In this document: positions 1 through 64,000 of the stretch, piece by piece
How positions within the stretch are numbered: position 1 is the first letter of the stretch
Layout: every line of letters starts with the position of its first letter
Assembly (NCBI GenBank): GCA_039817645.1
Contig: JBCBVM010000004.1
Coordinates: 45,013 to 109,012 of the forward strand
Source of the DNA: Pseudomonadota bacterium
GTDB taxonomy: Bacteria; Pseudomonadota; Alphaproteobacteria; Rhodobacterales; Rhodobacteraceae
Direction of reading: 5' to 3'
Length of the DNA: 64,000 nucleotides
Position numbers and translations under genes: made by a program
The notes under the pieces: model-generated
Database searches by the model: none
What the model was told of the DNA's origin: nothing
Seen by the model: the letters and a program-made list of their open reading frames with translations, nothing else

Positions 1-93
1 ACCCGAGGCCCAACGGGGTTTGACGACCGGGATCGCGGGGGCCATGGTCAGCGCCAATCCCTATCGTTGGGGCAAAACCGTCGGGAGAGCAGG

Positions 94-741
94 ATGCGCG
101 CACTGGTTACAGGCGGAAATCGGGGCATCGGGCACGCCATCGCCGCCGGGTTGATGGAGGCCGGTCTGGACGTGGTGATAACCGCGCGCGCAGGGGGCGC
201 CGAGGTGGCCGAAACGCTGGGCTGCCGGGCGGTGACGATGGATCTTTGTGACGATACGTCGGTTGCGGCGGGGCTGGCAGAGGCGGGGCCCATCGACGTG
301 CTGATCAACAACGCGGGGGTCCTTTGGGATGACGGCTTGTTCGATGATGCCGACCGTTTTGAGACCAGCTTTGCTGTGATGGTGCGGGGGCCCTATCGCC
401 TGATACGGGCGACCCTGCCCCATATGACAGCGCAGGGATATGGGCGGGTCGTCAACGTCTCGTCGGGCTGGGGCAGTTTTGCCGAGGGGTTGGGCGGTGG
501 CGGGGCATATGGACCGGCCAAGGCGGCCCTGAACGCGCTCACGCTGCGGGCGGCGCAGCAAGCCGCCGCTGGTGTCAAAATCAACGCCATGTGTCCCGGG
601 TGGGTCCAGACCCGCATGGGCGGCGCCGCGGCACCGCGCAGCCCGGAACAGGGGGCCGATACGGCGATCTGGCTGGCCACGTTGCCACAGGACGGACCCA
701 GTGGCGGCTTCTTCCGCGACCGGCAGCGAATTGATTGGTAG
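94..741 (+). CDS. short-chain dehydrogenase/reductase (SDR) family oxidoreductase
   Basis: N-terminal Rossmann motif VTGGNRGIGHAIA and a YGPAK active-site motif. Start is the first ATG, preceded by GGGAGAGCAGG; the track ORF began at an upstream TTG. Confidence 0.8.
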   Translation: MRALVTGGNRGIGHAIAAGLMEAGLDVVITARAGGAEVAETLGCRAVTMDLCDDTSVAAGLAEAGPIDVLINNAGVLWDDGLFDDADRFETSFAVMVRGPYRLIRATLPHMTAQGYGRVVNVSSGWGSFAEGLGGGGAYGPAKAALNALTLRAAQQAAAGVKINAMCPGWVQTRMGGAAAPRSPEQGADTAIWLATLPQDGPSGGFFRDRQRIDW

Positions 742-1472
742 CGGTGCTGGGACGGTTCCTGCAATGGCGGCTGCGCACGGCACACCCACCGGTCAAGCTG
801 AGCACGCGGGCCGCGCGCTATGGTGCGGTGGCCTGCCTGTTGGGCATCGCGATCCTTCTGTGGCCCTTGGGGCGGGGGTACCTGGACGGCCAGGCCGCCA
901 TTCCCGACCTGGCCGCGCGGGCGGATGCCTTGATCGCGACGGGTCGCGGGCCGGACGATCTGGGCCCGGGCCGGTGGGACACGCTGGTGAGGGGGCAGGA
1001 CCTGGCCCCCGGCGCCATTGGGGCCACCGACCGTCGGACAGGGGACGGTGGCCTGTCGGCGGTGACGCAGAGCCTGGCCGCGCAGGAAGACCCTGCCGCG
1101 GGCGAGCCGGGCTGGGCCAGGCTGCGGCATATGGGGGTGGCCCTAGGCTATGGGGCGGGCCTTTCCGAAGACCAGATCGGCGCACTGTGGCTGGATCGCG
1201 TCGAAATGGTCCGGGTCACGCGCGGGGGGGACGTGGTCCGGACCGTCGGGTTTTGGACCGCAGCGGACCGCGCATACGCAAAGGCACCCGCCGCCCTGGC
1301 CGAGGCGGAGTTTTCGGACCTGATCCTGTGGCTGATCGTCCCGCCACAGGCGAGCAATGACCAGGCGGCCCAGATCGAACGGGCGGCCCGGATCGCACGG
1401 TATCTGGACGGGGCCTGCCTGCCCCGGGACGCGGACGATGTCCGGCTGGACGGCTGCGCGGCGGGGCGATGA
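735..1472 (+). CDS. hypothetical membrane-anchored protein, possibly transglycosylase-like; start uncertain
   Basis: Track ORF begins at a TTG that overlaps the SDR stop. One hydrophobic segment (AVACLLGIAILLWPLG). Weak resemblance to GT51 motifs (LAEAEFSDLILWLIVPPQASN). No ATG near the 5' end. Confidence 0.35.
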   Translation: MVAVLGRFLQWRLRTAHPPVKLSTRAARYGAVACLLGIAILLWPLGRGYLDGQAAIPDLAARADALIATGRGPDDLGPGRWDTLVRGQDLAPGAIGATDRRTGDGGLSAVTQSLAAQEDPAAGEPGWARLRHMGVALGYGAGLSEDQIGALWLDRVEMVRVTRGGDVVRTVGFWTAADRAYAKAPAALAEAEFSDLILWLIVPPQASNDQAAQIERAARIARYLDGACLPRDADDVRLDGCAAGR

Positions 1473-1528
1473 CCGGCGCGACCGAGCGGCCCCTTGGCCC
1501 TTACGGCGCAGGGGCCTAACATTCCCGC

Positions 1529-2194
1529 ATGTCCCGTTTGGTCTATCCCGGTTTCATTGCGCTGATCCTGTTGATGGCGGCGCCGTTCATCCTGTCCTCG
1601 GTGGCGAAGGGCTTCGATGGGCTCATGGGCGCACCCAACTTCCCCACCCGTCTGTTCCATGCGGATGCGCCGGTGGCGAACATCAGCATCTTTTCCCATA
1701 TGATCGCGGGCGCCGTCATCACCGGCCTGGCCCTTCTCCAGACAATGCCGCAGGTTCGCGCGCGGTGGCCGCAGGTCCATCGCATGTCGGGCCGTCTGAC
1801 CCTTGTCGCAGCGGGGATCACGGGCGTGGGGGGCCTAACCTACATCGCGGCCAAGGGCACCATTGGCGGGCCGTGGATGAGCTTTGGCTTCACGCTTTAT
1901 GGCGTCTGTGTGCTGATCGCCGCCGTCATGACCTGGCGCACGGCCCGCGCACGGGCGTTTGCGCGCCACCGGGAATGGGGCCTGCGTATGGTGTGGCTGG
2001 CCATCGGATCTTGGCTTTACCGCGTGTTCTACGGCCTTTGGGTCGTCACCATGGGAGAGGTCGCAATGGCCCCGGATTTCAGTGGCGCATTCGACCGGGC
2101 CATGGTGCTCGGCTTCTTTGTCCCGCAACTCATTTTGCTTGAGCTGTACCTGAGGCGCGGCCGGGCGGTTGAACCCGTCCCGTCAGAAGGCTAG
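1529..2194 (+). CDS. hypothetical multi-pass membrane protein
   Basis: ATG start and several hydrophobic helices (FIALILLMAAPFIL, VITGLALLQTM, LTLVAAGITGVGGL, VCVLIAAVM). Confidence 0.55.
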   Translation: MSRLVYPGFIALILLMAAPFILSSVAKGFDGLMGAPNFPTRLFHADAPVANISIFSHMIAGAVITGLALLQTMPQVRARWPQVHRMSGRLTLVAAGITGVGGLTYIAAKGTIGGPWMSFGFTLYGVCVLIAAVMTWRTARARAFARHREWGLRMVWLAIGSWLYRVFYGLWVVTMGEVAMAPDFSGAFDRAMVLGFFVPQLILLELYLRRGRAVEPVPSEG

Positions 2195-2229
2195 AGCGGC
2201 GCGAACACGTCATCCGGAGGCGCATCCCC

Positions 2230-2517
2230 ATGTCCATCGACCGCGAAACCGCCCGCAAAGTGGCCAAGCTGGCCCGGATCGAGGTGCCAGACGACCGGCT
2301 GGCCCCCCTGGCGGAGGAGTTCAACGCGATCCTCGGCTTCATCGAGCAATTGCAGGAAGTCGATGTGGAGGGGGTGGAGCCCATGGTCTCTGTCACGCCC
2401 ATGCGGTTGAAGCGGCGCGAAGACCTGGTGACCGACGGCAATCAGCCCAAGGCCGTTTTGACCAACGCGCCCGACGCCCGCGAAGGCTTCTTTGCCGTGC
2501 CCAAAGTGGTGGAGTGA
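2230..2517 (+). CDS. gatC: Asp-tRNA(Asn)/Glu-tRNA(Gln) amidotransferase subunit C
   Basis: 95 aa; [19 protein letters not shown]...[13 protein letters not shown] is typical GatC. Sits immediately upstream of gatA. Confidence 0.9.
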
Positions 2518-2521
2518 GGCC

Positions 2522-4003
2522 ATGACAAAGCTGACCGACCTGACCATTGCCGAGGCCCGTGACATGCTGCGCAGCGGCGAGACGACGGCCTTGGCCCTGA
2601 CCGAAGCGCATCTGGAGGCCGTGGAGGCCGCGGGCGCCTTGAACGCCTATGTCCACCACACGCCCGACATCGCCCGCGCACAGGCCAAGGCCGCCGACGC
2701 CCGCATCCAGCGCGGGGACGCACCGGACATGTGCGGCATTCCGGTGGGCATTAAGGATTTGTTCTGTACCAAAGGTGTGCCGTCCCAGGCCGCGTCCCGC
2801 ATCTTGGAAGGGTTCAAGCCGGAATATGAGAGCACCGTCACCGACAAGCTGTTCACGGCGGGCGCGGTGATGTTGGGCAAGCTGAATATGGACGAGTTCG
2901 CCATGGGCTCCTCCAACGAGACGTCGACCTATGGCAACGTGGTCAACCCTTGGCGCGCGGGCAATTCCGATGCGGATCTGACGCCCGGCGGATCGTCCGG
3001 CGGGTCGGCGGCGGCGGTGGCTGCGCGGCTGTGTCTGGGCGCGACAGGCACCGATACCGGCGGATCCATCCGCCAGCCTGCGGCGTTTACCGGCACCGTA
3101 GGGATCAAGCCGACCTATGGCCGTGTCAGCCGCTGGGGCATCGTGGCCTTTGCGTCGTCCCTGGACCAAGCCGGGCCCATGACGCGCAGTGTGCGCGACT
3201 GCGCCATCATGTTGGGCGCCATGGCCGGCCATGACCCAAAGGACAGCACCAGCGCGGACTTGGCCGTGCCCGATTTCGAGGCGATGCTGACCGCGGACAT
3301 CAAGGGCCAGACCATCGGCATTCCCAAGGAATACCGCATGGATGGCATGCCCGAAGAGATCGAGACCCTCTGGCAGGAGGGCATTGCCATGCTGCGCGAT
3401 GCGGGTGCCGAAATCCGCGACATCACCTTGCCCCATACGAAATACGCCCTGCCTGCATATTACGTGATTGCCCCTGCCGAAGCGTCCTCGAACCTGGCAC
3501 GCTATGATGGGGTGCGGTTTGGCCACCGGGCCGAGATTGGGCCAGGGGATGGCATCACCGAGTTGTACGAGAAGACCCGGGCCGAGGGGTTCGGGCCCGA
3601 AGTGCAGCGGCGCGTGATGGTTGGCACCTATGTCCTGTCCGCCGGGTTTTATGATGCCTACTATAACCGAGCACGGCGGGTGCGGGCCTTGATCAAGAAG
3701 GACTTCGAGGATGTGTTCGCCGACGGGATCGACGCGATCCTAACCCCCGCGACCCCCTCCGCCGCTTTTGAGTTGGGGGCGAATTTCTCTCCCATCGAGA
3801 TGTATCTCAACGATGTCTTCACCGTGACCGTGAACTTGGCCGGGTTGCCCGGCATCGCGGTTCCCACGGGCCAGGATCGGCGCGGGTTGCCCATGGGTCT
3901 GCAACTGATCGGCAAACCTTGGGAAGAAGGCGCGTTGATGAATGTGGCACAGTGCCTAGAGGATCGCGCGGGGTTCGTAGCGCGGCCCGACAAATGGTGG
4001 TAA
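2522..4003 (+). CDS. gatA: Glu-tRNA(Gln) amidotransferase subunit A
   Basis: Amidase signature [12 protein letters not shown]...[14 protein letters not shown]. Internal ATG lies 5 nt after the gatC stop. Confidence 0.95.
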
Positions 4004-4038
4004 ACCCGTCGCAACAAAAAGACCAAAGAGGCCCGAGT

Positions 4039-4905
4039 ATGCGCATGTCCCCCCTTCTGCTGCCCTTGGCAGCCGTCGCCGTTCTGGCTGCGTGCAACCC
4101 ACCGATCCCGGATAGTGGGGCCCGGGGGCCAGGCTTTGACACGCCCCAACAATATGCGGCCCGCCGAGAGGCGGAGCTGCGCCGCGGCGGGGCCAGCACG
4201 GGCATCCAAGGTGCGCAGACCATCCGCCCACCGGCCACCGCGCCCGTGCAAACCGCCAGTGCAACACCATTCCCGGCCCAGGGCGCGCCCGCGCAGCAAG
4301 TGGCCTCTGCCCCCATTGGCGCCCCGGCGCCCTTGCCCACCGCGGCCCAGTCGGCGCCCGCCAACACGTCCGAGGCGCAACAGATCGCGAACCAGGCGCG
4401 GGCCGCCTTGGGTCAACCCGCCGCCGCGCCTGTGGCCGGCCCGGCCCCGTTGCCGACACCGGCCCCCATCGCATCGGCCAGCACCACTGGCACCGGCAGC
4501 ACTGAAGGCGGTGCCGGGCTAAGCCGGGAGCAGGACTTTGCTGCCGTGTCTGCCGAGCGGGACATTGCCGCCGATGCGGAACGCCAGCGGCAGTTGCGAC
4601 AGCAGTATCAATTGGTCACGCCTACGGCGCTTCAGCGGCCCTCGGACGATGGGCCCAACATCATCGCCTACGCCTTGAACCAAGCCCAGCCCAAAGGGGC
4701 CAGCGGCACCTTCCGCCGCAACCCGCTGGCCAGCCAACGCAGGGCCCAGAACAACTGCCGCGGCTATCGCACGGCGGATGTGGCGCAGGAAGATTTCTTG
4801 GCCGCGGGCGGGCCCCAGCGGGATCGGCTGAACCTGGACCCGGATGGGGACGGCAATGCCTGCGGCTGGGACCCGGCGACCTTCCGTAGCCTTGTGCGCA
4901 ACTAA
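4039..4905 (+). CDS. lipoprotein with Ala/Pro-rich low-complexity region and C-terminal Excalibur-like calcium-binding motif
   Basis: Lipobox (LLPLAAVAVLAAC). Long A/P/Q-rich linker. C-terminal DPDGDGNACGWDP resembles the Excalibur DxDxDGxxCE motif. Confidence 0.7.
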   Translation: MRMSPLLLPLAAVAVLAACNPPIPDSGARGPGFDTPQQYAARREAELRRGGASTGIQGAQTIRPPATAPVQTASATPFPAQGAPAQQVASAPIGAPAPLPTAAQSAPANTSEAQQIANQARAALGQPAAAPVAGPAPLPTPAPIASASTTGTGSTEGGAGLSREQDFAAVSAERDIAADAERQRQLRQQYQLVTPTALQRPSDDGPNIIAYALNQAQPKGASGTFRRNPLASQRRAQNNCRGYRTADVAQEDFLAAGGPQRDRLNLDPDGDGNACGWDPATFRSLVRN

Positions 4906-4919
4906 GCGCGCCCGCCCCC

Positions 4920-5612
4920 ATGCACCACGTCCAAAGTCCAAATCACGGCCCGCGCAAGGGTGGCGTGACCGCGCCGGACCTGATCGTGCTGCATTACACG
5001 GCCATGGTTGGCGGCTGCTGGCCCGCAATCAAGCGGCTGTGTGACCCCAAGGCCGAAGTGTCTTGCCACTACATCATTGATGAGGACGGGTCCCTGGTGC
5101 AGTTGGTGGCCGATGACCGGCGCGCCTGGCATGCGGGTGTCGGCCAATGGGGCGAGAGTACGGACGTCAACTCACGCTCGCTTGGGATCGAGCTGTCCAA
5201 TGACGGTGCCTCTCCGTTCCCGGAGGCGCAAATGACCACGCTCGAAAGCCTTCTAAGGGCGCTGATGGCGCGCCACGGGATCGACGCAAAGGGCGTCATC
5301 GGCCATTCCGACTGTGCGCCGGGCCGCAAGATCGACCCGGGCGGGCGGTTTGACTGGGCGCGATTGGCATTGCAGGGGCTGGCCATTCAGCCGGACCGCA
5401 CGGCGCAAGACGACGCCCCCCTGAGCGATCAGGGCTTCGCCGCCCATCTGGCGACCTATGGCATGACCGCCGATGTGGAACATCAGACGCGGCTGGACAG
5501 CTTCCGTCTGCGCTTCAACCCCGGCGGCGCTGGCCCCCTGACCCAGGCCGAAGCCAACATGGCCGCCGACCTGGCCGCGCGCTTTCCCGCGCGGCCTTTG
5601 GTGACGGCCTAA
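4920..5612 (+). CDS. N-acetylmuramoyl-L-alanine amidase (AmpD/Amidase_2 family)
   Basis: SPNHGPR...LIVLHYTAM...WHAG...GIELSNDG are AmpD/PGRP-type amidase motifs. Confidence 0.8.
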   Translation: MHHVQSPNHGPRKGGVTAPDLIVLHYTAMVGGCWPAIKRLCDPKAEVSCHYIIDEDGSLVQLVADDRRAWHAGVGQWGESTDVNSRSLGIELSNDGASPFPEAQMTTLESLLRALMARHGIDAKGVIGHSDCAPGRKIDPGGRFDWARLALQGLAIQPDRTAQDDAPLSDQGFAAHLATYGMTADVEHQTRLDSFRLRFNPGGAGPLTQAEANMAADLAARFPARPLVTA

Positions 5613-5667
5613 CCCCTGTTCGCACGGCGGCATTGGGTCAGCCGTCAGGTTTGGACCGCGTCCCCGC

Positions 5668-7554
5668 CTAGGCCGCCCATTCCCAGGGCCGGGTGTAGTT
5701 GCCCATGACGGCGACGACTTGGTTTTCATCCACCTCGCCCGTCTTTTCCAACTTCGCCACCAGTCCGCGCTTCTTATCCTCGGTCACATCTGCCACGCGC
5801 GCAGAGATCCCGGCCTCGGCCAGGGCCGCATCATAGACCCGCGTGATGGCCCGTTTGCGCAGGTCCGGCTTGAAGACCTTGCCAACGGCGGTCTTGGGCA
5901 ATTCCTCTAGGATTTCGATATGCTTGGGCCGCGCCGCGCGTTCATGGACATGGGTCTCACAATGGGCGCTCAGATCGTCCAGGCTGGCCTGCGCACCGGC
6001 CACCAGTTCCACGTAAGCACAGGGCAATTCCCCGGCGAAGGCGTCGGGCTGCCCGATGGCCCCCACCATCGCCACGGAAGGGTGCCCGGCCAAAGCCTCC
6101 TCAATCTCTGCGGGATCAATGTTGTGGCCCCCCCGGATGATCAGGTCCTTGGCCCGGCCCGTGATCCAAAGGTAGCCGTCCGCATCAATGCGACCCAGAT
6201 CGCCCGTGCGCAGATAGATGTCATGGTGGAAAAGATCATGGTTCTTATCCACCTCTGTGTAGGTGGACCCGGGCCAGACCCCCGGGTTGTAGATACAGAT
6301 TTCGCCCACCGCATCCACTGGGCATTCCTCTGGCCCCTCGCCCCGATCCGCCAGGATTTTCACCTCAGTGTGCATGAACGGGATCCCGACGGAGCCGATT
6401 TTCTTCTCTCCGTCCACGGGGTTGCAGCTGACAAGACAGGTGGCTTCGGTCAGGCCATACCCCTCGACGACCGTGACGCCCGTCTCCTTTTCGAAGCGTT
6501 TGAACAACTCGACCGGTAAGGGGGAGGAGCCAGAGAAGGCCGTCTTTACCGAGGATACATCCGCGTCAACCGGGCGCTGCATTAGCGCGGACATGGCCGT
6601 GGGGACCGTGATGATGAATGTGACCTTCCACCGCTCCACCAGTTTCCAGAAGTTGTCGAACACGCCTTCCCCGCGATAGCCCTGGGGCGTGGGGAAAACC
6701 ACATGGGCGCCGGACGCGACCATCGCCATCAGGATCACATGGCAGGCAAAGACGTGGAACAGAGGCAAGGGACAGATCACGACGTCCTGTTCGGTGAACA
6801 ACAGACGATGCCCGACCCACCCATTGTAGATCATACCGGAGTATTTGTGCTGCGCCACCTTGGGCATGCCCGTGGTCCCGCCGGTATGGAAATACGCCGC
6901 CACACGGTCGCCCTGGGCATCGGGGAAGCTGAGCGTTTTGGGCTGCTTGGCCACCTCAGCCGTCCAACTCAGAACGCGGGCGCTGTGGCTGACGGGGTTC
7001 TTGGGCCGAATGAGTGGGACGATGAACTTCTTCAGGCCCGTCAGATACCGATGAAGATCGACCTCAAGCACGGTCTGCACATTGGGCGCCAACGCCACGG
7101 CATTGCCGACCTTCTGCGCCACATCCGTCTTCGGGAACGCGCGCAGGGTCACGACCACCTTTGCGTTCGTTTCCCGCAGGATCGCACCGATCTGTTCTGC
7201 GTCAAGCAGGGGATTGATCGGGTTGACGATCCCCGCGACCGCGCCGCCCAAGAGCACCGTCGCCGTGTCTGTGCAGTTGGGCAGGACATAGGCCACCGTA
7301 TCGGTCTCGGTGATGCCAAGGGACCGGAACAGGTTTGCGGCCTGGGTGATCTGGTCCTTGAACTCGGACCAATTCAGGGTCTCTGCCGGGTCCGTAGGGC
7401 CGGAAAACAACTGGTACGAAATGGCGGGCCGGGCGCCATGGGTCTCTGCCGTCTTGGTCAGCAACTCATAGAGCGTTTGGGCAGGTTGCGCCTGTTCCCA
7501 CGGCTCGGCCGCCTCGATGTCCAAGATGTCCTGTTTGTTGGCAAATGACGCCAT
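5668..7554 (-). CDS. AMP-dependent acyl-CoA synthetase/ligase
   Basis: AMP-binding motifs YFHTGGTTGMPK and TGDLGRIDADGYLWITGRAKD. Start set at internal ATG (MASFANKQ), preceded by GGGGAGGACAGAA. Confidence 0.85.
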   Translation of the reverse strand: MASFANKQDILDIEAAEPWEQAQPAQTLYELLTKTAETHGARPAISYQLFSGPTDPAETLNWSEFKDQITQAANLFRSLGITETDTVAYVLPNCTDTATVLLGGAVAGIVNPINPLLDAEQIGAILRETNAKVVVTLRAFPKTDVAQKVGNAVALAPNVQTVLEVDLHRYLTGLKKFIVPLIRPKNPVSHSARVLSWTAEVAKQPKTLSFPDAQGDRVAAYFHTGGTTGMPKVAQHKYSGMIYNGWVGHRLLFTEQDVVICPLPLFHVFACHVILMAMVASGAHVVFPTPQGYRGEGVFDNFWKLVERWKVTFIITVPTAMSALMQRPVDADVSSVKTAFSGSSPLPVELFKRFEKETGVTVVEGYGLTEATCLVSCNPVDGEKKIGSVGIPFMHTEVKILADRGEGPEECPVDAVGEICIYNPGVWPGSTYTEVDKNHDLFHHDIYLRTGDLGRIDADGYLWITGRAKDLIIRGGHNIDPAEIEEALAGHPSVAMVGAIGQPDAFAGELPCAYVELVAGAQASLDDLSAHCETHVHERAARPKHIEILEELPKTAVGKVFKPDLRKRAITRVYDAALAEAGISARVADVTEDKKRGLVAKLEKTGEVDENQVVAVMGNYTRPWEWAA

Positions 7555-7723
7555 TTCTGTCCTCCCCGAACGTGTCCCCCGAGGCTCCCTCCTCGGTATA
7601 TGAGCACGGAGGATGGACACTCCGCGCGGGTAGAGCAAGGCAAACGCTACGGCCAAGGGCGACAATCTGATCTGCTGGCCCCAGGATAGTGCTGGTCATC
7701 CGGCGCGCAGACGCATCCAGGCG

Positions 7724-8893
7724 CTATGCCAGAAGGCCGGGGTCCGCGCCCATTTCAAGGCCAGGGAAGATCAGAGTGCCAAGGGTCGTCCGATCCACCC
7801 CAAACATGCCGTGGAGCGCCCAGGCCGCATAGCGCCGCACATCCGCCGTGGGCATCAAATCGCGCCGTTGATAAAGCGCGGCCTCGCCCAAGCCCGGCCA
7901 ATCGCCCCAAACTTGACCGCCGTTCAAGGCACCGCCCGCCAGGATCATCGTGCCACCCGTCCCATGATCCGTACCGCGGGTGCCATTGACGGCCGCAGTG
8001 CGCCCGAACTCCGTCATGGCCAGAACGACCGTGTTGTCCCAATCGGGCCCAAGATCATCGCGCAGACGCAACAGCCCCGTGCCCAAACGCGACAAGGCGC
8101 GCTTGATCTGGTTGGGTTGATTGCGGTGGGTGTCCCACCCCATCACCGACAAGGCCGCGATGCGCGCATCTTGACGCAACTGGGTGGCGGCAAAGGCGAA
8201 CAGCGCCTCGGCCCCGCGTTTGCGCCCATTGGGCCCTGCCGCACTGTCGGCGGCAAGCTCCAGCGCCTCCTCCGCGGTCTCGCGAAACAGGGGGTCGTCA
8301 TGGTAGATATGGAGCAGCAGGTCCTGGGTCGCGGGGGCAAGTTCCAACTGCGCGTCGGGGGCCCAGCTTGAATAATCCGCCGCACCCCGCAACAGCAGCA
8401 TCTCATCGCGGCCAATGGCAAACGCGGTCCGCCCTTCGGCGCCAGGCAGCGTGGTCAGCAAGCGGTTCAGCCACCCATCCCGGTTCGACAGGGGCGGGAC
8501 TTGCCCCGCCGTCCCGGCCTCCAGAATGTCTTGGCCGTCGAAATGGCTCCGCTTGTCGCGGTATGGCGTGCTGACGGCCTGGGCAAAGCCCAACTGGCCC
8601 GCCTGCCACAGCGGCAGAAGCGGCGCCAAATGGGGGGTCAGCGCGTGGAACCCCGTCAGGTCCAGCGCCCCGGCACCGGGCCCAATGTCGAAACTTGGCC
8701 GCAGGGCCGCCAGCCCCGGGTCGCCATAGGGTTGCAAAACGTCCAGCCCATCCATGCCGCCGCGCAAAATCACCACCACAAGGCGTTTATCACTGGGGAG
8801 GGCCGCAAAGGCCATGGGCGTGACGGCGGGCGCGGCCGCCAGGGAACATCCCATGGTGGCCAGAAAGCGGCGTCGGTCGAGCATCAGGGACAT
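7724..8893 (-). CDS. DUF1501 domain protein (Tat-secreted, sulfatase/phosphatase-like fold)
   Basis: Twin-arginine signal (MSLMLDRRRFLATMGCSLAAAPA). Conserved partner of the upstream DUF1800 gene. Confidence 0.75.
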   Translation of the reverse strand: MSLMLDRRRFLATMGCSLAAAPAVTPMAFAALPSDKRLVVVILRGGMDGLDVLQPYGDPGLAALRPSFDIGPGAGALDLTGFHALTPHLAPLLPLWQAGQLGFAQAVSTPYRDKRSHFDGQDILEAGTAGQVPPLSNRDGWLNRLLTTLPGAEGRTAFAIGRDEMLLLRGAADYSSWAPDAQLELAPATQDLLLHIYHDDPLFRETAEEALELAADSAAGPNGRKRGAEALFAFAATQLRQDARIAALSVMGWDTHRNQPNQIKRALSRLGTGLLRLRDDLGPDWDNTVVLAMTEFGRTAAVNGTRGTDHGTGGTMILAGGALNGGQVWGDWPGLGEAALYQRRDLMPTADVRRYAAWALHGMFGVDRTTLGTLIFPGLEMGADPGLLA

Positions 8894-8899
8894 GGCACC

Positions 8900-10255
8900 C
8901 TACCTCCGTTGAAAATCTGGCGCGGACAGCACCAGGCCGATGCCCGCCGCCCGATCTTCGGCGGCTTGGGCTGCGAAGCGGGTGCGCGGGCTGGCCAGAT
9001 CCGCCAGGGCCACGTCCACAAAGGCGCGCGGGTCTGGCAGGTCCGGCACCTCGCTCGGCGCGCGCATGGCCCATTCAATCCGTGCCGAGAGGCCTTGGGG
9101 CGTGATCCAGGCCCGCGCGTCTTCGGGCCAGCCATCGGGTCCCGGCGGGTGCTGCCACCGCTGCCCCATCAGGCTGAGGGGACGGAAAAAGGCGTCGCGG
9201 ATCGTGCGAATACCCGCGCCCTCAAGGCCGTCCCCAATGCCCAGGGCCCGCCCGGCAGCCGCAATGAACTCAAACGGCGGCCGCACTTTGACAAGGTCCT
9301 TCGACCAGGCCGCCGGATGGTCCAGCAACGCGGCATAGACGGCCATCAGGTCGCCCTCCGTCTCGGCCCACCGCGCGACCATACTGGCCACCAGATCAGG
9401 CTCTGGCGTGTCGCTAACGAAATGCACCGCCAATTTGCGACAGATGTGATTTGCCGTCTCCGGGTGAACCGCCAGGTCCCGCAAGACGGCGCGGATATGC
9501 TCCGGATCGGCAGGGCCACCCCCGTAGGAGCGTCCCAGCACCTCCTCCGGTCCCGGCTCCGCCCGGTTCGGCTGAAACGTCTTCTGCCCGGCTTTTGTGA
9601 TGGACAGCCCGCTCAACAATTCGGCCAGCTGCCGGACATCGCTCTGGCCGTAAGCGGCGCCCACGCCCAAGGTGTGCAGTTCCAGCAATTCGCGCGCGAG
9701 GTTCTCATTCAGACCGCGCCCCCGCCGCCCCTGCGGCGAGTTTGGACCCGTGGACCCACGCTGATCCAGATAGGCGACCATGGCGGGGTGCGTGACGGCG
9801 GCAGTCAAAAGATCCTCAAAGCGCCCCGCGATGTGTGGCCGGATCGCATCCTCGTGGTAGCCAGCCACCGTGCGCCGCAGGAACCCCTGCCCGTTGGCCA
9901 CCGCGAAATGATCGGCCCAAAACCAGGCGAGGCGTTCGCGGAACCCATCTTCCGTCCCCATGGCCCGGGCAAAGGCGCGCCCCAGATCGGCATGGTGCGC
10001 CTCGGTCATGGCACGGTTATGGGCGCGGAAGGCATCTTCGGCCGGTTGACCCCCGTCCTTGCGCGCACGACGCAAGCGCACCCAGGCCACAGCATTCCCG
10101 ATTTTCTGATCCCATCCCGGTTGGGGATAGGCACGGGCGATGCGATCCGGCCCACCCAGGCGATACAACATCTCGGCCACGTCGCTTGGCGGCGCGACAC
10201 TCGGCGATAGGCCCGTCCCAAACCGGATGGCGGCAAGGGTTGGATCGAAACTCAT
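8900..10255 (-). CDS. DUF1800 domain protein
   Basis: FDPTLAAIRFGTGLSP N-terminus is typical of DUF1800. Lies 6 nt upstream of DUF1501 on the same strand. Confidence 0.7.
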   Translation of the reverse strand: MSFDPTLAAIRFGTGLSPSVAPPSDVAEMLYRLGGPDRIARAYPQPGWDQKIGNAVAWVRLRRARKDGGQPAEDAFRAHNRAMTEAHHADLGRAFARAMGTEDGFRERLAWFWADHFAVANGQGFLRRTVAGYHEDAIRPHIAGRFEDLLTAAVTHPAMVAYLDQRGSTGPNSPQGRRGRGLNENLARELLELHTLGVGAAYGQSDVRQLAELLSGLSITKAGQKTFQPNRAEPGPEEVLGRSYGGGPADPEHIRAVLRDLAVHPETANHICRKLAVHFVSDTPEPDLVASMVARWAETEGDLMAVYAALLDHPAAWSKDLVKVRPPFEFIAAAGRALGIGDGLEGAGIRTIRDAFFRPLSLMGQRWQHPPGPDGWPEDARAWITPQGLSARIEWAMRAPSEVPDLPDPRAFVDVALADLASPRTRFAAQAAEDRAAGIGLVLSAPDFQRR

Positions 10256-10365
10256 GGCGTGATGGCCGGTTGGGTCATGTCCAACAGATAACACCGCCAC
10301 ACGCCATTTGAATGGGTATGTGGCGCGTTCTGTCGGGGGCCGGCAGAATTATGTTCTGCGACGGC

Positions 10366-12138
10366 TCACTCGGTCGGCATTTTGCGCAAACCCAATTCCG
10401 CCAACTGTCCGGCCAAAGGCTCCGACGGGGCGTCCATCATCAGGTCTTCGGCCCGCTGGTTCATGGGGAACAACATGACTTCGCGGATGTTCGCCTCGTC
10501 CGCCAACAACATGACGATCCGGTCGATGCCCGCCGCACACCCGCCGTGGGGCGGGGCGCCGTATTGGAACGCCTTGACCATGCCACCAAACCGCTTGCGC
10601 ACCTCGTCCTCGCCGTAACCGGCCAGTTCGAAGGCTTTGAACATGATTTCGGGCCGGTGGTTTCGGATCGCGCCAGAGATCAGTTCATACCCGTTACAGG
10701 CGAGGTCATACTGGTAGCCCAGCACGCTCAGCGGATCACCTTCCAGCGCCGCCATCCCGCCTTGGGGCATGGAGAACGGGTTGTGGCTGAAGTCGATCTT
10801 CCCCTCGTCATCTTGCTCATACATCGGGAAATCGACGATCCAAGCAAAGGCGAACCGGTCGGTATCGGTCAGGCCCAACTCGTCCCCGATAACGGTGCGG
10901 GCACGGCCCGCGACGGCCTCGAAATCACTGGCCTTGCCGCCAAGGAAAAAGGCCGCGTCGCCCACGCCCAAGCCCAACTGTGCGCGGATCGCCTCCGTCC
11001 GCTCCGGCCCGATATTCTTGGCCAAGGGACCTGCGGCTTCCATGCCGTCGCCCTGATCCCGCCAGAAAATATACCCCATCCCGGGCAAACCCTGTTCCTG
11101 CGCGAACTTGTTCATCCGGTCGCAGAATTTGCGGCTGCCACCGGTGGGCGCGGGGATGGCGCGGATCTCGGTTCCGGCCTTTTCAAGCAGGCTGGCGAAG
11201 ATGGCAAAGCCAGAGCCGCGGAAATGCTCGGACACGTCCTGCATCTTGATCGGGTTGCGCAGGTCGGGCTTGTCTGTTCCGTACATCAGCGCGGCGTCGC
11301 GATAGCTGATCTGCGGCCACTCCGCGTCCACTTTGCGCCCCCCGCCGAACTCCTCGAAAATGCCCTGCATCACCGGCTGAATAGTCGCAAAAACATCGTC
11401 TTGCGTGACGAAGCTCATCTCCATGTCCAACTGATAAAAGTCGGTCGGAGAGCGGTCGGCACGGGGGTCTTCATCGCGGAAGCATGGGGCGATCTGAAAG
11501 TACTTATCGAACCCAGACACCATCAAAAGCTGTTTGAACTGCTGCGGCGCTTGCGGCAGCGCATAGACTTTACCCGGGTGAAGACGGCTGGGCACGATGA
11601 AATCGCGCGCGCCTTCCGGGCTACTGGCGGTGATGATGGGCGTTTGGAATTCATTAAAATCCATGTCCCACATACGGTTACGGATCGACCTTACCACGTT
11701 CGAGCGTAAAATCATGTTCCGCTGCATCACGTCCCGGCGCAGATCAAGGAACCGGTATTTCAGCCGCGTTTCTTCGGGGTATTCTTGGTCGCCAAACACC
11801 ATCAGCGGCAGTTCATCCGCGGCGCCCAACACCTCCAGATCGCGGACAAACACTTCCACTTCACCCGTGGGAATCTTTGCGTTTACAAGGCTTTCGTCCC
11901 GGGCCTTCACGTTACCGTCAATGCGGATGCACCATTCGGAGCGAACCTTCTCAACCTCGTGAAAGACGGGGCTGTCGGGGTCACATAGGACCTGAGTGAC
12001 GCCATAATGGTCCCGCAGGTCGATGAACAACACGCCCCCATGGTCGCGGATGCGGTGGACCCACCCAGACAGCCGGACAGTCTCGCCCACATCCGCCTTG
12101 GTCAACGCGGCACAGGTTTTGGTGCGAAAGGCATGCAT
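10366..12138 (-). CDS. aspS: aspartate--tRNA ligase
   Basis: [46 protein letters not shown] plus class II aaRS motifs. Confidence 0.95.
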
Positions 12139-12227
12139 AGGAGCGCTCCGGGTTGCGGACAGACGGTCGCGTCGGTTGACCGTCTGGACCGCATGAAGTC
12201 AACCCCACGCATGCCGGAAAACGGGCG

Positions 12228-12920
12228 TTACTCCGCCGCGACCGACGGCGCCGGCCCGTCGCGCAACAGGATGTCGGGGGAGAGACGCGTGACCACGTCC
12301 TCCACACCCTCCGGGAAGGGGCGCCCTTCGGCCGCCCAACCGGGGAAGCCGATGACGCGGCACCCAGCGTCCAACGCGGCTTGCGCGCTTTCGGGCGTGT
12401 CTTCGATCACCAAAGTTCTGTCCAGTTCCACATCCAATGTCGTGGCGCCCCTGTGGAAGATGTCGGGCGCGGGTTTGCCAGTCGCAACCTGGCTGCGGTC
12501 CCCGATCCAGTCGAAATCGGTGGCCTGCACATCGGGCGCCAAGCCCGCCAGAGTCAGATCCACCTGGGGCCGCCCCGTGCTGGTGCAGAACCCGGTGGCC
12601 AGGCCCCGCGCCTTCGCCGCCCGCAACAGGTCCTGCACACCGGCGCGCGGGGCCAACCCCTGGCGCCGAACGAGGCCTGCAAAAATTTCCGTCTTGGCCC
12701 GATGGAGCGCATCCACATCCACCGTATCGCCGCTCCGCTCTGCAAAAGCAGCGATGCGCGCCTTGCCGCCGGGCTGGGTCAGCATCCGGCGATAGCTGTC
12801 GCGATCCCACACCCAGTCCAGCCCCGCCGTGCGGAAGGCCAGATTGAACGCGCGACGCTGGATGTCAGATGTTTCAGCCAGTGTCCCGATGGAACCGAAG
12901 AAAAGGGCAGTTAGGGGCAT
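12228..12920 (-). CDS. CbbY-like HAD-superfamily protein lacking the motif-I Asp nucleophiles
   Basis: GTLAETSDIQRRAFNLAF...GLDWVWDRDSYRRMLTQPGGKARIAAF...HRAKTEIF closely parallels CbbY as recalled from memory. Motif I is GSIGT instead of DxDGT. Start set at the internal ATG (M204 of the track ORF). Confidence 0.75.
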   Translation of the reverse strand: MPLTALFFGSIGTLAETSDIQRRAFNLAFRTAGLDWVWDRDSYRRMLTQPGGKARIAAFAERSGDTVDVDALHRAKTEIFAGLVRRQGLAPRAGVQDLLRAAKARGLATGFCTSTGRPQVDLTLAGLAPDVQATDFDWIGDRSQVATGKPAPDIFHRGATTLDVELDRTLVIEDTPESAQAALDAGCRVIGFPGWAAEGRPFPEGVEDVVTRLSPDILLRDGPAPSVAAE

Positions 12921-13066
12921 TCTCAAACCTCGCGCGTGCCGGAATGCCTGGTCGCCCACGGCCAAGATGCGGCGCGCGAGGCCAGGGAACCGGGCGTTGG
13001 ATAACGGTCGTACCTGAGAGATACGATCCGACCCCGCCTTTGGTTCCCGAGCTGCGCGAGATTTCG

Positions 13067-13744
13067 CTATTCGGCTGCGACCGGTTCTTTCTGCATCAGC
13101 GCGGCGCCCGCCTCGGGGGCCACGCGCGTTCCGGCCGGTAAGTGCCAGCCCGCGCCCATACCCCCCGTCAGCACCACCGATGGCACGCCCACCGCACTTG
13201 CGGCGCGGGCTGCGTAGGGCGTGTCGACCACCGCCAGAATGCGATCTGGCTGCACCTGCATCGAACACAGGGCCAGGTCGAAAACATCTGCCAGGCTCCG
13301 CTCTCGCTTGACCATGTCGCTGTCCCCAATCCAGGAGAATTCGCGCGGGGAAAGGGTGGGCGCCATGGCATCCATCACGGCGTAGACCTCGCTGGCAGAC
13401 CGGCGTGCGCATAGGGCCACGGGCACGTTCCGCGACTTGGCAGCATCCAGCAGGTCCAACACCCCGGTCTTTGGCGCCACCTTGGCCGAGCGGAGCAGGT
13501 CGCGCGCGATGTCGCGCTTCGTTTGCCACAACGCTGCCACGTCGACGCTGTCGCCCGCATCAACCGCGTAGGCCGCGATCCGCGCGGCATCATCCTCAAG
13601 GGTTTGCAGGCGCTTGTAGCGCGACGGCTCCCAAACCCAGTCGAGATCGGCCCGATGGAACGCCAAGTTGAAAGCGCGTCGGTCCAGATCCTCCAAATCC
13701 GCCACCGCTCCGACGGATGCAAATACGACTGCTGCGTAAGACAT
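13067..13744 (-). CDS. CbbY-like HAD-superfamily paralog (more degenerate)
   Basis: VVFASVGAVADLEDLDRRAFNLAF...DLDWVWEPSRYKRL; a tandem paralog of the previous gene. GGGAGG lies 6 nt upstream of the ATG. Confidence 0.7.
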   Translation of the reverse strand: MSYAAVVFASVGAVADLEDLDRRAFNLAFHRADLDWVWEPSRYKRLQTLEDDAARIAAYAVDAGDSVDVAALWQTKRDIARDLLRSAKVAPKTGVLDLLDAAKSRNVPVALCARRSASEVYAVMDAMAPTLSPREFSWIGDSDMVKRERSLADVFDLALCSMQVQPDRILAVVDTPYAARAASAVGVPSVVLTGGMGAGWHLPAGTRVAPEAGAALMQKEPVAAE

Positions 13745-14010
13745 CGCAAACCTCCCTTTTTGTGATGTGTGCTGGCCCCCAGATGGCCAGCGTCCAGGGT
13801 CACCTGGAAATCGTTAAGGAATCGTTACCACCCCCTGCTGGTGTCAGGATATCAGCCAAAACCAGCCCATAGGCGGCTTTGTCCCGCGGGCTCAATCCTG
13901 CGCCGAACTCTGCCGATGCGCCCCGTTCGCGCAGGCGGATCAGGGGTTGCGCCCGCCCGGCCCCGACCCTAAACCCCCGCCAATTTGCCAGCACTCGGGG
14001 GACGGGGACC

Positions 14011-17000
14011 ATGCCCAAACGTGACGATATCAAATCGATCATGATCATCGGCGCGGGCCCCATCGTCATTGGGCAAGCTTGCGAGTTCGACTATTCCGGC
14101 GCCCAGGCGTGTAAGGCCCTGCGGGAAGAAGGCTACCGGGTGATCCTGGTGAACTCCAACCCCGCGACGATCATGACGGACCCGGGGCTGGCGGACGCCA
14201 CATATATCGAGCCCATCACCCCCGAAGTTGTCGCCAAAATCATCGAGAAGGAGCGGCCAGACGCATTGCTGCCCACCATGGGCGGCCAGACCGGGCTGAA
14301 CACGTCCCTGGCGTTGGACGATATGGGCGTGCTGGACAAGTTCGACGTCGAACTAATCGGCGCAAAACGTGCCGCCATCGAGATGGCCGAGGATCGCAAG
14401 CTTTTCCGGGAGGCCATGGACCGATTGGGCATCGAGAACCCCAAGGCCACCATCGTGGACGCGCCCAAGCGAGACAACGGCACCTTTGACATCGCCAAGG
14501 GCATGGAAAACGCCATGGCCGCCTTGGAGTTCGTGGGCCTGCCAGCCATCATTCGGCCGGCCTTCACCTTGGGCGGCACCGGCGGTGGCGTGGCCTATAA
14601 CCGCGCCGACTATGAACGGATCTGCCGGACGGGGCTTGAAGCCTCGCCCATGGCGCAAATCCTGGTGGATGAAAGCCTGCTGGGCTGGAAAGAATTCGAG
14701 ATGGAGGTGGTGCGGGACAAAGCCGACAACGCCATCATCGTCTGCGCCATCGAAAACGTGGACCCCATGGGGGTGCATACGGGCGACAGTATCACCGTGG
14801 CCCCCGCCCTGACCCTCACTGACAAAGAGTACCAGTTGATGCGCACCCATAGCATCAATGTCCTGCGGGAGATCGGGGTGGAAACGGGCGGGTCCAACGT
14901 GCAATGGGCCGTGAATCCGGCAGATGGCCGGATGGTCGTGATCGAAATGAACCCGCGGGTGTCACGCTCCTCGGCGCTGGCGTCCAAAGCGACGGGTTTC
15001 CCCATTGCCAAGATCGCGGCGAAGCTGGCCGTGGGCTATACGCTGGATGAGTTGGACAACGACATCACCAAGGTGACGCCCGCGTCCTTTGAGCCGACGA
15101 TCGACTACGTCGTCACCAAGATCCCGAAATTCGCATTCGAGAAATTCCCGGGGTCCGAGCCGTTCTTGACCACGGCCATGAAATCCGTGGGCGAGGCCAT
15201 GTCCATCGGGCGCACCATCCATGAGAGCCTGCAAAAGGCGCTGGCCTCCATGGAATCCGGTCTGACCGGGTTCGATGAGATCGAGATCCCTGGCCTCACC
15301 TCCCCCCATGGCGCGTCAGGTGGTGCCGGTGCCGCAAGCGTCCCCCCCTCCGAGGCGGAGGGGCGCCAGGTGGAAGGGCCGACCCCCGCCGCCATGGCCG
15401 CGATCAAGGCCGCCCTTTCGAAACAAACTCCGGACCGCCTGCGGGTCATCGCCCAGGCCATGCGCGAAGGGCTCGGTGATGACGCCATCCACGCCGTGAC
15501 CAAGTTCGACCCCTGGTTCCTCGCCCGTATCCGCGAAATCATCGAGGCCGAAGCCCATGTCCGCAAGGACGGCCTGCCCGTGGAAGAAGACGGCCTCCGC
15601 CGCCTCAAGATGATGGGGTTCACCGACGCGCGCCTGGCCAAGCTGACCGGGCGGACGGAAGACAATGTCCGCCGCGCCCGCCTGAACCTGGGCGTCACCG
15701 CGCAGTTCAAGCGCATCGACACCTGCGCGGCCGAGTTCGAAGCCCAGACGCCCTATATGTATTCCACCTATGAGGCCCCCGTCATGGGGGAGCCGGAATG
15801 CGAAAGCCGCCCGTCCGAGGCCACCAAAGTCGTCATCCTGGGCGGCGGCCCCAACCGCATCGGCCAAGGGATCGAGTTCGACTATTGCTGCTGCCACGCC
15901 TGTTTCGCGCTGTCGGACGCGGGCTATGAGACGATCATGGTCAACTGCAACCCCGAGACGGTAAGCACGGATTACGACACGTCCGACCGCCTCTACTTCG
16001 AGCCGCTGACGTTCGAGCATGTGATGGAGATCCTGCGGGTGGAGCAGGAGAACGGCACCCTCCACGGGGTCATCGTTCAGTTCGGGGGGCAAACGCCACT
16101 GAAACTGGCCAACGCGCTGCATGATGCGGGCATTCCAATCCTGGGCACGACGCCCGATGCCATCGACCTGGCCGAAGACCGCGAACGCTTTTCGGCGCTG
16201 GTCACGCAACTTGGCCTGAAGCAGCCGAAGAACGCCATCGCGTCATCTGACGAGGAGGCCCGGCTGCGCGCCGAGGAGTTGGGCTACCCCTTGGTGATAC
16301 GACCCTCTTACGTTCTGGGTGGCCGCGCCATGGAGATCGTGCGCGACACCGCGCAACTTGAACGCTACATCCGCGACGCCGTGGTCGTCTCCGGCGACAG
16401 TCCGGTCCTGCTGGACAGCTATCTTTCGGGCGCCATCGAAGTGGATGTGGACGCCCTCTCCGACGGGACCGACGTCCATGTGGCCGGCATCATGCAGCAT
16501 ATCGAAGAGGCGGGGGTTCATTCCGGCGACAGCGCCTGCTGCCTTCCGCCCCACTCCCTCTCCCAAGACGTGCTCGACATGATCCGCCGCCAGACCGAGG
16601 CGCTGGCCAAAGCCTTGCGCGTCGTGGGCCTGATGAACGTCCAATTCGCGGTAAAGGACGAAGACGTCTACCTGATCGAAGTGAACCCCCGCGCGTCCCG
16701 GACGGTGCCCTTCGTGGCCAAGGCCGTCGATAGCGCCATCGCGTCCATCGCAGCCCGCCTCATGGCCGGAGAGCCGCTTTCGAACTTCCCGCTGCGCGAT
16801 CCCTACCCCGCCGATGCCGAGATTGCCCATGTGCCCATGGGCGACACCATGATGCTGTCCCACCCGGACACGCCCTGGTTTTCCGTGAAGGAGGCGGTGT
16901 TGCCCTTTGCCCGCTTCCCCGGTGTCGACACGCTTCTGGGGCCAGAAATGCGCTCCACCGGCGAAGTCATGGGATGGGACCGGTCCTTCCCGCGTGCGTT

Positions 17001-17427
17001 CCTCAAGGCGCAGATGGGCGCGGGCACGGTACTGCCGCTGGCGGGGACGGCGTTCCTGAGCATCAAGAACGACGACAAAACCGCCCAACTGGCCGAGACG
17101 GCGGCCATCCTGGTGGACCAAGGCTTCTCGATCCTCGCCACGTCGGGCACCGCGGAATTTCTGGCGCGCCACGGCATCGAAAGTCGCCATGTGAACAAGG
17201 CCTACGAGGGCGGCCGCACCGTCGTTGATGTCATGAAAGACGGGGAGGTGCAGCTGGTCATGAACACCACCGAAGGCGCCCAAGCCGTGGAGGACAGCCG
17301 CTCCATGCGCAACGTGGCGCTCATGGACCGCATCCCATATTACACGACCCTGGCCGGGGCCCATGCCGCCGCACTCGCCATGCAGGCCCGCGCCGAGGGC
17401 GATGTCGAGGTCCGCAGCCTTCAATAA
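14011..17427 (+). CDS. carB: carbamoyl-phosphate synthase large subunit
   Basis: [57 protein letters not shown] and a duplicated ATP-grasp architecture. Start at the internal ATG. Confidence 0.95.
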
Positions 17428-17563
17428 ACTTTCGGCATAAACGCCTCGTCCTGACGTTGAGGCCCCGGCCCCTAAACGTCCGAACAATGGTCGTGGGTGC
17501 CCGCCTGCCCTTTGTCTCTGCCAACCGAAGCATTCCCGCTTCGGCACCAGCGGAGAGACAGAC

Positions 17564-18355
17564 ATGGCGACGATCAATGGCAACGACAATGATAACGCCT
17601 TGCGCGGGACCGCGCAGGGCGATCAGATCTTTGGGTTGGATGGCGATGACACGATTTCCGGCTTGGGCGGCAACGACCGACTCTTCGGGTCCGACGGCAA
17701 GGACTTTATGTTGGGGTCCCTCGGACAAGACTTTCTGTCCGGCGGCGATGACGACGACACCCTCAACGGCGGCACGGGCGACGACACCGTCTCTGGCGGC
17801 GACGGCGATGACGACCTGCGCGGCGGCCAAGGCGATGACACCCTCAACGCGGGCGACGGCCAAGACCGCGTTTTCGGCAATGAGGGCGACGATTTCATTC
17901 TGGGCGGCGAAGGGGCCGACATTTTGGGCGGCGGCGCAGGCGATGACCGCTTGAACGGGGGCGAAGACGATGACCGACTGTTCGGCGGCTTCGGTGAGGA
18001 CACGCTTCTGGGGGGCAACGGCGATGACACGATGTTCGGCGCCGTGGGCGATGACCGCCTGGTCGGCGGCGACGGGGACGACGTTCTCAACGGCGGTGGC
18101 GGTCGCGATGTCCTGACCGGCGGCGATGGCAGCGACACCTTCGTCTTCCAAAGTGGGGCCGACCGGATCACCGATTTCGACCGTCGCGATGACACGATCG
18201 ACCTGACAAGCGTCGCGGGCCTATCCACTTGGTCCGACGTCATGGATGCCGCCAGCGACACAAGCGGCGGCGTGGTCCTGTCTTTCACCGAAGGCCAATT
18301 GACCATCACCGGGCTGAGCATGGCCGGTTTGCAGGAAGATGATTTCTTGTTCTAA
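17564..18355 (+). CDS. RTX-type calcium-binding repeat protein (hemolysin-type nonapeptide repeats)
   Basis: About 20 tandem GGxGxDxLx repeats. C-terminal DTFVF...ADRITDF...DTIDLT is typical of type I secretion substrates. GGAGAG SD upstream. Confidence 0.8.
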   Translation: MATINGNDNDNALRGTAQGDQIFGLDGDDTISGLGGNDRLFGSDGKDFMLGSLGQDFLSGGDDDDTLNGGTGDDTVSGGDGDDDLRGGQGDDTLNAGDGQDRVFGNEGDDFILGGEGADILGGGAGDDRLNGGEDDDRLFGGFGEDTLLGGNGDDTMFGAVGDDRLVGGDGDDVLNGGGGRDVLTGGDGSDTFVFQSGADRITDFDRRDDTIDLTSVAGLSTWSDVMDAASDTSGGVVLSFTEGQLTITGLSMAGLQEDDFLF

Positions 18356-18367
18356 GGCCGCGTTCCG

Positions 18368-18408
18368 TCCGCCCCGCGTGTTGGCGCATTTGCGGGGCGG
18401 GCGCCTTT
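18368..18408 (+). terminator. putative intrinsic terminator after the RTX gene
   Basis: Inverted repeat CCGCCCCGC...GCGGGGCGG followed by a TTTT run. Confidence 0.4.
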
Positions 18409-18540
18409 TGGTATCACCGGAAAAAGAGTTAAGCATTAACCACATAGCCGCAAACCCGGACTTGTTTGGATGCCGGTCAAATGGCCATTCTCTTGCCACA
18501 TCGACTCGACATTTACGGATCAAGAAATGACGAGGCTCCG

Positions 18541-19026
18541 ATGCACCCTGCACTTACCCTGACCCCTTCGCCCCTGCTCTCGCTGGTTCGCGCGCTCACG
18601 CCCGAGGCCATTGCGCGCCCCGACCATGCCCTTACCCCAGAGGATCGAGAGGAGGTCTTTGCCCGCCTCTGTGTCCTGGCCCACCGCAAAGGCTTCCACG
18701 TGGCGCCGGGCGTGGCCATTGGCGGGGTGTTGCGGGTGCGCGACGGCCGCAAGCGGGGCACGGTCCACGGCGCCAAGCGCGCCTTGGCCCAGGAACGTGT
18801 GGACGCCCTGATCCTGGACCGCACCGCATGGCCATTGCTTGCGATTAACTTGGCCGAGGCGGATCGCAAAAGCCGCGCAGGCCGCCGCCGCCTGGCCCAG
18901 AAAACGCGCCTCTTTTCCCGCGCGGGGCTGTCCCTTTTGCACCTTGGCGGCACGGAAGACTGGGATAAGAACCAAACTCTGATCGAAGGGGCATTGGCCG
19001 ACGCGACCCAAGCCAGCAGGGCCTGA
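18541..19026 (+). CDS. hypothetical protein
   Basis: ORF downstream of an AT-rich promoter-like region; no recognisable domain. Start chosen at the internal ATG after a weak GAGG. Confidence 0.4.
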   Translation: MHPALTLTPSPLLSLVRALTPEAIARPDHALTPEDREEVFARLCVLAHRKGFHVAPGVAIGGVLRVRDGRKRGTVHGAKRALAQERVDALILDRTAWPLLAINLAEADRKSRAGRRRLAQKTRLFSRAGLSLLHLGGTEDWDKNQTLIEGALADATQASRA

Positions 19027-19106
19027 CGCCAAGGCAGCACGGCCCGAAACCTTGACCTAAGGCGGGCGTGGGGACAGACAGGATGAACCCTTTGAAAGGA
19101 TGTTCT

Positions 19107-20234
19107 ATGTCTGCCGCGACTGGTGCCGCCATCACAGGCTCGGGTGTGTTCACCCCCTCCGAAGTCATCACAAATGATGAACTGGTTATCGCGTTCAACG
19201 CCTTCGCGGATCGCCACAACACCGAACATGCGGACGCCATCGCCCGCGGCGACCATGTCCGTGTCCCGCATTCCAGCGCCGACTTCATCACCTCTGCCAG
19301 CGGCATCGAACAGCGGTTTGTCTTGGACAAAGAAGGCATTTTGGACCCGGGCCGCATGTTCCCGCGTCTGCCGTCGCGTCCCGATGCGGCGCCCAGCCAG
19401 ATGGCGGAGATGGCGCAAAGCGCCTGCCGCGACGCCCTGGCTATGGCGAAGGTCGAGGCAAGCGACATCGACGCCGTCCTCTGCGCGGCGTCCAATCACG
19501 AACGCGCCTATCCGGCCATCGCCATCGAAATTCAGGACCTATTGGGGACGTCAGGCTTTGCCTTCGACATGAATGTCGCGTGTTCCAGCGCAACATTCGG
19601 CATTCAGGCCGCTGCGGATATGATCCGCTCCGGCTCCATCCGGCGGGCCATCGTGGTGAACCCTGAAATCTGCTCGGCCCACCTGGAATGGCGGGACCGC
19701 GACTGTCACTTCATCTTCGGCGATGTCTGCACCGCCCTCGTCCTAGAACGGGCGGACCTCGCCAATGGCCCCCATTTCGCCATCTACAGCACGCGCTGCG
19801 CGACGGCCTATTCCAACAACATCCGCAACAATGACGGTTTCTTGCGGCGCACCCATGATCAGATGGACGACCGCCGCGACATGCAGTTCATGCAAAACGG
19901 GCGCAAAGTGTTCAAAGAAGTGCTTCCCATGGTGTCGGCCCATATCAGCACGCATATGGCCGATGCAGGTTGGACAGCCACAGACTTGAAACGGCTTTGG
20001 TTGCACCAGGCCAACAAAAGTATGAACGATTTTATCGGACGAAAGGTCATGGGCCGCGTGCCCACGCCCGAAGAACAGCCGAATATCCTTCAGGATTACG
20101 CGAACACCTCTTCCGCCGGGTCGATTATTGCCTTCGCCAAACACTCCGCTGACGTGGTCGCCGGGGACCGTGGCCTGATCTGCTCGTTCGGCGCAGGCTA
20201 TTCGGTGGGGTCCGTTCTGCTGACGCGGGTCTAA
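19107..20234 (+). CDS. beta-ketoacyl-ACP synthase III (FabH)-like condensing enzyme
   Basis: Cys-His-Asn triad contexts: ACSSATFGI, WLHQANKSMN and YANTSSAGS. Start preceded by AAAGGA. Confidence 0.8.
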   Translation: MSAATGAAITGSGVFTPSEVITNDELVIAFNAFADRHNTEHADAIARGDHVRVPHSSADFITSASGIEQRFVLDKEGILDPGRMFPRLPSRPDAAPSQMAEMAQSACRDALAMAKVEASDIDAVLCAASNHERAYPAIAIEIQDLLGTSGFAFDMNVACSSATFGIQAAADMIRSGSIRRAIVVNPEICSAHLEWRDRDCHFIFGDVCTALVLERADLANGPHFAIYSTRCATAYSNNIRNNDGFLRRTHDQMDDRRDMQFMQNGRKVFKEVLPMVSAHISTHMADAGWTATDLKRLWLHQANKSMNDFIGRKVMGRVPTPEEQPNILQDYANTSSAGSIIAFAKHSADVVAGDRGLICSFGAGYSVGSVLLTRV

Positions 20235-20250
20235 ATCGCCGCGGGCGCGC

Positions 20251-20724
20251 TCAGGCGCTTTGGGCTTCCGCCTCTAGGTGTAGCTTCATTTCCACCAACA
20301 CCTTTTGCAATTCCAGCGTTTCCGCCAAAAGTTCCCGCGCCTCGTTGGGCGTGATGATGTTGTCGGCAATGGCGTTGGCATAGGCGCTCATCAGCATGGC
20401 AAACCGTTGAGAGATAACGGCAATATCCTCGTTCACCTGCCCGCTCGACGACCGTTCGGCCATATTGGATTTGCGGTTCGCACTTACGGTCAGGCCGGCC
20501 AATTCCGCCAAGGCCGCGGTCACATGTGGATAACTGGCCGAATCTTCCAGAAGGGCAACGGTATCCACGGGCATAAACCGCTCGCTATGTTCTTCATGAC
20601 TGGAATAATACCGCCCCAACGTCGCCTTTGACTTGCCCACAACTTCGCAGGCCGCTTCGACGCCGACGTCTTTGACAAGAGCTTCCGTGTGTCTTTTCAG
20701 GTAGCTGCGGATTTCTTGGGCCAT
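20251..20724 (-). CDS. hypothetical protein with possible HTH
   Basis: Putative HTH segment GKSKATLGRYYS. GGGGGAAG SD upstream of the ATG. Confidence 0.5.
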   Translation of the reverse strand: MAQEIRSYLKRHTEALVKDVGVEAACEVVGKSKATLGRYYSSHEEHSERFMPVDTVALLEDSASYPHVTAALAELAGLTVSANRKSNMAERSSSGQVNEDIAVISQRFAMLMSAYANAIADNIITPNEARELLAETLELQKVLVEMKLHLEAEAQSA

Positions 20725-20992
20725 GAACTTCCCCCTACGTCAACTCTACCACCACCGAAAGCGTGGGGGAAAGATACGTTTCATTTCCCATATCGTGACA
20801 GTTTTGCGACGGCTAAGACCGCCCCATCGAGATTGAAATCGCTTTCAACCGGTTCCACTCGATCTTCGGGACAGCTGGCGCGACCGGCCAAGCCACCACT
20901 CACAAGATGGCGTCCCGCTTGAAGCGGCCCCATGTCAACGGCGCTGGCATGGGGCCTTTTCATTTGGCCATGGTCTTGTAACACCTCCCGCC

Positions 20993-21595
20993 ATGGCCAA
21001 ACTTTACTTCCACTATTCGACCATGAACGCGGGCAAGAGCACGCTGCTCCTCCAGGCCTCCTACAACTACATCGAACGCGGCATGCAGACCTACCTGCTG
21101 ACGGCGAATTTCGATGATCGGGCGGGCAAGGGCCAGATCGGCAGCCGTATCGGCATCTCTGCCGAGGCAGACACTTACGGCACTCAAACGGACCTGTTTG
21201 CCATGGTCGCCGACCGTTTGGCCGCGGGCCCCTGCGCCTGTGTCTTGGTGGACGAAGCGCAATGGCTCACCCGCGGCCAAGTCTGGCAATTGGCCCGGGC
21301 CGTGGATGACCTGGGCGTGCCGATCATGTGCTACGGCCTGCGCGTCGATTTCCGCGGAGAGTTGTTCCCAGGCTCCGCCGCATTGCTCGCCCTGGCCGAT
21401 GAAATGCGCGAGGTGCGCACCATCTGCCACTGTGGGCGCAAGGCCACAATGGTCATCCGCGTCGAGGCCGATGGCCGCGCCCTTACCGAAGGCGCCCAGG
21501 TGGAGGTCGGCGGCAACGACCGCTATGTCAGCCTTTGCCGCAAACACTTCCGCGAAGAACTGGGCGACAGCATCCCCCCCGAGGCTCCGAAATGA
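20993..21595 (+). CDS. tdk: thymidine kinase
   Basis: P-loop NAGKST and a zinc ribbon (CHCGRKATMVIRV...CRKHF). Confidence 0.9.
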   Translation: MAKLYFHYSTMNAGKSTLLLQASYNYIERGMQTYLLTANFDDRAGKGQIGSRIGISAEADTYGTQTDLFAMVADRLAAGPCACVLVDEAQWLTRGQVWQLARAVDDLGVPIMCYGLRVDFRGELFPGSAALLALADEMREVRTICHCGRKATMVIRVEADGRALTEGAQVEVGGNDRYVSLCRKHFREELGDSIPPEAPK

Positions 21596-22239
21596 CCCGT
21601 ATCACTGGCATCGTGTTCGACATGGACGGCCTGCTTTTGGACAGTGAGCGCCTTTACCTGGCTGCATTTCGCGACACCCAAGCCACGCTGGGCCTGCCAC
21701 CGGGCGATGACCTGTTCCGCCAAACCGTCGGCACGAACGAGGCCACTTGCCAGGGCATCCTGCAAACCGCCATGGGCCCGGCAGCCGACGCGTTCCACAG
21801 GCTGTGGCGGCAAAAGGCGGCAACCCTGCTATCGGCCCCCATTCCGCTGAAGCCTACGGTGGCCACATGCCTGCACCGTCTGTGCGCCGAGGGGATGCCC
21901 ATCGCTGTGGCCACCAGCACCCATCGCGCCACGGCGCGCGCGCGTCTCGACAACGCGGGCATTGGGGACCACCTGCCGACCCTGGTCGCCGGGGATCAGG
22001 TCACGCAAGGCAAACCCCACCCCGAGATCTTCCTGGCCGCCGCGCAACAACTGGGCCTTCCCCCAGAAGCCTGCGCCGCCTTTGAAGACAGCGCCAGTGG
22101 CGTCCGCGCCGCCGTGGCCGCTGGTATGGTGGTTACGCAAATCCCCGATATCGTGCCACCCACCGATACCCTGCGCGCGTTGGGTCACGCCGTGGCACCG
22201 GACCTGTTGACCGGACTGACCCGTCTCGGCGTGCTCTGA
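21592..22239 (+). CDS. HAD-superfamily hydrolase (beta-phosphoglucomutase-like subfamily IA)
   Basis: Intact motif I (IVFDMDGLLLDSE) and GKPHPEIF. ATG overlaps the tdk stop as ATGA. Confidence 0.8.
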   Translation: MTRITGIVFDMDGLLLDSERLYLAAFRDTQATLGLPPGDDLFRQTVGTNEATCQGILQTAMGPAADAFHRLWRQKAATLLSAPIPLKPTVATCLHRLCAEGMPIAVATSTHRATARARLDNAGIGDHLPTLVAGDQVTQGKPHPEIFLAAAQQLGLPPEACAAFEDSASGVRAAVAAGMVVTQIPDIVPPTDTLRALGHAVAPDLLTGLTRLGVL

Positions 22240-22248
22240 CGCCCGCCC

Positions 22249-23580
22249 TCAGGCCATAAGGTCGGCCAACAACCGCTCCGCCCGTTCAATGAGGCGGGGC
22301 AAATCCACCGTCACCACATGACCATTGCTGACAACCGTACGCCCTTCGACAAACAGGTCGCGCACCCGGCGTGGCCCGGCGAGCAGCAACGCCCCCGCAT
22401 CCCAGGTGCCAATACTGTCCAACCCGCGCATATCCCACACGGCCACATCCGCGCGGAACCCGGGCGCGATCTGCCCGATGTCGTCCCGCCCAAGCACCTG
22501 CGCCCCGCCCCGCGTCGCCACGCGCAGCGCCTCAAAGCCGGACATCGCATCGGCCCCATGCACAACCCGCTGCAACAACATGGCCTGCCGCGCCTCCGCC
22601 ACGAGGGAGGCCATGTCGTTTGACGCCGACCCATCCACGCCCAGACCGACAGGCACCTTCGCGTCCAGCATCTGCCGCAACGGCGCAATCCCCGACCCCA
22701 ACCGACAGTTTGAGTTCGGGCAATGCGCCACCCCAGTCTGGGTGCGCGCGAACAGGTCGATCTCTGCCCCGTCCAGCTTCACGCAGTGGGCGTGCCAGAC
22801 ATCCTCTCCGGTCCAGCCCAAATCCTGTGCGTATTGCCCGGGGCGACAGCCGAACGTTTCTTCGGAATAGTCGATATCCTCCACGTTCTCGGCCAGATGG
22901 GTATGCAGCCGTACCCCCTTTTCGCGGGCAAGATTGGCCGCATCCCGCATCAAGTACGGGCTGACCGAAAAAGGCGAACAGGGCGCCACCCCGACCCGGC
23001 ACATGGACCCGGGCGCGGCGTCATGGAACCGGTCGATCACGCGGATCGTGTCGTCCAAAATGGCGGATTCCACCTCCACCAGGCTGTCCGGGGGCAGGCC
23101 ACCCGCGCTTTCGCCGATGGACATGGCGCCCCGTGTGGGGTGGAATCGCACCCCCAATTGTGCGGCCGCATGGATCGTATCCTCAAGCCGGACGCCATTG
23201 GGATACAGATACAGGTGGTCCGAAGACGTGGAGCATCCCGACAACGCCAATTCCGCCAGGCCAAGCTGCGCCGACACGAACACATGGTCCGGTGTGAACC
23301 GCGCCCAAATCGGGTAAAGCGCCCGCAACCACCCGAACAATCGCGCGTCCTGCCCTTCTGGCACGGCGCGGGTTAGCGTCTGAAACAGATGGTGATGCGT
23401 GTTCACCAGGCCCGGGGTGACCAAACACCCCTCCGCCAGGACGACGTGTCCGTGGGGCGTCAGATCCGGCCCAAGGTCGCGGATCACCCCATCGATCAGC
23501 CGAATGTCCAGGCGCTGCGGCGCGAACGCCCCGTCTTGCATGGTCAGGACCATGCCCCCCTTGATCAGTGTCTCAGCCAC
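22249..23580 (-). CDS. amidohydrolase family protein (8-oxoguanine/cytosine deaminase-like)
   Basis: Metal-binding motifs VNTHHHLFQ and HTHLAENVED...HCPNSN...VDGSASND. Likely GTG start with GGAG 7 nt upstream. Confidence 0.8.
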   Translation of the reverse strand: MAETLIKGGMVLTMQDGAFAPQRLDIRLIDGVIRDLGPDLTPHGHVVLAEGCLVTPGLVNTHHHLFQTLTRAVPEGQDARLFGWLRALYPIWARFTPDHVFVSAQLGLAELALSGCSTSSDHLYLYPNGVRLEDTIHAAAQLGVRFHPTRGAMSIGESAGGLPPDSLVEVESAILDDTIRVIDRFHDAAPGSMCRVGVAPCSPFSVSPYLMRDAANLAREKGVRLHTHLAENVEDIDYSEETFGCRPGQYAQDLGWTGEDVWHAHCVKLDGAEIDLFARTQTGVAHCPNSNCRLGSGIAPLRQMLDAKVPVGLGVDGSASNDMASLVAEARQAMLLQRVVHGADAMSGFEALRVATRGGAQVLGRDDIGQIAPGFRADVAVWDMRGLDSIGTWDAGALLLAGPRRVRDLFVEGRTVVSNGHVVTVDLPRLIERAERLLADLMA

Positions 23581-24358
23581 TCAAAAGCTCCAGCGCGGCG
23601 GTGTGCAACGCCGGCGTGGCGGCGGCGATGGCAGTGCCGCCCCCATGGGCCGCCGCCCCGGACCAGTCGGTCAAGACGCCCCCTGCCGCCTGCACCACCG
23701 CAATGGGCGCGGCGATGTCATAGGGCTGCAACCCTGCCTCGATCACCAAATCCACATGGCCCGCCGCCAACAGGGCATAGCCATAGCAATCCATCCCGTA
23801 CCGCGTCAGGCGGCATTGCGCGGCCACCCGGTGAAACGCCGCGCCTTCCGCGGGCGTCCCCACCTCCGGGAAGGTCGTCAGGATCGTCGCTTCCGCCAGG
23901 GTTGCCGTCCGCCGCGTGGACAGAGGGCGCGACAACTCTCCACGGCTCCACAAGGCACCGCTGCCGTCACCCTCAAATCGTTCGCCGATGAACGGTTGGT
24001 CGATCAGGCCGTAAATCGGCCCCGTCCCATCCTGCAGCGCGATCAATACGCCCCAGGTTGGCGTGCCGGATATAAAGCCCCGTGTCCCGTCTATGGGGTC
24101 GAGCACCCAGGTCAGACCCGACGTGCCCGCGACCGCCGCCGCCTCCTCCCCCAGGATGCCATCATCGGGTCTCGCCTCGGCCAATATGGCGCGCATGGCT
24201 GCTTCTGCGTCTTGGTCGGCGATGGTTACGGGGTCGAACCCATCGGTCTTGCTCGTCACGTCGATGGGGGTTCGGAAATGCTGCAACGTCACACGGCGGG
24301 CCGCGTCGGCCATACGATAGGCGACTTGGCGCAACTCCGCTGAGATAGGCTGTCCCAT
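23573..24358 (-). CDS. inositol monophosphatase family protein (HisN-like histidinol-phosphatase)
   Basis: IMPase motifs EEAAA...WVLDPIDGTRGFISG and WGVLIAL. Internal ATG start with GGAGGG upstream. Overlaps the downstream amidohydrolase by 8 nt. Confidence 0.8.
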   Translation of the reverse strand: MGQPISAELRQVAYRMADAARRVTLQHFRTPIDVTSKTDGFDPVTIADQDAEAAMRAILAEARPDDGILGEEAAAVAGTSGLTWVLDPIDGTRGFISGTPTWGVLIALQDGTGPIYGLIDQPFIGERFEGDGSGALWSRGELSRPLSTRRTATLAEATILTTFPEVGTPAEGAAFHRVAAQCRLTRYGMDCYGYALLAAGHVDLVIEAGLQPYDIAAPIAVVQAAGGVLTDWSGAAAHGGGTAIAAATPALHTAALELLSG

Positions 24359-24826
24359 GGGCCCTCCGTCTTCATCCGGGGGTTGCATGGCCGCAATCGG
24401 CGCGTCAAGCGCTTTGGACGCGCCGCCCCCCGAGCCTTGCTGAAATGCGGGGATCGCCCGGCACCGACGGCCCGGGCTTTGTCGTGACCGCCCGTCCGAT
24501 AGGCCAAATGTGAACCCAAGACGGCGCGACGGGCGGTACAGGTATCTGACGGGTGGCCCAAGGGCATGGGTCCAGCGCCACCCGTCCCCCAAGCTGTGGC
24601 AAGATCCCCAGACGATTGGCGTCATCCGTGATCGTCAGGTCGCCCCGAACGACAAATGCCCCACCGTCGCATCCCCCTCGCACGCCAAATGCGCAAGCCG
24701 CAGATCAGACGACACGCAAATGCCTGTTCAAAGACCTATGGGTTTTTTCGTTGGTTAGTTGATGAACGACGGCAAATTCCCCATGCAAACACGCGGTAAA
24801 TGGCCGCCACGCTCCCGATCTTGCGT

Positions 24827-25177
24827 CTAAGCCACGTCCGTCGCCAGCGTCCGTGCCAACTCAAACAGGTGGCGGCGCTGTTTCTCGGGGATGGCATAAA
24901 ACGCCCGGAGCAGGTTCGCGGCCTCGCGATCCTCCAGCGGCAGGCCCGCGCCTTCGCTTTGGCCATAGCCGTCGAAGAAATGGCTGATGGGCACGTCCAA
25001 CGCCAACGCAATCTCCCAAAGTCGCGAAGCCGAGACGCGGTTCGCCCCGGTTTCGTATTTCTGGATCTGCTGGAACCGGATGCCCACCTGTTCCGCCAAT
25101 CCATGCTGTGTCACGCCCTTGATAAGCCGCGTTTGGCGGATGCGCTGGCCCACATGGGTGTCAATTGGGTGTGTCAT
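24827..25177 (-). CDS. XRE-family HTH transcriptional regulator
   Basis: HTH_3 segment IKGVTQHGLAEQVGIRFQQIQKYETGANRVSASRL. GGAGG SD. Divergent from the oxidoreductase gene. Confidence 0.75.
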   Translation of the reverse strand: MTHPIDTHVGQRIRQTRLIKGVTQHGLAEQVGIRFQQIQKYETGANRVSASRLWEIALALDVPISHFFDGYGQSEGAGLPLEDREAANLLRAFYAIPEKQRRHLFELARTLATDVA

Positions 25178-25284
25178 GCCCTAAACCTCCGACCCGAAAG
25201 GTGGGCCGATGGCCTGCCCCCGTCGAGAGGGCGCGACCATATGGACCAGCACAACAGCATCCCCAAACCCAAAGGCGCCCCCCG

Positions 25285-26244
25285 ATGAAGGCTTGGCGTG
25301 TGCAAGAAACCGGCACTGACCCCGTCTGGACGGACCTTCCCACACCGACCCCTGCCGAAGGGCAGGTCCTGCTGCGCATTCTGGCTTGCGGCCTGAACTT
25401 CGCGGACCTTCTGATGGTCAAGGGCGACTACCAGGATACGCCGCCCCCGCCCTTCACCCCGGGGCTAGAGGTTTGCGGCATCGTGGAAGCCATCGGCCCC
25501 GGCGTCACCACACCCGCCCGCGGCACCCGCGTCGCGGTCTTCGGGGGCCAGGGCGGCTTGGCTGAATACGGGTGTTTCCCCGCCGACCGCTGCGTCCCCC
25601 TGCCAGACACCATGCCCGCCGAAACCGCCGCGGGGTTCCTTGTCGCCTATTCCACCAGCCATGTGGCCCTCGCCCATCGCGCCCGCCTCGCACCGTCTGA
25701 GCGGTTGGTTGTCCTGGGCGCCGCGGGGGGCGTTGGCCTGACTGCGGTGGAACTGGGTGCGGCCATGGCGTCCGAGGTCGTGGCCGTCGCCCGCGGCCAA
25801 GCCAAGCTGGACATTGCAAAGGCCCACGGCGCCACCCACCTGATCGACGCCGAAGCGCCCGACCTGCGCGACCAGTTGCGTGCCCTGGGCGGGGCCGATG
25901 TGGTTTATGACGCCGTCGGTGGTGACTTGGCCCGCGCCGCCTTCCGTGCCACCAACCCCGGCGGGCGCTACCTCGTCATTGGCTTTGCAAGCGGTACGGT
26001 CCCCGACTTCCCCGCCAATCATCTGTTGGTCAAGAATATCGACCTGATCGGTCTTTATTGGGGGGGCTACCTGAAATTCGACACGAAAACGGTCACCGAC
26101 AGCATTGCGGCCCTGCTGACCATGTATGACGCGGGTCAAATTCGCCCCCATATCAGCCACACCTTGCCCTTGGCCCAGGCCGACGCGGCCCTCGCTCTTT
26201 TGCGAGAGCGAAAGTCTACGGGCAAAGTCGTCGTCGCTGGGTAA
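25285..26244 (+). CDS. NADPH:quinone oxidoreductase (zinc-type ADH superfamily)
   Basis: MKAWRV...LLRILACGLNFADLLMVKGDYQ and GAAGGVG; MDR/Qor family. Confidence 0.85.
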   Translation: MKAWRVQETGTDPVWTDLPTPTPAEGQVLLRILACGLNFADLLMVKGDYQDTPPPPFTPGLEVCGIVEAIGPGVTTPARGTRVAVFGGQGGLAEYGCFPADRCVPLPDTMPAETAAGFLVAYSTSHVALAHRARLAPSERLVVLGAAGGVGLTAVELGAAMASEVVAVARGQAKLDIAKAHGATHLIDAEAPDLRDQLRALGGADVVYDAVGGDLARAAFRATNPGGRYLVIGFASGTVPDFPANHLLVKNIDLIGLYWGGYLKFDTKTVTDSIAALLTMYDAGQIRPHISHTLPLAQADAALALLRERKSTGKVVVAG

Positions 26245-26251
26245 CCGGCCC

Positions 26252-27082
26252 ATGCCCCGTGGCCACCATATCCTGGCCCACGCCCTGCGGAGCGTGTGGG
26301 CAAGGCTGCCGCTCACGGGTCTGCTTCTGCTTGGGTTCACCACCGCAGATGTCGCCGCCTACGCCGTCTTAGACTGGCTGTCGGACGCGGGCTTCCTGGT
26401 GCATCTGCTGATCGGTATGCTGATGCTTGTGCCCATCGGCATCGTCGCCTCCATCTGGCACCGCACCGTGCTGCGCCCAGACCTGCCCCCGATGAATTTC
26501 AAGATCGCCCTGCGCTACACCGTGGCGTGGTTCGTTTTGGGCGTGATCCTGTTTCTGATGCTGTCGCCTTTTGCAGCAATCGCCTATGGCCTCTACTGGC
26601 TCCTCCTCCTGGCGGACCCGTACCTCTTAGATCCGATCCTGATGCAAATCCTGCTGGATTGGGGCGCGGGCGGTGGTGCCGTCTTGGCCGTCGCGACCAT
26701 TCCGTTCCTCTGGCTTCTATATCGCTGCGGCCTGGGGCTGCCCCATCTGGCGCTCGGCCAGGGTCCCATGGGCGTGCGCGACAGTCGGCACCGCACCAAA
26801 CCCTTGGCGCGCGCCTGCGCGGAACTGGCCGTCCTCGCGGGCCTCGCCCAATGGGCCCTGGTCTCCGCCACGGCTGCGGTCCCACTGCCCGACCCTTCAG
26901 ACGTACCACCTGGGGCCACGGATTGGCCCCTTCTGCTGTTCGAGGTCTCAGCCTCCGCCAACTACGGTGTGATCGTCATCGTGGGCGCGGCCCTCCTGAC
27001 GGAACTCTACCGTCGCAGCGATCCGACCTACTGCCCGACCACCGACAGCGCCGGCCGCCTGACACCCCCGACCGAGCCATAG
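26252..27082 (+). CDS. hypothetical multi-pass membrane protein
   Basis: Starts 8 nt after the oxidoreductase stop. Many hydrophobic helices. Its 3' end overlaps the convergent LysR gene by 55 nt, so the C-terminus is uncertain. Confidence 0.5.
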   Translation: MPRGHHILAHALRSVWARLPLTGLLLLGFTTADVAAYAVLDWLSDAGFLVHLLIGMLMLVPIGIVASIWHRTVLRPDLPPMNFKIALRYTVAWFVLGVILFLMLSPFAAIAYGLYWLLLLADPYLLDPILMQILLDWGAGGGAVLAVATIPFLWLLYRCGLGLPHLALGQGPMGVRDSRHRTKPLARACAELAVLAGLAQWALVSATAAVPLPDPSDVPPGATDWPLLLFEVSASANYGVIVIVGAALLTELYRRSDPTYCPTTDSAGRLTPPTEP

Positions 27083-27921
27083 GCCTGTCGCAAAAGCTGC
27101 ATCAGCAACGCCCGCGCCGGATCAAGGCTCACGGGCCGCGCATACATCGTGATGCTCAGATCCGCGATGTCCGGCAGGGTCCCCCCATGGGCGATGGGGT
27201 GCAAATCATGGCCGTCGAACCCTTCCATCACCGCGTGACAGGCCAGATCGGCGGCCACCGTGGCATCCACCGCGCGGCTGGACGTGGCCGTCATCGCCAT
27301 GGACCAGGGAATGCCCGCGCCGTCCAACGCAGCCTGCGCCGCTTGCCGAAAAATGCAGGCCTCCGCAAAGGCCAAGGGCAGCGGGCGGCTCCGCCACGCC
27401 TGCCCGTCCTGGGCCCCCACCCAGATTAAGGGCAGCCGCACCAATTCCTCGCCCCCGTCCCGCACCATGGGCTCCGTCGCGAGGTAGAGGTCACAACCGC
27501 CTTGGTCGTATAAATCCCGCAAGGCAGACGTCACGCTAGAGATCAGACTGATGCGAAGGCGCGGATACTCAGCGGCAAAGGCGCGCATCACTTCGGGGAT
27601 GCGGCGGGCAACAATATCATGGGGGACGCCCAGTCGGATCTCCCCCTCGACGGCGACATCCTTCATGCGGTCCAGCAGCTCATCATTGGTCACCAGCATC
27701 CGGCGCGCATAGCCCAGGGCCTTTTCCCCATCGGGGGTCAACACCATCCCGCGCCCGGTCCGGTCCAGCAGGGCGGTGTCCAGCGCGTCCTCTAACCTTT
27801 TGATCTGCATAGAAACCGCGGATTGCGTCAGGTTCAACTGCGCCGCCGCGCGCGTCACACCACCCGTTGCCGCCACCGTGGCAAACGCGCGCAGCGCGGT
27901 CAGATCAAGATTGCGAGCCAT
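27028..27921 (-). CDS. LysR-family transcriptional regulator
   Basis: LDLTALRAFATVAATGGVTRAAAQLNLTQSAVSMQIKRLEDAL HTH, followed by a LysR substrate-binding domain. Confidence 0.85.
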   Translation of the reverse strand: MARNLDLTALRAFATVAATGGVTRAAAQLNLTQSAVSMQIKRLEDALDTALLDRTGRGMVLTPDGEKALGYARRMLVTNDELLDRMKDVAVEGEIRLGVPHDIVARRIPEVMRAFAAEYPRLRISLISSVTSALRDLYDQGGCDLYLATEPMVRDGGEELVRLPLIWVGAQDGQAWRSRPLPLAFAEACIFRQAAQAALDGAGIPWSMAMTATSSRAVDATVAADLACHAVMEGFDGHDLHPIAHGGTLPDIADLSITMYARPVSLDPARALLMQLLRQAYGSVGGVRRPALSVVGQ

Positions 27922-27959
27922 GGCGTATCCTCCGTTTTCTCCAACCTACCGAAGGGTTT

Positions 27960-28010
27960 TCAGATCACAAAACGGAATGTTTTGATGCCCGTCATCAAAA
28001 ATCGTGATGG
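27960..28010. promoter_or_regulatory. AT-rich divergent promoter region with inverted repeats (candidate LysR-type operator)
   Basis: CACAAAAC-GGAAT-GTTTTG and CATCA-N7-TGATG inverted repeats between the divergent LysR and BI-1 genes. Confidence 0.3.
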
Positions 28011-28173
28011 CTGACCCATAGGAAAGCAGCGATAGGATCATAGTCAAAATCAATCGAAACCGAGTGTTTCACCAGAAATGGACGCTTGAAAAGAACGGGC
28101 CTGACCACGATATTCTTTTGCGAAGGGGTGTGCATGTGGCACGCCCCACATTCCACGTCTTTGGAGGAGTTCC

Positions 28174-28956
28174 ATGGCAGAATTCGACGCCTTGCGGACC
28201 GGGGCGGTTTCTGGCGCCCGCGCCGCGGAAATCGACGAGGGCCTTCGCGCCCACATGAACAAGGTCTACGGCACGATGTCCGTGGGTATGCTCATCACAT
28301 TCGCCGCCGCTTGGGCCATTTCCGGTCTTGCGGTCACATCCGACCCGGCATTCGCCACCGCACAGCTGCGGGAAGGCGTGTTCCTGACGGATCTGGGTTA
28401 TGCGCTCTACGCCTCGCCGCTTCGCTGGGTCATCATGTTCGCCCCGCTGATCTTCGTGTTCGGCTTCTCGGCGATGATCAACCGCATGTCGGCCGCCACG
28501 GCACAGGTCGTGTTCTACGCGTTCGCTGCCGTCATGGGCCTGTCGATCAGCTCGATCTTCCTGGTGTTCACCGGTGTGTCGATCATCCAGACGTTCCTAG
28601 TGACGTCCATCGCTTTCGCCGCGCTCAGCCTTTACGGCTACACGACGAAGAAGGACCTCAGCGCCATGGGCACGTTCCTGATCATGGGCGTTGTTGGCCT
28701 GATCATTGCGTCCATTGTGAACATCTTCCTGGCCTCCTCGGCCCTGGCCTTCGCGATCTCTGCGATTGGTGTTCTGATCTTCGCGGGTCTCACGGCCTAC
28801 GATACGCAATCGATCAAAAACGAGTATGTGGCCCACGCTGTCCATGGCGATCAGGAATGGTTGGGCAAGTCCGCAATCATGGGGGCGCTGCGCCTGTATC
28901 TGGACTTCATCAACATGTTCATGTTCCTGCTGCAGTTCCTCGGCAATCGCGAGTAA
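28174..28956 (+). CDS. Bax inhibitor-1/YccA family membrane protein
   Basis: MNKVYGTMSVGMLITFAAAW and seven hydrophobic segments. GGAGGAG SD. Confidence 0.85.
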   Translation: MAEFDALRTGAVSGARAAEIDEGLRAHMNKVYGTMSVGMLITFAAAWAISGLAVTSDPAFATAQLREGVFLTDLGYALYASPLRWVIMFAPLIFVFGFSAMINRMSAATAQVVFYAFAAVMGLSISSIFLVFTGVSIIQTFLVTSIAFAALSLYGYTTKKDLSAMGTFLIMGVVGLIIASIVNIFLASSALAFAISAIGVLIFAGLTAYDTQSIKNEYVAHAVHGDQEWLGKSAIMGALRLYLDFINMFMFLLQFLGNRE

Positions 28957-28981
28957 CGCTGGCACTGACCGCACGTTACAG

Positions 28982-29009
28982 GGCCGTCCCACATTGGGGC
29001 GGCCTTTTT
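28982..29009 (+). terminator. putative intrinsic terminator after the BI-1 gene
   Basis: GGCCGTCCC-ACATT-GGGGCGGCC hairpin followed by TTTTT. Confidence 0.45.
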
Positions 29010-29111
29010 GGTGTCTACAATGCTGGGAATACCCGTCGATCTGTCTGTACGAATTGTCCAGTTTGACACGTCAGCCCCGGCCCTACCTTCGCCCAAAGAG
29101 GGAGATTACCC

Positions 29112-29519
29112 ATGTCCGAGACCGCCCCCCGCCCCGGCCAAGTCGAAGCCCTGAACGTCGCGGGCGCCCCGCTTGAGCCGTGCTCCATGGACCCGGTCAC
29201 CGGCTTTTTCCGCGACGGCTGCTGCAACACCGGCCCCATGGACGCAGGTCAACACACTGTCTGTGCCGTTATGACGGCCGAGTTTCTGGCCCATTCCAAA
29301 TACATGGGCAACGATCTTAGCACGCCCCGACCCGAATACCGCTTTCCCGGCCTAACCCCCGGAGATCAGTGGTGTCTTTGCGCCGCGCGCTTCCTTCAGG
29401 CCCATGAAGAAGGCTTCGCCCCCAAAGTCAGGTTGGCAGCAACCCACCAGCGCGCCCTCGACGTGGTGCCCCTGGAAATCCTGCAAGCCCACGCCCTCGA
29501 CCGGTCGCTGCCGGAGTAA
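29112..29519 (+). CDS. DUF2237 family protein
   Basis: Cys-rich small protein (GFFRDGCCNTGPMD...CLCAARF). GAGGGAG SD. Confidence 0.6.
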   Translation: MSETAPRPGQVEALNVAGAPLEPCSMDPVTGFFRDGCCNTGPMDAGQHTVCAVMTAEFLAHSKYMGNDLSTPRPEYRFPGLTPGDQWCLCAARFLQAHEEGFAPKVRLAATHQRALDVVPLEILQAHALDRSLPE

Positions 29520-29612
29520 GGATTTCCGCAGCCGACCTGCAAAACAGTTGACCCAGAGACACCCGCTGGTCACCCTACGTCCAGATTTCATTGTGCAATT
29601 GGACTCGGCGCC

Positions 29613-31364
29613 ATGGCGCTTAAACTCGATGTCACATCTTCGGACCTAGAGGATGCCGACCTGTCTCGTCTGGTCGCCCTTTTGAACCGTGACATCAATG
29701 AAGCCAACGGGTTATCCGCCACGCGCCCCACACGCCCACCCCAACAAGGCGACCGCGCGGTGGAGCTTTTGCTGGACCCCACTCTCTGGATCGAACTGGG
29801 CCAATCCGCCGCCGTGACCGCCTTGGTGCAGACCCTCAAAGCCTATGTGGAGCGGGAGCCGAAAGCCACGTTCGAGATGCAGTGGGAGAATGGCGACGCC
29901 CTTTCGTTTAGCGCCACAAATTTTAGTGAAAACAAGGTCTTCGGCTTCCTCAACCGTTTGGTCCCTCACGGTCCGGCCGGGGCCGCGACGCCTTTCACCC
30001 CGCCCCAACCGGTGGCAGACGTCGCGCCTATCGCGCCCCCGCGCAATGGCTTAGCTACGGCCGAAGGTGGTCGCAAGGTCGCCATCGTCATCGGCGTGAA
30101 CCGCTTCGACGACCCAGAATTGGAGGATCTTGCCTTTGCCAAGAACGATGCCACCGCCCTCCACAACCTCCTCCAGGGGGAAACGGGGGAGCCGTTCGAT
30201 CAGGTCACGCTCATCACCGGCGGCAGCCACGCCGACGCCCTGACCACCATCGACGAGGTGGCCAACACCACCCGCCGCGATGACCTACTCATGGTGTACT
30301 ACGCGGGTCACGGTTTGGTGCGCAACCAACGGTTGCACCTGGCTTTTCCCGACACCCGCGCGACGCTCGTACAGTCCACCGCCATGAAATACGCCAATCT
30401 GCGCGACGTGGTTGAAGGCGCCCAGGCCCGGGCGCGGCTGGTCATCTTGGATTGCTGCTATGCCGGCGCCGTGGGCGAAGACGCGCCCCGCTCTGCCCTG
30501 GGTGAACAGATGCGGCAGGAGTTGGGATCCGCCAGTCGCACCCTGGTTTTGACATCGGCCACAAGTACCCAAGTGGCGCGAGAGGCGCCGGATTACGGCC
30601 ACGGCGTCTTTACCAAACACCTGCTTGACGGGTTGCGCGGTGAGGCGGACCGCGGCGGCGACGGCGAAGTGGATACGCGGGAATTGTTCGACTTCCTCGA
30701 AGACCGAATGCTGGCCGAAGACCTGCAAAAGCCGCAGAAGTTCAACTTCTCTGGCGTGCGCCCCGTGGCGTTGCGCAAGACGGGTCAGCATCCGCATAGG
30801 GAACGCGCGCGCGACTTGGCGCGCCAGGTCAGCGCGCTGTACCATGAGGAGGAGGCCCTCACCCGCGCGCAACGGGACAGCCTCTTTGCCCTTTTGGACA
30901 AGGACTTGACCCAGATGTCCCCATTGGAACGGGACCGGTTCCGCCTATTGGAAACGCATCTGGCCGGGGACTTTCGGGTTGGCCGGTTCTTCGACGCGTG
31001 GGAGGCCATGGCCGCAGGCCACCCCCCGCCGCGCACCCCCGCCAAAGCGCCGGGCCGAAACCGTCCCGAGACAGCGGGCGCATCGGAACGGTTCGGACGG
31101 ATGATTGGCAGGGCCGCAGGTGCCGCCACTGCCGCCGCGAAGCCCAAGGATAGCAAAGGCCACGGGCAGACGCGGACATCTGCAACGCAGGCGACGGGGG
31201 CCGTCACAAACGGCGGCACACGCACGGGGCCCTGGCACGCCGATACGCGGGTGAAGACCCGCCCCCGCCCAAGCCGCGTGCGCAAATTTCTGCGTCTCGT
31301 CCTCTATCTGGTGGGTTTGGGCATCATGGGGTTCCTTGCCCTTGTGGTCCTAAGCAATTTGTAA
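29613..31364 (+). CDS. caspase-like (peptidase C14) domain protein with unassigned N-terminal domain and C-terminal transmembrane tail
   Basis: Caspase His/Cys dyad contexts: LLMVYYAGHG and LVILDCCYAG. About 150-aa N-terminal domain of unknown family. C-terminal hydrophobic helix FLRLVLYLVGLGIMGFLALVVL. Confidence 0.8.
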   Translation: MALKLDVTSSDLEDADLSRLVALLNRDINEANGLSATRPTRPPQQGDRAVELLLDPTLWIELGQSAAVTALVQTLKAYVEREPKATFEMQWENGDALSFSATNFSENKVFGFLNRLVPHGPAGAATPFTPPQPVADVAPIAPPRNGLATAEGGRKVAIVIGVNRFDDPELEDLAFAKNDATALHNLLQGETGEPFDQVTLITGGSHADALTTIDEVANTTRRDDLLMVYYAGHGLVRNQRLHLAFPDTRATLVQSTAMKYANLRDVVEGAQARARLVILDCCYAGAVGEDAPRSALGEQMRQELGSASRTLVLTSATSTQVAREAPDYGHGVFTKHLLDGLRGEADRGGDGEVDTRELFDFLEDRMLAEDLQKPQKFNFSGVRPVALRKTGQHPHRERARDLARQVSALYHEEEALTRAQRDSLFALLDKDLTQMSPLERDRFRLLETHLAGDFRVGRFFDAWEAMAAGHPPPRTPAKAPGRNRPETAGASERFGRMIGRAAGAATAAAKPKDSKGHGQTRTSATQATGAVTNGGTRTGPWHADTRVKTRPRPSRVRKFLRLVLYLVGLGIMGFLALVVLSNL

Positions 31365-40145: not shown

Positions 40146-41828
40146 TCAGTCGTCGCCGCTCTTGAGGGCGGCGCCCAGGATGTCACCCAAGGACGCGCCG
40201 GAGTCGGAGGAGCCGTACTGTTCCACGGCCTCTTTCTCTTCGGCGATTTCACGCGCTTTGATCGACAGGCCCAGACGACGGGACTTTGCGTCGACGTTCG
40301 TGACGCGCACGTCCAGTTTGTCGCCCACGCCGAACCGCTCTGGCCGCTGGTCCGCACGGTCGCGTGCAAGGTCGGAGCGGCGGATGAAGGACTTCATGCC
40401 CTCATATTCCACTTCGATGCCGCCATCTTCGATCGACGTGACTTCCACCGTGATGATGGAGCCGCGCTTCACGCCGCCAATGGCTTCCGCATAGGGGTCG
40501 CCGCCGGCTGCCTTGATGGAGAGAGAGATACGCTCCTTCTCGGTATCGACCTCGGACACGACCGCCTTGACGATATCGCCTTTGCGGTAGTCGCCGATCA
40601 CGTCTTCGCCCCGGCCTTCCCAGGTCAGGTCAGACAGGTGCACCATGCCGTCGATATCGCCGGGCAGGCCCACGAACAGACCGAACTCGGTGATGTTCTT
40701 GACCTCACCTTCGACCTGCGTGCCTTCGGGATGGGTCTCTGCAAAGACCTCCCACGGGTTGCGCATGGTCTGCTTGAGGCCCAGGGACACGCGCCGCTTG
40801 GCCGTATCGATTTCCAGCACCATGACCTCAACCTCCTGGGAGGTGGAGACGATCTTGCCGGGATGGACGTTCTTTTTGGTCCAAGACATCTCGGAGACGT
40901 GGACCAGACCCTCGACCCCTGGCTCCAACTCAACGAAGGCACCATAATCGGTGATGTTGGTCACACGGCCCTGATGGGTGCTGTCCAGCGGGTATTTGGC
41001 AATGACCGTGTCCCAAGGATCGTCCTGCAACTGCTTCATGCCAAGGCTGATGCGGTGCGTATCCTTGTTGATCTTGATGACTTGAACCTTGACCGTCTCG
41101 CCGATGGTCAAGACTTCGCGCGGGTCGTTCACCCGGCGCCAGGCCATATCGGTCACGTGCAACAGGCCGTCCACACCGCCCAGGTCCACGAAGGCCCCGT
41201 ATTCGGTGATGTTCTTGACGACGCCGTCCACATTCTGACCCTCGGCCAAATTGCCGATAACCTCGGCGCGCTGTTCGGCGCGGCTTTCTTCGAGGATCGC
41301 GCGGCGCGACACAACGATGTTGCCCCGGCGGCGGTCCATCTTGAGGATCTGGAACGGCTGCTTGAGACCCATCAGCGGGCCCGCATCGCGCACGGGGCGC
41401 ACATCCACCTGAGAGCCAGGCAGGAACGCCACGGCGCCGCCCAGATCGACGGTGAAGCCGCCTTTGACACGGCCGAAGATGGCGCCTTCGACGCGCTCTT
41501 CCTTGCCATAAGCCTCTTCCAGGCGGTCCCAAGCGGCCTCCCGACGGGCCATCTCCCGAGAGATGACGGCTTCGCCACGGGCGTTCTCCACGGTGCGGAG
41601 GTAGACTTCCACCTCGTCGCCCACTTCGATTTCAGGTGCTTCGCCAGGATTTGCGAATTCTTTGATATCGACGCGGCCTTCCATCTTGTAGCCGACATCG
41701 ATGATGGCTTGTCCCGCCTCAATGGCGATGACTTTGCCTTTGACAACGGACCCTTCCGCGGGCGTGTCGATTTCGAGACTTTCGTTCAGGAGGGCCTCGA
41801 ATTCCTCCATGGATGCGTTCTGAGCCAT
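40146..41828 (-). CDS. rpsA: 30S ribosomal protein S1
   Basis: Six S1 repeats, about 560 aa, with an acidic C-terminus. Confidence 0.95.
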
Positions 41829-42128
41829 GTGGCTGTCTGTTTCCTATTCGTTGCAATTTGACTGGCCGCGCGGTTGTCTCCGCCGGTCTTTGGGTTGGTC
41901 GGAAAGCGAAACACCTGTGGCAGATGCCACAAAGATGGTTTCGCTGTCGGGTGACCGGGCGCGGGTTAGGGCAATTTCAACGCAAACGCAAGGGGAAGAC
42001 GCCGCCTTTGGCGACGGTGCCAATGGAAAACATTCGGGCAAACGCCCCCGGCTACACAAGGTCGGCGGCAGTCTCAGGGGCGCAGACTTCGGGCACCCGG
42101 CTGAACGGAATGTTAAGCGTCTGCTGCC

Positions 42129-42809
42129 CTAGGAAAGCAAATGCTCGGTCAAGAAGGCCTCGACCGCGGCCCCACTGCGCCGGGCAGACACGGGCACATA
42201 CCCCATATCCCCGCCATCGCTGGCATTTGCCGGATTGGTAAACGCATGCCCCGTCTGGCCGAAGGTCAGGGCATGCCAATCCGGGCAGTGGGCCTCAAGC
42301 TCGGCCGCCATCTCCGTGAACTGCGCGGGCGATGCCAGAGGGTCGTTCCACCCATGACACAAAAGAACCGGCGGCATGGTTTGGGTCTCGTATGGCGGGC
42401 GATCATACACCCCGTGAAGCGACACAACCGCGTCCCCCTGCCCGGACCGGGCCAAATCCAGCACGGCTTTGCCCCCTAGGCAAAAGCCAAACGCGCCCAC
42501 CTTGCCCGCATCCATCTGCGCCAAGGCGCCCTGAACCCGTCGCAAGAAGCGCGGGCGATCTGCCTGGACCTCGGCCATCTTGGCCGCAGCCTCTGACACC
42601 ACATCGGTGCGCCACCCGTCCCCATAGTAATCGACAGCCAAGACGTCATAGCCCTTCTGGGCCCACAGATCCGCCTGTTCCATCTCAAAGTCGCGAAGCC
42701 CGGCAAAGGCGGGCGCGATCAGCAGTCCGGCCCCGTTGGGTGCACTTGGGCGGGCGCGATAACCCACCATGGTCTCTCCCGCTATCTCATACCTGTATGG
42801 CTCACCCAT
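42129..42809 (-). CDS. dienelactone hydrolase family protein
   Basis: Nucleophile elbow GFCLGG, plus HGWNDP. Start chosen at the second ATG, 6 nt after AGGAAG. Confidence 0.75.
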   Translation of the reverse strand: MGEPYRYEIAGETMVGYRARPSAPNGAGLLIAPAFAGLRDFEMEQADLWAQKGYDVLAVDYYGDGWRTDVVSEAAAKMAEVQADRPRFLRRVQGALAQMDAGKVGAFGFCLGGKAVLDLARSGQGDAVVSLHGVYDRPPYETQTMPPVLLCHGWNDPLASPAQFTEMAAELEAHCPDWHALTFGQTGHAFTNPANASDGGDMGYVPVSARRSGAAVEAFLTEHLLS

Positions 42810-44004
42810 CGGCATCTTCCTGCAGCAAGTCCGGCTCCAGCGCCTCGATCTGCGCCACGGCGCTGCCTGCGATGCCCTTGACGTCGCCATACATGCCCAT
42901 CATGGCGCCCACCGCCTTTTCCAGCTGCTTTTCGCGCGTGGACCATTGGGCGGCCATTTGCTTCTTCTCTTTCAGAAGGGCGGCTTGCATGGCCTCGAAC
43001 GGCTCCACCACGGCTTCGACCCGGGCCGTGAATTGCGGACCGGTGAGGTAATCATACAGCATCTCGGTCTTGCTGGCCTGCCCTTCCCGCGCGCCCCGCG
43101 CTTCGGCCACCCGCAGCAGACCATCGCGCAGAACATGGGCCAAGGCGATGGCGTGGCGCGGCGCGGCGACCCAGACGCCGTCGATCTGGCGGAAGGTCTT
43201 TACCCCGTCGGGCCGCGCGTCCGAGGCGAGGACCGCGACATCCGCCCCGGCGGCGCGCATATCCTCCCGCAATTTGGGCAGCCAGCCGGGCGACCAATTG
43301 GCCGTCCGCTTCACCTCCCACAGGATGGCGCCTGCCGTCCCAGACGGGGCCACGACACTTTGCAAACAATCGGCCCCCCGCGTCCCTTTGCCCACGGGGG
43401 CGATCTGGTCCATGGGGAATGCCTGCCCCAACTGCTCCTCCAGGACGACCTCCGCCACTTCGCCCTGCAATTGTTGCGATCCTTGCTCCATCTTCTTCTG
43501 AAGGGTCTCGATCTGGCGGCGCAGGCCGTCCATCTGCTGATCCTTCTCGGCCAACCGCAGGGCGGCCTTCTCTTGCTCCGCCATAAGCTTCTCTGCGGCC
43601 AAGGCTTCGGCCTGCTGCGCCAGTTTCTTGCGCACCACGTCGGTTTGAGCCGCGACCTGTTTTTGGATCGTCAGGTCCAACTCACGCTCCCGATCGGCCA
43701 GCTGCGTCTCTCGTTTCAACGCCTCGGCCTGTTTGGCCTGCGCCTCTTTCAGCTTGGCGTCCTGTTCGGCGGCCCGGTCCCTCAGCGCCGCAGCCTCGGC
43801 CCGCAAACCGGCCACCGCGTCCGCCTGCGCCTGGGCCGCCGCGTCTGCCGCGCTCGCCTCGATCTGCGCTTTCTGCTCTGCCAACGCGTCCCGCAGACGG
43901 TCTGCGGCCACGCGCTTCGTTTCCGCCAGAAGCGGCCCTGCCAAGGACTCGGTCAGCGGGATCTCCGTCGCACATTTTGGACAGGTAATGATGGCATCCG
44001 TCAT
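42802..44004 (-). CDS. DUF2130-like protein: N-terminal CxxC, long coiled coil and a C-terminal PD-(D/E)xK-like domain
   Basis: MTDAIITCPKCATEI, then about 200 aa of Ala/Gln/Glu/Lys-rich coiled coil, then a C-terminal D...EVK (GADCLQ...ILWEVKRT). Confidence 0.65.
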   Translation of the reverse strand: MTDAIITCPKCATEIPLTESLAGPLLAETKRVAADRLRDALAEQKAQIEASAADAAAQAQADAVAGLRAEAAALRDRAAEQDAKLKEAQAKQAEALKRETQLADRERELDLTIQKQVAAQTDVVRKKLAQQAEALAAEKLMAEQEKAALRLAEKDQQMDGLRRQIETLQKKMEQGSQQLQGEVAEVVLEEQLGQAFPMDQIAPVGKGTRGADCLQSVVAPSGTAGAILWEVKRTANWSPGWLPKLREDMRAAGADVAVLASDARPDGVKTFRQIDGVWVAAPRHAIALAHVLRDGLLRVAEARGAREGQASKTEMLYDYLTGPQFTARVEAVVEPFEAMQAALLKEKKQMAAQWSTREKQLEKAVGAMMGMYGDVKGIAGSAVAQIEALEPDLLQEDADG

Positions 44005-44108
44005 GGCCACAGCCTGCGCCACCATCACCGGCTGGGCAAGGCCCCATGGACCGTCACCGTGGCGCAAGCGGCCCCACTAAAAATGGGACCCACCCCCGAA
44101 ACCGAGAC

Positions 44109-44726
44109 CTAGATGTCCTGCCCGCGTTTTTGGAGCCGCTCGATCAGCTTTTGCTGCTCTCCGGCGCTGTCACCCCGACCGAACTGCACACCACCGGACG
44201 AAAACAACGTGCCATAGGTCAAAGCCGCATTCACCGTTTGACCGATGCCCGAAATCAGTTGCTCATCGCGCAAAGGCGACAGCGGATGGATGAACACGGC
44301 CCACACACGCCCCTCCGCCACCGCATAACGGGCATCCAGGGCACTGTCGAAATTGGCCTGCATCATGCGGGTCAGATCCGTCTCCGTCAGGCCCACCGCA
44401 GAGCGGATCGGCACCATGGCCCGCATCCGGTCCGCCCGCGGGTCGCTGATCACCAAAACCGGCACATCTTCGATGGTCATCTGAAAGGCGGGTCCGGCCC
44501 GCTGCACATCCGGATCCAACCGTTCAAGCACCGCTGCCATGCGGCGAAGGGTCATGATCTTATACACCTCTTCGGCCCGCACATCGGGCGTCGGCTCGGT
44601 CTCTTGCGCCGCCGACAACCCGGTCAGGGCGACGGCAAAAAACATGGCGCTTGCCGACAAGAGGACGGCGCGCTTGACCCAGGGCGGACGCGCCACCCCG
44701 CGCGGTGGCATGGGCAAATGTGGCAT
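44109..44726 (-). CDS. hypothetical secreted protein
   Basis: Signal peptide ...RAVLLSASAMFFAVALTGLSAAQ; the mature domain has no confident family. Start could be the ATG 15 nt downstream. Confidence 0.5.
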   Translation of the reverse strand: MPHLPMPPRGVARPPWVKRAVLLSASAMFFAVALTGLSAAQETEPTPDVRAEEVYKIMTLRRMAAVLERLDPDVQRAGPAFQMTIEDVPVLVISDPRADRMRAMVPIRSAVGLTETDLTRMMQANFDSALDARYAVAEGRVWAVFIHPLSPLRDEQLISGIGQTVNAALTYGTLFSSGGVQFGRGDSAGEQQKLIERLQKRGQDI

Positions 44727-44819
44727 GGGGCGTCTCCTGTCCTGGCACTGATCCAGGGATGCTAGGGCGCCCGCATCACCCGGGAAAGGCACATTTGGGT
44801 GAGGTGCGTGTGGGGACGG

Positions 44820-45428
44820 TCACGCCCGCGCGACCGCGATGGCGGCCAAGGCGGCCCGCAATGCCTCCTCGATGCTCATCTCAGAGGTGTCGAGCACTGT
44901 TGCATCGGGGGCCGCCGTCAAGGGCGCGTCGGCGCGCCCCATGTCCCGGGCATCTCGCTCCCGCACATCCTGCAAGACACCTTCCTGCGTGACGTCCAAC
45001 CCCAGGGCCGACAGCTCTTCAAATCGCCTCTGCGCCCGCACCTCCGCCGAGGCGGTAACGTAAAGCTTCACATCCGCGTCGGGGCAAATCACCGTGCCAA
45101 TGTCCCGCCCATCCAGCACTGCGCCGCCGGGCCGGGCCGAAAAACGGCGCTGGAAATCGACCAAGGCGGCACGGACATCGGGCAAGGCGGCCACACGGCT
45201 GGCGGCTTGGGCCACCTCTGGCGTCCGCAGGTCGCCCCGGGTCAAATCACCTGGCAAAAGGGCTTGGGCGGCGGCCACCGGGTCTTCGCCCGCAGTGACC
45301 CGAGCGCCAACCGCACGGTAGAGAAGTCCCGTATCCAGATGCGCCAAGCCAAACGTCTCGGCCACAGCACGGCTGATGGTGCCCTTACCCGCCGCAGCGG
45401 GTCCGTCGATGGCCACGGTGAATGTCAT
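44820..45428 (-). CDS. cmk: cytidylate kinase
   Basis: [41 protein letters not shown]. Confidence 0.9.
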
Positions 45429-45695
45429 ATGTATCTCCCATCTGCATCCCGTTAACCCGTCCCATGTGGCAGGGCCATGTCCATGTCAAACGCCTTGGGC
45501 GCGCGCCAGTGCCCAGGACAGCGCCCAACCGCGCACACAGCCCAAGGGGACGCGACAGGATCATCGGCCCGTCCGACGGGGTCCAGTCGCTTGACTGATG
45601 CCGCCCCAACTCGCCCTCCAAAAACCAAAGCGCCGCTCGCAGATGACGCGCGACGCCCTGTCTGTCATCTGGCCCAAAATACTCCCGCGCGCCGG

Positions 45696-46391
45696 TTACA
45701 CCCGGCGGAACGTCAGATAGTGGGGCACCCGCCCCTCCCCTATGGCCTTCGCCTCGTAGCGCGTGCGAGTCCAATCGCCCCAAGGCGCCCGCCAATGGGA
45801 CGGCCCTTCCGCCAGCCAGGTGAACCCATGACGCGGAACTTGATCAAGGGTCTGACGCACGTAATCGGGGATGTCGGTGGCCACGCGAAACTCGGCCCCG
45901 GGCTTCAACACGTGCGCCAACGGCGCCAAATGCTCTGGCGTGACGAACCGGCGGCGGTGGTGGCGGGCCTTGGGCCACGGATCGGGATAGAGCAGAAATG
46001 CCTTGGAAATCGACGCATCGGGCAAGACATCGAACAGGTCGCGCACATCGCCCGGATGCAGTCGCACGTTTGAGATATCGGCCTGCCGTAGCTTGCCCAG
46101 CAACATGGCCACACCGTTGATATACGGCTCCGCCCCGATGATGCCGACACCACGATTGGCAGCGGCTTGCGCGACCATATGCTCGCCACCGCCAAAGCCG
46201 ATCTCTAGCCAAACATCTTTGCCAGCAAAGAGGCCTTCCAAGTTCAGCGGCGTCCGGGCGGGGTTCTCCTCCCACCCGACGGCCCCGGGCGACAGGGCTG
46301 CCAAATCCTCTGCCAAGTACCGCTCATGGCTGTCCTTCAGGTGCTTGCCCTTGCGGCGGCCGTAGAAGTTTCGATGGGGTCGTTCGGTCAT
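45696..46391 (-). CDS. trmB: tRNA (guanine46-N7)-methyltransferase
   Basis: RNFYGRRKGKHL...WLEIGFGGGEHMV...LLYPDPWPKARHHRRR. Confidence 0.9.
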   Translation of the reverse strand: MTERPHRNFYGRRKGKHLKDSHERYLAEDLAALSPGAVGWEENPARTPLNLEGLFAGKDVWLEIGFGGGEHMVAQAAANRGVGIIGAEPYINGVAMLLGKLRQADISNVRLHPGDVRDLFDVLPDASISKAFLLYPDPWPKARHHRRRFVTPEHLAPLAHVLKPGAEFRVATDIPDYVRQTLDQVPRHGFTWLAEGPSHWRAPWGDWTRTRYEAKAIGEGRVPHYLTFRRV

Positions 46392-46432
46392 AGTGCGGGG
46401 CCAGTTCCAGCATCGTTGGGCAAGATAGAAGG

Positions 46433-47506
46433 TTAAGTGGGACGCTTGATGCGGTTCACATGGCCTATCTTTCGGCCGGGTCGGATCTCTGCCTTGCCGT
46501 AAAGATGCACCTGCGTGCCGGTGGCGCCAAGCAACTCCGGCAGCCGGTCCATGTCATCGCCGATCAGGTTCTCCATCACCACATCCACATGGCGGGAGCC
46601 GTCGCCCAAAGGCAGGCCCGCGACCGCACGGATATGCTGTTCGAACTGATCGACGGCGCAGCCCGCCTGGGTCCAATGCCCGGAATTGTGGACACGCGGC
46701 GCGATCTCGTTGACCAGCAGCCCCTGGGGCGTCACGAACAGTTCCACCCCCAAAACGCCCACGTAATCCAGCGCATTGAGGATCTTTCCCGCCAGCAGCA
46801 CCGCATCCGTCCGCTGCGCCCCGGTGATCTGCGCGGGCAGCGTGGTCGTCCGCAGGATGCCGCCATCATGGACGTTCTCGCCAGGGTCGAAACACACCAC
46901 CTCCCCGGACAGGCCGCGCGCGGCGATGACCGAGATCTCTCGCGTGAAGGGCACGAACCCCTCCAGGATGGCATCGGCACCGCGCATTTCGGTCAGTGCA
47001 TCGGCGGCCTGTTCGGGGCGATCGATCTTCACTTGCCCCTTGCCGTCATAGCCCAGCCGCCGGGTCTTGAGGATGGCAGGCGTGCCAAACCGCGCAAGCG
47101 CCTCCTCCAGCCGGGACAGGTCGGGGACATCCGCGAAGGGCGCGGTTTGAAGACCCAGGTCGGTCAAAAACGCCTTCTCGAACAAACGGTCCTGACTGAC
47201 AGCCAGGGCGGACGCACCGGGCCGGATCGGGCGCAATGCCGACAGGGTGTCCAGCGCGTTGGCCGGGATGTTCTCAAACTCATAGGTGATGACCTGACAC
47301 GCCTCCGCGAAGGATTGCAGCGCGCCGATATCCTCGTAGGACGCCTTGAAATGATAGTTCGCCACATGGGACGCCGGGCAATCCCCCATGGGCTCGAACA
47401 CGCAGGTCTTATAGCCCAGGCGACTGGCCGCCACCGACAACATCCGGCCCAATTGCCCGCCGCCTAAAATCCCAATGGTCGCCCCGTGGGGCAGCGCGTC
47501 CTGCAT
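46433..47506 (-). CDS. purK: N5-carboxyaminoimidazole ribonucleotide synthase
   Basis: ATIGILGGGQLGRM plus an ATP-grasp domain. Adjacent to purE. Confidence 0.9.
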   Translation of the reverse strand: MQDALPHGATIGILGGGQLGRMLSVAASRLGYKTCVFEPMGDCPASHVANYHFKASYEDIGALQSFAEACQVITYEFENIPANALDTLSALRPIRPGASALAVSQDRLFEKAFLTDLGLQTAPFADVPDLSRLEEALARFGTPAILKTRRLGYDGKGQVKIDRPEQAADALTEMRGADAILEGFVPFTREISVIAARGLSGEVVCFDPGENVHDGGILRTTTLPAQITGAQRTDAVLLAGKILNALDYVGVLGVELFVTPQGLLVNEIAPRVHNSGHWTQAGCAVDQFEQHIRAVAGLPLGDGSRHVDVVMENLIGDDMDRLPELLGATGTQVHLYGKAEIRPGRKIGHVNRIKRPT

Positions 47507-47522
47507 GGTCTGTCCTTATCGT

Positions 47523-48011
47523 TCAGGGGGCGTCCGGGATCGAAGCGGACAGATCCGCCCGCCACTGGTCCAAGCGATGCGCCAGATCCGCGTCGTGCAG
47601 CGCCAGGATCCCGGCCGCCATCAGGCCCGCATTGGCCGCGCCCGCCGCCCCGATGGCCATGGTCGCCACCGGGAAGCCCCTGGGCATTTGCACGATGGAA
47701 TAAAGACTGTCCACACCCGACAGCGCCTTGGTCTGCACGGGGACGCCGATCACCGGCACCCGCGTCTTGGACGCCATCATCCCCGGCAAATGCGCTGCCC
47801 CACCGGCGCCCGCGATGATCACATGCAAGCCCCGGTCCACGGCCGTCTTGCCATAGTCCCAAAGCCGATCTGGCGTCCGGTGGGCGGACACGATCTTGGT
47901 CTCATAGGCGACCCCAAGCGCATCCAGGATCTCGGCGGCACCCTGCATCGTCGGCCAGTCCGAGGTGGAGCCCATAATGATGCCCACGGGCACTGTCTGC
48001 GTCATGGGCAC
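47523..48011 (-). CDS. purE: N5-carboxyaminoimidazole ribonucleotide mutase
   Basis: [11 protein letters not shown]...[15 protein letters not shown]. Confidence 0.9.
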
Positions 48012-48012
48012 C

Positions 48013-48243
48013 TCAGGCGATGATGTCCGGGGTCAGGTCGTCCTCGATCCGGGCAATCTGATCCTTCAGGAGGAGTTTCTTCTTTTTCAACCGCTTCACA
48101 GCCAACATATCGGGGCGCACACTCTCTTCGATGGCGCGAATGGCGGTGTCGAGGTCGCGATGCTCCTCGCGGAGCACCCCCAACTTGGTGCGCAACACCT
48201 CTTCACGGCTCATTTCAGGGGGTGTGGTCACAGGGGTGGGCAT
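48013..48243 (-). CDS. DUF465 (YdcH-like) small protein
   Basis: [18 protein letters not shown]...[16 protein letters not shown]. Confidence 0.6.
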
Positions 48244-48405
48244 CTCTGGCGATTGGGTGGGCGACGTCTACACCGGGTGGGGATGCGAAGCCAAGGGAGG
48301 TGTGCCCCCCTTGTGAAAACACCCCTGTCCCCCCACATCCATAGGCGTGCGGTGCCAGACTGGGCCGCGCGCAGACGGATCGCTTTGACGAGGACCCGGA
48401 GAGTT

Positions 48406-48834
48406 ATGACGAAGTTGAGTTTTGGCACCCATCCCTTCCTTTTGGGATTTGACGAGCTTGAGCGCTTGGTGGAACGCACCGCGCGCACGGGCAACGAAGG
48501 CTACCCACCCTACAATATCGAACAGACCGGCGATGATGGGTTCCGCATCACGTTGGCTGTGGCGGGGTTTGGCGAAGACGACCTGTCGATCACGTTGGAA
48601 GATCGGCAATTGGTCATTCGCGGCAAGTCTAAAGATGAGGCAGAGCGCGTATATTTGCATCGCGGCATCGCCGCACGGCAGTTTCAGCGCGCGTTCGTCC
48701 TCGCCGATGGGGTGGAGGTGCAAGGCGCGTCCATGGAACATGGTCTCCTCCACGTGGATCTGACCCGGGCCGTGCCCGAGAATGTGGTCCAAACCATTCG
48801 TATCTCCGGGGCAAAGCGTCCCGCCAATTCGTAA
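48406..48834 (+). CDS. Hsp20/alpha-crystallin family small heat-shock protein
   Basis: YPPYNIEQTGDDGFRITLAVAGF...LVIRG. Start at the internal ATG. Confidence 0.85.
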   Translation: MTKLSFGTHPFLLGFDELERLVERTARTGNEGYPPYNIEQTGDDGFRITLAVAGFGEDDLSITLEDRQLVIRGKSKDEAERVYLHRGIAARQFQRAFVLADGVEVQGASMEHGLLHVDLTRAVPENVVQTIRISGAKRPANS

Positions 48835-48858
48835 TCGCCAGGTCGGAAAGGACACATC

Positions 48859-49089
48859 ATGACGATGCAATCATCCCTCAGCGCCGCTGAAGACGCCCTG
48901 GTCTATGTGCGCAAAGTGGCCATCGACGACCTGCCGGACGCCGTCCAGGAAGAAGCCCGCGAGGGCGGCTTGGAGGAGTTGTATGCCCTCCACCGCGCCG
49001 ATGGGGAACAGGTGGCCCTGGTGGGCGACCGCCGGATGGCGTTTTCCCTGGCTTTGCAAAACGACATGCAGCCGGTCAGCGTTCACTGA
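48859..49089 (+). CDS. DUF1150 family protein (Hsp20-associated)
   Basis: Small acidic protein immediately after hsp20, the conserved alphaproteobacterial pairing. Confidence 0.65.
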   Translation: MTMQSSLSAAEDALVYVRKVAIDDLPDAVQEEAREGGLEELYALHRADGEQVALVGDRRMAFSLALQNDMQPVSVH

Positions 49090-49112
49090 CAGATGACAGA
49101 TGCACCCGGAAT

Positions 49113-49144
49113 AGAAAACAGCGCCCCGTGGGGCGCTGTTTTTG
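49113..49144. terminator. bidirectional intrinsic terminator between convergent DUF1150 and sat/cysC
   Basis: GAAAA-AACAGCGCCCC-GT-GGGGCGCTGTT-TTTT: a perfect 11-bp stem with an A-run on one side and a T-run on the other. Confidence 0.55.
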
Positions 49145-49162
49145 CGTGAATGGCCGCTTTGA

Positions 49163-50878
49163 TCAGACCTGGCCAGAGATAAGGCCCATCCCCTCAAGTT
49201 TCAGCAGGACCTGCTGGGCGCAGTTGTCCACCTCAAACCCTTCGGTATCCACCACCAATTCGGCACTGGTCGGCGCCTCGTACGGGTCAGAGATGCCGGT
49301 GAATTCGGGGATCTTCCCCTCGCGGGCCAGCTTATACAGACCCTTCCGGTCCCGACGCTCACATTCCTCCAGCGATGTGGCCACATGCACCTCGACGAAG
49401 GCGCCATAGGCCTCGATCATCTCGCGGGCGGCACGGCGGGTAGCGGTGTAGGGCGCGATGGGCGCGCAAATGGCAATTCCGCCATTCTTGGTGATTTCGG
49501 ACGCCACATACCCGATCCGGCGGATGTTGATGTCCCGATGCTCCTTGGAGAAGGTCAGCTCCGACGACAGATGCTTGCGCACCACATCCCCATCCAGCAA
49601 CGTCACCGGGCGGCCCCCCATCTCCATCAGTTTGACCATGATGGCATTGGCGATGGTGGATTTGCCCGACCCGGACAGGCCGGTGAAGAACACGGTGAAG
49701 CCCTGCTGCGACCGGGGCGGCGACGTGCGGCGCAGTTCCTTCACCACTTCGGGGAAGCTGAACCATTCCGGGATTTCCAGCCCCTCCCGCAGACGGCGCC
49801 GCAATTCCGTGCCCGAGATGTTCAGGATGGTGACGTTGTCGCGGTCTTCGATGGCGTCATTGGGCTCATACTGCGCCCGCTCCTGCACATAGACCATGTG
49901 CTTGAAGTCCACCATTTCGATCCCGATCTCCGCCTGATGTTCCCGGAACAGGTCCTGGGCGTCATAGGGGCCATAGAAGTCCTCACCGGCGCTGTTCTTG
50001 CCGGGGCCCGCGTGATCGCGGCCGACGATCATGTGCGTGCAGCCGTGGTTGCGGCGGATGATGCCGTGCCACACAGCCTCCCGCGGGCCGGCCATGCGCA
50101 TGGCCAGGTTCAAAAGGCTCATGGTGGTGGTTGCCTGAGGATACTTGTCCAGCACGGCCTCATAGCACCGGACGCGCGTGAAGTGGTCCACATCACCCGG
50201 CTTGGTCATCCCCACAACGGGGTGGATCAGCAGGTTGGCCTGCGCCTCGCGCGCGGCGCGGAAGGTCAGTTCCTGATGGGCGCGGTGCAGCGGGTTGCGC
50301 GTCTGGAACGCCACAACGCGGCGCCAGCCCATCTTGCGGAAATAGGCGCGCAATTCGTTGGGCGTGTCCCGGCGGGCGCGGAAATCGTAATGGATCGGCT
50401 GCTGGATGCCAGTGATCGCGCCACCCAGATAGGTGTCCCCCGCCTGGTGGTGCAGATAGTTCACTGCCGGGTGGGCCAGATCGTCGGCGCCGTACACCAT
50501 CTCGGCCTCGCGGGCCTTGTTCGGTTGATACTTCGACGTCACCGACAAGATCGCCAGGATCACGCCTTCCTGGTCGCGCAGGGCGATGTCTTGGCCTTCT
50601 TCGACCTTGCCTGCAAACCCTTCGGACACGTCCAGTGTGATCGGCATGGGCCAAAGCGTTCCATCGGCCAGGCGCATATTCTCCACCACGCCTTCATAAT
50701 CCTGCTTGCCCAGGAACCCCTTGAGCGGCGCAAACCCGCCATTCATCAGCAGTTCCAGATCGCAAATCTGCCGGGGCGTCAGGTCCCAACTGGGCAGGTC
50801 CGCGGCCTCCACCTTCAGCTTCTGCGCACTGTCATAACTGACATAGAGTTCGGGGATCGGGGCGAGGTTGTTTTCCAT
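49163..50878 (-). CDS. sat: bifunctional sulfate adenylyltransferase / adenylyl-sulfate kinase
   Basis: ATP-sulfurylase motifs QTRNPLHRAHQEL and GRDHAGPG. C-terminal APS kinase P-loop GLSGSGKST. About 571 aa from the internal ATG (MENNLAPI). Confidence 0.9.
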   Translation of the reverse strand: MENNLAPIPELYVSYDSAQKLKVEAADLPSWDLTPRQICDLELLMNGGFAPLKGFLGKQDYEGVVENMRLADGTLWPMPITLDVSEGFAGKVEEGQDIALRDQEGVILAILSVTSKYQPNKAREAEMVYGADDLAHPAVNYLHHQAGDTYLGGAITGIQQPIHYDFRARRDTPNELRAYFRKMGWRRVVAFQTRNPLHRAHQELTFRAAREAQANLLIHPVVGMTKPGDVDHFTRVRCYEAVLDKYPQATTTMSLLNLAMRMAGPREAVWHGIIRRNHGCTHMIVGRDHAGPGKNSAGEDFYGPYDAQDLFREHQAEIGIEMVDFKHMVYVQERAQYEPNDAIEDRDNVTILNISGTELRRRLREGLEIPEWFSFPEVVKELRRTSPPRSQQGFTVFFTGLSGSGKSTIANAIMVKLMEMGGRPVTLLDGDVVRKHLSSELTFSKEHRDINIRRIGYVASEITKNGGIAICAPIAPYTATRRAAREMIEAYGAFVEVHVATSLEECERRDRKGLYKLAREGKIPEFTGISDPYEAPTSAELVVDTEGFEVDNCAQQVLLKLEGMGLISGQV

Positions 50879-51244
50879 AAGTCTTGTCCTGGTAGGAAGT
50901 GGGGTGAGGCCCGACGTGGACCCTGTGAGTTCAGCATGGAGCGCGTCATATTCCGCGAACTTGCGCCGGAGAAATGCGTCGGTCAGTCGGTTCTTCTCCG
51001 ACGCCCCGCGCGGGGTGAGAACATAGGCATAGCGCTGGCGCCGGTCCGGCCCCTTGCGCGCACTGATCTTGACCAGCCCGGCCTCTGCGGCCACGCGCAG
51101 TTGGGCGTTCAATCGTCCCAGTGACACGCCCAACGCCGTCGCAGTCGCGCGCTGCGTGGCCTCTGGCGCCAGATCAAGCTGGCGCAACAGACGGAAGAGG
51201 TCATCGTCCCCTTCGAAATCAGATTTTGCTGGTAGGGACAGCAT
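50879..51244 (-). CDS. MarR-family EPS-associated winged-helix regulator-like domain, in-frame and contiguous with sat/cysC (no intervening stop)
   Basis: LFRLLRQLDLAPEATQRATATALGVSLGRLNAQLRVAAEAGLVKISARKGPDRRQRYAYVLTPRGASEKNRLTDAFLRRKFAEYDALHAEL matches the EPS-associated MarR (EpsA-like) family. The ORF reads straight into MENN... of sat. Confidence 0.5.
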
Positions 51245-51257
51245 CACTGGCGACTCA

Positions 51258-51315
51258 AGTTTGTTCACAGATGAACGCTTATGCGAAAAAGTATGTTCAT
51301 GAAAGAACAAACTTT
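51258..51315. promoter_or_regulatory. AT-rich palindromic operator-like element upstream of the MarR-like/sat ORF
   Basis: 10-bp inverted repeat AAGTTTGTTC...GAACAAACTT, with nested GTTCA/TGAAC half-sites, in an unusually AT-rich stretch. Confidence 0.35.
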
Positions 51316-51406
51316 GCAGCATCGCAGAAATATGCCCAAGGCCCGGGTTACTCGGCCATGGTTGCGCGCTCAGGAAACCAAGACAGGACCGCGCCTTGCG
51401 TTCAAA

Positions 51407-51721
51407 TCAGAGATAGGGCGCGAAACAGGCCACTTCGTTCGGGTCCGGCGTCCCTTGGCCAGAGATCACGGCAAGCGCCGCCCTGGCCCGCGTATCTTCG
51501 GGTGTCCGCGCCAGCAGCGCTTCGACCGACCGCGCGTCATCGCGTCGGATGGCATCCACCAAAGGTCCGTCTCGCGTGGGGTCCGGGCTAGGGCAGACAC
51601 CCGAGCCAACCCGTTCGGCCCGCGCGACAGAGGCATTGCCCGAAGGCGCGGGCGCGCCCCCGCCACAGGCAGACATGCCCATCAACCACAGGCCAAATAT
51701 CGTCGCGCGCAAAATGCCCAT
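51407..51721 (-). CDS. hypothetical small lipoprotein
   Basis: Lipobox LWLMGMSACGG at the internal ATG. Located 29 nt downstream of trxB. Confidence 0.45.
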   Translation of the reverse strand: MGILRATIFGLWLMGMSACGGGAPAPSGNASVARAERVGSGVCPSPDPTRDGPLVDAIRRDDARSVEALLARTPEDTRARAALAVISGQGTPDPNEVACFAPYL

Positions 51722-51749
51722 GGTCTCGCCTCCCGTGGTGTTGGCGTCC

Positions 51750-53460
<1,711 letters not shown>

Positions 53461-53634
53461 AAGCCCCTTCTTTCAACGGGTAAGACATAGCTTACACAAG
53501 TACCCAAGCGCGAACGCGGCAGAAACTGCCGTGGAAACAAAACCGCCGCCGGGCCAGGAACGTTGCGCCGCTTGCGGGGAAAAATCTGGGCCACGCGTCA
53601 AACCTTTGCCAGTATCTCCGGCATAATCCTGGGT

Positions 53635-54324
53635 ATGGTTAAGGTTCTCTGTCTGCCCGTTTCATTTCTATCGTCCGAAGACGGCACAATCACCGTTGAT
53701 TGGGTCGTGCTCACCACCGCGCTGGCGGGCATTGGCCTAGGCGCCATGATGTTGGTCAGCGGCAGTGTGGGGGACCTGTCCAACGACACCCGCGCAACCC
53801 TGAATGACCAGGCGGTCATCACCAACTTCCCGCCCCAAAGCGCCGCCGCCGATTTGGCCATTCCACCGTCATCGACGGCCTGGACCGGCGGGACCCCAGC
53901 CCATGTGGACGGCCTGGGCCTTCTGCGGCACATCGCTGGCGGCGAAACGGCGACCGTGACCCTGGACATCCCCGGCGACGCGGCCGTGGCCATGGTGACG
54001 TTCGACCTGATCGGCGGCGACGACCTGGACGGCGACTTGGCGACTGTGCTGGTGAACGGCCAGCCGGTGTCCGTCTACCGCGATGACCACGGCGTTATCA
54101 CGACCGTCGATGCAGGCGTCCCTGGCGTCGCCGTGGCCGTCACCCAAAGGGCCAGCGACATGGCCCTAGGTGCCAACGCCGCCTTTCCCGACAGCCGCGC
54201 CACGTTTTCGATCCGCGTCGACGATCCCGGGCAGGCCCTGACCTTGGGCGTGCATTCTGGCGCGGATGAGCCGATGGACACGGAATTCTATGCCATCGGC
54301 CCGGTGCAGGTCCGTTCTCTCTAG
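53635..54324 (+). CDS. hypothetical protein with N-terminal hydrophobic anchor
   Basis: DWVVLTTALAGIGLGAMMLVSGS anchor followed by a beta-rich domain; no confident family. Confidence 0.45.
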   Translation: MVKVLCLPVSFLSSEDGTITVDWVVLTTALAGIGLGAMMLVSGSVGDLSNDTRATLNDQAVITNFPPQSAAADLAIPPSSTAWTGGTPAHVDGLGLLRHIAGGETATVTLDIPGDAAVAMVTFDLIGGDDLDGDLATVLVNGQPVSVYRDDHGVITTVDAGVPGVAVAVTQRASDMALGANAAFPDSRATFSIRVDDPGQALTLGVHSGADEPMDTEFYAIGPVQVRSL

Positions 54325-54345
54325 ACGGACCAACGCGCGGCAGGT

Positions 54346-55275
54346 TTAGACCTTCAGGGCCGGGATGATCTGCTTTTTCCGGCTCATGATGCCGGGCAAC
54401 ACGACGCTGTCCCCGGTCACGCTGGCGCCGAAACTCTTCTCTGCCACGGTCTTCACAAGGTCATTGGGCACCAGCAGCGTGGCTTCCTCGTTCAGGATAT
54501 CCACCACGAACAGCAGGACCTGTTCCACCCCGTCCTCGGACGCCACTGGCCCCATGCTTTCCATGATCGACGCCTTACGGTCCAGCACCACATCCGGCGC
54601 CGTCGTCTCCAGGACGGACACGCGGAACTTGGTCCCGTCCACCGCGTATTCCTTGCTGTCCATCCGCAGCAACTCCGCATCCGAGAACGCGCTGACGTCG
54701 GACTTCGCCGCAAACATCTCAGCGGCCAACTCCGGGATGGAGACGCCGAGGTCCTTCGCCAATCGCTCCGCCACGGCGCGGTCGTGGTCCGTGGTCGTGG
54801 GCGACCGGAACTCCAACGTGTCCGACAGGATGCAGGTCAGCATAGCGCCCTTGATCCCCTCTGGCGCGGTTTCCAACGCACCGCCCATCAGGTCGGCCAT
54901 GATCGTGGCGGTGCAGGCCAAGGGGCGCACCGTGATCTCGATGGGACCAGACGTCTCCAACCCGCCGACCAGCTTGTGGTGGTCGATGATCTGCCGGATG
55001 TCCGCATCGTTGATGCCCTCCGGCAACTCGGCCGGGTTGTTCGTGTCCACGATGACCACAGGTTGACCGGCATTCACGCCCGCAATGATCTGCGGCGTGT
55101 CCAAGCCCCAACGCTTCAACATATAGGCGGCCTCGGTATTCGGCGCCCCCAACAAGGCGGGCGCGGCGTCCATCCCCGCGACAGAACTGAGGTACCAGGC
55201 CCAAGCGATCGGGCTGCCGGTCGAATCGGTGTCAGGCGATTTGTGGCCAAAAACGAGGGTGGTCATCTGCGTCAT
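54346..55275 (-). CDS. ppaC: manganese-dependent inorganic pyrophosphatase (family II, DHH-DHHA2)
   Basis: FGHKSPDTDSTGS...VVIVDTNN...DHH; DHH-family motifs. Confidence 0.85.
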   Translation of the reverse strand: MTQMTTLVFGHKSPDTDSTGSPIAWAWYLSSVAGMDAAPALLGAPNTEAAYMLKRWGLDTPQIIAGVNAGQPVVIVDTNNPAELPEGINDADIRQIIDHHKLVGGLETSGPIEITVRPLACTATIMADLMGGALETAPEGIKGAMLTCILSDTLEFRSPTTTDHDRAVAERLAKDLGVSIPELAAEMFAAKSDVSAFSDAELLRMDSKEYAVDGTKFRVSVLETTAPDVVLDRKASIMESMGPVASEDGVEQVLLFVVDILNEEATLLVPNDLVKTVAEKSFGASVTGDSVVLPGIMSRKKQIIPALKV

Positions 55276-55339
55276 CCATGCTGAAAATGCGTCGGGCGCG
55301 CCCTTACCGCGGCGCGTCCCGGATGTCACGAGGGGTTCC

Positions 55340-56017
55340 ATGCGCGAAACCGATCTCTACGCCCCAGTGAAAACCTTCCTGGAGGGGCAAGGCTATGCGG
55401 TGAAGGGGGAAATCGGCAAAGCCGACGTTGTGGCCCTGCGCGGCGAAGATCCGCCGGTGATCGTGGAGTTGAAGACCGCCGTCAGCCTGACCCTGTTCCA
55501 CCAATGCATCGATCGCCAAAGCATCACGCCCCATGTCTATCTGGCCGTCCCCGACGTGCAGGGGCGCCGGGGATACGCCGCCCTGAAGGCCACCCTCAAA
55601 ATGGCCCGGCGGCTGGGGCTTGGCGTTCTGACGGTGCGCCTGTCGGACGGTCTGGTCACCGTCCATTGCGACCCCGGCCCGTTCCAGCCCCGCCTGTTGA
55701 AACGCCCGAGGGAGCGTTTGTTGCGCGAATTCGCCGCCCGCCGCGGGGACCCCGCCCAAGGGGGCGCCACCCGCGACGGTCTGATGACGGCCTACCGGCA
55801 GGACGCCATGGCCCTGGCCACGCACCTGGCCCGACACGGCCCCTGCAAAGGCAGCGTTGCCCGCGATGCCACGGGCGTGCAACGGGCCACGCAGATCATG
55901 CGCGACAACCATTACGGGTGGTTCGAACGGGTGGACACCGGCATCTACGGCCTTTCCGACCAGGGCCGCGCGGCCTTGCCCCCCAAATCAGTTTCCGCCG
56001 CCCCCGAACCCCGGTAA
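55340..56017 (+). CDS. DUF2161 family protein
   Basis: MRETDLYAPVKTFLEGQGYAVKGEIGKADVVAL; a widely conserved alphaproteobacterial hypothetical. Confidence 0.6.
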   Translation: MRETDLYAPVKTFLEGQGYAVKGEIGKADVVALRGEDPPVIVELKTAVSLTLFHQCIDRQSITPHVYLAVPDVQGRRGYAALKATLKMARRLGLGVLTVRLSDGLVTVHCDPGPFQPRLLKRPRERLLREFAARRGDPAQGGATRDGLMTAYRQDAMALATHLARHGPCKGSVARDATGVQRATQIMRDNHYGWFERVDTGIYGLSDQGRAALPPKSVSAAPEPR

Positions 56018-56054
56018 GAGGCCGCAACGCCATTGCCCCAAAGGTCCACGCCCC

Positions 56055-56927
56055 ATGGAAATCATCACCGCCCTCTCCCAGGTCTCCGGCCGCTATAAGG
56101 CCCTGTTCGTGGACCTCTGGGGCTGCGTCCATGATGGCTACACGCCGTTTCCCGGCGCCGTGGAGGCCCTGACCGCCTACCGCGACACAGGCGGCGTCGT
56201 GATCTTGGTCACCAACTCTCCCCGCCCCCGCGCCGGGGTGACGACACAGTTGGAGGAGATCGGCGTCCCCCCCGGGGCCTATGACGACATTGCCACCTCC
56301 GGCGATTCGGCCCGGGTCGCGATGTATCGCGGGACCGTCGGCGCGAACGTCTGGCATCTGGGCCCGGACCATGACGCGGGCTTCTTTTCGCCCCCCAAAG
56401 TGCTGGATGACCCGGTCGCAATCACGCGCGTCTCGCTGGACGCCGCCGACGGGGTGGTCTGCACCGGCCCCTTCGACCCGCTAGCGGACCCGGACACGCT
56501 GCGGCCAGAGTTGCTGGCCGCCAAGACCCGCGGCCTTAAACTGCTTTGCGCCAATCCCGACATCGTCGTGGACCGCGGCGACCAACGCGAATGGTGCGCC
56601 GGGGCCATCGCCAAGCTCTATACCGAGATGGGCGGCGAAAGCCTCTATTTCGGCAAACCCCATCCGCCCATCTACGACCTGGCCCGCCGCCGCCTGGCGC
56701 AGATCGCCGATGTGGGCGACGCCGACATCCTGGCCATCGGCGACGGCCCCCAGACCGACGCGGCGGGCGCCATGGGCGAAGACCTGGACCTGCTTTTCAT
56801 CTCCGGCGGGTTGGGTGCCTCGGAAACGGGCACCCCGCCCCAGGGCAACCCTGACCCAGACAAGTTGGCAACGTACCTGGCCGAAACCGGCGTGGTTCCC
56901 ACCTTCACAATCGGATCGCTTCGGTAA
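56055..56927 (+). CDS. HAD-superfamily class IIA hydrolase (TIGR01459-like)
   Basis: LFVDLWGCVHDG...VILVTNSPRP...GKPHPPIY...IGDGPQTD. Confidence 0.75.
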   Translation: MEIITALSQVSGRYKALFVDLWGCVHDGYTPFPGAVEALTAYRDTGGVVILVTNSPRPRAGVTTQLEEIGVPPGAYDDIATSGDSARVAMYRGTVGANVWHLGPDHDAGFFSPPKVLDDPVAITRVSLDAADGVVCTGPFDPLADPDTLRPELLAAKTRGLKLLCANPDIVVDRGDQREWCAGAIAKLYTEMGGESLYFGKPHPPIYDLARRRLAQIADVGDADILAIGDGPQTDAAGAMGEDLDLLFISGGLGASETGTPPQGNPDPDKLATYLAETGVVPTFTIGSLR

Positions 56928-57032
56928 CAAACAGTAATACTATGGTCCTATCCGGTATTTTTATTGCTTTCTGACTTGCCGCAGCGCGGCGCAGTCGCTA
57001 TGTCTTGCCCAACCCAAATCGGGAGTAGGACC

Positions 57033-57476
57033 ATGCTCGACAACATGCCCCGCGGTACGATCTGCATCGAAGACATCGAGATTGGGATGTCGCGCTCCCT
57101 CCGCAAAATCGTCACTGACCGCGATATCGAGCTGTTTGCCGAGGTGTCGACCGACCACAACCCGGTCCACCTGGACGAGGCCTATGCCCAAGACACCATC
57201 TTCGAGGGGCGCATCGCCCATGGCATGCTGACCGCTGGCCTGATTTCCGCCGTCATCGGGGAACAGCTTCCGGGCCACGGCACCGTCTATCTGGGCCAAT
57301 CGCTGAAATTTTTGGCCCCCGTGCGCCCCGGCGACATGGTGGAGGCGGTGGTGACGGTGACCGACATGGATATCGGCAAGCGCCGGGTGACCATGGACAC
57401 CCATTGCGCCATCGACGGCAAGAAAGTCCTGAAAGGGGAGGCCGTGGTCCTGGCCCCTTCGCGCAAGTTCGACTGA
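57033..57476 (+). CDS. MaoC-like (R)-specific enoyl-CoA hydratase
   Basis: Hot-dog fold motif DHNPVHLDEAYAQDTIFEGRIAHGML. Confidence 0.8.
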   Translation: MLDNMPRGTICIEDIEIGMSRSLRKIVTDRDIELFAEVSTDHNPVHLDEAYAQDTIFEGRIAHGMLTAGLISAVIGEQLPGHGTVYLGQSLKFLAPVRPGDMVEAVVTVTDMDIGKRRVTMDTHCAIDGKKVLKGEAVVLAPSRKFD

Positions 57477-57931
57477 CGCCGAAGGCGGCCCTCGGGCCGC
57501 GCAGTCATAGACCGCCCGGGGCAAAAGCGAAAACGCCTGCCGTCGCAATGGCGGCAACGAAGGCGACGTTTTCCCGAGACACCCGTCCCCCAAACCTCAG
57601 GGGCCCAAGCACTGCGCGGGGCAACGGGAAAGCGTTGTCCCTCCCCACACCATGCGGACCGGACTGACCCCACCGTCAACGATTGGCCGTATGGCAGGGG
57701 ACGACCTAAGGCCCCCCAGAGGTGCCCAATCGTCAGCCCCAGGACCGCCGGTCCCAGATGCAACAAGATCCGGCGCGGCATCCCTGCGATCGTTTCGGCA
57801 CGCCGCTCCAAGGTCCCTCAGTCCATGTCTGCACCCGCCATTGCGCCGGGGCGGGCATCCGGCTGCCCCCCCGGGTCGCCCGTGCCCCCTGAACCCTTGC
57901 GGCGCGCATTTATCGGCGATAGCCCAAACCC

Positions 57932-58852
57932 ATGCGCATCTTCCGCGACCATAAAGACATTCCATCGGACGCGCGGGGCGCCTCTGCCGCCATCGGCAAT
58001 TTCGACGGCGTGCATTTGGGCCATCAGCGCGTGCTGGACGCCGCGCGCCAGAAGGGCGCGCCCCTTGCCGTCGTGACCTTCACCCCCCACCCGCGCGAGG
58101 TCTTCGCCCCCAATGCCCCCGCCTTCCGCCTCATGTCGCCTGAGGCCAAGGCCAACCGCCTCGCCAAGCTTGGCGTAGACCTCCTGTTCGATCTGCCTTT
58201 CCCCGGCATTGCGCCCCTCTCGGCCCAGGCCTTCATGGCCGATGTGCTGGCAAAAGGGCTGGGCCTCAGCCACGTGGTCACAGGCGCCGATTTTTGCTTT
58301 GGCAAAGGGCGCAGTGGCACCGTCGACACCTTGCGCGCCGGTGGTGTGGCCCTGGGCTTCGACGTGACCATCGCGCCCCTTCTCGGCGACGAAACGCCCG
58401 TGTCCTCCACCGCGATCCGCGCCGCGCTCAGCGACGGGGCGCCGCGCAAAGCGGCCGAGATGCTGGGCCATTGGCACCGCATCGAAGGCCCCGTCCTGCA
58501 CGGTGAAAAGCGTGGACGGGACCTGGGCTATCCGACGGCGAACATGGCGCTCGACGGCCTTCACCTGCCGCGCTTGGGCGTCTATGCGGTTCTTGTGGAT
58601 GTGCTCGACGGCCCCCATGGTGGCACCTATCGTGGCGTCGCGTCCCTCGGCGTGCGCCCCATGTTTGGGCAGAACACCCCCAACCTGGAAACCTTCCTGT
58701 TCGACTTCTCCGGCGACCTGTACGGCACGCCGATCTCCGTCGCGCTGGTGGAATTCCTCCGCCCGGAGGCGACGTTCACCGGCCTAGACGCGCTGATCAC
58801 CCAGATGGACGCCGACAGCGCCCAGGCGCGCGCGATCCTGGCCCATGTCTGA
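57932..58852 (+). CDS. ribF: bifunctional riboflavin kinase / FMN adenylyltransferase
   Basis: AAIGNFDGVHLGHQ...GYPTANM...ETFLFDF. Confidence 0.9.
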   Translation: MRIFRDHKDIPSDARGASAAIGNFDGVHLGHQRVLDAARQKGAPLAVVTFTPHPREVFAPNAPAFRLMSPEAKANRLAKLGVDLLFDLPFPGIAPLSAQAFMADVLAKGLGLSHVVTGADFCFGKGRSGTVDTLRAGGVALGFDVTIAPLLGDETPVSSTAIRAALSDGAPRKAAEMLGHWHRIEGPVLHGEKRGRDLGYPTANMALDGLHLPRLGVYAVLVDVLDGPHGGTYRGVASLGVRPMFGQNTPNLETFLFDFSGDLYGTPISVALVEFLRPEATFTGLDALITQMDADSAQARAILAHV

Positions 58853-59354
58853 CCCGTCAACGCCAGACCGCGCCGTGCCGGACCCCATCGACCGTGCCGA
58901 TCTGCGCCCCCGGTTCTGGGAACGCGGCTTAGACCGGCTCAGCCCGAAGGAGTGGGAGGCGCTCTGCGATGGCTGCGGCAAATGCTGCCTCAACAAGCTG
59001 GAGGACGAAGACACCGGCCAAGTGGAGTTGACCCGCGTCGCCTGCCGCCTGCTCGACGACAGCACATGCCGCTGCTGCAACTACGCCAATCGCCTGGCCT
59101 TCGTGCCCGAATGCATCGTGCTCAGCCCAAGGACTCTGCCCGATGTGGTCTATTTCTTCCCAGAGACATGCGCCTATCGGCGCTTGCACGAAGGGCGCCC
59201 CTTGCCCGCCTGGCACCCCCTTTTGACCGGTGATCCCATGTCGCCCCACCGCGCGGGCGCATCGCTCATGGGCCAAACCGTGTCCGAAGTCACCACCCCC
59301 GAGGAGGAGTGGGAGGATCACGTCATAGACGAACCCCTGGGTCCTGCGCCATGA
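58845..59354 (+). CDS. YcgN-family cysteine-cluster protein (UPF0260)
   Basis: CDGCGKCCLNKLEDEDTGQVELTRVACRLLDDSTCRCCNY. Confidence 0.75.
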   Translation: MSDPSTPDRAVPDPIDRADLRPRFWERGLDRLSPKEWEALCDGCGKCCLNKLEDEDTGQVELTRVACRLLDDSTCRCCNYANRLAFVPECIVLSPRTLPDVVYFFPETCAYRRLHEGRPLPAWHPLLTGDPMSPHRAGASLMGQTVSEVTTPEEEWEDHVIDEPLGPAP

Positions 59355-60376
59355 ATTTGAACTTTGCCTCCGACAACACGGGCCCCGTGGCCCCACCCAT
59401 CCTCGACGCCATGGTCAAGGCCAATTCCGGCCCCGCCATGCCCTACGGCGCCGATGCCTGGGCCACCCCCGTGCGCGACAACCTCCGCAGCCTGTTCAAC
59501 TGGCCCCAAGCAGAGGTCCTCCTGGTCGCCACCGGCACCGGGGCCAACGCCCTGGCCCTGGCAGGTCTGGTCCAGCCTTGGCAAACCATCTTCGCCCACC
59601 AGATCAGCCATATCGAGGAAGACGAATGCGGCGCGCCCGAATTCTATACTGGCGGCGCCAAGCTGACCCTGGTGCCCGGCGCCGATGGTAAGATGAACCC
59701 CGAAAACCTCATCGCGGCCTTGGCGGGCGTGGGCGCCAAAGGCGTGCACGGCGTTCAGAAAGGCGCTCTCAGCCTGACCAACGTGACCGAGGCGGGCACC
59801 CTCTACAGCTTGGACGAACTGGCCGCCCTCACGGACCTCGCCCACCAGGCGGGGATACCCACCCACCTGGACGGCGCCCGCTTCGCCAATGCCTGCGTCG
59901 CCCTCGATTGCAGCGCCGCAGACCTGGCCCAGGGTTTCGACATGGTCAGTTTCGGCGGCACCAAGAACGGCTGCATGGCAGTGGAGGCCGTGGTCATGCG
60001 GGACCCGGCCAAGCATTGGGAGCTTCAACTGCGCCGCAAACGCGCCGCCCAGCTTTGGTCCAAACACAGGTTTCTCTCCGTGCAAATGCACGCCTATCTG
60101 GAGGAGGACCTGTGGCGGACCAACGCCCGCGCCGCCAATGCCGCCGGTCAACGCCTCGCCGCCGGTCTGCGCGCCCTTGGGGCAGACATCGTGTGGCCGC
60201 CGGACGCGAACATGATCTTTTGCCGCCTGGACCCCGCCCAACACGCCCGTGCCCAGGCCGAAGCCCAGTACTACATCATGGAAGACGCCCCGCGCCCGCT
60301 CTGCCGCTTGGTCTGCGACTTCACCAAAACCGGGGCCGAAGTCGACCATCTCTTGCGCCTTATCAAAGGCCCTTAG
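59351..60376 (+). CDS. ltaE: low-specificity L-threonine aldolase / beta-eliminating lyase family (PLP)
   Basis: FASDNTGPVAPPILDAM...LVATGTGANALAL...SFGGTKNG. ATGA overlap with the ycgN stop. Confidence 0.8.
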   Translation: MNLNFASDNTGPVAPPILDAMVKANSGPAMPYGADAWATPVRDNLRSLFNWPQAEVLLVATGTGANALALAGLVQPWQTIFAHQISHIEEDECGAPEFYTGGAKLTLVPGADGKMNPENLIAALAGVGAKGVHGVQKGALSLTNVTEAGTLYSLDELAALTDLAHQAGIPTHLDGARFANACVALDCSAADLAQGFDMVSFGGTKNGCMAVEAVVMRDPAKHWELQLRRKRAAQLWSKHRFLSVQMHAYLEEDLWRTNARAANAAGQRLAAGLRALGADIVWPPDANMIFCRLDPAQHARAQAEAQYYIMEDAPRPLCRLVCDFTKTGAEVDHLLRLIKGP

Positions 60377-60934
60377 GGCACAGGCCCAACTGCACCCACC
60401 ACAAGAGGGCGACTGCGGGTCCGACCGCGCATTCGAAAATGGTCGCATGTCTGTGCTGACGGCGTGCCATTCGCCGGGCGCCCGTCACGCGGCAAACCAT
60501 GGGCTCGATCAGGGGACGCGTCCGAAAGGGCCGACAGCCCGTGCCCTGTGACCGCTAGTCAGACCCTCAGCCGGTGCGCATCTCTGACCCTGCCGACCAA
60601 AGGACGATCAGGGGGCGCGATCATCACCCAAAGGTGGAACACAGACGGGATGCCGGGCATCCGCTGGGCAGCGATCCGTCGGCCCCGGCCATGGCAAAAC
60701 ACATGCCCCTTCCTGGCGCGATCGATCCCACGGGCGGGCCTTCCTTTGCGCGCCACCTCCAGCCAAACCTAATGGGACCGCCTGTCGAAGGACAATCGCC
60801 CCACTGCGCGCGGGCGGCTCCATGGCCGCAACGGTTAGCCCCCCCGAAGCGCCACCATCCAACCCAAACGTCGGATGGCAAAGAACACCTGCCCGCGACC
60901 CCAAACCCCAGGATTACCGCCACGAACGCCCAGC

Positions 60935-61255
60935 CTACCGCCGCCGCGCTTCCATCCGCATGGCAAGCCGCATCTCGATATCCGCCAATTCCGCCATCAC
61001 GCGCTTGCGGGCCTCCGGTGCGGTCTCGGTGGCCAGACGCTGGCGCAGCGCGATGGCCTGCTTTTTCAGCACCACTTCCGGCGGCAACGCCCCCTCCCGC
61101 GCCATGATGCGGAACCCGGTCGCTTCGACCGGGTCAACGAAGGCTCCCCCTTCTTGGGGCGGCAGGGGCGCGCCCTCCCCCTCCAAGCCGGTCAGCTTGC
61201 CATCCGCCTCCGCGCGACCGATCAGACGTTCCGCCAAATAGCGCAGGGTCCCCAT
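60935..61255 (-). CDS. DUF1992 (DnaJC28-like) domain protein
   Basis: YLAERLIGRAEADGKLTGLEGEGAPL motif. Confidence 0.55.
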   Translation of the reverse strand: MGTLRYLAERLIGRAEADGKLTGLEGEGAPLPPQEGGAFVDPVEATGFRIMAREGALPPEVVLKKQAIALRQRLATETAPEARKRVMAELADIEMRLAMRMEARRR

Positions 61256-61393
61256 GGCACGCGACCTCCTGATGTCATCTGGCCAAAAATACCTCAAAAA
61301 TGGGGGTCTGGGGGGCCTGCCCCCCAGGAAACAGCAATCGGCGCAGCCGACCGCTTTGCAGACGTGGCCCCCGCGCTACGGCGGCGATCGGCG

Positions 61394-61633
61394 TCACTTC
61401 GCCTCAAGCGCGTCCAAGCGGGCCTGCAATGCCGCGTTCTCCTCGCGGGCCTTCTGCGCCATGGCGCGGACGGCGTCGAATTCTTCACGGGTGACAAAAT
61501 CCCGATCCGCCATCCAGCGGTCCAACATGGATTTCATGGCCGTCTCGGCCTCGGTCCGCGCGCCTTGGGCCACGCCCATGGCGTTGGTCATCAATTGGCT
61601 CAGGTCATCCATGATGCGGTTGCGGGTCTGCAT
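61394..61633 (-). CDS. ubiK: ubiquinone biosynthesis accessory factor UbiK (BMFP/YqiC family)
   Basis: IMDDLSQLMTNAMGVAQGARTEAETAMKSMLDRWMADRDFVTREEF. AGGAG SD 7 nt upstream. Confidence 0.7.
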   Translation of the reverse strand: MQTRNRIMDDLSQLMTNAMGVAQGARTEAETAMKSMLDRWMADRDFVTREEFDAVRAMAQKAREENAALQARLDALEAK

Positions 61634-61726
61634 GGGCTTGCTCCTATTCGGTTGGCCCACATATGGCGTGTCCCGCCCCATGTCTCAAGGTTGACCCTTG
61701 CCGCACCTCCGGGCATTCCAACGCAC

Positions 61727-62617
61727 ATGATCTTCGCAATCCCTTTCCCGGATCTTAGTCCCGATATCTTCTCCATCGATCTGGGCTTTTTCACCTTCAC
61801 CCTGCGCTGGTACGCCATGGCCTATATCACAGGTATCCTGGGCGGCTGGTTCATGGCCCGTTGGGCGGCGGATCACGCCCGCCTTTGGCCCGGCGATCAA
61901 AGCCCGATGACCCGCGCCCAAGTCGAAGACATCATGACCTGGGTCGTGATCGGCGTCGTCTTGGGTGGGCGACTGGGCTACGTTCTGTTCTACCAGCCGG
62001 GCTATTACCTCCAAAACCCCGCAGGGATCCTGGCCGTCTGGGAAGGCGGCATGTCCTTCCACGGGGGCATGTTGCTGACGGGGATCCTGGTGATCTGGTA
62101 CGCGCGGCGCCATGGCATTCGGATGTTGTCCCTCCTGGACCTCACCGCCCTGGCCACCCCTTTGGGACTGGGCCTGGGCCGCGTGGCGAACTTCATCAAC
62201 GCAGAGCTTTGGGGCCGCCCCACCGATGTGCCCTGGGGCGTGATCTTCCCCGGCCAAGCTGCCCAGGCCTGTGCCACCGCAACCGCGCTGTGTGCCCGCC
62301 ACCCCAGCCAACTCTATGAAGCCTTTCTCGAAGGCCTCGTCCTTCTGGCCGCCCTGTGGTGGGTGGCTTTGCGCGGCGGGCTCAAACGCCCGGGCCTGAT
62401 CTTCGGCCTGTTCCTGGCAGGCTATGGCGGAGCCCGCATATTCGTCGAACATTTCCGCCAAGCCGATGCCCAATACATCTCCGCCGACAATCCGCTGGGC
62501 CATGTGTTGCGCTTGGGCGACGCGGGCCTGACCATGGGCCAAGTCCTGTCGCTGCCCATGCTTTTGGCGGGGCTGGCCGTCGTCCTTTACGTGCGGCGGC
62601 GCCCCCAACCGGCATGA
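61727..62617 (+). CDS. lgt: prolipoprotein diacylglyceryl transferase
   Basis: IDLGFFTFTLRWYAMAYITGILGGW...GGRLGYVLFYQPGYY...LGRVANFINAELWGR. Confidence 0.9.
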   Translation: MIFAIPFPDLSPDIFSIDLGFFTFTLRWYAMAYITGILGGWFMARWAADHARLWPGDQSPMTRAQVEDIMTWVVIGVVLGGRLGYVLFYQPGYYLQNPAGILAVWEGGMSFHGGMLLTGILVIWYARRHGIRMLSLLDLTALATPLGLGLGRVANFINAELWGRPTDVPWGVIFPGQAAQACATATALCARHPSQLYEAFLEGLVLLAALWWVALRGGLKRPGLIFGLFLAGYGGARIFVEHFRQADAQYISADNPLGHVLRLGDAGLTMGQVLSLPMLLAGLAVVLYVRRRPQPA

Positions 62618-63666
62618 GCCTGCGGGACATCCTGATCAGCCGGATCAAAACCGCAGGCCCGCTGACCGTGGCCGACTACATGGCGGACTGTCTGCTGCAT
62701 CCCCGATATGGCTATTACACGACCCAAGACCCCTTTGGCGCCGCGGGTGATTTCATCACCGCGCCCGAGGTCAGCCAGATGTTCGGCGAACTTCTGGGCC
62801 TGTGCCTGGCCCAAACCTGGCTGGACCAAGGACGCCCGGCCCCGATCACCCTGGCAGAACTCGGACCCGGCCGGGGCACCCTCATGGCGGACGTGCTGCG
62901 CGCCACCAAGGGCGTGCCCGGCTTCCATGGGGCGGTGCAGATACACCTGGTGGAGGCGTCGCCCAAGCTGCGCGATCTGCAGCGTCAGACCCTTGACCGG
63001 CACAGCGTGACATGGTGCGACCACGTGGGCGATCTGCCCATGGCCCCGCTGCTGCTGCTGGCCAATGAGTTCTTGGACGCGCTGCCCATCCGACAGTTTG
63101 TGCGTGATGGGGGCGGCTGGCGTGAACGGGTCGTGGCCCTACACTCAGACGACCTTGCGTTTTCCCTGACGCCCGCGACCCCGCGGCCCGACTTGGCCCA
63201 TGTCTCTGTCCCCGATGGCACCATGGTGGAACGCTGCCCCGCCCTCCCCGCCATCATGGACCACATCGGCACCCGCGTGGCCTTGGGCGGCGCCGCGCTG
63301 ATTATCGACTACGGCCACTGGCGCAGCCAAGGCGACACGTTGCAAGCAGTCCGCGCGCACCGCTTCGACGACGTGCTGGCCGCCCCCGGCACGGCCGATC
63401 TGACCGCCCATGTGGATTTCGAGGCCGTGGCCCAAACCGCCGCCCCCGCCCGCGCCAGCGCCATGGTGACCCAAGGCGTTTTACTGGAACGGCTGGGTAT
63501 TGGCGCCCGTGCCCAAGCCTTGGGCAGCCGCCTGTCCGGATCCGCCCTGGACAGCCACTTGGCGGCCCATCGACGCTTGACCCACCCGTCGGAAATGGGC
63601 GACCTGTTCAAAGCCATTGCCCTCACCCCAGAGGGCGCCGACCTGCCGCCGGGATTTGATCCATGA
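62614..63666 (+). CDS. class I SAM-dependent methyltransferase (MidA/NDUFAF7-like, DUF185)
   Basis: ADYMADCLLHPRYGYYTTQDPFGAAGDFITAPEVSQMFGEL...LVEASP. ATGA overlap with the lgt stop. Confidence 0.75.
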   Translation: MSLRDILISRIKTAGPLTVADYMADCLLHPRYGYYTTQDPFGAAGDFITAPEVSQMFGELLGLCLAQTWLDQGRPAPITLAELGPGRGTLMADVLRATKGVPGFHGAVQIHLVEASPKLRDLQRQTLDRHSVTWCDHVGDLPMAPLLLLANEFLDALPIRQFVRDGGGWRERVVALHSDDLAFSLTPATPRPDLAHVSVPDGTMVERCPALPAIMDHIGTRVALGGAALIIDYGHWRSQGDTLQAVRAHRFDDVLAAPGTADLTAHVDFEAVAQTAAPARASAMVTQGVLLERLGIGARAQALGSRLSGSALDSHLAAHRRLTHPSEMGDLFKAIALTPEGADLPPGFDP

Positions 63667-64000
63667 CGCTGGAAATCCTCCGCTCCGACCTTCTTAATGG
63701 GGTACAGCACGGGTTCTTCACCCGCAAAGGCGGCGCCTCCTCCGGCATCTTCGAAGGGCTCAACTGCGGCACCGGCTCGACAGACCAGGCCGAGGCCGTG
63801 GCGCTTAACCGGTCCCGCGTGGCGGATGTCATGGGCGGCCCGCTGCACGGTGCGCATCAGGTCCATTCCGCCGATGTGGTGGTGGTCGATGGCCCCCTGG
63901 CCGACCCCCGCCCAAAAGCCGACGCCCTGGTGACGGACCGCCCGGGCCAGGTCCTGACGATCCTGACCGCCGACTGCCAGCCGGTCCTGTTCCACGACCC
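63663..64000 (+). CDS. pgeF: peptidoglycan editing factor PgeF (YfiH/DUF152), 5' part; runs off the window
   Basis: GFFTRKGGASSGIFEGLNCG...HQVHSADVVVV. ATGA overlap with the previous stop. Truncated by the window end. Confidence 0.75.
   Translation, partial: MTLEILRSDLLNGVQHGFFTRKGGASSGIFEGLNCGTGSTDQAEAVALNRSRVADVMGGPLHGAHQVHSADVVVVDGPLADPRPKADALVTDRPGQVLTILTADCQPVLFHD

What the first reader, a model, noticed from the sequence alone, without database searches (positions are those of the whole stretch)
12228..13744. Tandem CbbY-like HAD paralogs that have lost the catalytic DxD nucleophile motif
Both proteins align along their length with CbbY-type HAD phosphatases as I recall them (...GTLAET..RRAFN..F...DW.WDR..YR..L...GGK.RIA.F...HRAKTE.F). 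Motif I reads FFGSIGTL in the first gene and VFASVGAV in the second, instead of hhhDxDGT; both Asp are replaced. The first gene keeps motifs II-IV (TST, GKPAPD, IEDTPE); the second is more degenerate. With the nucleophile gone they cannot be phosphotransferases. They may be pseudo-enzymes, for example sugar-bisphosphate binders or regulators. They sit between aspS and carB, not in a cbb operon.
Basis: partly seen in the sequence, partly recalled or inferred. Interest (0 to 1): 0.6.

Follow-up and report, generated by a model that had tools for sequence, protein, structure and literature searches.

The report
Asp-less CbbY-like HAD proteins, duplicated
Two neighbouring genes encode relatives of the sugar-bisphosphate phosphatase CbbY that lack the two catalytic aspartates; one belongs to a large, conserved and so far undescribed clade that keeps the rest of the pocket, and the other is a degraded local copy of it.

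Summary
Gene A (12228-12920, minus strand, 230 aa) and gene B (13067-13744, minus strand, 225 aa) are full-length CbbY-like HAD proteins, 38% identical to each other. They read FFGSIGTL and VFASVGAV where CbbY has LFDVDGTL.

The loss in A is not a local decay. Of the 150 nearest cluster representatives in 1.84 billion proteins, 142 have Gly at the nucleophile position and only 7 have DxD. At least 530 species genomes carry this type.

Exactly five positions switch between the two clades: D8G, V9S, D10I, E17S and H20Q (RsCbbY numbering). These remove the nucleophile, the acid/base and its helper His. Thirty-one other conserved positions are shared, including the phosphate, Mg and distal-anion ligands T115, K149, E173, D174 and R55.

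A is therefore most likely a non-hydrolysing ligand binder. B is a lineage-specific duplicate that has also lost motifs II-IV; it may be decaying or may have a new role.

Outside Rhodobacterales, a subset of the clade sits directly upstream of a TauD/MysI dioxygenase in mycosporine-like amino acid clusters. This matches the uncharacterised "HAD" flagged there in 2025. No such genes lie in this window.

The function is inferred, not shown.

The parts
12228..12920 (-). Gene A: 230-aa CbbY-like HAD protein of the Asp-less 'GxI' clade
   Evidence: ORF and start codon. Pfam HAD_2 and Hydrolase above gathering thresholds. RsCbbY E 1e-37. AF2 pLDDT 95.6 and top Foldseek hit 4uat. An identical protein, P0001, is annotated 'HAD-IA family hydrolase'.
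12879..12902 (-). Motif I of A, residues 7-14 FFGSIGTL (G9 = nucleophile position, I11 = acid/base position)
   Evidence: HMMER alignment to 4uat/4uar. G9 is invariant and I11 is at least 90% conserved in the family alignment.
12576..12584 (-). Motif II of A (T113-S114-T115)
   Evidence: T115 is conserved in both the GxI and DxD clades.
12474..12476 (-). Motif III Lys of A (K149)
   Evidence: Conserved in 92% of the GxI clade and 100% of the DxD clade.
12399..12404 (-). Motif IV of A (E173-D174)
   Evidence: Invariant in the family alignment and shared with CbbY.
13067..13744 (-). Gene B: 225-aa degenerate tandem paralogue of A
   Evidence: ORF. GGGAGG Shine-Dalgarno upstream and GC3 of 0.77. 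38% identity to A. Only its own cluster was found in 5.8 billion proteins. It has lost G9, T17, G51, G52, T115, K149, P150 and E173. AF2 pLDDT 94.2, driven by the alignment.
13703..13726 (-). Motif I of B, residues 7-14 VFASVGAV (A9, V11)
   Evidence: B is the only A-x-V among the 150 representatives.
12921..13066 (-). 146-bp B-A intergenic spacer with a GAGG Shine-Dalgarno before A
   Evidence: No promoter, terminator or Rfam match.
10366..12138 (-). aspS, downstream on the same strand (context; conserved synteny in Rhodobacterales)
   Evidence: aspS is adjacent in 33 of 91 loci.
14011..17427 (+). carB, divergently transcribed (context; conserved synteny)
   Evidence: carB is adjacent in 50 of 91 loci.

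Best explanation
Gene A belongs to a widespread, conserved sister clade of the xylulose-1,5-bisphosphate phosphatase CbbY. In this clade the phosphoryl-transfer machinery was removed once, as a block. The nucleophile Asp8 became Gly. The acid/base Asp10 became Ile. Its positioning His20 became Gln. Glu17 became Ser.

The rest of the pocket stayed under purifying selection. This covers motif II Thr, motif III Lys, the motif IV Glu-Asp Mg site, the cap Arg55 that corresponds to the distal-phosphate Arg of beta-phosphoglucomutase, and Lys76, Trp36 and Trp38.

Such a protein cannot form the aspartyl-phosphate intermediate. It most likely acts like a natural substrate-trap version of CbbY. It would bind, without hydrolysing, a small ligand with two anionic groups (a sugar phosphate or bisphosphate, or a dicarboxylate), and serve as a binding, sensing or hand-over factor. 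In some phyla the partner would be the adjacent TauD/MysI dioxygenase of mycosporine-like amino acid clusters.

Gene B is a tandem duplicate of the Jannaschia-type A gene, specific to this lineage. It evolved fast and has also lost the Thr, Lys, Glu and Gly-Gly pocket residues, so it probably no longer binds that ligand.

Shown: homology, motif states, clade-wide conservation, and gene contexts. Inferred: absence of phosphatase activity, ligand binding, and the role.
For: Clade-wide state: G9 is invariant and I11, T115 and K149 are at least 90% conserved, with E173 and D174 invariant, in 41 diverse members. Of the 150 best representatives from the exhaustive HMMER search, 142 have Gly at the nucleophile position (137 of them G-x-I/V/L), 7 have DxD, and the first DxD appears at about E 1e-28.

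530 species genomes matched a clade-specific peptide pattern containing S18 and Q21. All 89 locus proteins retain T/S115, K149, E173, D174 and R55, and 88 of 89 have Gly9.

Exactly five clade-switch positions were found, all in motif I or the hinge, against 31 shared conserved positions. No new conserved Asp or Glu appears. The DxD representatives form one clade in the NJ tree.

The CbbY D10N mutant crystallised with XuBP bound (4uat description). This shows that an acid/base-less CbbY still holds ligand.

A TauD gene lies 0-45 bp downstream or overlapping in 9 loci, and mysA-D genes lie within 6 kb. The literature reports an uncharacterised 'HAD' co-localised with TauD in MAA clusters (PMC11888242).

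For B: its best hits are Jannaschia-type proteins at 38-39% identity, while A is 53-57% identical to several of the same set. B has no orthologue. It has lost many shared positions.
Against: No biochemical data exist for any member. The ligand is unknown.

Gene context in Rhodobacterales (carB, aspS) and in six other standalone loci is uninformative. No TauD or MAA gene is in the 64-kb window or in Rhodobacterales loci. The MAA link therefore may not transfer to A, which is only about 39-44% identical to MAA-linked members.

Strict conservation of Gly9, Ile11, Ser18 and Gln21 fits a new catalytic pocket equally well.

My prediction that members with an EDN-type motif IV would sit next to TauD failed in 3 of 3 look-ups.

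Confidence: 0.55

Rival explanations
1. The GxI clade consists of active enzymes with a new chemistry that does not use the aspartate nucleophile. Examples would be a hydrolase, lyase or isomerase acting on a carboxylated or phosphorylated metabolite, possibly with a substrate carboxylate filling the space left by Gly9 at the Mg site.
For: The replacement residues themselves are strictly conserved: G9 in all 41 aligned family members, I11 85%, S18 89%, Q21 88% of the GxI representatives. The Mg and anion ligands are retained. There is tight, sometimes overlapping, coupling to a TauD/MysI dioxygenase in biosynthetic clusters, where accessory genes are usually enzymes.
Against: No new conserved acidic or nucleophilic residue appears. 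Position 10 is Ser or Ala and position 18 is not invariant. I know of no precedent for HAD-fold catalysis without the motif-I Asp (own knowledge). The known bacterial precedent for an Asp-less HAD, PcrP, is non-catalytic (PMC12632274).
Confidence: 0.25
2. A works with a TauD/MysI-type Fe/2OG dioxygenase encoded elsewhere in this genome, as a substrate-presenting or stabilising subunit. This would be the same role as in MAA clusters.
For: The HAD-TauD gene pair is directly adjacent in 9 loci across cyanobacteria, Cytophagales, Eremiobacterota-like, Variovorax and other lineages, and sits in the same cluster in Nocardioides and Rubrobacteraceae. Octadecabacter has a PhyH-family dioxygenase 1.3 kb away. 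The literature notes the co-localisation.
Against: No TauD or MAA homologue is in the window or in any of about 70 Rhodobacterales loci. Most clade members are standalone. MAA-linked members group apart from A in the tree.
Confidence: 0.12
3. One reading: Rubisco-related binder or regulator of xylulose- or ribulose-1,5-bisphosphate.
For: CbbY is the closest solved relative, and the CbbY-type conserved cap residues are largely retained.
Against: The genes are not in a cbb operon. True DxD CbbY genes on plasmids sit next to cbbX, tkt and gph, whereas the GxI-type homologue on a Roseobacter plasmid does not. No cbb genes were seen among the parts of the window that were examined. The clade is concentrated in roseobacters and marine Gammaproteobacteria, which are largely heterotrophic (the heterotrophy is own knowledge).
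Confidence: 0.06
4. The genes are non-functional relics (pseudogenes in all but name).
For: For B: no orthologue anywhere searched, a long branch, loss of 11 or more of the 31 clade-conserved positions, and a sub-threshold Pfam score.
Against: For A this is excluded by conservation across at least 530 species, with invariant pocket residues. For B: an intact full-length ORF with no frameshift, a good Shine-Dalgarno, coding-type GC3 of 0.77 against GC2 of 0.50, a retained C-terminal VAAE tail, and identical sequence in three independent assemblies.
Confidence: 0.3

Closest known systems
CbbY, xylulose-1,5-bisphosphate phosphatase (R. sphaeroides, PDB 4uar/4uat; Arabidopsis CbbYA 4uav)
   Same: Same fold with a C1 cap. 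It is the best sequence hit (E 1e-37) and the best structural hit. The two share 31 conserved positions, including motifs II-IV and cap residues N26, W36, W38, G51-G52, R55, H73, K76 and R92.
   Different: Asp8, Asp10, Glu17 and His20 are replaced by Gly, Ile, Ser and Gln. Lys150 and Glu53 of CbbY are not conserved. The genes are not in cbb operons.
PcrP / PA2803 subfamily (NCBIfam NF053741), experimentally non-catalytic bacterial HAD
   Same: A bacterial HAD-fold protein lacking the nucleophile. It is the precedent for a HAD repurposed to a binding role (PMC12632274).
   Different: PcrP derives from phosphonatase, is confined to pseudomonads, has lost residues of all four motifs, and has a truncated cap. 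Here only motif I and the hinge changed, and the pocket and cap are conserved. A scores 16 bits against a cut-off of 240.
The uncharacterised 'HAD' that co-occurs with TauD/TfdA (MysI) in mycosporine-like amino acid clusters (GATOR-GC study, PMC11888242; MysI named in PMC10510106)
   Same: MAA-linked HAD genes recovered here, from Nocardioides, Rubrobacteraceae, cyanobacteria, Cytophagales and others, carry the same GSIGT/ETS/QR signature as A.
   Different: A and its Rhodobacterales orthologues have no MAA or TauD neighbours. In the sections of that paper read here I found no mention that the 'HAD enzyme' lacks the catalytic Asp residues.
beta-Phosphoglucomutase (L. lactis, 1lvh and others)
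   Same: Same HAD-IA C1-cap architecture and residue numbering (D8, D10, T16, H20, K76). It is useful as the mechanistic reference.
   Different: About 20% identity. Beta-PGM has the full catalytic set.

Membership tests
HAD superfamily (fold level) | Rossmannoid core plus C1 cap; significant match to HAD profile HMMs | tested here: met
   A scores Pfam HAD_2 50.4 and Hydrolase 51.3 bits, above gathering thresholds. AF2 pLDDT is 95.6 and Foldseek hits to CbbY and beta-PGM have probability 1.00. B scores 21.9 bits, just under threshold, but is 38% identical to A and is modelled with the same fold.
HAD phosphotransferases (catalytically competent) | Motif I hhhDxDx(T/V): Asp nucleophile and Asp+2 acid/base | tested here: not met
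   A has G9 and I11. B has A9 and V11.
HAD phosphotransferases (catalytically competent) | Motif II Thr/Ser, motif III Lys, motif IV acidic pair | tested here: met
   A has T115, K149, E173 and D174. B has R115, R149, V173 and D174, so this is not met for B.
CbbY (XuBP phosphatase) | Closest homology to RsCbbY/AtCbbYA with conserved cap signature | tested here: met
   E 1e-37 to 4uar/4uat. 31 shared conserved positions.
CbbY (XuBP phosphatase) | Catalytic Asp8/Asp10 plus Glu17/His20 | tested here: not met
   All four are switched clade-wide.
CbbY (XuBP phosphatase) | Encoded with cbb (Calvin cycle) genes | tested here: not met
   The neighbours are carB and aspS. DxD homologues on plasmids sit with cbbX, tkt and gph.
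CbbY (XuBP phosphatase) | Selective XuBP phosphatase activity | not testable with these tools
   This needs an enzyme assay.
PA2803/PcrP non-catalytic HAD subfamily | Match to NF053741; truncated cap; phosphonatase ancestry | tested here: not met
   16.1 bits against a cut-off of 240, over 57 residues only. The full cap is modelled.
MAA-cluster 'HAD' (partner of TauD/MysI) | Same sequence clade (GSIGT...ETS.LQR signature) | tested here: met
MAA-cluster 'HAD' (partner of TauD/MysI) | Adjacency to TauD/MysI and mysA-D | tested here: not met
   tblastn found no TauD, MysB, MysC or MysD homologue in the window or in Rhodobacterales loci.

The most novel reading that the evidence does not exclude
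The GxI clade is a previously unrecognised class of HAD-fold proteins. It would have converted a sugar-bisphosphate phosphatase pocket into a non-hydrolytic metabolite-binding module, or into an Asp-independent catalyst. It would work with Fe/2OG dioxygenases such as MysI, so that the 'HAD enzyme' of mycosporine-like amino acid clusters is not a phosphatase at all. Its standalone orthologues in roseobacters and marine Gammaproteobacteria would then perform a related, still unknown binding or sensing function.
Probability: 0.3. Interest if true: 0.75.

Novelty: new variant of a known kind. Interest (0 to 1): 0.55.

Why it matters
Hundreds of genomes annotate these proteins as 'HAD-IA family hydrolase' or 'protein CbbY'. 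The sequence evidence says they cannot carry out HAD phosphoryl transfer, so those annotations are misleading.

The pattern is unusually clean. Only the catalytic residues were removed and the binding pocket is conserved. That makes the clade a good natural system for studying how an enzyme becomes a binder, or acquires new chemistry.

It also gives a concrete, testable constraint on the unexplained 'HAD' gene that travels with TauD/MysI in sunscreen (mycosporine-like amino acid) gene clusters.

For this window specifically, it shows one conserved functional copy next to a fast-diverging duplicate.

Tried and rejected
**An alternative start or upstream extension of A carrying a DxD.** Rejected. 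The in-frame upstream sequence has none, and the homologues share the Met start.

**B orthologues.** The word-indexed search returned only B itself. In the exhaustive search with A, B was the only A-x-V protein. No other locus had a B-like copy.

**Selection test on B from near-identical assemblies.** The contigs are 99.8-100% identical, so there is no usable variation.

**Functional inference from gene context.** Rhodobacterales synteny with carB and aspS is housekeeping. Nine further standalone contexts share nothing recurrent.

**The prediction that motif IV 'EDNxxG' marks TauD-linked members.** It failed in 3 of 3 look-ups.

**Fusion partners.** Only one informative case was found, a TetR-HAD protein (P0161). 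It could be a gene-call artefact.

**Promoter, terminator and Rfam scans of 11.9-14.3 kb.** Nothing was found.

**Literature.** No paper in the library combines CbbY with HAD nucleophile loss. The residues that contact XuBP in CbbY could not be retrieved, because the Bracher et al. 2015 paper is not in the library.

**Pocket geometry.** Model coordinates are not exposed, so it was not measured.
Full report
**1. What is in the sequence**

On the minus strand between aspS (10366..12138) and the divergently transcribed carB (14011..17427) lie two ORFs.
- Gene B runs 13067..13744 and encodes 225 aa (MSYAAVVFASVGAV...).
- Gene A lies 146 bp downstream, at 12228..12920, and encodes 230 aa (MPLTALFFGSIGTLAETS...).

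Both have a Shine-Dalgarno sequence: GGGAGG before B and GAGG before A. Both show the coding-type GC pattern of the neighbouring housekeeping genes, with GC3 of 0.79 and 0.77. The same gene pair, 99.8-100% identical at the DNA level, occurs on contigs from two NCBI MAG assemblies annotated 'Pseudomonadota bacterium' and one Logan assembly.

A and B are 38% identical (E 1e-48). A passes the Pfam HAD_2 and Hydrolase thresholds. B falls just short.

**2.

The best solved relative of A is R. sphaeroides CbbY (4uar/4uat, E 1e-37, residues 4-202). The residue-by-residue alignment places FFGSIGTLAET against LFDVDGTLAET.

An AlphaFold2 model of A is confident (pLDDT 95.6). Its best Foldseek matches in the PDB are the CbbY structures, followed by beta-phosphoglucomutases.

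Gly9 therefore occupies the nucleophile position and Ile11 the acid/base position. Motif II (T113-S-T115), motif III (K149) and motif IV (E173-D174) are intact in A. B has A9 and V11 plus R115, R149 and V173. The in-frame sequence upstream of A's Met contains no alternative DxD, and the homologues begin at the same Met.

**3. For A this is a clade character, not a local loss**

The word-indexed search returned about 100 clusters. All but two of them read [FL]G[SA]IG[TV]... at motif I: P0104 is DxD and P0106 lacks the region.

The exhaustive HMMER search of 1.84 billion representatives gave 93 proteins at E ≤ 1e-30. Among the best 150:
- 142 have Gly at the nucleophile position, 137 of them as G-x-I/V/L;
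- 7 have DxD, the first at about E 1e-28;
- the remaining one is B itself, the only A-x-V.

In an alignment of 41 diverse members the invariant columns are G9, Q21, N26, W36, W38, G51, G52, R55, G94, P150, E173 and D174. I11, T17, S18, R22, K76, R92, T115 and K149 are at least 90% conserved.

A scan of one genome per species used the clade-specific peptide [ED]TS[ED][LIM]QR[RQE]A[FY], which contains the diagnostic S18 and Q21. It found 530 confirmed loci. These are mostly Rhodobacterales: Jannaschia, Tateyamaria, Roseicyclus, Planktomarina, Yoonia and Octadecabacter. Other groups also appear: marine Gammaproteobacteria (Njordibacter, Porticoccaceae), cyanobacteria (Waterburya, Elainellales, Acaryochloridaceae), Cytophagales, Rubrobacteraceae, Variovorax and Candidatus Lustribacter. 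A Nocardioides member was seen separately.

All 89 proteins from the fetched loci keep T/S115, K149, E173, D174 and R55. Gly9 is present in 88 of 89.

**4. What exactly changed**

I compared the 142 Gly-type representatives with 8 DxD sequences (7 representatives plus RsCbbY). Exactly five positions are conserved in each clade but differ between them. In RsCbbY numbering, which matches beta-PGM numbering, they are:
- D8 to G
- V9 to S (or A)
- D10 to I
- E17 to S
- H20 to Q

Thirty-one further positions are conserved and identical in both clades.

From established beta-phosphoglucomutase enzymology (own knowledge), D8 is the nucleophile, D10 the general acid/base, and His20 with Lys76 positions D10 on cap closure. 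The change therefore removes the phosphoryl-transfer apparatus as a unit. It leaves the proximal phosphate and Mg ligands (T115, K149, E173, D174) and the cap Arg (R55, the counterpart of the distal-phosphate Arg49 of beta-PGM).

No new conserved acidic or nucleophilic residue appears. Position 10 alternates between Ser and Ala, and S18 is not invariant.

In a rough NJ tree the DxD representatives form a single clade. DxD is the ancestral state of the superfamily, so a single ancient loss is the simplest history.

**5. Gene B**

B's best BLAST hits are the Jannaschia-type members of the clade and A itself, at 37-39% identity. A is 53-57% identical to several of those orthologues. B therefore arose by duplication within this lineage and then diverged quickly.

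It has no orthologue in the protein collection or in any fetched locus. The nearest relative genome, whose A-type protein is 61% identical, has a single copy between carB and aspS.

B has lost many clade-invariant residues: G9A, T17L, S18E, Q21D, G51D, G52D, H73W, T115R, K149R, P150S and E173V. Yet it is a full-length intact ORF with a ribosome-binding site and a coding-type GC3. It also keeps the C-terminal VAAE tail, which A has as well and three of the aligned orthologues (P0004, P0023, P0060) end in -AAE. With the family alignment it is modelled in the same fold, pLDDT 94.2.

I cannot decide between early decay and a new role, for example as a partner of A.

A second, independent tandem pair exists at the same carB-aspS site in another MAG (L030). 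Both of its copies have intact GxIG motifs.

**6. Context and the one functional lead**

In Rhodobacterales the arrangement carB <-> HAD -> aspS is conserved: carB is adjacent in 50 of 91 loci and aspS in 33. That is housekeeping synteny and says little about function.

Among about 20 non-Rhodobacterales loci, plus one unclassified Pseudomonadota MAG, 11 carry a TauD-family dioxygenase. In 9 of these it lies directly downstream of the HAD gene, from an 8-bp overlap to a 45-bp gap.

Eight to ten loci also carry a DHQ-synthase-like gene, a Methyltransf_3 O-methyltransferase, a PRK06849-type ATP-grasp and a D-Ala-D-Ala-ligase-like gene. Together these are the mysA-B-C-D set for mycosporine-like amino acids.

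The literature has two relevant items.
- The TauD-type enzyme of cyanobacterial MAA clusters was named MysI and proposed to make palythines (PMC10510106).
- The GATOR-GC study reported 'HAD' and 'TauD/TfdA' as two conserved, uncharacterised genes in MAA clusters. [quoted passage not shown] In the sections I read, I found no mention that this HAD lacks the catalytic aspartates. It also reports HAD and TauD as absent from Cyanobacteriota, whereas I find the pair in four cyanobacterial MAGs.

The window and all Rhodobacterales loci lack TauD and MAA homologues. Six further proteobacterial and plasmid members are standalone, with unrelated neighbours. The MAA association is therefore real for a subset only, and it may not apply to A.

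**7. Mechanism**

The established HAD mechanism requires the motif-I Asp to form an aspartyl-phosphate. A and B therefore cannot be HAD-type phosphotransferases. This is an inference; no assay was possible.

Selection is concentrated on the former active-site pocket, unlike in PcrP/PA2803, where all motifs decayed and the cap shrank (PMC12632274). The pocket of A is therefore still in use.

The most economical reading is a natural 'substrate-trap' CbbY. It would bind, without hydrolysis, a ligand with two anionic groups. The crystallised D10N CbbY-XuBP complex shows such binding is feasible.

The main rival is Asp-independent catalysis, which explains the strict conservation of the replacement residues equally well. 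A Rubisco-linked role is unlikely given the contexts: true CbbY homologues on plasmids sit beside cbbX, tkt and gph, and the GxI-type homologue on a Roseobacter plasmid does not.

**8. Novelty and verdict**

Non-catalytic HAD-fold proteins are known. A HAD gene in MAA clusters has been noticed. I found no description of this CbbY-derived clade as systematically Asp-less with a conserved pocket, and no curated NCBIfam or Pfam model is specific to it.

I rate it a new variant of a known kind, with moderate interest. The window's own contribution is one ordinary member of that clade plus a unique degraded duplicate.

Noticed in passing
L030:4075-5623 (MAG Pseudomonadota J06613_7, between carB and aspS): An independent tandem pair of GxI-type HAD genes sits at the same carB-aspS site. 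Both copies have intact GxIG motifs and belong to different subclades, unlike the degraded B copy in the window.
   Followed up: partly
L071, L079, L082, L089 (cyanobacterial MAGs: Elainellales, Waterburya, Acaryochloridaceae), about 5.4-10.6 kb in each locus: The HAD-TauD(MysI) pair lies next to mysD (and mysA-C in L071 and L089) in cyanobacteria. [quoted passage not shown]
   Followed up: partly
P0161 (410 aa): A TetR-family regulator (TetR_N plus an SbtR-like C-terminal domain) is fused N-terminally to a GxI-type HAD domain. If it is not a gene-call artefact, it would support a ligand-sensing role.
   Followed up: no
L007:7963-9144 (Octadecabacter antarcticus 307) and L092:4471-6894: A PhyH-family Fe/2OG dioxygenase (the family of MysH) lies 1.3 kb from the Octadecabacter HAD homologue. 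A photolyase-related protein and a Fapy glycosylase lie just upstream of another standalone member. Each is a single case and may be coincidence.
   Followed up: no
window 12160-12186 (aspS-A intergenic, minus strand): A perfect 9-bp inverted repeat, CAGACGGTC-N9-GACCGTCTG, folds at -15.2 kcal/mol as RNA. It sits between the stop of A and the start of aspS, has no T-tract, and was not called as a terminator.
   Followed up: partly
window 35956-36414 and 36443-36859 (minus strand): Two adjacent small ORFs encode proteins with hydrophobic, signal-like N-terminal stretches (judged by eye; no predictor was run) and extreme poly-Asp/Glu C-terminal tails (for example DDDDDDGDDDDDD).
   Followed up: no
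window 17564-18355 (plus strand): An RTX calcium-binding nonapeptide-repeat protein (8 HemolysinCabind stretches) lies immediately downstream of carB.
   Followed up: partly
window 8900-10300 (minus) and the 8501-10210 (plus) antisense ORF: Very long spurious antisense ORFs, up to 569 aa, overlap real genes such as DUF1800 and aspS in this 65% GC sequence. A's own reading frame stays open 203 codons upstream into B. ORF length alone is not evidence of a gene here.
   Followed up: yes

Follow-up and report, generated by a model that had tools for sequence, protein, structure and literature searches.

The gene at 29613..31364 of the window, the whole 64-kb stretch of DNA that was analysed, is predicted to encode a membrane-anchored fusion of an EACC1 pro-toxin and a caspase-like protease. 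A divergent EACC1 domain, a caspase of the EACC1-associated type and an EACC1 gene upstream of the caspase in unfused relatives together argue that the gene is a single-chain version of the known two-gene EACC1–caspase conflict system, described as 'System 4' (Kaur, Burroughs, Iyer & Aravind, eLife 2020; PMC7159879). Such fusions are rare, and the family itself is already known. In an alignment, the start methionine of the open reading frame coincides with that of the orthologs. The protein is organized as follows:

29613..31364, + strand: complete CDS of 583 aa with ATG start (EACC1, linker, caspase, helical region, disordered linker, TM anchor)
29613..29966, + strand: divergent EACC1 domain, aa 1-118 (hhalign, profile searches, AF2 model)
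29748..29765, + strand: loop motif G46-D-R48-A-V-E51, putative protease cleavage site between the EACC1 halves (family motif columns)
29967..30071, + strand: Pro/Ala-rich interdomain linker, aa 119-153 (35 residues; pLDDT 25-30)
30072..30746, + strand: caspase (peptidase C14) domain of the EACC1-associated subtype, aa 154-378 (PF00656, NF047832)
30309-30311, + strand: catalytic His233 (YAGHG), by conserved motif
30456-30458, + strand: catalytic Cys282 (DCCYAG), by analogy to metacaspase D-x-C-H-S-G
30747..31013, + strand: conserved four-helix region, aa 379-467 (helices 394-411, 418-428, 437-450 and 456-467 in the model)
31014..31277, + strand: disordered basic linker, aa 468-555, rich in Ala/Gly/Arg/Thr/Pro (pLDDT <50)
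31278..31361, + strand: C-terminal tail anchor, aa 556-583 (basic flank, then one TM helix)

The open reading frame, C14 core, TM helix and linker described in an earlier note on this DNA all proved to be real. The note had also stated that the first ~150 aa match no recognised family, which was borne out at curated thresholds, where residues 1-150 had no match in Pfam or NCBIfam. The direct score against Pfam EACC1 (PF19953) was 12.9 bits for the window ORF and 16-17.5 bits for the orthologs at a cutoff of 23.6, and the present annotation ('caspase family protein') overlooks the fused EACC1 because the domain scores under this threshold. A profile built from the fused N-termini alone and run exhaustively against 1.84 billion proteins gave 154 matches, nearly all of them standalone proteins of 118-135 aa (~120) aligned end to end, and PF19953 was present in 124 of the 135 that were scanned. 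The reciprocal profile, made from those 135 proteins with the window sequence excluded, matched the window ORF at 93.7 bits. Comparison of the N-terminal domain with standalone EACC1 by hhalign, in line with the profile comparison proposed earlier, resulted in 98.5% probability (E=2e-15), and comparison with a single Kribbella EACC1 sequence was weak (22.7%). The Foldseek search of the domain model against the PDB, likewise proposed, returned nothing at E≤1e-3 and only a generic ferredoxin-like resemblance. The AF2 model (pLDDT 88.7) displayed a compact alpha+beta fold, b1-a1-b2 / loop / b3-a2-b4-b5-a3, whose topology agrees with published EACC1, in which the C-terminal strands and a strand of the N-fragment pair up about a central helix. 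Pairwise identity among the orthologs is 68% in this domain and 28% in the adjoining linker 119-153. From these profile comparisons the N-terminal domain of the window protein is assigned as a divergent EACC1 (PF19953).

The N-terminus had been suspected to be an effector-associated homotypic adaptor, a suggestion that led to the right literature but not to the right domain. In favour of an EAD- or Death-like adaptor recruiting the caspase to a partner system elsewhere in the genome, the domain does come from this group of conflict systems, and occasional fusions of EACC1 to EAD1 or EAD2 have been described (PMC7159879). We consider such an adaptor very unlikely: no EAD family is listed for the domain even at E≤10 in Pfam/NCBIfam, EACC1 being the sole relevant match; its relatives are standalone EACC1 proteins; and the 64-kb window contains no second EACC1 or caspase ORF. 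The partner that the earlier note had missed beside the caspase effector is present and fused in the same chain.

The core belongs to peptidase C14, as had been recognised from the YAGHG and DCCYAG motifs. Pfam Peptidase_C14 (PF00656) matched residues 154-367 with E=1.6e-15, and NCBIfam NF047832 ('caspase, EACC1-associated type') scored 159.2 bits, above its cutoff of 140. Both motifs, containing His233 and Cys281/Cys282, respectively, are invariant in 8/8 aligned relatives; a dyad lost in relatives had been named beforehand as a point that would count against the assignment. The nearest solved folds of the caspase domain are GSU0716, MALT1, metacaspases and caspases (Foldseek E=1e-6 to 4e-8), and its pairwise identity among the orthologs amounts to 82%. 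By its sequence, the core is thus a protease of the caspase family whose predicted His/Cys dyad is intact. A sequence search of the PDB with the full fused protein gave no match. PADLOC recognised the fused protein by its generic 'caspase' model only and gave no match for the neighbouring genes. Membership in the EACC1–caspase family places the protein among the prokaryotic conflict and programmed-cell-death proteins, where the earlier note had put it.

Downstream of the caspase, the four helices of region 379-467 were modelled with pLDDT values of 73-88. The region is 70% identical among the orthologs and also occurs in the two-gene relative P0007, and it is the sole candidate for a sensor or oligomerisation module. 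When the C-terminal 195 aa were scanned with Pfam and NCBIfam, one spurious weak match came up and no sensor family was recognised. Linker 468-555 carries a net charge of +11 and is 36% identical among the orthologs. It is followed by the sequence RPRPSRVRK and a single TM segment at ~559-581, with a Kyte-Doolittle 19-residue maximum of 2.73 (residues 562-580) and only 2-3 residues after it; the model shows a helix at 556-582. A hydrophobic C-terminus is kept in 6/6 orthologs, and the fused protein is thus predicted to be membrane-anchored by a C-terminal tail anchor. The long Ala/Pro/basic linker and the single C-terminal TM helix had both been correctly read from the sequence. The idea of a different membrane-targeted arrangement holds in a limited sense, since at least 33% of the EACC1-system caspases were already reported with TM helices (PMC7159879).

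Six fused orthologs with 52-57% identity were found in at least three genera. Their distribution is sporadic, with 1 ortholog among 185,579 species representatives, which is typical of accessory rather than housekeeping genes. The plasmid and phage collections contained no fused copy; what they did contain were actinobacterial relatives of the two-gene type and distant caspases. GC content (0.643) and GC3 (0.76) of the gene are host-like, and a foreign origin was rejected on the basis of composition. P0007 and P0008 are the closest relatives that are not fused, and in each a gene of 122-123 aa lies directly upstream of the caspase gene; its products score 23.0 and 23.6 bits on EACC1 and are 26-30% identical to the N-terminus of the window protein. 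The two-gene form occurs in P0007, P0008, P0009 and a Streptomyces plasmid locus, and the canonical EACC1 and caspase pair was found at Kribbella and Streptomyces loci. EACC1 is not a separate gene 5' of the caspase in the window; the order is kept, but a single ORF encodes both and the 35-residue linker joining them. Of the four two-gene loci that were inspected, three have their two ORFs in frame with a gap of 0-3 nt, where one mutation is enough to fuse them. The same arrangement would allow a decaying accident, in which loss of a stop codon fused the two genes into a non-functional product. This explanation is barely credible, as the fusion, the dyad and the loop residues persist in all six orthologs, the domains are better conserved (68-82%) than the linkers (28-36%) and a dedicated 35-residue linker evolved.

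Fusion of the two components also occurs in a second family, P0153 (metagenomic, locus L090; 669 aa). It follows the same plan of EACC1, Pro-rich linker, caspase, helical region and TM, and is likewise a lone gene in an unrelated context. Its post-caspase region has no detectable similarity to that of the window protein, and where the latter has its one tail anchor, P0153 has several TM segments at the C-terminus. Moreover, its EACC1 helix is normally hydrophobic, and its EACC1 domain bears a precomputed Pfam label, graded 'weak', whereas that of the window protein was missed. P0153 is taken to be an independent fusion, and this recurrence supports the single-chain reading.

The surroundings of the gene comprise the following elements:

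28174..28956, strand not given: BI-1 gene (Bax1-I, E=1e-59)
28980-29006: strong terminator-like hairpin downstream of BI-1
29112..29519, strand not given: DUF2237 gene, separating BI-1 from the caspase gene
29520..29612, + strand: leader of 93 bp, within a ~1.9-kb segment absent from close relatives
33007..33077, - strand: tRNA

The BI-1 gene, taken before to sit beside the caspase gene, is in its vicinity but not directly adjacent, with the DUF2237 gene in between. A search for terminator-like sites from DUF2237 to the caspase gene came up empty. The SPFH gene is convergent to the caspase gene and lacks a TM segment (maximum KD 1.24), just as had been noticed; its true start is probably ATG 32570. 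The tRNA, formerly considered decayed, is a good Rfam match (53 bits), although its anticodon loop has 6 nt. Homology to Litoreibacter stops at ~29482 and restarts at ~31395. Since DUF2237 and SPFH abut in three close Litoreibacter relatives, without a caspase or BI-1, the caspase gene is a 1.9-kb single-gene insertion. Four orthologs lie in four unrelated neighbourhoods of metabolic and housekeeping genes, with no neighbour common to all and no obvious defence island among them. The proposed partnership with SPFH and BI-1 is refuted by these four contexts and the three close relatives. A functional link was rejected, and both neighbours are incidental to the caspase gene.

The same observations bear on whether the protein is a membrane-associated stress or housekeeping protease with no part in phage defence or suicide, maybe acting with the FtsH-modulator-like BI-1/YccA and SPFH. 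The metabolic and housekeeping genes around the orthologs would fit this, as would the flanking of the caspase gene by both BI-1 and SPFH in the window and the links to general stress suggested on the basis of EACC1–DnaK fusions (Evans et al., bioRxiv 10.1101/2025.11.14.688446). However, ortholog neighbours are not conserved, DUF2237 and SPFH are adjacent without caspase or BI-1 in the close relatives, a strong terminator-like hairpin follows BI-1, and the distribution is sporadic, making such a role improbable.

We therefore return to the single-chain EACC1–caspase module. In the sole characterised system, EACC1 is both protease substrate and latent pore-forming toxin: upon activation it is cut in the loop between its halves, reportedly at Asp49, whereupon the autoinhibitory N-terminal half departs and the C-terminal half, the pore-forming fragment, oligomerises and permeabilises the membrane, with death or arrest of the cell as the outcome; the C-terminal fragment alone is toxic and permeabilises liposomes (10.1101/2025.11.14.688446). 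Both constant components of this family are found in the window protein and follow each other in the family's order, 5'-to-3' or N-to-C; further shared are the caspase subtype (NF047832), the EACC1 fold and membrane association, and the loop motif is there in altered form. In contrast to the separate genes there, its components are joined by the interdomain linker, and its post-caspase part is a ~90-aa helical region with a tail anchor and no recognisable sensor or effector. The hosts differ as well: enrichment of the system had been reported for multicellular actinobacteria, and the fused gene occurs in unicellular marine roseobacters.

Two further differences lie within EACC1 itself. The family exhibits the loop motif G-x-[KR]-G-[DE], with G in 84%, K/R in 99%, G in 84% and D/E in 71% of the sequences. 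The window loop G-D-R-A-V-E keeps the first Gly and the basic residue, but Ala stands at the second Gly position, a residue is inserted, and the acidic residue is Glu where most members have Asp. G46, R48, A49 and E51 are invariant in 6/6 fused orthologs, and loop 46-51 is the stretch of lowest confidence in the EACC1 domain model. We infer that cleavage falls within the G46-E51 loop, the exact scissile bond being a prediction. In the central segment, the 19-residue KD maximum is 0.99 for the window protein, 1.23-1.50 for the orthologs and 1.88±0.27 for the EACC1 family, which places the window helix below 99% of the family members. Given this weak hydrophobicity, the capacity for membrane insertion may be lower or otherwise altered. 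The protein retains the small-residue patch G63-Q-S-A-A.

In the mechanism that we favour and regard as probable, the tail anchor would hold the whole protein at the cytoplasmic face of the inner membrane. A trigger, possibly sensed via the membrane state or through region 379-467, would gather caspase domains, which would then cut the G46-D-R-A-V-E51 loop in cis or in a neighbouring molecule. Departure of the autoinhibitory N-terminal half b1-a1-b2 would expose the C-terminal half, which, already positioned at the membrane, would oligomerise and permeabilise it, so that the cell is killed or arrested. Cleavage, pore formation, the trigger and a role in defence or suicide are thus all proposed for the window protein by inference. 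After one cut, unlike in the two-gene system, the presumed toxic half would remain tethered to the caspase. Confidence in the full-length model is too low (pLDDT 60) to judge how the loop might dock in the active site. Against the favoured mechanism stand this tethering, the poor full-length model, the sub-threshold Pfam score, the weakly hydrophobic helix, the altered loop, and the lack of a recognisable sensor and of an obvious defence island.

Some of these points fit an alternative in which EACC1 is a regulatory or sensing pro-domain that is cut or displaced, whereupon the tethered caspase cleaves proteins of the cell, with death or arrest as the outcome. A helix far less hydrophobic than in 99% of standalone EACC1 proteins, the altered loop and a fragment still tethered after a single cut speak for such a pro-domain; moreover, EACC1 was proposed to be a membrane-associated sensor by Kaur et al. 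(PMC7159879), and promiscuous prokaryotic caspases such as PCaspase are cited as effectors themselves (10.1101/2025.11.14.688446). Nevertheless, we rate this possibility as rather unlikely: the C-terminal fragment is toxic by itself in the characterised system, the second EACC1 half, including the G63-Q-S-A-A patch and R81/G94, is conserved in the window protein, and the independent fusion P0153 has a fully hydrophobic helix.

The EACC1–caspase module can also be set against other systems. EACC2–caspase proteins (Kaur et al., eLife 2021; PMC8195603) similarly carry an alpha+beta constant component fused N-terminal to the caspase and variable C-termini, often with TM; EACC2 was described as another domain, whereas the N-domain relatives in the window case are EACC1 (124/135). 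EACC2–caspase genes frequently have TRADD-N, ECF sigma or DUF1822 neighbours (PMC8195603), none of which was found among the immediate neighbours of the window caspase gene. In bacterial gasdermin–protease and eukaryotic caspase–gasdermin systems, too, a caspase-family protease strips an autoinhibitory segment from a latent pore-former. The window protein has no gasdermin fold; its EACC1 is ferredoxin-like with ~115 aa, and protease and pro-toxin form one polypeptide. The neighbouring genes are BI-1, DUF2237 and SPFH, and no gasdermin gene is present beside the caspase.

The kind of system is not new, and the single-chain form is the variation. A more speculative and somewhat doubtful idea is that the protein is a minimal, sensor-less, one-protein suicide switch, with pro-toxin, protease and anchor in one chain, that is triggered not through a dedicated phage-protein sensor but by the physical membrane state or by local crowding of the anchored protein, for example upon depolarisation or lesions from infection or envelope stress; self-cleavage would be single-turnover, and the weakly hydrophobic helix would be adapted to pre-positioning at the membrane. 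The EACC1–caspase module is among the most abundant bacterial protease-effector pairs, and its mechanism was worked out very recently. A natural 583-aa single chain without a bulky sensor offers a compact object for structural and biochemical work, which allows study of how a bacterial caspase spares a tethered substrate and of the minimal releasing signal. Furthermore, the fused gene extends the EACC1 system to unicellular marine roseobacters, and these hosts weaken the proposed tie of the system to a multicellular habit.

The caspase-like protein encoded at 29613..31364 (+) comprises 583 aa and carries an EACC1 domain (Pfam PF19953) fused to the protease within a single chain of the following architecture.

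Regions of the window protein
aa 1-118, EACC1
aa 119-153, Pro/Ala linker
aa 154-378, caspase
aa 379-467, conserved helical region
aa 468-555, disordered basic linker
aa 556-583, tail anchor

Caspase-like core, long Ala/Pro/basic linker and single C-terminal transmembrane anchor were all confirmed as described in the earlier note. Residues 154-367 match Pfam Peptidase_C14 (E=1.6e-15), and all eight aligned relatives keep the YAGHG (His233) and DCCYAG (Cys281/282) motifs unchanged. A single strongly hydrophobic C-terminal segment (residues 562-580; Kyte-Doolittle (KD) hydrophobicity 2.73) follows a basic stretch and ends two to three residues before the C-terminus, which marks it as a tail anchor that leaves most of the protein on the cytoplasmic side. 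Residues 468-555 are rich in Ala, Gly, Arg, Thr and Pro, have a net charge of +11 and are disordered in the model. This otherwise unconserved linker contains a small conserved island (aa 491-510; nt about 31083-31142), which reads [KN][LF]G-x-[KR]-x(3)-[HY]L[KM][AS]G in orthologs and ERFGRMIGRAAG in the window. The island may be an amphipathic, membrane-binding or docking element. The helical region, also present in the two-gene relative P0007, matched no family in Pfam and NCBIfam scans.

The protease core provided the pointer to EACC1, as NCBIfam classifies it as 'caspase, EACC1-associated type' (159.2 bits, cutoff 140). EACC1 is the small constant partner in a two-gene conflict system according to Kaur et al. 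2020 (PMC7159879). Window residues 1-155 scored 12.9 bits against Pfam EACC1 (cutoff 23.6), with a match covering almost the whole profile. Five further lines of evidence settled the assignment. A gene of 122-123 aa lies directly upstream of the caspase gene in P0007 and P0008, the two closest relatives lacking the N-terminal domain; against EACC1, the upstream genes scored 23.0 and 23.6 bits, and they align with the window N-terminus over their whole length (26-30% identity). At a Kribbella locus, a canonical Pfam-positive EACC1 gene abuts its own caspase. Profile-profile comparison of six fused N-termini with four standalone proteins gave 98.5% probability (E=2e-15, 106 columns), while a weak result against one Kribbella sequence alone indicates that the EACC1 signal depends on profiles. 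An exhaustive search of all 1.84 billion representative proteins with a profile built from the fused N-termini only yielded 154 matches at E≤1e-3, nearly all of 118-135 aa and matched end to end; 124 of the 135 matches scanned contained Pfam EACC1 at E≤1e-3. The reciprocal profile, calculated from those 135 proteins without the window sequence, had a single match in the 64-kb window, the ORF at 29613..31364, at 93.7 bits. Finally, the N-domain modelled from a deep alignment (pLDDT 88.7, pTM 0.80) shows the predicted topology b1-a1-b2 / loop / b3-a2-b4-b5-a3, which agrees with the published N-fragment whose strand pairs with C-terminal strands. The model had no significant match among solved structures, weak matches being ferredoxin-like sandwiches. 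Gene order, profile and reciprocal searches and fold thus replace the earlier view of the first ~150 aa as unassigned and adaptor-like.

In Ktedonobacter, where the system has been characterised, EACC1 is cleaved by the caspase, putatively at Asp49, leaving an inert N-fragment and a C-fragment that alone is toxic and permeabilises liposomes, as reported in 10.1101/2025.11.14.688446. The EACC1 family alignment displays a near-invariant loop motif, G-x-[KR]-G-[DE], at the equivalent position. The modified window loop reads G46-D-R48-A-V-E51, of which G46, R48, A49 and E51 are invariant in six fused orthologs. An activated tethered caspase would cut the G46–E51 loop in cis or in trans, both geometries presumably being allowed by the 35-residue linker. 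Either the basic or the acidic loop residue may serve as P1. The b1-a1-b2 half would then be released, and the second EACC1 half, which the tail anchor already keeps in place there, would assemble at the membrane and damage it. Several features keep alive the alternative that EACC1 now serves as a pro-domain, with the protease acting as the effector. The central helix is weakly hydrophobic (KD 0.99 in the window, below 99% of family members, and 1.23-1.50 in orthologs, versus 1.88±0.27 in the family), the loop motif is altered, one cut would leave the toxic half attached to the caspase, and Pfam and NCBIfam scans revealed no recognisable sensor domain. That the gene is a decayed accident of fusion is argued against by domain-specific conservation, which amounts to 68% in EACC1, 82% in the caspase and 70% in the helical region, but to 28-36% in the linkers.

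Full-length orthologs (52-57% identity) were found only in the roseobacters Roseobacter, Roseovarius and Ruegeria; a set of 185,579 species-representative genomes contained only one. Among the 154 representatives from the exhaustive search, all but three are short standalone proteins; the exceptions are the window's own cluster and two search-derived proteins, P0153 and the probably truncated P0136. P0153 (669 aa), labelled 'EACC1 (weak)' and Peptidase_C14 in its source database, represents an independent fusion whose plan is that of the window protein. In three of four inspected two-gene loci, the EACC1 and caspase ORFs share a reading frame with a gap of 0-3 nt, so that one stop-codon mutation can yield a fusion.

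EACC1 genes with a stop within 0-3 nt of the caspase start, same frame
L001:4629-5003, two-gene locus
L004:3641-4003, Kribbella locus
L091:3980-4327, Streptomyces plasmid locus

This spacing points to tightly coupled translation or to occasional readthrough. Known plasmids and phages yielded no copy of the fusion. The Kribbella locus harbors two tandem EACC1 paralogs (L004:2906-3268 and 3641-3997) upstream of one caspase-beta-propeller protein and adjoins DNA methylase genes and a WYL regulator; this setting is typical of defence islands, in contrast to the roseobacter loci.

The neighbours of the window gene are as described earlier, except that the BI-1 gene is not directly beside it: a DUF2237 gene and a strong terminator-like hairpin (28980-29006) intervene.

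Neighbouring genes
28174..28956 (+), BI-1/YccA-family gene
29112..29519 (+), DUF2237 gene
31434..32570 (-), SPFH ('slipin') gene, TM-less

Four orthologs each occupy a different, unrelated setting: one lies between ABC and TRAP transporter genes, one between groES/EL and pgk, one next to SHMT and a LysR gene, and one next to a transposase. BI-1, DUF2237 and SPFH genes were absent near the caspase gene in all four, and the suggested link of the caspase gene to BI-1 and SPFH was not borne out. The slipin gene is ubiquitous in roseobacters. Three genomes, those of Litoreibacter arenae, L. janthinus and one more, have SPFH and DUF2237 directly side by side in convergent orientation, and neither caspase nor BI-1 is present at this locus. 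Together with blastn breakpoints at about 29482 and 31395, this adjacency identifies the caspase gene as a 1.9-kb single-gene insertion. Since BI-1 is missing from the locus in these three relatives, its position in the window is lineage-specific. GC and GC3 of the caspase gene match the host. The BI-1/YccA and SPFH genes lie less than 4 kb apart, and both families are tied to FtsH modulation.

Upstream of SPFH is a low-GC tRNA-like gene, 33007..33077 (-) (45% GC; good Rfam tRNA score, 53 bits), whose anticodon loop has 6 nt (CUUUAA) and which shows a U1xC72 mismatch. Its syntenic counterparts in three relatives read as tRNA-Lys(UUU) (L092:5531-5604 and L093:5520-5593) and tRNA-Ile(UAU) (L094:5528-5600), with diverging acceptor stems. 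The locus looks fast-evolving rather than simply decayed; alternatively, the short loop may stem from one base misassembled within a run of T. Further along, two adjacent small ORFs, 35956..36360 (-) and 36443..36811 (-), combine signal-like N-termini with extremely acidic Asp/Glu-rich tails, e.g. DEDDDDDDDEDEGGDDEDD, and adjoin a LuxR-type membrane regulator (35386..35940).

The available text of the two key papers (PMC7159879; 10.1101/2025.11.14.688446) presents EACC1 as a separate gene and the proteases as fusions with C-terminal sensors; outside the architecture tables, it describes no covalent EACC1–caspase chain. The window gene lacks one defining feature of the system, the split into two genes, and two further features, its helix hydrophobicity and its loop motif, are atypical. 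Functionally and evolutionarily, it belongs to the EACC1–caspase system and is not a new class of system. The protein can serve as a minimal model, and its identification corrects an annotation.

What the first reader, a model, noticed from the sequence alone, without database searches (positions are those of the whole stretch)
49163..51322. EPS-associated MarR-like winged-helix domain reads in-frame into sat/cysC, with an AT-rich palindromic operator upstream
The 719-codon ORF contains an N-terminal ~120-aa segment matching the small MarR-family exopolysaccharide-associated regulator (LGVSLGRLNAQLRVAAEAGLVKISARKGPDRRQRYAYVLTPRG...FLRRKFAEYDALHAEL). With no stop codon, it runs into the ATG (MENN...) of a complete ~571-aa ATP-sulfurylase/APS-kinase. 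Three readings are possible: a genuine regulator-enzyme fusion, a lost stop codon, or independent internal initiation of sat via a weak AGGA SD. The region just 5' (51258-51315) is strikingly AT-rich in a GC-rich genome. It carries a 10-bp inverted repeat (AAGTTTGTTC/GAACAAACTT) with nested GTTCA/TGAAC half-sites, a plausible autoregulatory operator. This would link PAPS supply (sulfation) to EPS regulation.
Basis: seen in the sequence. Interest (0 to 1): 0.55.

Follow-up and report, generated by a model that had tools for sequence, protein, structure and literature searches.

The report
Sulfate-activating enzyme carrying its own repressor domain
One gene, conserved across marine Rhodobacterales, appears to make an abundant sulfate-activating enzyme and a rarer longer form with a DNA-binding head, which probably shuts off the gene's own promoter; no paper found here describes this arrangement.

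Summary
ORF 49163..51322(-) joins a MarR_EPS-type winged helix (TIGR04176, 91 bits) in frame to a complete Sat/CysC (NF004040, 1050 bits).

It is not a lost stop. All 78 Rhodobacterales species with enough DNA have the same uninterrupted ORF. dN/dS of the winged-helix part is 0.13.

The true start is M27 (ATG 51244), giving 693 aa, so the AT-rich palindrome lies upstream of the coding sequence.

An internal start is also conserved. Codon 149 is ATG in 64 loci and GTG in 9. The Arg four codons upstream is AGG in 73/73 loci, against 6 of 2807 other Arg codons. This gives an invariant AGGA 8 nt before the start. Codon bias is much stronger downstream of it. The gene therefore most likely makes a rare long form (helix-Sat-CysC) and an abundant short enzyme (571 aa).

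The palindrome is a conserved GTTCA-N4-TGAAC box, 20-33 nt before the long-form ATG in 80/80 loci and nowhere else in about 670 kb. About a third of loci, including this window, have a second box about 32 bp upstream. Stand-alone MarR_EPS genes also carry GTTC/GAAC palindromes upstream.

Best reading: a BirA-like, self-repressing enzyme-regulator. The EPS link is not supported.

The parts
49163..51244 (-). Long isoform CDS (693 aa plus stop): winged helix, linker, PUA_2, ATP sulfurylase, APS kinase. Start ATG 51244-51242.
   Evidence: Orthologue N-termini align to M27. The ORF is uninterrupted in 78/78 species. Domains.
49163..50878 (-). Short isoform CDS (571 aa plus stop): canonical Sat/CysC from the internal ATG 50878-50876.
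   Evidence: Codon 149 is ATG in 64 loci and GTG in 9. NF004040 profile positions 4-571 map to ORF residues 147-716. Codon bias is much stronger downstream of this point.
50887..50890 (-). Internal Shine-Dalgarno AGGA, 8 nt upstream of the internal ATG.
   Evidence: The Arg codon here is AGG in 73/73 loci, against 6 of 2807 Arg codons elsewhere in the gene. It is the only synonymous site with zero relative entropy in the first 200 aligned columns.
50924..51220 (-). MarR_EPS-type winged-helix domain (three helices and a two-strand wing) followed by a long C-terminal helix. ORF residues about 35-133.
   Evidence: TIGR04176 at 91.3 bits. AlphaFold model pLDDT 83, pTM 0.72. The best PDB fold matches are MarR-family regulators and Sso10a-2/PH1061-type small winged-helix proteins. 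dN/dS 0.13.
50879..50923 (-). Linker between the winged-helix domain and the enzyme (consensus TGTxSGLxPLKxRTxL); contains the internal SD.
   Evidence: pLDDT below 50 in the full-length model. dN/dS 0.24. Same length in all 73 loci printed; two residues shorter in the protein P0024.
51263..51276 (.). Proximal operator-like box GTTCATCTGTGAAC (GTTCA-N4-TGAAC), 19-32 nt upstream of the long-isoform ATG.
   Evidence: An exact box is present at the same position in 78/80 loci. The other two have GTTCG-N4-TGAAC. No other occurrence in those loci. Extended consensus ATGyGTTCA-N4-TGAACAyA.
51295..51308 (.). Distal second box GTTCTTTCATGAAC, 32 bp upstream of the proximal box.
   Evidence: A second box, usually at 32 bp (range 26-32), is present in about one third of the loci listed. 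The two boxes with their flanks form the 20-nt inverted repeat 51257-51276 / 51295-51314.
51251..51256 (-). Conserved GAGTCG, 6 nt before the long-isoform ATG; a weak candidate ribosome-binding site.
   Evidence: Conserved columns in the box-anchored alignment of 73 loci. Predicted anti-SD pairing is weaker than at the internal site: -2.3 against -3.8 kcal/mol.
51245..51322 (-). Mechanical 5' extension of the ORF (26 codons); most likely non-coding promoter and 5'-UTR DNA.
   Evidence: Not aligned in 17 of 19 orthologues; two other long gene calls share only a short similar stretch that coincides with the box DNA. Contains the operator boxes.
49115..49142 (-). Intrinsic terminator hairpin (12-bp stem, then a U-run) 21 nt after the stop codon; the gene ends its transcript.
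   Evidence: RNA fold -25.7 kcal/mol, z = -3.1. Sequence.

Best explanation
This is one gene with two nested products and its own operator.

(1) Shown by comparative sequence: a stand-alone-type MarR_EPS winged-helix regulator is permanently fused, in frame, to the N-terminus of the bifunctional ATP sulfurylase/APS kinase in marine Rhodobacterales. The long product starts at ATG 51244 and is 693 aa.

(2) Strongly inferred: ribosomes also initiate at the conserved internal AGGA-N8-ATG/GTG (50890 / 50878). This gives the canonical 571-aa enzyme without the DNA-binding head. The codon-bias step at this point indicates that the short form carries most of the translation and that the long form is a minor species.

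(3) Inferred: the winged helix of the long form binds, as a dimer, the invariant GTTCA-N4-TGAAC box that lies 20-33 nt upstream of its own start codon, where it may overlap the promoter. In about a third of species, including this one, there is a second box three helical turns upstream. Binding would repress transcription of the gene, which is classic MarR-type autoregulation.

(4) Speculative: the DNA-binding head is tethered by a flexible linker to an enzyme whose closest solved relative (P. chrysogenum ATP sulfurylase), from my own knowledge of the literature, is a hexamer allosterically controlled by PAPS. Long subunits could therefore sit in mixed oligomers, and DNA binding could respond to APS/PAPS/ATP occupancy. 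That would be feedback control of sulfate activation, analogous to BirA with biotinyl-AMP.
For: Fusion is conserved:
- The top 120 homologues are 678-703 aa, and most have a precomputed HTH_24 hit ahead of the Sat/CysC domains.
- 78 of 78 species loci have an uninterrupted ORF of more than 650 aa.
- Many residues are invariant in the winged helix, and the AELTG junction is conserved.
- dN/dS is 0.13 for the winged helix, 0.24 for the linker and 0.09 for the enzyme, with synonymous sites near saturation.

Internal start:
- The start-position codon is ATG in 64 loci and GTG in 9. Val is never encoded by another codon there.
- AGG is used in 73/73 loci at the Arg four codons upstream, against 0.2% of Arg codons elsewhere.
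- The internal SD pairs better with the anti-SD than the upstream one in 66/68 loci.
- GC3 is 0.676 in the N-terminal part and 0.734 in the enzyme part, lower in 63/66 species. CGG is 24% against 6%, GGG 24% against 7%, CTG 34% against 64%, TTC 53% against 80%.

Operator:
- The box is found once per locus at a fixed position in 80/80 loci, with no other copy in about 670 kb.
- The arms are invariant and the centre is variable.
- Second-box spacing is mostly 32 bp.
- Stand-alone MarR_EPS genes have GTTC-N5/6/7-GAAC within 250 nt upstream in 30/62 loci, against 9 such sites in 230 kb elsewhere. L001 has GTTCAAAATTGAAC at -70.

Fold and enzyme:
- The model is a MarR-like winged helix plus a long C-terminal helix (pLDDT 83), and the nearest PDB folds are DNA-bound MarR regulators.
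- The linker is predicted disordered.
- The kinase P-loop GLSGSGKST and the LDGD motif are intact, unlike in the P. chrysogenum homologue.

Transcript unit:
- The gene has its own terminator.
- Distance to trxB varies from 20 to more than 3000 nt while the box stays with the gene.
- In R. pomeroyi the orthologue changes only about 2-fold under conditions where cysH and cysJI drop 10-30-fold. This is consistent with separate control (PMC9769926).
Against: - There is no direct evidence here for either protein product, for the transcription start, or for DNA binding.
- The internal SD is only moderate: -3.8 kcal/mol, within the top 14% of in-gene background positions. The case rests on conservation, not on strength.
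- The stand-alone relatives do not carry the same box. Strict GTTC-N6-GAAC is upstream in only about 3 of 62 loci. Their palindromes differ in spacing and their recognition helices differ, so the family-level argument is suggestive only.
- Those stand-alone loci are related to one another, so the counts are not independent.
- No second target of the box was found, but only 64 kb plus 8-kb flanks could be searched.
- The ligand-response step has no sequence evidence at all.
- The full-length structure model was poor (pLDDT 60), so nothing can be said about how the head docks on the enzyme.
Confidence: 0.6

Rival explanations
1. Lost stop codon, frameshift or assembly error in this strain joins two normally separate genes: a regulator and sat/cysC.
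For: None found. Only short fragments of 80-278 aa appear as 'separate' proteins in the representative search.
Against: 78/78 species have the same in-frame ORF. The top 120 homologues are 678-703 aa. The five short hits looked up are singletons; four sit on contigs of 549-1696 nt and the fifth has no contig on record, so they are fragments.
Confidence: 0.01
2. The fusion is genuine, but the operator is bound by a different, unlinked transcription factor, such as a global sulfur or redox regulator. The fused winged helix would then act elsewhere, or would no longer bind DNA and would serve in oligomerisation or partner binding.
For: No binding was tested. The stand-alone relatives' palindromes have a different spacing. 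Recognition-helix residues differ between fused and stand-alone members. HTH_24 and MarR_2 score below the Pfam thresholds.
Against: The box co-occurs with the fused gene in 80/80 loci and occurs nowhere else in the flanks. It stays with the gene when the neighbours change. GTTC/GAAC half-sites recur upstream of family members. The recognition helix and the wing are among the most conserved parts of the domain. Self-adjacent palindromes are the norm for MarR-type regulators (general knowledge).
Confidence: 0.22
3. There is a single 693-aa product only. The conserved AGGA and ATG/GTG are kept for another reason, such as a translational pause at an SD-like rare codon that helps the two parts fold, or an amino-acid constraint.
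For: SD strength is only moderate. The linker residues R-T and M could have structural roles.
Against: An amino-acid constraint cannot explain exclusive use of AGG (0.2% usage elsewhere). It also cannot explain why the only alternative to Met is Val encoded solely by GTG. The step in codon bias exactly at this point in 63/66 species argues for different translation levels on either side. The internal start coincides with the N-terminus of the canonical unfused enzyme family.
Confidence: 0.1
4. The palindrome works as an RNA hairpin in the 5' UTR (translational control or stability), not as a DNA operator.
For: In the window the two boxes can pair into a long hairpin: -25.1 kcal/mol, z = -2.7.
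Against: Two thirds of species have only one box, so the long hairpin is not conserved. The arms are invariant with no compensatory changes, while the 4-nt centre varies freely. That pattern fits a dimeric protein site. There was no Rfam match.
Confidence: 0.05
5. One reading: the module couples PAPS supply for sulfation to exopolysaccharide regulation.
For: The domain's nearest family is named EPS-associated. Stand-alone members head nucleotide-sugar/polysaccharide operons. The APS kinase motifs are intact, so PAPS can be made.
Against: No EPS or sulfotransferase genes flank the gene here. The conserved neighbour is trxB. The only conserved box is at the gene's own promoter.
Confidence: 0.07

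Closest known systems
BirA (biotin protein ligase / bio operon repressor), with NadR and PutA: bifunctional enzyme-repressors or 'trigger enzymes'
   Same: An N-terminal (winged-)helix DNA-binding domain is covalently fused to a nucleotide-activating metabolic enzyme. A palindromic operator lies at a promoter of the same pathway. The expected logic is feedback through the enzyme's own ligand state. (This comparison rests on general knowledge.)
   Different: The enzyme is Sat/CysC and the DNA-binding domain is MarR_EPS-type. The candidate operator is at the gene's own promoter only. A conserved internal start additionally makes a head-less enzyme, which BirA, NadR and PutA are not known to do. 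No ligand dependence has been shown.
TIGR04176 MarR family EPS-associated transcriptional regulators (stand-alone, about 105-150 aa)
   Same: 40-50% identity over the whole stand-alone protein, including the C-terminal helix. The same predicted fold. GTTC/GAAC palindromes lie upstream of the gene.
   Different: Here the domain is fused to an enzyme and is not in an EPS or nucleotide-sugar locus. The recognition helix differs (SLGRLNAQLR against SLGGLNYCLKAL). The box spacing is N6 rather than mostly N5 or N7.
Bifunctional ATP sulfurylase/APS kinase: NF004040; A. aeolicus 2GKS; P. chrysogenum ATP sulfurylase 1I2D/1M8P
   Same: The short isoform covers the whole family profile. It matches 1I2D at E = 8e-202 and 2GKS at E = 6e-168 over nearly its full length.
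   Different: It carries an extra 122-aa N-terminal regulator module. Unlike the fungal enzyme, the kinase P-loop and the LDGD motif are intact.
Nested bacterial isoforms from in-frame internal initiation (ClpB long/short, IF2 alpha/beta, CheA long/short)
   Same: One ORF has an upstream start and a conserved internal SD plus start. The short form lacks an N-terminal functional domain. (General knowledge.)
   Different: Here the domain that is dropped is a DNA-binding regulator, so the two isoforms would be a regulator-enzyme and a plain enzyme. The products have not been observed.

Membership tests
NF004040 bifunctional sulfate adenylyltransferase/adenylylsulfate kinase | HMM score above the curated cutoff (669 bits) with full-length coverage | tested here: met
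   1050.2 bits; profile positions 4-571 of 572 map to ORF residues 147-716.
NF004040 bifunctional sulfate adenylyltransferase/adenylylsulfate kinase | PUA-like, ATP-sulfurylase and APS-kinase domains with an intact kinase P-loop | tested here: met
   PF14306, PF01747 and PF01583 all far above threshold. GLSGSGKST and LLDGD match the active A. aeolicus enzyme, not the degenerate fungal domain. Enzyme activity itself was not tested.
TIGR04176 MarR_EPS regulator | HMM score at or above the curated cutoff of 88 bits | tested here: inconclusive
   91.3 bits for the N-terminal 149 aa alone and 87.4 bits within the whole ORF. It sits on the threshold.
TIGR04176 MarR_EPS regulator | Small stand-alone protein associated with EPS or polysaccharide loci | tested here: not met
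   Fused to a 571-aa enzyme. Neighbours are trxB, lrp, hsp20, DUF1150 and purEK. Stand-alone members head nucleotide-sugar operons.
MarR family (Pfam PF01047 / PF12802) | Pfam gathering threshold | tested here: not met
   MarR_2 scores 14.1 bits against 27. HTH_24 scores 21.3 against 21.9. PF01047 is not reported.
MarR family (structural) | Winged-helix fold resembling solved MarR regulators | tested here: met
   Model pLDDT 83. The top Foldseek hits are HcaR, SP03579, ST1710, MepR and MarR (TM 0.5-0.6, probability 1.0), with Sso10a-2/1ub9 giving the best target coverage. It lacks the N-terminal dimerisation helices of canonical ~145-aa MarRs.
Bifunctional enzyme-repressor (trigger enzyme, BirA-like) | DNA-binding domain and enzyme in one polypeptide, conserved | tested here: met
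   78/78 uninterrupted ORFs; dN/dS 0.13 on the winged helix.
Bifunctional enzyme-repressor (trigger enzyme, BirA-like) | Specific operator bound by the protein | tested here: inconclusive
   A conserved candidate operator is present in 80/80 loci. Binding cannot be tested with these tools.
Bifunctional enzyme-repressor (trigger enzyme, BirA-like) | DNA binding controlled by the enzyme's substrate or product | not testable with these tools
   Needs EMSA or in-vivo reporters with and without APS, PAPS, ATP and sulfate.
Nested isoforms by internal translation initiation | Conserved in-frame start codon with an SD at proper spacing | tested here: met
   ATG/GTG in 73/73 loci and AGGA in 73/73, with an 8-nt spacer.
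Nested isoforms by internal translation initiation | Two protein products observed | not testable with these tools
   The only indirect support is the codon-bias step. No relevant proteomic data were found.

The most novel reading that the evidence does not exclude
The long isoform assembles with short isoforms into mixed Sat/CysC oligomers. The APS/PAPS-dependent conformational state of the enzyme then sets whether two tethered winged helices can clamp the GTTCA-N4-TGAAC operator. The enzyme that activates sulfate would thus directly sense its own products and set its own dosage. This would be a BirA-like trigger enzyme for sulfur assimilation, with an internal start site fixing the regulator-to-enzyme ratio, across an ecologically dominant marine clade.
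Probability: 0.3. Interest if true: 0.75.

Novelty: new variant of a known kind. Interest (0 to 1): 0.62.

Why it matters
Roseobacter-group bacteria are central to marine sulfur cycling, yet control of their first sulfate-assimilation step is undescribed. My literature searches found the gene mentioned only as 'sulfate adenylyltransferase'.

If the model holds, it adds a new enzyme class to the short list of enzyme-repressor fusions. It also gives an experimentally tractable DNA motif for the uncharacterised MarR_EPS family.

It would be a clear natural case in which a conserved internal start site splits one ORF into a regulator-enzyme and a plain enzyme.

It also matters for annotation. The 691-aa models hide a second, probably dominant, 571-aa product.

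Tried and rejected
- Literature: six full-text searches found no description of the fusion, of TIGR04176 function or of the isoforms. The R. litoralis proteomics hit was a plasmid CysNC-type protein and is not relevant.
- Exact box in stand-alone relatives: strict GTTC-N6-GAAC is upstream in only 2-3 of about 62-70 loci. I therefore dropped the claim that the family shares the identical operator. Only the half-site similarity remains.
- Regulon search: no further box was found in the 64-kb window or in the 80 flanks.
- Internal promoter or RNA element inside the winged-helix coding region: the synonymous-site scan shows no extended constraint, only the AGG codon.
- Rfam: no match.
- Sigma-70 consensus scan: no promoter called. 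The -35/-10 assignment is left open.
- Full-length AlphaFold model: too poor to use for domain docking (pLDDT 60).
- First anti-SD background calculation was faulty and was redone.
It was redone with 10 sequences.
- Short 'separate' winged-helix proteins in the representative library proved to be fragments.
Full report
**The observation**

The 719-codon ORF at 49163..51322 on the minus strand is real. NCBIfam places a complete bifunctional sulfate adenylyltransferase/adenylylsulfate kinase (NF004040, 1050 bits, profile positions 4-571 of 572) at ORF residues 147-716. It places a TIGR04176 'MarR family EPS-associated regulator' match at residues 40-132. That match scores 87.4 bits in the whole ORF and 91.3 bits for the N-terminal piece alone, against a cutoff of 88.

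Pfam adds PUA_2, ATP-sulfurylase and APS_kinase. It also gives an HTH_24 hit just under threshold.

The AT-rich stretch has GC 0.35 at 51260-51319. The inverted repeat has arms at 51257-51276 and 51295-51314, and the exact 10-nt arm pair occurred in none of 100 shuffles. Within it are two GTTC-N6-GAAC boxes 32 bp apart.

**Is the fusion real?**

Yes. The 120 best database homologues are all 678-703 aa, are named as roseobacter-group Sat/CysC, and most carry a precomputed HTH_24 hit in front. The closest is Jannaschia sp. M317 at 91% identity.

A scan of one genome per species returned 80 Rhodobacterales loci. All 78 with enough sequence have the uninterrupted ORF.

The orthologues begin at the window's M27, so the true start is ATG 51244 and the long product is 693 aa. 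The first 26 codons of the mechanical ORF are upstream DNA.

In that upstream region and throughout the winged-helix coding part, synonymous sites are essentially saturated. Even so, the protein is conserved. dN/dS is 0.13 for the winged helix, 0.24 for the linker and 0.09 for the enzyme. The N-terminal domain is therefore translated and selected as protein. The 'lost stop' reading is excluded. The few short 'separate' proteins in the representative library are singletons; four are on contigs under 1.7 kb and one has no contig on record.

**The internal start**

Across 73 loci the codon at window residue 149 is ATG in 64 and GTG in 9. Where the residue is Val, it is always GTG.

The invariant Arg four codons upstream is AGG in 73/73 loci. 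AGG accounts for only 6 of 2807 other Arg codons in the same genes. Together with the next base this gives an invariant AGGA with an 8-nt spacer to the start codon (window 50890-50887 and 50878-50876).

In a per-column synonymous-entropy scan, this Arg is the only position with zero entropy in the first 200 aligned columns, and its neighbours are unconstrained.

The internal start coincides with the N-terminus of the canonical unfused enzyme family.

Codon usage changes at this point. In 63 of 66 species, GC3 is lower in the winged-helix part (0.676 against 0.734). Disfavoured codons are three to four times more frequent there: CGG 24% against 6%, and GGG 24% against 7%. Preferred codons are less frequent: CTG 34% against 64%, and TTC 53% against 80%. 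This is the pattern expected if the enzyme part is translated far more than the head.

The internal SD pairs better with the anti-SD than the upstream GAGTCG does (-3.8 against -2.3 kcal/mol). Both are only moderate.

I conclude that the gene most likely yields a minor long isoform and a major 571-aa short isoform. The products themselves were not observed.

**The operator**

Anchoring on the conserved FRLLRQ motif, every locus has a GTTC-N6-GAAC box about 81 nt upstream of it. That places the box 20-33 nt before the long-isoform ATG.

The strict pattern GTTCA-N4-TGAAC occurs in 78 of the 80 Rhodobacterales loci, almost always exactly once and always at that position. It occurs nowhere else in about 670 kb. 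The two exceptions have GTTCG-N4-TGAAC there.

The extended consensus is ATGyGTTCAcgcGTGAACAcActttGAGTCG, followed 4-8 nt later by ATG.

About a third of the species, including this window, have a second box upstream, usually at 32 bp, or three helical turns.

The arms never vary and the central four bases vary freely. There is no compensatory change, no Rfam hit, and the long two-box hairpin is absent from most species. This is the signature of a dimeric protein site on DNA, not of an RNA structure.

The box stays with the gene while the distance to the upstream trxB ranges from 20 nt to more than 3 kb. A strong terminator follows the stop codon. The gene is therefore its own transcription unit.

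**Who binds the box?**

This was not testable directly. Three indirect lines point to the fused winged helix itself.

First, co-occurrence is strict.

Second, the domain is predicted with confidence (pLDDT 83) as a three-helix, two-strand winged helix followed by a 30-residue helix. Its nearest solved folds are MarR regulators, several of them solved on DNA. Sso10a-2/PH1061-type small winged-helix proteins give the best target coverage. No close sequence relative has been solved. The linker to the enzyme is predicted disordered.

Third, stand-alone family members (40-50% identical, 100-170 aa) head nucleotide-sugar/polysaccharide operons. In 80 metagenomic loci they carry GTTC-N5/6/7-GAAC palindromes within 250 nt upstream in 30 of 62 usable cases. 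Only 9 such sites occur in 230 kb elsewhere. One locus, L001, has GTTCAAAATTGAAC at -70.

This third line is weaker than it looks. Those loci are related to one another. The exact N6 box is rare among them. Their recognition helices differ from the fused form.

**Context**

There are no EPS or sulfotransferase genes near the gene. The neighbours are a non-conserved lipoprotein-like ORF, trxB, a divergent lrp, hsp20, DUF1150, DUF465 and purEK. trxB lies upstream on the same strand in 76/80 loci, and lrp is present in 70/80.

The enzyme part is closest to P. chrysogenum ATP sulfurylase (E = 8e-202) and to the A. aeolicus bifunctional enzyme. Unlike the fungal protein, it keeps the kinase P-loop and LDGD motifs, so it should make PAPS.

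In R. pomeroyi a transposon insertion in the orthologue SPO0900 slows growth (PMC7426152). Its transcript changes only about 2-fold when cysH and cysJI fall 10-30-fold (PMC9769926). This is compatible with separate, homeostatic control.

**Mechanism proposed**

Two steps rest on comparative evidence: a conserved regulator-enzyme fusion, and a conserved internal start.

Three steps are inferred: the long form is a minor species; it binds the box as a dimer through its winged helix and C-terminal helix; and it represses its own promoter.

One step is speculative. Because the head is tethered to an oligomeric, nucleotide-binding enzyme, operator binding may depend on APS/PAPS/ATP occupancy. That would give product feedback, as in BirA.

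**Comparison with known systems and novelty**

The arrangement works like the bifunctional enzyme-repressors BirA, NadR and PutA, and like nested-isoform genes such as clpB and infB. It combines both features with a different enzyme and a different DNA-binding family.

It is a member of NF004040. It sits on the threshold of TIGR04176 but fails that family's stand-alone, EPS-context definition. It is MarR-like by fold but not by Pfam score.

The fused ORFs are already in databases under a plain enzyme name. I found no paper that notes the DNA-binding head, the internal start or the operator. I rate it a new variant of a known kind, interest about 0.6.

Noticed in passing
window 51750-52973 (-), 52903-53460 (+); loci L003-L082: Thioredoxin reductase (trxB) lies upstream of the fused sat/cysC gene on the same strand in 76/80 Rhodobacterales loci. 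An Lrp/AsnC regulator on the opposite strand is present in 70/80. The trxB-to-box distance varies from 20 nt to more than 3 kb. This may be a functional link, since thioredoxin reduces APS/PAPS reductase, or it may be plain synteny.
   Followed up: partly
window 54346-55341 (-): A DHH/DHHA2 protein sits 3 kb upstream of the pyrophosphate-releasing ATP sulfurylase. It looks like a family II inorganic pyrophosphatase, which is my reading of the domain pair and not something tested. It was not found within the 4-kb flanks of the other 80 loci.
   Followed up: partly
window 51407-51802 (-): A 131-aa ORF lies between trxB and the operator. It has no Pfam match and no homologue in the 80 related loci. 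From an internal Met it reads like a lipoprotein signal peptide (MGILRATIFGLWLMGMSAC). It is either lineage-specific or spurious.
   Followed up: partly
loci L083-L162 (stand-alone MarR_EPS genes), about -120 to -135 from the start codon: A conserved motif TGTTCAAGTTCTTACAGAACTT lies upstream of the stand-alone genes, with a further conserved block (ACGGCAnGGCGGTAGCGTGCC) closer to the gene. These are candidate operator or promoter elements, or possibly an RNA element, for the uncharacterised stand-alone family.
   Followed up: partly
L140, 819 nt upstream of the MarR_EPS gene: A strict GTTCATAATTGAAC box lies far upstream of a stand-alone family member, possibly in front of another gene of that locus. 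Not examined.
   Followed up: no
R. pomeroyi orthologue SPO0900 (literature): A 187-nt antisense RNA (cis36) is reported opposite SPO0900 (PMC4809877). Its position relative to the winged-helix part or the internal start is unknown.
   Followed up: no
window 49115-49142 (-): A clear 12-bp hairpin plus U-run terminator lies after the sat/cysC stop codon. The consensus terminator scan did not report it.
   Followed up: yes
P0008: One 691-aa fused protein, 86% identical to the window's, is labelled Maritalea mobilis. From memory that genus is not in Rhodobacterales. This could be a mislabelled or contaminated record, or horizontal transfer. Not checked.
   Followed up: no
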